From Vicugna vicugna (taxonomy: Eukaryota): 64,000 nucleotides of DNA. Positions 1 through 64,000 of the stretch are shown one piece after another. The notes under the pieces are model-generated. The model was not told where the DNA came from, searched no databases, and saw nothing but the letters and a program-made list of their open reading frames with translations. Within the stretch, counting starts at the first letter, position 1, and the number at the start of each line of letters is the position of its first letter. Position numbers and translations under genes: made by a program. Location: positions 210,741-274,740 of the forward strand of contig MU058226.1 in the NCBI GenBank assembly GCA_013265495.1. The letters run 5' to 3'.

Positions 1-11
1 AATCATTGATT

Positions 12-17
12 TTTATT
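12..17 (-). terminator. C2 polyadenylation signal AATAAA
   Basis: TTTATT on the plus strand at 12-17, about 270 nt downstream of the C2 stop codon. Confidence 0.8.
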
Positions 18-29
18 AATTTCATAACT

Positions 30-54
30 GGGAAATTCCATGTGAAAGTGAAAG
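30..54. promoter_or_regulatory. NF-kB site and IRF/ISRE-like site in the C2 3'UTR (expected CFB upstream region)
   Basis: GGGAAATTCC at 30-39 and GAAAGTGAAAG at 44-54. Confidence 0.7.
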
Positions 55-284
55 GAGAGAGTGAGCCAAGTAAACCCGAGGATGGGCTCTGCGCCGGCAG
101 GAGCCCTGGGGATTCCCCGGCTTGCATGTGCCGCTGGCTGCCTTGCCTCCGGTTCCTAGAGGCAGGGGTTTGCGCAGAGCAGGGAGTGGGGATGGGTCAC
201 GGAGACCGAGGGTGAAAGTTGAAAGGTAGGAAATGGGAGAGATGGCAGGTCCTGGCAGGACAGCAAAGGCCTCGGTGGCCATGA

Positions 285-11044
<10,760 letters not shown>

Positions 11045-11867
11045 GGTGTCCACCTTAGGGGCAGGGAGAGGCAGAGTGCTGGGAGAGGGAAAAGGTCATC
11101 TGACTTCCCGAAAGCAAGAGTTGGCTCAGCAGCCGCTTCATGAGCTGCCAGAGAAAGAAAACTAGGGAGTGGCAAGGGGGAATGTTCTCTCATTAGGAAA
11201 GAAGTAATCAGGGATCGGGGACTGAGCTGAGGTGGTGAAACCTTTGCCCTGTCTCCCTAATCCCAGCACATCCATAGAGCTGTCGATCTGCATCATGGGC
11301 TTTGCGTGGCGCTTCCAACCTCCACCCCTCGCAGACCCGCCTACTCACAAGCTCTTGCAAGAATAGTCTAAAGCACACAGACCCAACAACCAGCTGAGAT
11401 GTTGCAAAACATTTTATTTAAGTAAAGTTTCAGTTTTCTTTTGGGTTTTACCAAGTGGATTTTACTTCTTCAGAGTCTAGGATAGTACTGTCTTTTTGAA
11501 TATAAGCCCCCAAGAGATTAAAACGAATTTTCTTAGAAATTTTTGATACATAGGAGGATTCCTCATCTTTTTCTTCCCTACAACCCTTCCCCAGAGAGAA
11601 TCCAGGGACAAAAATGAAATCAACACTTAGTTTTGGAGACTGGAAAAATGTTGAGAACATTTTTAGGGAAAGTCCAGTAGATAAAATCCCCAGCTTATAA
11701 AATAAACAAGTCTGGGGTTGTTTACTCAAAGGAATAAAAGTATTTTTGAAAATGAGATAATGTCTTTAAATTACAACCTGCATTTTGTGTGAAGTGCAGG
11801 AAGCAAAGAAACTCTAAGCTAGTGTGTCAGCCTCCCACAGAAGACTCTTTAAAATCTATCAAATGGT

Positions 11868-11952
11868 GGGGAGGGTATAGCTCAGTGGGAGTTCATGCTC
11901 AGCATGCACGAGGTCCGGGGTTTAATCCCCAGTACCTCCATTAAAAAAAAAA
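11868..11952 (+). mobile_element. tRNA-derived SINE (vic-1-like)
   Basis: ggggagggtatagctcagtgg...aatccccagtacctcca followed by poly-A. Confidence 0.85.
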
Positions 11953-12179
11953 CAAAACACTTTTCGAACAATGTGGAATATAATAAGTAAATAGAAGCAA
12001 CCAGAAATGAAGATGAAACATCTCTGAAGTGAGCATTTAAGTTTATGAACACTCTTGATTTACAAATAACTTCTCAGAAACACACACACATAGTTAGGCT
12101 CACCTTGGACAGAACTGACTGGATTTAGAAGACCGTGATCCCCAGTGCTGGAGGTCCCAAAGCTACTGCTGTGACAGAG

Positions 12180-13640
12180 CTACTGGCACCTTCCCTGCAC
12201 CCAGTATTTGTTCTCCCTCCTTCTGCAGTAAGAGATGTTCAGCAGGACACAGTCACCCAGCTAAAGACTACATTTCCCAGCTTCCTTTGCAGCTAGTGGC
12301 CAGGTGACACGGCTCTAGCCAATAGAACTGATGTGTGTAACTTCCAAATTATGCCCCTAAAATAAAAGGAGAGTGTACCCCTTCTTTCCCATGGGCTGGA
12401 ATATAAATTTGATGGTGATTCCAGAGAAGCACCCTGGGAATGACAGGGCAAACAGACAGAGGAGCCTTGGGTCCCTGACACTGTGTTGATGTCATACCAG
12501 CCCTGCCTACCTGCTCAGATTGTTACAAGAGAGAAACAAACTATATTAAAGGTGGTGGGCATTTGAGATGTTCACAAATGTTCTGGCTTCGTCTCCTTTC
12601 AGTCACACAGTAGGATTAAACTTCCCTATCCACTTGCTTTGTCCAATGAAAAGTGGGTATAAGTGACGTGAACCACTGGTACATGTAAGCTTTATGAGCC
12701 AATGCAGTCTTCCTCGGGCTCATAATCTTTCCCTCTGGATGGCTACTTTTGGGATGGTGGCTGCTCCATCAGCCTAGATCACTGGGTGACACCAAAAGCA
12801 GAACCCCTGCTGACCCTTACCAGATACGCTATGTGAGCAAGAAATAAACTTTTGTTGTTTTAATCCACTGCATTACCACAGCTGCAGGGGGAAAAAATAC
12901 CACCCCAAATTTAGGGCTTTAAAAATGTTTTATTCCTACTCATGATTTTGTGGGTTGGCCAGGAGGTTCTTGCCTGGACTCACTCATGCAGCTGCAGCCA
13001 GCTGAGGGCTGAGTTCAGCAGGAACAGTAAGCCCCGTGGTCTGTCACCCAGAGCCCCTCATATCATGGCAGTCTCAGGACAGCATCCTAAGAGATGCAAC
13101 ACATACGCTGCAAGGTCTCTTGAGGCCTGTCCTCAGAAGTCACATGACATCACTTCCACATGTTCTATTGGTAACAGCAAATCACAAGGCCAGCCCAGAT
13201 TTAAGGGTGGGAAGAACTTTACCTTTTGATGGGAGGAGTGGCAAAGTCACACTGCAAAGAGGCACACACACCAGAATAGGAGAGATGTACAGCCATGTTT
13301 TGCAAACCACTAAGGCAACCAAGATCGGGAGATTGTCATAATAGCATAATGAATCCTGCCTGACTGAATACTTAAATCACTGAATTTTGGGTGCCTCTTT
13401 AAGCTGCTGCTATGGACTGAATTAAATTTATATGTTGAACACCTAACCCCTAATATGACTATATTTGGTGATGACAGGGCCTGTAAAGAGGTAATTAATC
13501 TTCAATGAGGTCATAAGGATGGGGTTCTGATCCAATACGATAAGTGACATTATCCAGGATACCAGAAACTTCTCTCTCCCTCCCTCCTTCTCCGTCTCTC
13601 TTTCTTTCTCCACACACACATCCCTCCAGCCCTACACGTC
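12180..13640. mobile_element. Cluster of MaLR (MLT1/MST-like) LTR fragments
   Basis: gactacatttcccagcttcctttgcagct, gtgagcaagaaataaacttttgttgttttaa, tgctatggactgaat...gaggtaattaa...tgaggtcataagg. Confidence 0.6.
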
Positions 13641-13649
13641 ACAGAGGAC

Positions 13650-14145
13650 TGTGACCCTACCATGGGATAACGCTGAGATTCTGAATGACTCCAGGGTTCC
13701 TCACTCATTCACAGTGGTAAATTCTCTTGATTGTGAAGGAAAAGCTGGGCTGGTCTAACAAGATAACTCACAAGTCTAAGTATTGGAATACTGACCTGAG
13801 TTCTGCAAGACTAACTTGTAAATCTAGGTTAATTAGTGTTGGTTTGCTGTTTATGTTTTTTTGCTAGCCAGCTGGATTTTCAAAGATACATATCTGGCTT
13901 TGGAATGTTGGTTTGCTGCCTCCCCACCTTCACTTTTGTGATGATAATGCTGCTAAGGCTGTTCCATGCCTATTTGCCGAATACCCCAAGCTTGTACTTT
14001 ACCCTATAAAACCTCATGCACACATCTTGGAGGTGCTCAGAGCTTCGGAGCAGAAGCCCCTCTGAGCCCGCCGGCGTAATGCATCTGAGTACTCCAACCC
14101 TCCGGGTGGTGCTTGTTTCTTGACTGGCCTGTCGTTTCCGTAACA
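13650..14145 (+). mobile_element. ERV1-like solo LTR
   Basis: TG...CA ends (tgtgaccc ... cgtaaca) and TATA (cctataaaa) near 14003. R/U5 resembles the LTR at 22159-22751. No clean target-site duplication (TSD). Confidence 0.6.
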
Positions 14146-16199
14146 GATAAGACCCACTTTATTGACTGTCTTCCTTCACTATCCCTCTTTCCCACCCCCC
14201 TACCCACATGTCCTGAGACCATTTCTCAAATGCACTATTTGCACTTGAATCTTTGTCTCAGGGCTGCTTCTGGGGGAAGAAGATATCATATCAACTGGAA
14301 TTACTATGAGCCAGACGCTGTTCTAAGCCCTTTATATGTAGGAGCTCACGTAATCCTCACAATAAACCTAACACACAGGTTTTATCGTTGTCCCCACTTA
14401 ACATATGAGGAAAGTGAGGCACAGAAATGTTAAATGACCTGCCTTAGATTCACACGGGTACTAAGTGGCAGAGCTGGGATTCAGACCAAGGCAGCATGGC
14501 TCCTGAGTCTACACTTGTAGCCCCTATGCTTTAGTGCCTCTTCCTAACATCTCTGTGGTGGCTCTTCTGAGCTCCCAGAGGAGCTCTTCCCAAGGCCTTT
14601 CTCCCCTATGTGCTTGTCTCTTCCTTCTCCTTCTCCTGAAACACCTTCTCCATTCTCCTCAAATCGCTCAGCCTTCAGGAAGTCCTCCAGAAAGTCCTCC
14701 AGATTCCTACAGGACCTGTCCACAGAATGTACTGCTTTGAGTCACTTGTGTGCTTATCTCAGCCTCCCCAGAGGAGGGTTCCCAGGAGCTGTTGTTGAAA
14801 CACTGAGCTCCACGGTTAAGGTCAGGCTGAAGGTTATACCCCAGACTCTAGATTATACCCAGCAGAACCTCCTCCCCAGTCCTATTCTCACTCCAAGGAA
14901 ACAGCTTCCTTTAGATCAGCAACAGAAGTGTCTTTGGTTTCTATTCCTCCCACTTCTTTCTTAATAAAATATTTACTTTGGGTTAGACCCCACCCCCTTG
15001 CTCTAACACAGGCTACTGTTAGAGGGCTGGGTATACAACCACCCCCATCCTGCCACGTACTGACCTACTTACTTTGAGCTGATTTCCCAACTATGACTTT
15101 GAGAAATCTTTACATAAAGCACCCTTTGAACCTCAGAAAAGGGTTATGCCCAGCCCCTGGGCCCCTCCCATCCCTGGACTCTGCCAGGCCCCTGGACCCA
15201 GAGGCCACCCTGCAGGCCCAGACTCCAGGTCAGGACACTGAACATCCTCTCCTCACCCAAACAGTGCCTGAGAATTAAGTGAGGGTGGAGTGGGGACCTC
15301 CCAGGAAACAGAAGGCCTGTTTCTGACCTCCTGTAAGGGGCCACATCTCTTTCAGATGGAAACTCAGCCCCTGGAAACAGCCAGGCCTGGGCTGCACCAC
15401 GTGCCCGTCTGCCCACACTACAGCCCCTACCTCACCCCTGTGCACCCCATCCCTCTGGGCTCTGCCAGTCCTGGGGGTGCCAGTGGTGCATGTCATTCCC
15501 CCTCCCTGACTTCTCAGCACCTAGGGGGAGGCTGCCCCGCATGGCCCAGGGGAGAGGATGGTGATCATGGCCCAGGGACTCAGGGGTCAGCTGTTAAGGG
15601 CAAGGGGAGGGATGGCCTCTGGCTGTAACCTCCCTGGCTCCTCCCTCACAATGCCTCACTCCTACTCCCTCCATGCCTTGACTTAGCTTTGGTTGGGGGA
15701 GACCTAGCTGCATTCCTCTGCTCTTTCATCCAAAATGTCTCTCTAATGTTTTCCTCCATATCCTGGTGTGGGGACATGGAGGATCCACTTATTTCTCTCT
15801 TCTGGATACCAGGTCCCTCCCACCAAAAGGGCAGCCCTCAGGTTCAAAGTTGGGTAGCTTCCTGCCCACATACCCCAGTGCTGCCAAGGGGCAGGGAGGG
15901 AGATTTCCAGTCTAGAAGAGACACTCATGCCTTGCTTTCCCGTCAGACTCAAGTGAAAGTCATATCCCAGCAGATTCCTCCTGCCCACATCTCTGGCCCC
16001 AGCCCCAGGGTGCTGGAAGGAATTCAAGCTTTGATTGAAGACAGGCTGGAACTGCAGGTTCAGCTTGGCAGATTTATTAGCTATTTCAACCTTGCTCACT
16101 CTATTTTATCACCTGTCATACATGGAGCCAACAGCAAAATACACTCCCCTTACGGTTACCTCTGAGAATTAGATTAGGATGATCAAAATGAGAGGCTCT

Positions 16200-18280
16200 T
16201 CTCCCCTGCAGGTGTGGAAGCGTGATGCACAAAGATATCCACTGCAGCTTTCATTGTTACCAAGAGAGAAAGTTTGGGAATGACCCACGTCCATCAGCAG
16301 AGGGACCTTTACATAACGGACTGACACACAGTACATTGTGGTTTGGATGGTGGAAACTATGCAGCCTCTGAAAGCTTAATGCTTATCTGTACCAATGAGT
16401 GCATGTCTTAAGATATTATGTATAATATAACATATACTTTTTAACTAAGTATACAGTCAAAACCCTGTGTATGGGATGCCACCATTTATGCAAAAAAGGA
16501 GGGGAGAGGATGTAGCTGTGTATGCTCTTTGTACGTGTGAAAGTTCTCCCTGGAAAGTGGACAAGAACATGGATAGGAGAACTGGGGGCTGGAAAATGGG
16601 ATGTGGGGCAAGGAGAGAGATTTACTTTTCATTAAATCCCCTTTATTATTCTTTGAGCTTTTTGTTGGGTATGAATGATTCTTATTCAAATAGGTGGAAG
16701 GAAACACAAGGAGCTGAGGAGAAAGCCCCGGGACCAGGCAGGAGGTCTCTGAGGGAGTTGGTACCTCCTTTGTGTCCTCAGTCTGTGTCTTCAGTAGAAG
16801 CCCCGTGAAAGCCTTTTACAGGAAAAAGAGGCTTGAATATATGTCAACCTGTAGCACTGCACCAAAAGAATTCTGCTGGACTTCTAACAAGAGACCCTGA
16901 TGCAGTCTCTCTACAGACTGCTTACGTCTTATTTTGTAAAACTTCAAATATATGCAAAAGTAGAGAAAACAGTATAGTGAATGTCCATGTATTTATCACC
17001 CAACTTCAACCATAGTCCATATATGGACAATCCTGGTTCATCTCTGTACCCAACCACTCCTTCTGGGATTTATTTTTACACAAATCCAAGACATCAGGTT
17101 ACAATTCACCTGTACATATACATCAGTAAGTACCTCTACAAGATAAGGACTCTTTTTTGAAAACACAGCCATAATACAGTTCTCACACTTTAAAAAACAT
17201 CAGGAGAAGGTACAGCTCAGTGGTAGAGCGCATGCTCAGCATGCACAAGGTCCTGAGTTCAATTCTTAGTACCTCCATTAAATAAACAAATAAACCTAAT
17301 TAGCTCCCCCCCAAAAAGTAAATAAAAATCAGCAATATCAAACCTATTTTTTAATTGCTTTATTGTGGTAAAGTACCCATAACATAAAATTTACCATCTT
17401 CACCACTTTTAAGTTGTGAAGTTAATTCAAATAATTAGTTATTAATATATTAATATAATTAGTATATTAATTAACAGTTCAGTAATATTAAATACATTCA
17501 TAATGTGGTGGAATCCCCAACCAAAAGGAGTGGGGACAGAGTTGTAATGGAGCAGAGTTTTTGTACGTTATTGGAGGTAAGCTGGATAAATTCAAATTAG
17601 AATGTTATAACTTTAGGATGCTAAAAGTAATCCCCATGGTAACCACAAAGAAAATAGCTATAGAATATACAAAAAGGAAATGAAAGAAGCATTTAAACAT
17701 TTCACTTTGAAAAATCAACTGAATACAAAAGAAGACAGTAATGAAGGAAATGAGGGACAAAAAAGCCATAAGGCATATAGAAAAAAAACAGCAAAATGGT
17801 AGGTGTACCCCTCACGGTCCTGTGGTGACACTGTGGGTTTTTTTTTTTAACTGAAATATAGTTGACACACAATATTATGTTAGTTTCAGGTGTACCACAC
17901 ACAAATAAAGATTTAACATTTGCCTACTTTATGAAATGATCACCATGATAAGTCTAGTAACCATCTGTCCTCATACAAATTTATTACAATATTATTATTC
18001 CATATTCCTTATGCTGTATATTACATCCACATGGTGATTATGTTTTAAAATTCTTTTGATGTAGGCATGCAAACAGCAGTATTTACAGATGAACTGATAT
18101 GATGTCTGGCATTTGCTTTAAAATTCTCTAGAGGGAGGGGGAGGCCAGAAGAAGCAAGTCTGGCATAAAGCTGAAAATTGTTGAAGCTGCGTGATCTGCA
18201 CATGGGAGATCTGTATACTATTCTCCCAAACTTCTGTGTATGTTTGAAATTTTCCATAATAAAAAGTTAAAAAAAGAAAA
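16200..18280. mobile_element. Mosaic of LINE-1 fragments in both orientations
   Basis: L1-like segments such as ccccatggtaaccacaaagaaaata and actgaaatatagttgacacacaatattatgttagtttcaggtgtac. Confidence 0.55.
17203..17327 (+). mobile_element. tRNA-derived SINE (vic-1-like, long tail)
   Basis: agctcagtggtagagcgcatgctcagcatgcacaaggtcctgagttcaa...aataaacctaattagctccccc. Confidence 0.85.
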
Positions 18281-20181
18281 TATTTTAACCCCCTCTGACC
18301 ATTGAGCGTCTAAGATTAAACAAATAAAAAGATCAGACGAGACACAAAGGTATGGTCATAACTATCGAATAAACGGATGATAAAGCTAAGGGAACATAAG
18401 CATTGAATCATCTTGCAAGTCACATTGACTACTGAAATTAATAAATGAGCCATTTATACATTGGTCTTTCATGAGTTTTATTAGCATGAGTCAGTTACCT
18501 GGGGACCAGTCATATTTGCGGGCATTTTTTAAATCCCCATTTCTGAATTCATACAGCCCAGAGCAATACCTTTTGGAAAATAACTACAGAAAAGTAAAAC
18601 CACCCTGTTAGAGCCACCTGTCATCCTTCCCCAGATGATGCTTCTGTCTTCCTATAAATCACCACAACACCCTACCTCACAAGGATGCTGTACCAAATAA
18701 GGGTAAGGTGTACTAAATTAGCACCTAGCATAGCAACTGGCAGGAAGCCGTAACTCAATCAGCATGAAGTCCCTGCAGCAGCGGCTGCCGGTGCCCGGCA
18801 TCTCCTCGCCCACCTCTGACCTCAGCTGTGTCTGAGGCTTGCGGGTTTTTGCAGCTCAGTTTCACTTTGCACTAATTCATACCAGCCTGGGCCTTCTCTG
18901 GTACATCGGTGCTCAAAGGGCAACACATGTAAGAAAGACAGGGAAACAGCCCCAGAGTCAACCTGCAATCAATCAGAGAATGGACACTGGGGGAAACATG
19001 CTCATGCCCCCTGGTCCCTCAGGTGGACAATTTCTGTTTCTCTCCTCAGAAAGTTCCAGTGGAATTGAATCACTGTCACTATCGTAGTTGGCTTTTCCTC
19101 CTTTGTGATCTTACACTCCCTCACTTCTGCTTTCTGGAATCACCTAAGTTACCTGCCTATACCTCTATCTCAGGCTCCGTCCGCTTCCAGGGACACTCAA
19201 CTAAGACTGTCCCTCTCCCATCCTCCTCACCCATGTTCCATTGCCCTTCTTTCATGGGTTCTGCCCCAGCAACACTCCAGTCAAACCTGGACTGTAACAT
19301 TAACACAGAGAATTACAGTGTACTGGTCTCTCCACACTGCTCAAGGACAGGGATCCTGGGACACGTCTGGGATTCCTCGGTGTCCCATGGGAGAGAGTCA
19401 TGCAAGCTGGTCAGCACTGAACCCAGCTGTGATAGTCACTGAGTCATTCACCAGTCTTGCCATTTTCTGCCTTGCAGGCACATGGTAGGACTGAATTTCA
19501 GCTTGCTTTCACCAGTGAAGTATGAGCCCAAGCCGTGTGCGTTCTTTCAGGCAGATTCATTCATTGCCAGTGCAATGTGAGACACTGCAGCGCCCTCTTC
19601 TGACAGAACCTCCTTATATCTGGCCTCCGAGTGACTGTGCTGATCAGAGACTCCCAGCACCATTCCACTGACCCAACAGGTAGCATTGTAAGAAATAAAA
19701 CTCGTGTTGAGCTACTGAGGTTGCCAGGTTGTTCGTTTCTCTAGTGTTACTTAGCCATTCTGGCTGATACAACCTGAGATAGGAACGCATATAAAGTTTA
19801 GAGGAACACAAAGAGGGAGGTATCACGTCTCCCCAGAGGTTTAGAAAAGCTTCATAGAGGAGCTGGAGATAAGCTTTAAAAGATGAGTTTTCTTAAAAGA
19901 CAGAGGGCAATCCAGACAAAGCAGTACATGGAGCAAAGGCTTGGAGTCTGGAGCCCTAGAATACATTCGGGAAGTTTTAGGGTGGGAGAGGGAAGGGGAG
20001 GCCGCAGTATGATGAAACTGTGAAGAAGGTACCTTACTCAAGAGCCAGGGTTGGTCGCTTCAGAATTATTATTGCGGAATCAATGTGGAAAGTGAATTGA
20101 AGGAGTTAGGAGACATTTGTAGTTCTGGCAAGAGACCAGGGGCTGACAGAGAAGTCGGGACGGGGAACCAGGACAAATGTT

Positions 20182-20273
20182 TCTTGCTTGTTTTTTAATG
20201 GAGGTGCTGGGGATTGAACCCAGGACCTCATGCACCCCAAGCACACACACTACCGCTGAGCTACACCCTCCTG
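20182..20273 (-). mobile_element. tRNA-derived SINE (vic-1-like) with perfect 15-bp TSD
   Basis: TSD ACCAGGACAAATGTT at 20167-20181 and 20274-20288. Confidence 0.9.
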
Positions 20274-20664
20274 ACCAGGACAAATGTTGAGAAGCAGACC
20301 AGGGAGTTCCCTCTGGGATCTCTCCTGAGCCCTCATAACATCCAGGTTGCCTCAATCTCCACACTTATGTCTGCTGTGGTTGCCTATTTATTATTTATAG
20401 TCTTCTTGACGGTAGAAAATGTCTTTTTTCTTTACACAAATTAACATTTTGTTATTCAATTTTAAAAGGCAGTGAAATACGAGCAAGGTTTTAGCTTCCT
20501 GGGAAACAAACTTGGACAAGAGAAGAAGCAAAGTGTATCCAATCAACACATACAGTTTTTTAGCTTCTAAAGAGATGGGTTTCTTTGTTAAGAGTTACAT
20601 TTGACAGGACAATTTTCTGTATTAAAATAATTGTTCATTATTAAATGAAATTTTTATCACTTCT

Positions 20665-20792
20665 TTTTTTATTCTTCTTTGGGGGCGCAGAATTAAGTTT
20701 ATTTATTTATTTTTTAATGGAGGTGCCAGGGATTGAACCCAGGACCTCATGCATGCTAGGCATGCACTCTACCACTGAGCTATACACCCCCC
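20665..20792 (-). mobile_element. tRNA-derived SINE (vic-1-like)
   Basis: gggattgaacccaggacctcatgcatgctaggcatgcactctaccactgagctatac. Confidence 0.85.
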
Positions 20793-20809
20793 ACCCTCTC
20801 ACTTTTTTT

Positions 20810-21990
20810 AAATTTATCAAGAAAGTGAAAAAGACAACCTACAGAATGGAAGAAAATGCTTGTAAATCATGTCTAAAAAAGATCTAGAATTCAGAATATA
20901 TAAAGAACTCTTACAACTCAATGACAAAGAGGCAAACAACTCAATTTAAATCTGACTGAAGTATTGTGCTGTGCACCAGAAATCGACACATTGTAAACTG
21001 ACTATACTTCAAAAAAATATATATTAAAATTTTTTAAATAAATAAAAATAAGCCAAGGACCTGAATAGACATTTCTCAGAAAAGACATAAAAATGGTGCC
21101 AACAACCACAGGAAAAGATATTCAACATCATAAGTCACAAGGGAAATGCAAATCAAAATCACAGTAGGTTACCACTGCACACCCACTAGGACACCTATTA
21201 AACAACAACAAAAACAATAGAAAATAAAAAGTGTTAGCTAGAATGTGGAGAAATTGGAATCCTTACAATGTGCTGGTGAAATGGTTCCACTGCTGTGGAA
21301 AACAGCTTGGTGGTTCCTCAAAAGTTAAATATAGAATTACCATATAATCCAGAAATTCATCTCCTATGAGTATATCCCCCCAAAAACCTGAAAACAGATA
21401 CTCAGCAAATACATGTTAAAAAGAACAAAAAGAAACAAATACATGTATATACATGTTCATCACAGCACTATTCACAATAGCCAAAAGGTGGAAACAGCCT
21501 AGATGTCCATCAACAAATGAATGAACAAACTATGGTATATAGCTACATTGGAATATCATTCAGCCATAAAAAGGAATGGAGTACTAATACATGCTAATAC
21601 AGACGAATCTCAAAGACATTGTGCCATGCGAAAGAAGCCAGACACAAAGTGCCACGTATTGTATGATTCCACTTATACAAAATATCCGAAATAGGTAAAT
21701 CCACAGAAATAGAACACATATTGGTGGTTGCTGGGAGGAAAACGGGGAGCAACTGTTCAATCGGTATGGGGTTTCTTTTGGGGTGATAGAAAATGTCTTG
21801 GGTGATGAAAATGTTTCAATGGTTTCTCAGTATTGAGAATGGACTAAATGCCACTTAAATGCTCACTTAAAAATCGTTAATTTTATTCTGAAAGAAAGTC
21901 AATAAAATGCACCTAAGCTATCAAAAAAATCGTTAATTTTATGTTATTTGAATTTCACCTCAATAATGTAAATGGTAGAAAAAAAATCAA
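20810..21990 (+). mobile_element. LINE-1 (L1MB-like) ORF2 end and 3'UTR
   Basis: gggaaatgcaaatcaaaatcacagt, cagcactattcacaatagccaaaaggtggaaaca, gattccacttatacaaaatatcc. Confidence 0.8.
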
Positions 21991-22158
21991 TCAGCTGACA
22001 CTCAATGAGCCCTCCTTCAATTTTGTTGAAAGGAAAGAAAAAGTATCTGGCAGAATGGTGTCATGAGGTCACTCACTTTCTCGGTGAGATTTTGAAACTG
22101 TCCCTTTGGTGCCCGCTGTTGTTTTGACCCTCCTGGATTTCCCCTTGTGCCTTCTTTC

Positions 22159-22751
22159 TGTAGTAAGGGAGGGTTGGACAAGGGGAGGGGGAGGGAATAC
22201 CCACTCCTTAAGGGGGGTGGGAGCGGCTCTCAGGCCCACCAACTTCCCAACTCACACTGAGGCAGGAAGCCCCATTAAAAAAGACGGGCAGGACCCCACA
22301 AGTAGGGCCACTACTCTCCTGCCAGCACCATTCGGTTCCCTGGCCCAGAGGCTCTATCTCACTTTTTGCCTCTGAAATGGCTTACTTACCCCTAAAATTC
22401 TATTGGTTCCCTGAGCTCACTTCTGATTGGTTATTACTCTCACTTCTGATTGGCCCACTTCCCTAACTTCTAATTGGTCCATTTGTAGTGCTTCATTTGC
22501 ATGGAGCTCACTCCTGATTGGTTATTTCTCTCACTCCTGATTGAGCTATTTCTACAAAGCTTGTTCCTGGTTGGTCAACTTCTGTTATACTCTATTTGCA
22601 TATGATGTTGCAAAGTGTAAAACTGGCAGCCTATAAAAACCTGTGTAAACCTACAGCTGGAGTCCAGAGCTTGCTAGTGTAATAAACGTGAGTTCTCCAA
22701 CTCTCCGAGTGCTGCCCAGCTCAAGGTTGCTGTCATAACTGAGCTGTAACA
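22159..22751 (+). mobile_element. ERV solo LTR with CCAAT repeat array, two octamers, TATA and polyA signal
   Basis: tgtagtaagg ... ctgtaaca termini; ATTGG at 22402, 22426, 22449, 22473, 22517; ATTTGCAT at 22495 and 22594; ctataaaa at 22631; AATAAA at 22681. Confidence 0.7.
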
Positions 22752-25172
22752 CATTTTTATGAATAACATGGGAGTGTTACAGATCTGAAACTGTCCCCTT
22801 ACATTTCTCCAGGTCCACCTGACTCTTGGACAGTTCTCTCCAATCACAGAAATGCACACGTCCTAGTTTGAAAACTTGCCCTGGAGAAACTTACCAGACA
22901 AGAGTAGAAGAGAGCGCACAGCAGCATCGTGGTCATAACCATCAGCTTAAACAAAGTAAATGTCCACTGACAGGAGTGAGGACGTATTGTGGTGTGAGCA
23001 TGCAGAAAGAAAGTGAATGAATTACAGCTACACAGTCAAAATCATAATGCTGAGTAAAAAAGCCAGCCCCAAAAGAACACATGGAGAGTGATTCCACACA
23101 TGTGAAGATCAAACAGGGAAATCTAAACAGTATATACTGTTTAGAAATACTTACAATGCATAGATAGTGAAACTAAGATAAGCAAAGGAAGGGAACATGA
23201 AGAATTGAGGGTGGAGTTCAGTCTGCAGGGAGGGAATGGGATGCAGATAACTTGGAGCACGCAGGACGTCTGATGTCCTGGGAATTTATTTCTTAAGCTG
23301 CTGTCAGGTGCCCAGGCAGTCTGTTACATTCATCTTTAACTATAAATGCTTATTTTATACATGCTTCCATGCGTATAGTATAATCACAATAAATTTAGGA
23401 GAGAGGATGAATGTGAAGAGAGAGTGGAAAGGGCAAGTGAGGAACACCAAATGCTGACTGTGCTGGGAAGAGGAGAGGAAGCTGGAGAGGGACCAGGTTG
23501 AAGAAGGTTGGGGGGGTGAGTACTCAGGAGAGTGGACAAAGTTGAAAGGGGCTGCGGGAGGGGGCAAAGTGGCACCTGGAGCCCAGCTGAAGGGAGCCTG
23601 CCAAGAGCAGCTGCATGATGCATTGTGAGTGGTACCTTGGCTAGACTGGGAAGAAAGGAAGGAAGGGAAGAAGGGAGGAGGGCCTGACAGAAAAGGAAAG
23701 ACCCATGACTGGAGGTTCTCCTGGGAGAACAGAGCAGGTATACTCACTGCGCTCCAGGAGGGAGCAAGCTGAGGGCTCCTCAGAGGATGGTATGCTGGCA
23801 CTGTAAATTTCAGAGAGGATGAAATTCCAGATGCTGATAATCACCAGAGTATGATTCTAGGAAGAAAGTGGATGAGATGGAGTCAAGGTAAAAGTTGTTG
23901 GAAGGAGGCCAAGAAGCTTTGAAGAACCCAGTAATACAGGCTGCGGATGGGGGAGGGATATGGGTGGGGTGGGAAGGAGGCCTTTCACTACGTACCTTTT
24001 TATATTTTTTGAATTTTGAACCATACAAATGAATCCAAGAAAATGTAAACAAAAAGATATTTTAATTGGGGTGTGGATTGGGTTATTAGCATGGACACTG
24101 GCAGGCCCATAAGTGAGTTGCTCATGGCAACAAGGAGAGAGAGGCGGGGAGCTTTAGAGTAGGACTCTTGAGGCTGCGAGGAAAGGGTGTTTGGACTGAA
24201 GTGGAAGAGTCCTGTTCCTGGGATTGACAAGGAGCTAGCAGAACCCGCCATCATTTCCCCAGACTTAGTGCTGAGCAAGGCCGGATGGTGTGGAGGGGGA
24301 AGGTCATGGGCTGCAGGAAGAACTAAATTCTCTCAAAAGCAGGAGGTGGGGGGAAGAATAGTTCCGGAGGCTGAGGCTGTGAGAGGCTTCCAAAGAACTG
24401 GAGAAAATGAATTACTAGGAGGATGTACAGATTGGGGAATGGGATACTTTGCAGGAGATAGATGGGAATTTAGGAAAGGTGGTTTTACAAATAGATGGGA
24501 GTGGTGTGGGCCTTTTGTTTTCTTGAGGTGTCTTTTTTTTAATTGAAGTATAGTCCGTTACAATGTGTCAGTTTCTGGTGTACAGTATAATGTGTCATAT
24601 GGTTTCTTTTCTCAAGCTGTGAGCACCTGTCACCATTGTCTGAACAGGCTGCAGTTTTCACCAGGGTTTCTACAGTGAGGGCAGAGCAGAGTGTGGGTCC
24701 AAGCAGAAATGAGAAGTTGGAAATTTTATTGTAATACCAGAAAGTCTTATCAGCCTATGGATTAAGAAATCCAGGCAGACTTCCCTCCTCCTTTTCAATT
24801 GGTTGCTCAAGGCATATAGTTATTTCAGTCTGGGCTAAGCACAATTGCAAAAGTAAACCCACTGCGAAAAAAACTTTGAATGCCACGGGGAAGTGTCTAA
24901 GCTTTTCTACCACTTAGACATTTCCTACTAGGTCACTGCTTGGTCCATAACCAAGAGCAGTGCACTAAGCCAGGAGCTAGCTAATCCTTGACCACTTCTC
25001 CTAAATATACACACAAAAATACACACACCCCTTTTCAGATTGAACTTTTGTAGATGCAAGGCCAGAAAAGACTTCAGAGGACAATCCCTTCATTTCATTG
25101 AAGAGAATACTAAAACCTCTGAGGACCTGAGGACTTCAAACCTGGCTAGAATCTAGAACTTCTGTCTCCTAA

Positions 25173-25654
25173 TTTTTTTTTTAATTGAAGTAAAGTCAGT
25201 TGAAAATGTTGTGTCAATTTCTGGTGTACAGCATAATGTTTCAGTCATATATGAACATACATATATTCTTTTTATATTCTTTTCCCTCATAGGTTACTAC
25301 AAGATATTGAATATAGTTCCCTGTGCTATACAGAAGAAATTTGTTTATCTATTTTATATACAGTAGCTAGTATCTGCAAATCTCAAACTCCCAATTTATC
25401 CCTTCCCACCCTCTTTCCTCCCTGGTAACCATAAGTTTGTTTTCTGTGTCTATGAGTCTGTTTCTGTCTTGTAAATAAGTTCATTTGTGTCTTTTTTTTT
25501 TTTTAGATTCCACATATAAGTGATATAGTATTTTTCTTTCACTTTCTGGCTTACTCCACTTAGAATGACAATCTCCAGTTCCATCCATATTGCTGCAAAT
25601 GGCATTATTTTATTTTATTCTCTTTTATGGCTGAGTAGTATTCCATTATATATA

Positions 25655-25690
<36 letters not shown>

Positions 25691-25861
25691 ACAACTTCTT
25701 TATCCAGTCATTGTCGATGGACATTTAGATTGTTTCCATGTCTTGGGTATTGTTAAATAGTGCTGCTATGAACATTGTGGTGCCATGTATCTTTTTGAAA
25801 TTAGAGTTCCCTCCAGATACATGCCCAGGAGTAGGATTACTGGATCATATAGTAAGTCTAC
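25173..25861 (-). mobile_element. 5'-truncated LINE-1 (3'UTR) with perfect TSD and internal (TA)n
   Basis: TSD AGAACTTCTGTCTCCTAA at 25155-25172 and 25862-25879; poly-T at 25173; (TA)n at about 25646-25687. Confidence 0.9.
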
Positions 25862-27549
25862 AGAACTTCTGTCTCCTAATTTTTTCTTGAATCCTTAATC
25901 AGATTTTATTTCTCAACCCTACAAGAATCCTGAATTTATTTGTTCTTGACACTAGGCTAAGGCGTTGGTCCTGCCACCCAAGGACAAGAAGTCCTGTCAT
26001 TTTATACTGGCAGAAGTTGGAAGACAAAGGCCTAGGATCTAGATATCCCTATATGGGGTATATGTGAAAACACTCCTACAACAGCTTCTCACCAGACTAT
26101 ACAGGAAAAGTCAGCCTTGTGCACCACAACTTGATTCCATATAAAACTGTAACTGGGTGGGCTAGGCACCTGAGTCACCAGCTCTCAACTCTACCTGCTA
26201 CCAAGGACCACCTGTCTTAATGAGGGAAGCAGAATTTTTAGTTACAGTTCTTTGAAAATTTAAGTCTGTCTTTCAATTAGTCAAAGGAGAAAGGAGCTCT
26301 CACTGATGCAGCACCTGATATATGCCAGGCTCACATAACTCCACATTAGCTCTGTGAGGAATCCAGGGCCTCCAATTCAAAGATAAAGATGCTGTGATTC
26401 AGAGAATTAAGTAACTTGCCCAAGGGCCCTCTTTTCATAAGTAGTGGAATATGGCTTTGAGCTTAGGTATGTCTGACACAAAAGCCAACATTCTTCCTGG
26501 AATCCACGTGGCCTAAAAACAAAGATATTTCTACAAAGAGGGATTTTAGAATAGAGAACTGGGTGAAGACATAAAAGTCAAAGAACTTAAACGAGAAAGG
26601 CAGATTAGAGGCACCACTGGAACACTGCCCCCACTGCCCCATCAAAGGGCATCCCTTGAGTTCAGGATTCGGTTTAAGTCAGCATCAAACTTTTATGGGT
26701 GGATGCTGACTAAATTGAAGCGAAATGACTTCAACAGTCAGTCATTTATTGTATGGCTTTTATTTGCAAAACATAACCCAAGACATAATTCATACAATCA
26801 AGAAGTTTACAATCTAATGGGGAAACCAGGTATTGAACACATTATATCACCAGCAGTTCCATCAGAATTAATATGGAAGGAAAATGCTCTAGTGTCCTGG
26901 AGGATGTAACAAACAAATCCAGTTGGCAGGAAACAGGAGCTTCTCCTGCATTTGGATGTGTGGGGAAATGAGTGCATGTATGAGAGATGCAAGGAAGAGG
27001 GAACCAGTCTTTAAGTCTTCAATTAAAGCCTGTGGTGAAGTTGTGGAGACTGCAGCTTAGTTTGGGAATGACAAAGAAAGCAAACGTGCAGAATTGAGGG
27101 TGGTGGAGCTTTGACCTTGTGAATCTGGTGGAGGGGCAGGGATGGGAAGGACGGTTGTGGTTGGAAAGATTAAAGATAGTAGAATCTTATTAATGTAAAT
27201 ATTCACATAATTAGAACAATTAGTACTAGGGCTAATTGTACAGTAGGGTGAAATGGTCAAGGTCATTGACAGTACGAGGGTTTTTGCCTTGGCAAAAAAT
27301 TGGGATCAATTTTGAGAATGTTGGCAGAGGCAGGACGGGTGTGATTTCACAAGATTTTGAGACAGAGAGGAAGTTAACGACACTGGATTGTTTGGCCTCG
27401 TAGGAAGTTAAATATCTTTTAGGACAGGAGTGCTGGGGTGGTTAGTAGCTTCAGAAGGCCTGGAAAAGTCTGGAAGTGTGGCTGGAGGAACTGTGAACAG
27501 GGGATGCAGACATGGGCAACAGCAACCAACATCCCCGATAGTCTCGGGT

Positions 27550-28520
27550 GGTCTGGGACCCCGGGAGGGGCGGGGATTGCAACCCGGGCCCCGCTCCGCA
27601 CAGCTGGGTCAGAGCCGCACCACCTCCTATGAGCAGGTGGCAGCGCCGCCCGCGGGAAGCCAGGCAGGCGGGGAGCGCAGGGGGCGGGGCGCGCCTTGCG
27701 GGGCGCAGAGCAGGCTGCGCCGCGAGCCGCCGGGAGCGGGGGGCGGGCCCGAGCCGAGCGGGCCTCCGCGCGGCATTTGGCACGCACGCGCAGACCAGCC
27801 GCGGGGCCCGGAGGCACAGAGGAGGGGGAGCCAGAAAGAGGGGGGGTGCGGAACGTATTTCCGCTCTGGCGGACAAATAATAGCGGCCAAAGGGGAGGCC
27901 AGGCCGTCCGGCCCTTTAACCGGGTGGGGGGGCTGGTGAAGAAAGGAGGGTCGGGAAAGGGGGAATCCTGCTCCTTTAATTCCCTCCCCTTTTCCTTCTC
28001 TCTGAGTTCTAGCCGACGCCGCCGCGCGCGGGGCCTGGAACACACGGCACGAGCCGCCCCCGCCCCTCCTCCCTTACGCCCACGCGGAGCCAGCCCCGCG
28101 CGCGCGCGCGCGCCCCGTGCACCCCCGCGCCTGCGCGCTGCCCAGGCCCTGCCCGTGTGTGGGGGCGCAGTCGACCCCGGGGGGGTGGGGGAAAAAAACC
28201 ACGGAGTTCTGAACGTGGGGGGGGCGTGCACGATGCGTGCAGCCGGCGGGGGGAGGACGTGAAAGGCGCGTGCAAACGTGCAATGGGGGGGCGGAGGAAT
28301 GAGGCAGCGGGTAAAGGGGGCGGGGTGAGAAGAGGCTGCAACCTGGGCCACCCTGGAGCCCCAGGCCTCTGCTCCCTTTTTTTCCCGATCTTCCCCCGTG
28401 GGCGCGCGGGCTCGCCTCATCCTCGCGGGCGGTGGAGCTGGGGAGTGCGGACGCCGCTGCCCCGCCCCCGGGAACCACGCCTCCCTCTTTTCCGAGGGAC
28501 AGCGCCTCCCCGGGGGCTGG
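27550..28520. promoter_or_regulatory. CpG island / ZBTB12 promoter and 5' non-coding region
   Basis: Very high GC and CpG density with GC boxes; splice acceptor ccttcccaaccag ends at 28655, just before the ATG. Confidence 0.85.
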
Positions 28521-28675
28521 GGAAACTGAGGAAGAGGCTTAAAGACTTGGTGCTCTGATGCTGGAGGGCCAGGCAAGAATGGGGGTGCGAGGCCTGGAGC
28601 CTTGGCTTAGGAAAGCCAGAGACCTTTGTCTCTGACCGGTTTCCTTCCCAACCAGGGTTGCCCACCCCCGCCACA

Positions 28676-30055
28676 ATGGCCTCTGGGGTGGAAGTCCTGC
28701 GCTTCCAGCTGCCTGGCCACGAGGCCGCTACGCTGCGGAACATGAACCAGCTCCGCGCAGAGGAGCGGTTCTGCGACGTGACCATTGTGGCCGACAGCCT
28801 CAAGTTCCGCGGCCACAAGGTCATCCTGGCCGCCTGCTCGCCGTTCCTGCGGGACCAGTTCCTGCTGAACCCCAGCTCTGAGCTGCAGGTCTCCCTGATG
28901 CACAGTGCGCGCATAGTGGCTGACCTGCTTCTCTCTTGCTACACGGGAGCCCTGGAATTCGCTGTCAGAGACATCGTTAACTACCTGACGGCAGCCTCCT
29001 ACCTGCAGATGGAGCACGTGGTGGAGAAATGCCGGAACGCCCTCAGCCAGTTCATCGAGCCCAAAATAGGCCTCAAAGAGGATGGGGTCAGCGATGCCAG
29101 CCTTGTGAGCAGTGTCAGTGCCACCAAATCCCTCCTCCCTCCTGCCAGGACCCCAAAGCCAGCCCCCAAACCCCCACCTCCACCCCCTCTTCCCCCTCCA
29201 CTCCTGAGGCCTGTAAAGCTAGAGTTCCCGCTGGATGAGGACCTGGAGCTGAAGGCCGAGGAAGAGGATGAGGACGAGGACGAGGACGTGTCTGATATCT
29301 GCATCGTCAAGGTGGAATCAGCCCTGGAGGTGGCACACCGGCTCAAACCTCCCGGAGGCCTGGGAGGAGGTCTGGGCATCGGAGGCTCTGTGGGCAGCCA
29401 CCTTGGGGAGCTGGCCCAGAGCAGCGTGCCCCCCAGCACCGTGGCCCCACCACAGGGCGTGGTGAAAGCCTGCTACAGCCTGTCCGAGGACGCGGAAGGG
29501 GAGGGCCTGCTGTTGATCCCCGGAGGCCGGGCCAGTGTGGGGGCCACCTCAGGTCTAGTGGAAGCAGCAGCGGTGGCCATGGCTGCCCGGGGGGCGGGGG
29601 GCAGCCTGGGGGCAGGGGGCAGCCGGGGACCCCTGCCCGGAGGCTTTTCCAGTGGAAATCCCCTAAAGAACATCAAGTGCACCAAGTGCCCGGAAGTGTT
29701 CCAGGGCGTGGAGAAGCTGGTCTTCCATATGCGGGCACAGCACTTCATCTTCATGTGCCCGCGCTGCGGCAAGCAGTTCAACCACAGCAGCAACCTCAAC
29801 CGCCACATGAACGTGCACCGTGGCGTCAAGTCGCACTCGTGTGGCATCTGCGGCAAGTGCTTCACGCAGAAGTCCACGCTGCACGACCACCTAAACCTCC
29901 ACTCTGGAGCGAGGCCCTATCGCTGCTCCTACTGCGACGTGCGCTTCGCTCACAAGCCTGCCATTAGGCGGCACCTCAAGGAGCAGCACGGCAAGACCAC
30001 GGCCGAGAACGTGCTGGAGGCCAGTGTGGCTGAAATCAACGTCCTCATCCGCTAG
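28676..30055 (+). CDS. ZBTB12: Zinc finger and BTB domain-containing protein 12, single coding exon, 459 aa
   Basis: ATG at 28676 (gccacaATGg), [23 protein letters not shown] domain, poly-Pro and acidic linker, four C2H2 fingers, TAG at 30053-30055. Confidence 0.98.
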
Positions 30056-30885
30056 CACTAGTAGGGCAGGCACTGGGTCCCTGGGCTAGGTGGAAAAGGG
30101 GCTCCCTGGCCCAGGAGAATAGGGGGTGGGGGGTCGGGGGCAGACAGGTACGGTGAGGAGCCTGAGCAGACACACACATCCTGAGGGAGAGGCCGAAGAT
30201 TCCTTAGAAGACTGCCTCTTCAGAAGAAAAGGATGGAGAGGAAGAGGGTTCTTTGAGAAGGCCAAGGGAATAGGGGGGAGGGGGGTCCCAAAGAAAGATT
30301 TTCTTCTCTTAGAGGTGCATGGATATGTGGAGGGAGGGAAAAGGTCCTATGGGATGAGGAGGGGAAAAGGCTGGAAAATGTTTTATTTCCGGCTAAGGCT
30401 GTCCAGGAAGAGGTTCTGACATTTCTTGAGGTAGGGGGTGGGTGGGTGGGAAGTGGGAGGGGATTTGGCAGGAGGCAGTTTAATTGCTCCTGCTTAGAAT
30501 AGATCCTTGGGAGAGGGAACGGTAGGGGGAAGGATTATTGAATTCCAGAAAAGGAAGGGGGAGACAGTTCTTGCATGCTGGGGGAATGGGACTGTGGGTA
30601 CAAGGCTCACCAAAATTGTAGGGAGAACAAAGTAAGGTGGAAGGTAGGGGAACATGGGGGTGAGCATCCTTGGTAGATATTGGGAAGTGGGGTACAATAG
30701 CAAGAACTACGAATAGTGGTGGGGGTGGGGGGTAGGGCACTTAGATGAGAGGACACAAGAAGGGCTGTTGAGGGGGAGGGAAAGGAGTAGAGACTTATAC
30801 AGTATTTTTTAAGAAAACAAAACGTATTTTTTAGGATTTTTTCTGGAGTTTGGGGTTTTAGTTTTTCTGCTTTTGTTTTCCACAA

Positions 30886-30891
30886 AATAAA
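30886..30891 (+). terminator. ZBTB12 polyA signal AATAAA
   Basis: AATAAA followed by a T/GT-rich downstream element. Confidence 0.7.
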
Positions 30892-31334
30892 AAAAAAACT
30901 TTTTTTTCTTTATACTTTGTCTGGCAACTGTGTGTAAATGACTGTCCCACTTCACCCTCTGGTGCCATTTGCGAAGTACCCCAAGGTCACAACTCATGCA
31001 GGCCCATGCCTGAAGGAGCCTTGACAGGGGAAGGGGAATGTGACAAGGGGGTTCCTCTGGCCAGAGAACCCCCCTCCCCAGTTCTACATCCTGAACAACT
31101 GGCAGATACCTCACAGCACAAGGTTCCATGATTGTTTGGCAGAGGCTTTAACACAACCTGCTCCTCTAGTTGAAGAGTTCAGTGTCAGGGCTAGGGATGG
31201 GATTCTAGGTGTGATTGTGGTGCCCACCAAAATTGTAAGCAGGATCCTGTGTTTGAGCCTGTTTTTGGTCTGAGGAAAGGGTTCATGTCCTTGGGAAAGC
31301 TAAAAACCACTGTTCAGATTAGGGTATGGGGAAG

Positions 31335-31395
31335 ACTACAATTCCCAGAGAACTCTGGAATCCTTAACCAAAAAGAACTACAGTTCCCAGAAGGC
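31335..31395 (+). promoter_or_regulatory. Tandem ZNF143/THAP11-type SBS motifs upstream of EHMT2
   Basis: ACTACAATTCCCAG at 31335-31348 and ACTACAGTTCCCAGAAGGC at 31377-31395. Confidence 0.7.
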
Positions 31396-32259
31396 CTTGA
31401 ATTGGCCTCAGGTGCCCTATATCCCAACCACCTGCCTGTGTCAAATACTGCATGTGAAATACAGATATTATCCAAAATTTGACCATAATGTAATACCTAA
31501 AGGGATGGTACTCTATTGCTGCCAAAGTTGTGTGTCTTGGTGTAATATTCATACTTCCACTGTTGGCTGGGCTATGACCCACGGAGTGCCTGGCTATCCT
31601 TGTTAAGTGGCCAAAAAAAAAAAGGTTACTTACTGTCACCAGACAGTAATGACTCGGGTCTCTGGGGGCTTACCTGGATCCCTAGTGCTTGTGGTGGCGT
31701 AACACGTCTGGCATAAACAGAAAACACATTTAGCCCCAGGTTTTCAAAAGGGGTCGCTGCTCCAGGGGACCCTGAAGCAGCATGCTAAAACCAGCCAAGA
31801 TTAAATGTGTCCTCCGCGCATCCCCATCGCCCCCTTCTTGCTCGTTAGAGAAGCGAGGCCAAAATTGAGGCCGAGCTTTCTGTCTAGTGACCCAGAAACT
31901 AGAAAGCAACCAGCAGCAGGAGAAGCACACGCGGGTAGGACTGGAAATACAGCCACTGCCTAGAGAGCCGGGAGGCTCAGACGCTACGTAGTTACCTAAA
32001 ACCAGGTGGGGAATGGAGAAGCCACACCTGGGCTCAAGGCGTGCCTCGCCTTCAGCTAGCCGCTGGGCTGAGGCCAGGAATGGCAGAAATTCCTGCAGCC
32101 CCCAGCTTAGGACGGCCACTGCCATCTCCCAGGCCGCTCTCGAGGGAAGATAGCCAGAAAGCGCGTAGTGGCTCCTTTAAGGCTCCTCCTAGCCCTCCCT
32201 CCCCCGCCCACGTGACCCGGGGCGGCCGCGCGCCGGCTCGGCCCCCCGCGCAAGCGGCG

Positions 32260-44669
<12,410 letters not shown>

Positions 44670-44957
44670 GAATGGACCACCCACCCCGCCCCATGGCCAC
44701 CTGCTCAGCAGCCACCTCTGCCCTTGCTGCTCACAGTCCACACCTGAGGGTGCTACCATCTTCTCTCCCCCGCCCCTTCACACATTCCTCAGCCAGAGAT
44801 CCCAGCCAGGCCCTGGAGGTCTGACAGCCCCTCTCTCCCAGAGCTGGTTCCTCCCTGGGAGGGTGACTTCAGGGCAGGCCACCCCCCACCCCCATCCTCA
44901 GCTTAAGTTTGATGAATTGAAATTGGGCCTCTATGCTAACTGGTTTCCTTTGTTCTC

Positions 44958-44982
44958 AATAAACGTTGGGTTTGGTAATAAA
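44958..44982 (+). terminator. EHMT2 tandem polyA signals
   Basis: AATAAA at 44958-44963 and 44977-44982. Confidence 0.85.
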
Positions 44983-45463
44983 CTGAGTCACTGTTGATGA
45001 GGAAGCACACAGGGCCGGAGGAATGTGGGTCCCAGGGGGCACAGAGAGGGAATGGGAAGCAGGCCAGACAGGTGTGCTGGTGTGGACAGCCACCTGGGGG
45101 GAGGCGGGGGCTGTGGGGGATTACTGTGGGCAGGGTCTAGTCAAGGGCAAATCTCATCTCCACACTTAATCTTTGGCAGGAGAGTGTGGGTGTGAGAGTA
45201 CCACGATTGAGGTAGTTTGCAAAACCATGAAGGATTTTCTTAGAGCAAGTGTTCCAGGCCATGGTCCATGAGGCCCGCAATAAGCAACCCTAACCTGAAA
45301 CCCTGTCCCAGGCTTGCTTTCCAGCCCTCCGCTGGAGTCAGGGAGGAACTAGAGTGTGTCAGGGACCACAGGCGGAGGTGGGGCTGTGACGTGTGGGAGG
45401 GCGGGGCAGGTAGCAGGTGAGCGGCCAGGTCTCCCAGGCTCCAATCACTCCAGAGACTGAGCC

Positions 45464-47856
45464 ATGGGGGGAAAACAGGACCAGGACGAGAACTACGGTA
45501 AGGCTGCAGGCAAGGCTGGGGTGGGGAGCCCATGACGGAGGCGACCCTGTGAGGGAGGGTAGGCCGTTCGGCGTATGGAGGCTGGGACGGACCACAGGGA
45601 GAGGAGCTGAGAGGAGTCGTGGTCCCTGAGGGGAGGGCGCAGGAAACAAGCTGATGGAAGGAGGTAGAGTCAGGGTCCTGGGAGGAGGATGGGGTTCAGG
45701 GGCTGAGGGCCATTTCTGGGGAGAATTTGGGAAGTAAAGCTGGGGTATCCATGAGGAGTCGGGGCTGGAGTCCTTGGGAGGAGTGGGTGGTGTTAGGCCT
45801 GGGCCCTGGGAAGCAGTCTGAACAGGAGGCAGAGTCAGGGAGAGTGGGGAAGGGGCTCGGGCTGGGAGTGTCACGTGCTGCGGAGCCTGGGACTGGGACG
45901 GGTGAGCTGGGATCCCTGAGAGGAGGAATTTCCGCCTGGACACTGAATCTCTGAGGGGAAAAGGTGCTGGGGTTCTGCCCGCTGGAGTCTGTGAGGAGTG
46001 GCAGGGGAGTGGGTTCTGCTCGGGGTCCCGATGAAGAGTCAGGGCTGCGGATCTTGATGGAAAGGTGACTGGTGACCTGCACCCAGGGTCTCCGTTAGGA
46101 GGGAGGCTATCTGAGAGTACACTGAGGAACAGGGGCAGCGGCCCTCTGGGGTTCCTGTGAAGGGCAAGGCCTGAGGAGAGGGGCAGGGAGCTTGTCTCCA
46201 GAATCTCTGTGAGGAACAGGAAGCTGAGAGTCTGTCCTGGGAGTCCCAAGGGCTAGGGGTGGGGGGCAAGGTGGGGGAGTCTGAAGGGAGAGGGGCCAGC
46301 CTCTGGGATCCCTGTGAGCAGTAAGGTCTGGGGCCCGCCTGCAGAGGTCCCCTGGGGTTTGAGGGATCTGAACTCCTGGTCTGGAAAGGAGGGAACCGAA
46401 GGGAGGGGCCTCCCAGAGGCGAAGCTTGGTCAGAAGGGAGTGAGGGGAGGGAGGAGGGAGGACTCCCAGGAGACTTCCTGGAGTGGTTTTGGGTCAATCA
46501 TTGACATCATGTCCAAGAATCATGGAGGAACAGAGTCCAGAGCACCTAGAAGAATGGACCGCACCCCTTCCCACACTCCTGCCCAGCCCTCTGTACTCCC
46601 TCCTCGGTGCCCACATGGGACCCTGGCTGCCTGGCCCCACCTCCTCCCTGTGTGTACTCAGGGAGGACCAGGAACAGGACGTGGCCACAATCTCAACAGC
46701 CGGGCTCAAGTGTCACTCTGACTGGTCTCCCAGGGACTGGCGGTAGCCTGGAGACTAAGGTCCCTTTGGGGCGGGGGGGTCTACAGGGGCCCCCTCCCTC
46801 CCCAGGCCCTGCAGGAGTTGATGCCTTTTGCTCCAGCTTCTTTCCCCACAGCCTGGGGCCAAAGGGTAGAGAGATGGGCTGAGGTAGATGTAGGGCGGGG
46901 CTGTGACCTCCCTGAGGGGCTCCAGATCTGTGCCCACCTTGGCCTGGGAAGGAGTATGGGGAGGGGAGAGGGACAAGGATGGGGGTGTGAGAGCAACTAA
47001 GACGGCTGAACACAGAGTCCCACATCCCAGCTGGAGGGAGACTCTGGAGAAAGGAGCCAGGGTTGGGGAAGTTGATGAAGGCAGTTTCCTGGCCCCTGGC
47101 CGAGGGCCTTGAGGTGTGAGCAGTAAATGACTGGAAAAGACTGCACTCTCCCCTCCCTCCAAGGCCGCCTAGTTGGAGTTCACTGTGGGTGAGCAGTGAA
47201 GCTGCTGACCAAGCCTTGATCCTACCTTTCCTGTTCTGTAATGTCCCTCCTGCCAGCCCTGCCCCTGTCCATCTCCCACCAAACTCCTAGGGCTGGGTAG
47301 GACCTGGTGCCGGGTAGAGCCTGCTGTGGGGAAGGATTTGGAGGGACTGGAAATGGGGGGAGAGACTCCTCTCATTGCCTCACTCTGCACACTCCTCCCC
47401 ATGCCTTTCAGGAAAACCAGCCAAATATGACCCCTCCTTTCGAGGTCCCATCAAGAACAGGTGAGTTCTGGGCACTGCGCTGGTTGGGGCAGCAGCATCT
47501 GGGGAGAGGGGCAGTGTCTCGTTTTTGCTTCATATTTACTGAAATATTGGTAAGAATCTACTTGTGAGGGAAAAGAAAATCTTTCCCCAGGACAGTGGTG
47601 GCCTTGAGGAGACTGTCATGTGTGGAGGGGACAAAATGGGGCTTCCGGGGTGTTGGTGATGTTCTATTTCTTGACCTGGGAGCTAGCTACACAGGCCTGT
47701 GCCCTTTGGGAAAGAAAATTCATCCAGTTGAGCATTTATGAATGGTACACTTTCTGGTGTTAAACTTCAGAAGACAGTTTACTTATCCAAAAAAAAAGGG
47801 TTTTCTTTAAAAAAGAAAGAAAGGAAAGAAAGAAAGAAAAGAAAGAAAAGAAAGGA

Positions 47857-47916
<60 letters not shown>

Positions 47917-50900
47917 AAAGAAAGAAACCTACCTATGCTTACTTTCCAGCGTCCCCCAACTCCCCAAACCGTGACACCTCCAGACCACGCCCCCTCCCAG
48001 CATCCCCTCTCCAAAGGTTTCCCCCATTTCTCTCCCAGGAGCTGCACAGATATCATCTGCTTTGTCCTCTTCTTTGTCTTCATTCTGGGTTACATCGCGG
48101 TGGGACTTGTGGGTGAGTTTCTGGCTATGCAGACCTGAGGCGGTGGGCTGGGGGACTTCATTGTCCCAGGGAGGGACTACACCCATGGCTGTTCCTTCCT
48201 AAATACCTGCCCCCTCCTGTGATTCATCTCTGTGTCTCTGTCTCCAGCCTGGGTGTATGGAGACCCCCAGCAAGTCCTCTACCCCAGGAACTCTACTGGG
48301 GCATACTGTGGGGTTGGGCAAAACAACTGAGTATGAAGGCAGGAAGCGGGGTGGGGGGGGGGCTGGAGGGAGGTGAGGGGGGGGATGGGCAGGGGACCAC
48401 CCACCTCTACTCGGGCTCCAGACCCTTCCCCTGTTGTTTCCATGCCCTACTCAGCCTCCCTGAATCTCACCACTCCAGGCCACATTGAATAGCCTCCACT
48501 GCTGGTTAGTGGCTTCTGAGTCCCCCCAGGTTGGGAGATAGTGTAGCATCAATGATGAAGGCATGGGTTTTGGACTGGCATTTGAATCCCCAACTGGGCT
48601 AAGTAAGTTCTGGTTTGTGACCTTGGGAAAGGTACTTAACCTCTCTGAACTTTGATTTCCTCGTCTAAAACACAGGGATGATTCCAGAAGTAATGCTGTC
48701 GCTCCTAGCATGCAGAAAATGTTCGATAAATAATAAAACCTCTACCACTTAGATGGCATTTACTGTGTTTCAGGCAGGCAATGTACTTTGCACACAGACT
48801 CATTTAAACCCTATGAGATGTAGGTACTAATATTTTACATATGATGGAACTGTGGTAGTGAGCGGTTTAGTGACTTGCTCAAGGTCATAAAGCTGGGTGA
48901 TGATTTAGCTCCAGAGTTCAAGCTCTTAACCATTTATTAGCAGTGGTGATGCTGAATTACTCTGGAAATCTTTCTGGTGTCTCCCATACCTCCTCCCTGG
49001 CTGGGCTGAGCATCCTGAGGCCAGGAAGTGGGTGGTGTGTGTCTAGGCCACACTGGGCCCATTGCATGCTTGAGATGCAGCCCTGGCAGTCCCTCTCCTT
49101 CCCCAAGGCCTGCCCAAGACCTGGTGTATACGCTTCCCTCTCTCTTGCAGAGATAAACCATATCTCCTGTACTTCAACATATTCAGCTGCGTCCTAACCA
49201 CCAACATCATCGCGGTCGCCAAGAATGGTCTGGAATGCCCCACACCCCAGGTCAGAGCCTGGGTCCTGCTTCTGCCCCCAGATCTCCCCCAGGGTCTGGA
49301 TACCAGCCCCTTAGCATGCTCTCTGCCCCCAGGTGTGTGTGTCCTCCTGTCCAGTGGTCCCATGGACCGTGGAGCCGGAGCAGCTCTCGCAGACGGTTGA
49401 GAAGGTCTTCTATGCTGCAAATAGGAGCTTTTGTCTGCCAGGGGTGTCTGGGGATATGGTGAGTGCTGCCCCCAAAATCATTGCTGTTGCCAAGGGGGGT
49501 CCACAATGAGAGGGGTGGAAGCGGGAATTGGGTAGATAATCATGGTGGTGGAGGGGGACTCATTCCTTCATCCTGCTGTGTCTGTGTGTCTGTCTCTCCT
49601 CTTCCCACCCCCCAGGAAGTGCTTGAAAGCCTGCAACTAGAGCTCTGCCCCAGTTTCCTCCTCCCTTCCACTCCAGGTGAGAAGTTGAATACCTTCCTTA
49701 AACATCAGCCAGTCTTGTATTTTCATTCCTCAAACGAGGAAAGCAGGCTCAGAGAAATCAAGTCACACAGCTTGTCTGTGACAAAATTGGAATGAGCACA
49801 AGGTCTTCATTTTTTCTCTGCTGCATGACCCTGTAATCAGATCATCAGTGCTGATCACGCACCTGCTGTGTGCCGGGCACTGGGGACAGGTGAAGGGAAG
49901 ATGAAAACTGCTCCCCGTCTGAACTGCATTCTAGGTGGTACGATCAGAGAGGTTCATGAAGAGATCGCATGAGATTGCCGTGAGAACCTACACTTGCCTT
50001 TGTGCATCAGCATAGGGAACAGACTGGAAGGATGTTCACCCAAATATGTTAAAGAGAGTATGGCCAGGCGGTGGGATCACAGTTGACTTTTTTATTTTCC
50101 CTCTATGCTCTTCTGTGCAATAGTAAATGTTATTTTTAATAGAAAAAAATTAACAATAGCATGAGAAAAGATATCCAGTTCTCAATACACATGCCATAGG
50201 AAGTGTCTCCAATGAGGTCAGATAGGCTCCAAAGGTCAGATAGATCTGGATTTCAGTTCAGCACTTTCCAGCTGTGTGGTCTCGGGGAAATGACAGCCTC
50301 TTTGAACCTTGTCTCCTCATCTTTAGAATGTAAATGCCAAAGCGAGCCTACCTGGTAAAGTTGCCTTGAGGGTGGTGATAAATGGCCCTGTAGGCATGTG
50401 ATAGGTGCCACAGGAGATAGGGGTGGGGTGAGAGGGCTTCCTGGAGGAGGTGAGGTGGAGATGGAACTGAACAGGGCATCACAGATGGGATTTCTGGAGG
50501 AGAGAGAGCAAAGGTACAGAGGGGAGGGGAAAGTGGCTGGGCTAGGACAACAGGGTCTTAAAGCCTGGCTTTAAGATGTGGGCACTCTCCAGGGCAGGGC
50601 GTCTGGAGGTGTCTGAGCTGCAGTGATTTAGAGCCCTGGAATTCTGAGGTCCAGGCCAGACCAGGTCATGGTCTCCCGGGCACTCTGGCAGAGGCTGGAT
50701 TGAAGGTTGGCAGGGTTGAGGGTGGAGGTGCTTTAAGAGGTAGGCCAGAGGGGAGGAGGGCAGGCAGTGGCAGAGAGGGGAGGAAGGAACATTAAGAGAC
50801 AGTGAAGGAAACACGGACTGGGTTCCTGGGACAGGAGCTCCCTTTTGGCTGCAGAATCAAGAGCAGCACTCCCAGGGCGCGGGGATATAACTCAGAGGTG

Positions 50901-53900
50901 GAGTATGTGCTTAGCATGCGCAAGGTCCTGGGTTCAATCCCCATTAAAAAAAGAAAAAAGAGCAGCCCTCTGAAGAGGGCACAACCCTTCTCAACTCTCA
51001 ACTCGGCTAGAGTGGGGGCCAGAGACTTTCAAGGTAAAGCTCTGGGCCCTCCCGTCCAGTCACCTGGTTCTCTCCCTCCAGCTCTAGGGCGTTGTTTCCC
51101 ATGGTCCAATAGCACTGTGCCCGAGCTCACAGGGATCTCCAACACATCCATCTCCCAGGGCATCAGGTGGGCACCCCCCTGCCCCCACCTCCCTGTCCCG
51201 CACCCCATCCCACCCACAGCCCCATCTGACTTTGTCTCCCCAACAGTGGTCTTCTTGATGGCCTCAATGGCCGTGACATCAGTGTCAAGATCTTTGAAGA
51301 CTTTGCCCAATCCTGGTATTGGATTCTTGTGTGAGTCACCAGATACCCCTGTTCTCTCCTTCCCTTCCCTGAAACACAGGCTTTGGATCAGGCAGGAGGA
51401 GCTGGAGCTCAGAATGGATCCCAAGCTTGACAGGATTTATAAGGGGCGGTGGGGTGGAGGGGGTCTGATCTGGGGACACTGGGGACCTCTGAAAGGGGAA
51501 AGGTTTGGGGGATGTGGGGTGACCCTCACCTGCCTCACCCTGCCCGCAGTGCCCTAGGCGTGGCTCTGGTCCTGAGCCTGCTGTTTATCCTGCTTCTGCG
51601 CCTGGTGGCCGGGCCCCTGGTGTTTGTGCTGATCGTAGGGGTGCTGGGCGTGCTGGCCTATGGTATATACCACTGCTGGAAAGAATACAGCGTGCTGCGG
51701 GACCAGGGTGCCTCCATCTCCCAGCTGGGCATCACCACCAACCTCAGCGCCTACGGCAAAGTTCAGGAGACCTGGCTGGCAGCCTGTGAGTGTCCTGCCC
51801 ACCGATGAACCACCTGCCACTCAAGGGTGGCCCTGGGCCATGCCTGGCCCTGGTCCTGACCCAGGCCCCTCTGCCCCGTCTACCCTAGTGATCGTGCTGG
51901 CCGTGCTGGAAGGCATTCTGCTGCTGATGCTCATCTTCCTGCGGCAGCGGATTCGTATCGCCATCTCCCTCCTGGAGGAGGCTAGCAAGTCAGGGCCTGT
52001 CTGGAAAGAAGGGGCAGAGGGCAGGGATGTGGGCCCAGGATGGGAATGCTGACTTTGTGGCAGGGAGCACTGGAGGAGAAGGGCAGCACAGCATGGTGGT
52101 TAACACTGCTGTGACTTAGCTTTTCTGTGCCTCAGTTTGCCCATCTGTAAAATGGGTGTAACAGCAGTTCCTACCCCTAGGGCTGCTGTCATAAGGATTA
52201 AATTAGTGTCTCGTCAAGTGTCTAGAACATGAAACAGGCCCTTACTCTCCCTGAAGCTGCCTTGGCAGCTTCTTGTGACTCTAGTTTCCTCTATAGTTCC
52301 CTTGAGCCTGATTTATTCAATTCAGTTTGTTCAGAGAACACCTACGGTGTGCTCAGCCTGGGGGGATGGATCAGGCCCTGGAGAGGACAGAGGTGTGGCC
52401 ATACCAGGGTTGCCCAGTGAGAGGATGGGTGGGGATTCGGGGGCTAGCTCCTTTGGTGGACCGCTGTCATCTCCCTGCAGGGCTGTAGGACAGATGATGT
52501 CTACCATGTTCTACCCGCTGGTCACCTTTGTCCTCCTGCTCATCTGCATTGCCTACTGGGCCATGACTGCTCTGTATCCTTTGCCCACATGGCCGGGCCC
52601 TCCTGGAGTCCTTGGGAGTAGGGGACAGGGCAGTACCTTTTTGTGCAGTGCCTCAGTACCATTGGAGGGAGGCATCCCTTCCTCCAGGCAGCCCTGCGTA
52701 GAAAGAAAATTTCAGCCACTGTGCAGTAAAGAGCCTGCACAGGAAGGGGTTGCTGAGGAGGGGACCTTGGAGACCCCCATATGACCATGCTTTCCTTGAC
52801 TCCTCTCTGGGTACCTGGCCACATCGGGACAACCTCAGTATGTGTTCTGGGCACCCAACGCCACCTTGCCGGGCTGTGAGAAAGCGCTGATGAATACATC
52901 ATGTGATCCCTTGGTGAGGATTTGGGGTGGATGTGGAGGGGCACCAGTAGGGCTAAGGGGACCTCAGAGGCCAACTGCTCCAAGTCCCTCATTGTGCCAG
53001 GGAGACTGAGGACCAGAGAGGGCAAGGGGCTAAGTAACTGTCACACAGCAGGCCCCTAGCAGAACCAGAGAGGGAAGCAGTCCCCAGAATCCAGATCTCC
53101 CGCTGAGCTACCCATTGTGCTGGAAGAGGAGGCAGGCTGTGCCTGAAAGCAGGGCCAGGCCCCCGGGCAGATGGGTACCAGAAGTTCTCCATCCCTCCCC
53201 AGGACATTCCTCTGCCTAGAGGACAATTAACCACTTCACCCTCTCAGTCTCAGTCCACCCACCTGTAAAATGAAGATAAATCTTAATATCTGTGCCTCAG
53301 CGGGGCTGAGAAGATTAAAGAACATTGTGCACATGAAAGTGCTTAGTACAATGCCTGGCATCTGATGAGAGCCGATAACTCTAGATGGGTTTTATTTCGG
53401 GCTTTTTTGGGCAGTCTTCCTCCCTCAGAACACTGTGTCCTAGGCAATAGGCAGGTGGGGCTCCCTGGGGGGCCTGGGAAAGTAGCTGCTTCCCCAAACT
53501 CTCCCCTGTGAGGTTCCCAGAGATCGGGGCCAGACTTCTAGGTATTTAACGGTCAAAGCTTTCATACTGCCACTGCATCAGAGCTGGGATCAAGGGCTGT
53601 GCCCACAGGCATTAGCCCCACTGAAGAAAGAGGGGGAAGTCCTTTACATCTAAGGAGGACTCTCTATGTGCTGGGAGCTGGGTATACAAAGCCCCAAATG
53701 TGTTCGCTTTCGACTTACTTAGATTCCATGTAGCAGTGGGGACTGACTGAAACCCACAATTACCTACACAGTAGAAACTGGTTTACTTTCTTATAAAATT
53801 TCAAACGAACATTGGGTTTCAGCAATTATCAAGATTTTTGTCACATCATTTGCAAATCCTTTCTCCCGTTCAGTAGCTTGTCTTTTCGATGGTGATGTTT

Positions 53901-56845
53901 TCCCTGGCTGGGTACAAGCTTTTAAGTTTAATTAGGTCCCATTTGTTTATTTTGGCTTTTATTTCCTTTGCTTTAGGAGCCAGGTTGTGGTTTTCACTTT
54001 TTATGAGGGAAATTTTCAGATGCACACAAACGTAGAGAATCCCTGTACCCAGATTTCATAACCTTCAGCTCTCTGTTCTTGCTTCATGTAACTCCCTACC
54101 CATCCACCCACTGCCCAGCCTGCAATTTTTTTTTCTGGAGTTTCTAATGGCAAATTCTGGACATTGTGCCATTTCTCCTATCAATATATCAGGATGGATC
54201 TCAACATATTTAAAAAGCATAACCACTACACCATTATCACACCCAACAAAATGAACAATTCCTTAGTATCACCTGATACCCAGTCTGTTCCATTTTGCTG
54301 GAGTGTTTTGGTTGAAGTTGCAGAGGCTGCTCTGGGAGGGGATTGCTGCCTGAGTGGGAGGGAGAGCTCCTGATCACACTGCCTTCATACGGTTAAGGCT
54401 CAGCCCACATGCCCTGGGAGCTCTGGTGCCCATCCGCAGGCTGGAGACTGAAGGAAACTAATTATACTCACACAGTAGGCAAGCTGAACCCTGTTTGAAC
54501 CTGGAGATGGATCTCCTGGAAGGAATGAGCTTCTCCAGCTCTGGAAAGGCTGTTACTTCCCTCTGCTCTGGGAGAGGCAGGAGCTGGCTGGAAACGAGCC
54601 TCCTCTGCCCATCTCCCCAGGCCCAGACCCCGAACACCTCGTGCCCAGGGCTGATGTGCGTCTTCCAGGGCTACTTGTCCAAAGGCCTGGTACAACGTTC
54701 TCTCTTCAACTTGCAAATCTATGGGGTCCTGGGGCTCTTCTGGACCATCAACTGGGTATTGGCCTTCGGCCAGTGTGTCCTGGCTGGGGCCTTTGCCTCC
54801 TTCTACTGGGCCTTCCACAAGCCTCGGGACATCCCTACCTTTCCCCTGAGTGCTGCCTTCATCCGCACACTCCGGTAAGCCTGGGGCAGGGGCTGGCTAT
54901 TGTGGCCCTGGGAGTCCCAGGGGTCCTGAGGCTGCCTCTAACTCCCTAAGTCCTGTGCAGTTACCACACCGGGTCACTAGCCTTCGGAGCCCTCATCCTG
55001 ACCCTGGTGCAGATAGCCCGAGTCATCCTGGAGTACATTGACCACAAACTGAGAGGTGAGCTGAGACTGGGGGCTGGGCAGGGCTAAGCTAGGCAGCTGG
55101 ATCCTTGGGGAGGGGCTGTCAGGGGCCAGTGACCAAACATGAGCCCTCCTTACCCCCAGGAGCCCAGAACCCCATGGCCCGCTGTATCTTGTGCTGCTTC
55201 AAGTGCTGCCTCTGGTGTTTGGAAAAGTTTATCAAGTTCCTGAACCGCAATGCATACATCATGGTGAGCCCCACTCCCTGAGCAACGCCTTGCTCTGGGG
55301 GTCCTTGACCCAGGCTTCCCACCCTGGCCCAGGTTAACTCACCACAGGTTAACTCTGAACTTCCCACCTCACCCAGATTGCCATCTATGGGAAGAATTTC
55401 TGTGTCTCAGCCAAAAACGCCTTCATGCTGCTCATGCGGAACATTATCAGGTCAGGCTATCACTGCCCACCCGCCACCACCACCTCCGTGATCTCCCACT
55501 CAAGGCCAGCTTCATGGGCATGCTATGCTCAGAAGGTGCATTGAGCTGGGTTTAATCTCTGCTGCCTTCATCTTGAAATGTGAACAATTTTCATTTTGCA
55601 TCTGTCATGGCAACTTATATAGCCAGTTCTGTTCCCAGCCCTGCGAAGCCTCTCACCCCCAACCTACCCAAACTCCTTGTACAGGGTGGTCGTCTTGGAC
55701 AAAGTCACAGACCTGCTGCTGTTCTTTGGGAAGCTACTCGTGGTTGGAGGTGTAGGTAATGACCAGGGCAGGGAGTTACGCGGACAGAGGACAGGGATGC
55801 TGGGCAGCTTAACAGATGACCTCAGAGGAGTGACACTGACCTCTCTCCCACAGGGGTCCTGTCCTTCTTTTTTTTCACTGGTCGCATCCAGGGACTGGGT
55901 AAAGACTTTGAGAATCCCCACCTCAACTATTACTGGCTGCCTATCATGGTGAGTGACACCCCTCAGCCACTCTGCCTCACCCTCCAACTCTCCAGAGGAA
56001 CCCTAACCGGCTTTGTGTCTTCCAGACCTCCATCATGGGGGCCTATGTCATCGCCAGCGGCTTCTTCAGCGTTTTTGGCATGTGTGTGGATACTCTCTTC
56101 CTCTGTTTCTGTGAGTGATATCCCTCCTCCACCTCTCCCCAACTTAAAGGTACCAGATTGTTTAGGCTTTTTTTGGAGATTTGGTGCTTCTAGAAACAGC
56201 TACTTTGTGAGTTACAGGAGCCAGAGCCAGAGGGAGCCTCTTCTTACATCCTCAGGCCAGGTTTTTGGGAGGAAAGAAGGGAGGGAGCTCCCAGGCGCCT
56301 GGGTTCTCCCTAGAAGGAGCATTGCAGGGAAGAGGCCCCCCCACCCCGTATCTTCCCCTCCCCTTGAAAATCTAGGGAAGCCACAGGAGTCTTCCCAGCA
56401 GGTGGCTGTAGTGAGTGCGGATTTTCCTACCCTACTGTATGCATTCATTCAGGGTTTCGTATGTAGCACGCTCTGTGCTAAGCAATCGACATGTATTTTT
56501 ACCGTTAATCACTGTATGAAATATAGTACTATTGACCCCACATTTCAGATGAGGAAACTGATATTACATAACCCACCCAGTAGGTTACAAAAAATGCTAG
56601 AAAAAAACAGCCGGTGGTGGCACAGCCTGGAAACCATGCAGCTGTCTCTTAGTCCCTGATTTTCCCGGGGAGTGGGTTTGGCCCCCCAAATGTCCGCTCT
56701 AACGGGTCTATGTCACGGCTCAGTGGAAGACCTGGAGCGGAACGATGGCTCCATGGACCGCCCCTACTACATGTCCAAGAGCCTTCTGAAGATTCTGGGC
56801 AAGAAGAACGCGGCGCCCCAGGGAGACAAGAAGAGGAAGAAATGA
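45464..56845 (+). CDS. SLC44A4: Choline transporter-like protein 4 / thiamine pyrophosphate transporter, 21 exons, 707 aa predicted; two non-canonical splice sites
   Basis: Exons: 45464-45497, 47412-47460, 48039-48112, 48248-48326, 49151-49250, 49333-49458, 49616-49676, 51082-51166, 51247-51330, 51550-51785, 51889-51988, 52481-52573, 52811-52913, 54621-54874, 54961-55055, 55160-55263, 55377-55450, 55685-55755, 55854-55948, 56026-56110, 56724-56845. Sum 2124 nt with no internal stops. Motifs [73 protein letters not shown]. Exon 4 donor is CT; intron 12 is U12-type GT-GG. Confidence 0.96.
47811..47926 (+). repeat. (GAAA)n microsatellite following an L1-like fragment
   Basis: Long aaga/aaag run in SLC44A4 intron 2. 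Confidence 0.95.
50875..50957 (+). mobile_element. tRNA-derived SINE (vic-1-like)
   Basis: ggggatataactcagaggtggag...ggttcaatcccca plus poly-A, flanked by aagagcagc direct repeats. Confidence 0.8.
52574..52810 (+). other. U12-type (minor spliceosome) intron of SLC44A4
   Basis: 5' site GTATCCTTT at 52574; branch site TTTCCTTGAC at 52791-52800; 3' end ...CTCTGG at 52810. Confidence 0.9.
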
Positions 56846-56938
56846 AAGACGCAGCCTGATCCGGGACTGCACCCCGCCTATTCAGCTTCCCAGCCCCACC
56901 TCACCTTCCAGATCTCGATTATGTAGTAAAAAGATTTT

Positions 56939-56944
56939 ATTAAA
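56939..56944 (+). terminator. SLC44A4 polyA signal ATTAAA
   Basis: ATTAAA about 95 nt after the stop codon, followed by a T-rich tract. Confidence 0.6.
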
Positions 56945-57029
56945 AGATTGATATTTTCCTTTCTCAAAAACTTTCTTTTATTTCCTCCAGGACTACATGC
57001 TGCCTTTTCCCCTACCCTGGCTCTTTAAA

Positions 57030-57290
57030 ATAGGCCCCGCCCCTATGACGCGCCCCAGGTGTCGCAACCAATCAAAGGGCGCCTCCGGAGTCATGCCGCC
57101 CCCTTCACCCCAGCCAATAGGCTTCCCGTCTGGATCATGCGCTCTGGGGCTTCAAAGAGGGCCAATTGAAAGAGGTAGCGCTGAGGAGTTGAAGGTCACG
57201 TGGGGAGGACTGAGTGTGCCAATTAAAGACGCGGAAGCGCGGCTGGGCCGGGGGCAGGTTTGGGATGACATCTGAGCATTTAAAGGGCTG
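57030..57290 (+). promoter_or_regulatory. NEU1 promoter: GC box, four CCAAT boxes and a CLEAR-type E-box
   Basis: CCCCGCCC near 57035; CCAAT at 57068, 57114, 57162, 57219; GTCACGTG at 57195-57202 (TFEB/TFE3-type, consistent with a lysosomal gene). Confidence 0.8.
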
Positions 57291-57359
57291 AAGTCAGTTG
57301 ACCGACTCCAGCCCGCGTCTAGTCCTGGGGGCCAGGGTCGCGGCCGCAGCGGGGTGGAG

Positions 57360-60524
<3,165 letters not shown>

Positions 60525-60828
60525 GCTGCACACCTGCCATGGGGGTAGGAGGCCCTGGACTGAGCCTCAGGACCATGGGTCTGTACAGGGTCTGCTGGAC
60601 GACCCTAGAAGACCATTCCACCTTCCCTTAGATTCTAGTCTTTTGGGAAATCAGCTTCTCTTTGACAGGGAAATCTCTAGGACTAAAATCCTGGCTCCTC
60701 CCCACAGGAAGAGTGCCCACACCTGGGAGCACTTCCCTTCCACATTGCTGGGTCTGCCCCAGGCCCTCTCTGCCCTCCCAGGACAACAATTGGTCCTTTT
60801 CTTGGGCAGGGCTTGGTGGGCTTGTAGC

Positions 60829-60834
60829 ATTAAA
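60829..60834 (+). terminator. Candidate NEU1 polyA signal ATTAAA
   Basis: ATTAAA about 305 nt after the stop codon. Confidence 0.5.
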
Positions 60835-61699
60835 TAACTGTCAACTCAGGGAATCTGGAAAGGCTTACCTCTTTGGGGTGAGATCTTCACTTTGAAGAGG
60901 GTTGGTGAAAGTCCCAGAAGGGCAGGAAGTTTGGTTGCAGGGTAAGGAATGAGGTGCACCACTCACTTTGACTATTTATGAATCAAACTGTTTATACTTA
61001 ATGAATGTTTTAAATGAAGGAGAATGAATATTTACAGTCTCTGTGGTTCTGTCAATGCACGTCTTCACATCTGTTTTCCTTGTGTACACGTGCAAGACTG
61101 GGAGTGAATTTGGGGAGGAAGCTGGTGTGCTTACTGCCTGTGAAAAATCTGACTTCGGCAAATCAAATCTTTTCCCTTTCACATTCTTTCATATCACAGA
61201 AAAATGGATTGCTCTTCAGAGGTGTAATGAGGAGTAGGAGGGGGAGCCCCATAAGGTATTTAAAAACTGGCTGTTTTGTATGTCTAAGGCAGGATGGGGT
61301 ACTGTCCTCCATGAAGCAGGGAGCAGGTGTGTAAAGTGCAGATGGAAGCCTCTCCCAGGCCGGCCTGGCGGAGAAATAAGCACTGTGGCAATTATGGGAA
61401 AAAACAGCATCTTCATCCTAAACACAGATGCTGTGAAAAGAGCCTAGACGGCTTGCAGCTGAGTGGGAACCACAGCTTTCTTCCATACGGAAAGGAAATG
61501 CAGTGCCTGGACAAGATGGTAGGAATGGTCCAGACATTCTTTATGTCTTCATCATAAAGGGATAAAGGCCACATTCATTTGCAGAGATTTGTGTTACTTT
61601 CAACTGCTTCTCTAAGAAATGTTAGGATAATATCCTATCTGATGGAAGAGATGGAATAATCCCCTTGCCTGTGAAGACATGGTGTAATTTTGTTGTGTT

Positions 61700-63000
61700 C
61701 TATCCAGAATTTGTGGTCAACTGGGTAATACTGGAAATTTTTTCTTTTATAGACATTTTCAAAAACACAAAAGTAAAAAAAAATAGCTTCATGAACCCCA
61801 TGTACCACAGCATCCAGTTTCAGCAATTATCAAGATGTTACCACGTTGTGGGGAGGGTATAGCTCAGTGTTAGAGTGTGTGCTTAGCATGCGCAAGGTCC
61901 TAAATTCAATTCCCAGCACCTCCATTAAAAGTAAATTAATAAACCTAATTACCTCCCCCTTCAAAAAAAAAAAAACTTAAAAAAAGTTACCATGTTGCTT
62001 CTTACCCTTTTTTCTGCTTCCTTTGCTGAAGTATTTTAAACCAAATCCCAGACCTCATGACATTCACCCCTACATTCTTAAGTATGCATCTCTTTCTTTA
62101 GAACGGAATATATTATTACATAATCATAATGCCATTGCACACCCGAAACATTAACAGTAACTGTGGTATAATCTAAAACCCAGTTGATGTTCAGATTTCA
62201 TCAAATGTCTCAAATATGTCTTATTTACAGTTGATTTGTTCAAATCAGGATGCCAAGAAAATCAACACATTGCATCTTGATGTCTTTTTCTTCTTTAATA
62301 TGGAGGTACTGGGGATTGAACCCAGGACCTCATGCATGCGCTCTACCATTGAGCTATATACCTCCCCTACCCCAATATCTCTTTAGTCTTTGTAATCTAC
62401 AGTAGTTCCACCTCCTCTCTTTTCTTTCTCTCTCTTCTAATACCATCTACACAAAAATAATTCATTTGTCCTGTAGAATGTTCCTCCCCCTGGATTCGTG
62501 TTTCTTCCTCAGAGCCTCATTTAACTTCTTCCTCCATCCCTTGTATTTCCAGTTATCAAAAAAGATCTAATTAGGTTCAGAGTCCATCTGAGGGGGGACA
62601 AGATTCCTTTGCAGGGGCTTTGTGCTTCCTTTGGTGCCCCCTAAGGAAGCAAGCACTGTCTGCTTGCCCCTCTCAGAGTAAAGCTGAGATTGAGCCATGG
62701 GTTCATATGGCCATAGCCTGACTCACCCCCTCTGTAAGATTTCCCCATCAACCTTTCAACTGAAAGTTTCGTTGATGGATGAGTTTTGCCTGAATCAGTT
62801 ATTTCATGAGGGGTTGGGAAATGCTGGTTTTTAAATTCTGTTATTTTGTCCTCATGTATTAGGTAGAATTCTCCAGATTGAAAAAAAAAAAAAGCTGTCA
62901 CTCATCCAGGCTGTCGGGTTACCATGAAGTGTGGTTTGCATGGGAAAGGCAGGATAAATGCTTAATTTCTCCCCTTTAATTGCCAGTTCGCAGAGTAAAC
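61700..63000. mobile_element. Old L1M fragment containing two vic-1-like SINEs (61850-61985 plus; about 62284-62368 minus)
   Basis: gaagtattttaaaccaaatcccagacctcatgacatt; SINE at 61850 flanked by GTTACCA(C/T)GTTG repeats. Confidence 0.65.
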
Positions 63001-63489
63001 TGATGGAATACTTTACCTTGGCCAGCAAACCACATTGTTACCACACAGGACACACATGCAGAGGCAGAATCTGTGGGCCTGCCGGAGGAAACAGGGACAT
63101 CTGAGGGAGGAATAACGGAGAGAAACACAGGCAGCATGGTCATGGGGGTGGGGGGTCTGCCTCTCAAATACAATCGAGAAACAGATATGACCCAAGGAAG
63201 TATGGTGGGGGTGGCATATGCAGCAATTGGGATATCTGTTATTGACACTAAGAATTACACATCTGGTAAGTCCTTAAAATTTTATTTATCAGAAACATTG
63301 GAGGAAAGAGAGGAAATGATACCGTGAGTGTCCGACCCATGAGCTACTGCCTCGTGAAGTATATGTGACGGGGGGCTTATGAGGAAGTGACAGTGTTCCT
63401 TCTTCATAGCCAAGAACCCTCAGCTAAGAGAGAGGATCCTCAAGGAAGGATCTCCTCCTCAGAAGAGGGTGGGGAGGAGTCATTGGAAA

Positions 63490-63762
63490 CCAGAGCCCTG
63501 GTCCCACCCCAGACCTGCCTGCAGGTTCAGTATCTCTGGAATCTGTCCAGGACCTTGTTTTTGGTTTTCGTTTGTTTTTTCTTTTTTTATAACAGATTTT
63601 TTTTTTTAATGGTGGTGGTACTGGGGATAGAACCCAGGACCTCATACATGCTAAGCATGCCCTCTACCCCTGAGCTATTACCCACCCTGCAACCTTGCAT
63701 TTTTAAAGGGAACTGCAGGAGAGTCTAACGCTGGGGTCTTTGGGCTGCACTTTGAGAAACTC
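63490..63762. mobile_element. MER5-like DNA transposon fragment interrupted by a vic-1-like SINE (about 63557-63690, minus)
   Basis: cccaccccagacct...ttgcatttttaa...cactttgagaaac, with accttg on both sides of the SINE. Confidence 0.55.
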
Positions 63763-64000
63763 AGACGTTTAGCCTAGACTTAGGAAGAATAGATTTCAAA
63801 ACACTGAAGAAAAGATCTCAAAAGAGAAATTGTTACAACAGTAAGAGTTTGTGTCTAAAAAACAATAGCCATAATAGCTGGCAGGGACCAAACCTGCCTA
63901 CTTACCCGGGCATCTTAAACCCCGCCATGACCTGGCACATGGTGGATGCTTAATACGGGAGGAAAGACAAGCCCAGGAAGGGTAAGGAGCTGGGCCAGTG

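Follow-up and report, generated by a model that had tools for sequence, protein, structure and literature searches.

A CT splice donor at intron 4 of SLC44A4 in a vicuña assembly: consensus error or null allele

Does the C that opens intron 4 of SLC44A4, a vitamin B1/choline transporter gene, in a Vicugna vicugna assembly belong to the animal, or only to the assembled consensus? SLC44A4 is the colonic thiamine pyrophosphate (TPP) transporter (PMC8800108; papers cited by accession are represented here by extracts of their text). The original prediction offered a choice between a null allele and a base-call error; both remain supported, but an adjacent tract of 80% G, which it missed, favours the error. 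We analysed a 64-kb stretch of contig MU058226.1, referred to throughout as the window, and conclude that the assembly does carry a C at 48327, though the animal itself probably does not.

One altered donor in an intact SLC44A4

The SLC44A4 (CTL4) coding span covers 45464..56845 of the window on the forward strand, the strand of all features described for this gene, and comprises 21 exons encoding 707 amino acids when exons 4 and 5 are joined. Exon 3 (48039..48112; residues 28–53) carries the first hydrophobic helix (residues 33–51, hydropathy peak 2.9). Exon 4 (48248..48326; 79 nt, residues 53–79) ends in phase 2, and exon 5 (49151..49250) retains an intact acceptor (ttgcag/AGAT). The frame stays open for 707 codons only with the phase 2 join of exon 4 to exon 5 at 49151, and the 21-exon model bears out the exon end at 48326 and the phase that had been proposed. 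The joined product is identical at 707/707 residues to alpaca RefSeq XP_006215408.2, which supports the gene name given in the original prediction and marks the genome as that of a South American camelid; it differs at one residue from the older alpaca RefSeq version and at 8–9 from Camelus RefSeq records (8 from the shared Camelus record). An exon 10 query likewise found alpaca SLC44A4 as its best match, and PDB searches returned CTL1 as the sole, weak relative. Among 107 homologues, counted after removal of those shorter than 550 aa, exon 4 has a mean identity to alpaca of 0.897.

The locus is an orthologue by protein identity and by its single copy between EHMT2, threaded upstream, and an open six-exon NEU1-like gene downstream, which we take to be NEU1. 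The exon 4 region has a single match within the assembly, and a second copy or haplotig with a normal intron 4 donor was not found. Elsewhere in the window, open frames at 285–11031 (reverse strand) resemble what are presumably complement C2 exons, and an intact single-exon frame at 28559–30055 (forward strand) is presumably ZBTB12-like. Two short tRNA-like SINE copies, recognized by eye at about 50875–50960 and 61848–61925, are presumably of the camelid type. A long purine-rich (AAAG)n microsatellite occupies about 47810–47930 in SLC44A4 intron 2 and is likely a polymorphic MHC class III marker. Alpaca isoform X2 lacks exon 6 (49333–49458; 126 nt), which is also the sole exon absent or diverged in 30 of the 107 homologous records; by sequence comparison it is a putative conserved in-frame alternative exon.

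The intron 4 donor reads CTGAGT (48327..48332), with C at +1 where G is expected, as originally described for the assembly sequence. The boundary is CAA AAC AA/CTGAGTATGA at 48321–48336 and, over 48316–48339, GGG CAA AAC AA/CTGAGTATGAAGG. Nineteen of the 20 SLC44A4 donors begin with GT and intron 4 alone with CT; together with EHMT2 (27/27 GT) and NEU1 (5/5), 51 of 52 donors checked are GT, intron 4 of SLC44A4 being the sole departure. On a small home-made matrix derived from the 45 canonical donors of the window, and with +1 and +2 ignored, the site reaches 5.7 bits and so outscores 26 of those 45; it matches the U1 consensus at 8 of 11 positions. The CT site is an ancestral donor with one base changed, not a misplaced boundary. 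A U12-type intron as an excuse for the non-GT donor was rejected, since the intron starts CTGAGTAT, is U2-like and has no RTATCCTT motif. Sixteen shifted donor/acceptor combinations were also drawn up as alternative in-frame models; the in-frame donors scored were weak, and each shifted pair deletes or replaces conserved residues.

Intron 12 (52574..52810) serves as an internal control on gene predictors. It is of the U12 type and runs from GT to GG, with GTATCCTTT as its U12 donor and TTCCTTGAC as its U12 branch site. SLC44A4 is already counted among the minor-intron genes of human and mouse, with donor and branch motifs as here (PMC6717393 supplement). U12 introns with GT-GG ends form a rare class documented in tables of PMC1557818, where SLC44A4 is not named. 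The gene is absent from three supplementary files of PMC4176328, and in the papers checked, including PMC6717393, PMC1557818 and those three files, we found no statement on the GG end of its minor intron. A GG at this acceptor is implied in wild camel (EPY85398.1) and wombat (record P0108) by W and G codons in mis-modelled proteins; shared with both, it would be an old, conserved non-canonical acceptor.

Predicted consequences of a genuine C

Read-through of intron 4 gives AAC TGA, an in-frame stop at codon 80 (48328..48330) that leaves 79 aa, in agreement with the original prediction, and any downstream cryptic donor meets the same codon: all 16 listed GT/GC candidates downstream of the intron 4 donor have their first stop at codon 80. 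The GTATGA at +4 (48331..48336) that had been put forward as a cryptic donor does keep this stop, but it is very weak (−7.5 vs −0.7 for the lowest real donor); the best cryptic donor is GAG/GTGAGG at +46 (48373..48378; score 7.2), and it does not remove the stop either. Skipping exon 4 shifts the frame to a stop at codon 68, and skipping exons 3 and 4 stays in frame (656 aa) while losing residues 28–79, including the first hydrophobic helix; both outcomes had been foreseen. None of the 107 homologues lacks exactly exon 4 or exactly exons 3 and 4. Upstream in-frame donors are weak (GC at 48269, 1.9; GC at 48317, −4.3), so that no strong in-frame rescue site was found on either side: the downstream sites keep the stop and the upstream ones score poorly.

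Stops far upstream of many exon junctions are expected to trigger nonsense-mediated decay. A real C at 48327 would most likely be a null allele through this route, because none of the cryptic donors downstream escapes the codon 80 stop. In a reported ranking of donor dinucleotides, CT is the weakest (GC > TT > AT > GA > GG > CT; PMC6280755, extract); as a caution, in an extract on 168 rare canonical splice variants about a quarter were without sign of loss of function (PMC11144818).

Where the C may come from

The donor lies 26 bases before a G-rich tract with a G10 run (48353..48384), the window's only place with at least 80% G or C in 30 bases; no other tract in the 64 kb has at least 24 G or C in 30. 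The 50-mer at this tract contains 38 G and is the most skewed of the window. Ranked by local G/C skew, the SLC44A4 intron 4 donor comes first of 47 (24/30 bases; next 21), the five NEU1 donors falling at 14–18, and 0.2% of the window is within 50 nt of such an 80% G/C tract. The motif "G|C >= 80%" is described, in the text available from PMC4053816, as a short-read bias motif that makes up 0.03% of the human genome and is anecdotally tied to contig breaks; its HiSeq relative coverage was about 0.49–0.96 across lanes, on a technology that may not be that of this assembly (PMC4053816). The window's other G10 run, at 43077–43086, closely follows the donor of an EHMT2 intron that starts at 43067, and that donor is a normal GT; a G10 run alone does not go with a wrong donor.

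We favour a single-base consensus error in an animal with a normal GTGAGT donor and an intact SLC44A4, at a probability of about 0.55. The lesion stands alone in a gene without signs of decay, the models of its relatives are intact and the site lies in a bias context; the 80%-G tract adjoining the donor favours error. Read support beside the tract 26 bases downstream may have been reduced or strand-biased, and poor support at 48327 could have let one wrong base enter the consensus. The link to the tract is post hoc, and the coverage drop reported for the motif is only moderate. Genuine mutation, too, may be more frequent at G-rich tracts. Against an error, the remaining window is without visible error: EHMT2 has no mismatch to the alpaca protein outside one poly-Glu length difference and 27/27 GT-AG introns (counted after a 48-nt gap was dropped, which is that length difference and no intron), and the NEU1-like six-exon gene is open with 5/5 GT-AG introns. 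Also against it, an extract of PMC6386725 gives 96% of 415 inactivating mutations in assemblies as real and homozygous, in genes already judged lost. In a toy odds table with assumed rates, the error probability ranged from 0.09 to 0.99.

Of 24 sequencing runs listed, 20 contained part of the stretch, putative RNA runs among them, with a best word share of 0.98. These shares are not placeable on 48327 and carry no weight here: one variant costs about 3.3 of 183 words (share 0.982), and a contig break or a difference in G-run length costs the same. A metagenome pattern scan beside the donor gave 0 matches and is uninformative on C versus G.

The EHMT2 poly-Glu tract (36861–36996, forward strand) itself exceeds that of alpaca RefSeq isoform X4 (record P0133; 8 Glu) by 16 residues, and a bat EHMT2 record has a long tract like that of the window. 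The difference probably reflects a repeat that was collapsed, or a gap in modelling, in the alpaca record, or else alleles of different repeat length.

A young loss-of-function allele, rare or polymorphic, probably heterozygous and kept by chance in the haploid consensus, is a credible alternative, although we would wager against it. On this account the donor fails without its +1 G, and read-through, the +46 donor or exon 4 skipping leads to a stop at codon 80 or 68, with no usable in-frame rescue: the upstream GC sites score 1.9 and −4.3, and 0/107 homologues lack the exons concerned. The surrounding sequence is clean (SLC44A4 707/707, EHMT2 and NEU1), and the region is single-copy in the assembly. 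Some null alleles at splice sites are present in any outbred genome. For human, an extract of PMC2882926 reports 212 validated SNPs that fall on the dinucleotides of splice sites. Loss also looks survivable, Slc44a4 knockout mice with raised colitis susceptibility being described in the available part of a review (PMC12014454); such a null could therefore segregate. Against this allele stand its position beside the one 80%-G tract of the window and the fact that no second carrier was seen, none of the 24 listed runs containing all sampled words (best 0.98, not placeable on the site). Among the papers listed, with most subscription papers outside the scope of the search, none was seen to report a camelid SLC44A4 variant.

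A C that has become common or fixed in a single South American camelid population, and yields either SLC44A4-null animals or a working constitutive CT-AG intron, appears unlikely. All six camelid cluster records carry the exon 4–5 junction residues NK/DKP. Dromedary KAB1261453.1 and wild camel EPY85398.1 both join exons 4 and 5 even though each model fails at intron 12, the former by running past its donor and the latter by translating intronic sequence. Predictors that fail at intron 12 would hardly handle a CT donor, and on these two models Camelus very likely has a normal intron 4 donor. Alpaca RefSeq cannot by itself establish a GT donor, since the non-canonical intron 12 is correctly modelled in RefSeq too; the two alpaca versions, which differ at residue 625, both join exons 4 and 5, and neither is named low quality. 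Camelus, alpaca RefSeq and buffalo each have a full-length record of 707 aa, that of buffalo in a cluster of 77, and the full-length sloth record has 705 aa. Once 20 of the 107 homologues, which had no anchor, were dropped, alpaca and buffalo were both 85.7% identical to the primate cluster representative, right whale 86.7% and sloth 87.4%.

Camelid-wide or foregut-fermenter loss of SLC44A4 is rejected by the full-length records in camels, alpaca, buffalo and sloth, and the link to foregut fermentation drawn in the original prediction is not supported, the camelid protein having diverged no further than that of buffalo. Its statement that the gene is not an old pseudogene holds, 0/707 residues differing from alpaca RefSeq. 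For a unitary pseudogene we found one lesion, no private amino-acid change, and exons 4 and 5 joined in 6/6 camelid records. A loss fixed in a species or population of South American camelid, as a first step of pseudogenisation, is improbable: the lesion itself is all that speaks for it, the alpaca RefSeq protein being no proof of GT, and against it stand the missing second lesion, the unchanged protein, the full-length genes kept in Camelus and other foregut fermenters, and the exon 4–5 join in both alpaca RefSeq versions. Slimmest of all is the chance that a real and common C leaves a CT donor that is still usefully spliced through its good U1 match (8/11) and downstream G-runs acting as enhancers, for although CT donors could be activated in a reporter (PMC6280755, extract) and 17.9% of the 168 rare canonical splice variants gave wild-type-only splicing (PMC11144818, extract), CT is the lowest-ranked dinucleotide in the former study, where splicing switched completely to a weak canonical competitor once that was helped, and a good GT competitor lies at +46 here.

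Significance and relation to known systems

The lesion is at most an ordinary null allele unless it proves common in population data. As an error, it has value only as a caution: SLC44A4 would be scored as broken here by automated screens for gene loss. As a rare allele, it would be an ordinary null in a gene that mice can live without, with some veterinary relevance to gut inflammation or thiamine status. A common or fixed C would matter more widely, either as a naturally occurring knockout of the colonic TPP transporter or as a rare CT donor that works, and natural null animals would offer a living test of whether the uptake of microbial thiamine pyrophosphate matters in a foregut fermenter.

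The gene itself agrees with known SLC44A4/CTL4 (PF04515) in its product, identical to alpaca XP_006215408.2 at 707/707 residues, in the gene order ZBTB12-EHMT2-SLC44A4-NEU1 and in its minor intron, present as in human and mouse; it differs in the CT at the intron 4 donor of this assembly. Both candidate explanations are of well-known kinds: a real C would be a canonical +1G>C donor variant, a false one an isolated consensus error. Like the canonical +1G>C loss-of-function variants, the site has C for G at +1 in an otherwise consensus U2 donor next to a conserved exon, and a premature stop is predicted; unlike them, it is known from one assembly's sequence alone. With the functional CT 5' splice sites described in the extract of PMC6280755 it shares the CT dinucleotide and a good remaining U1 match, but those sites are weak, enhancer-dependent and mostly secondary, whereas this one would have to be the constitutive donor. 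It resembles assembly errors that mimic gene inactivation, as treated in the available text of PMC6386725, in being isolated within an undecayed gene and in the bias context of PMC4053816; it departs from that set in that most of the lesions there were real, though in genes already lost.
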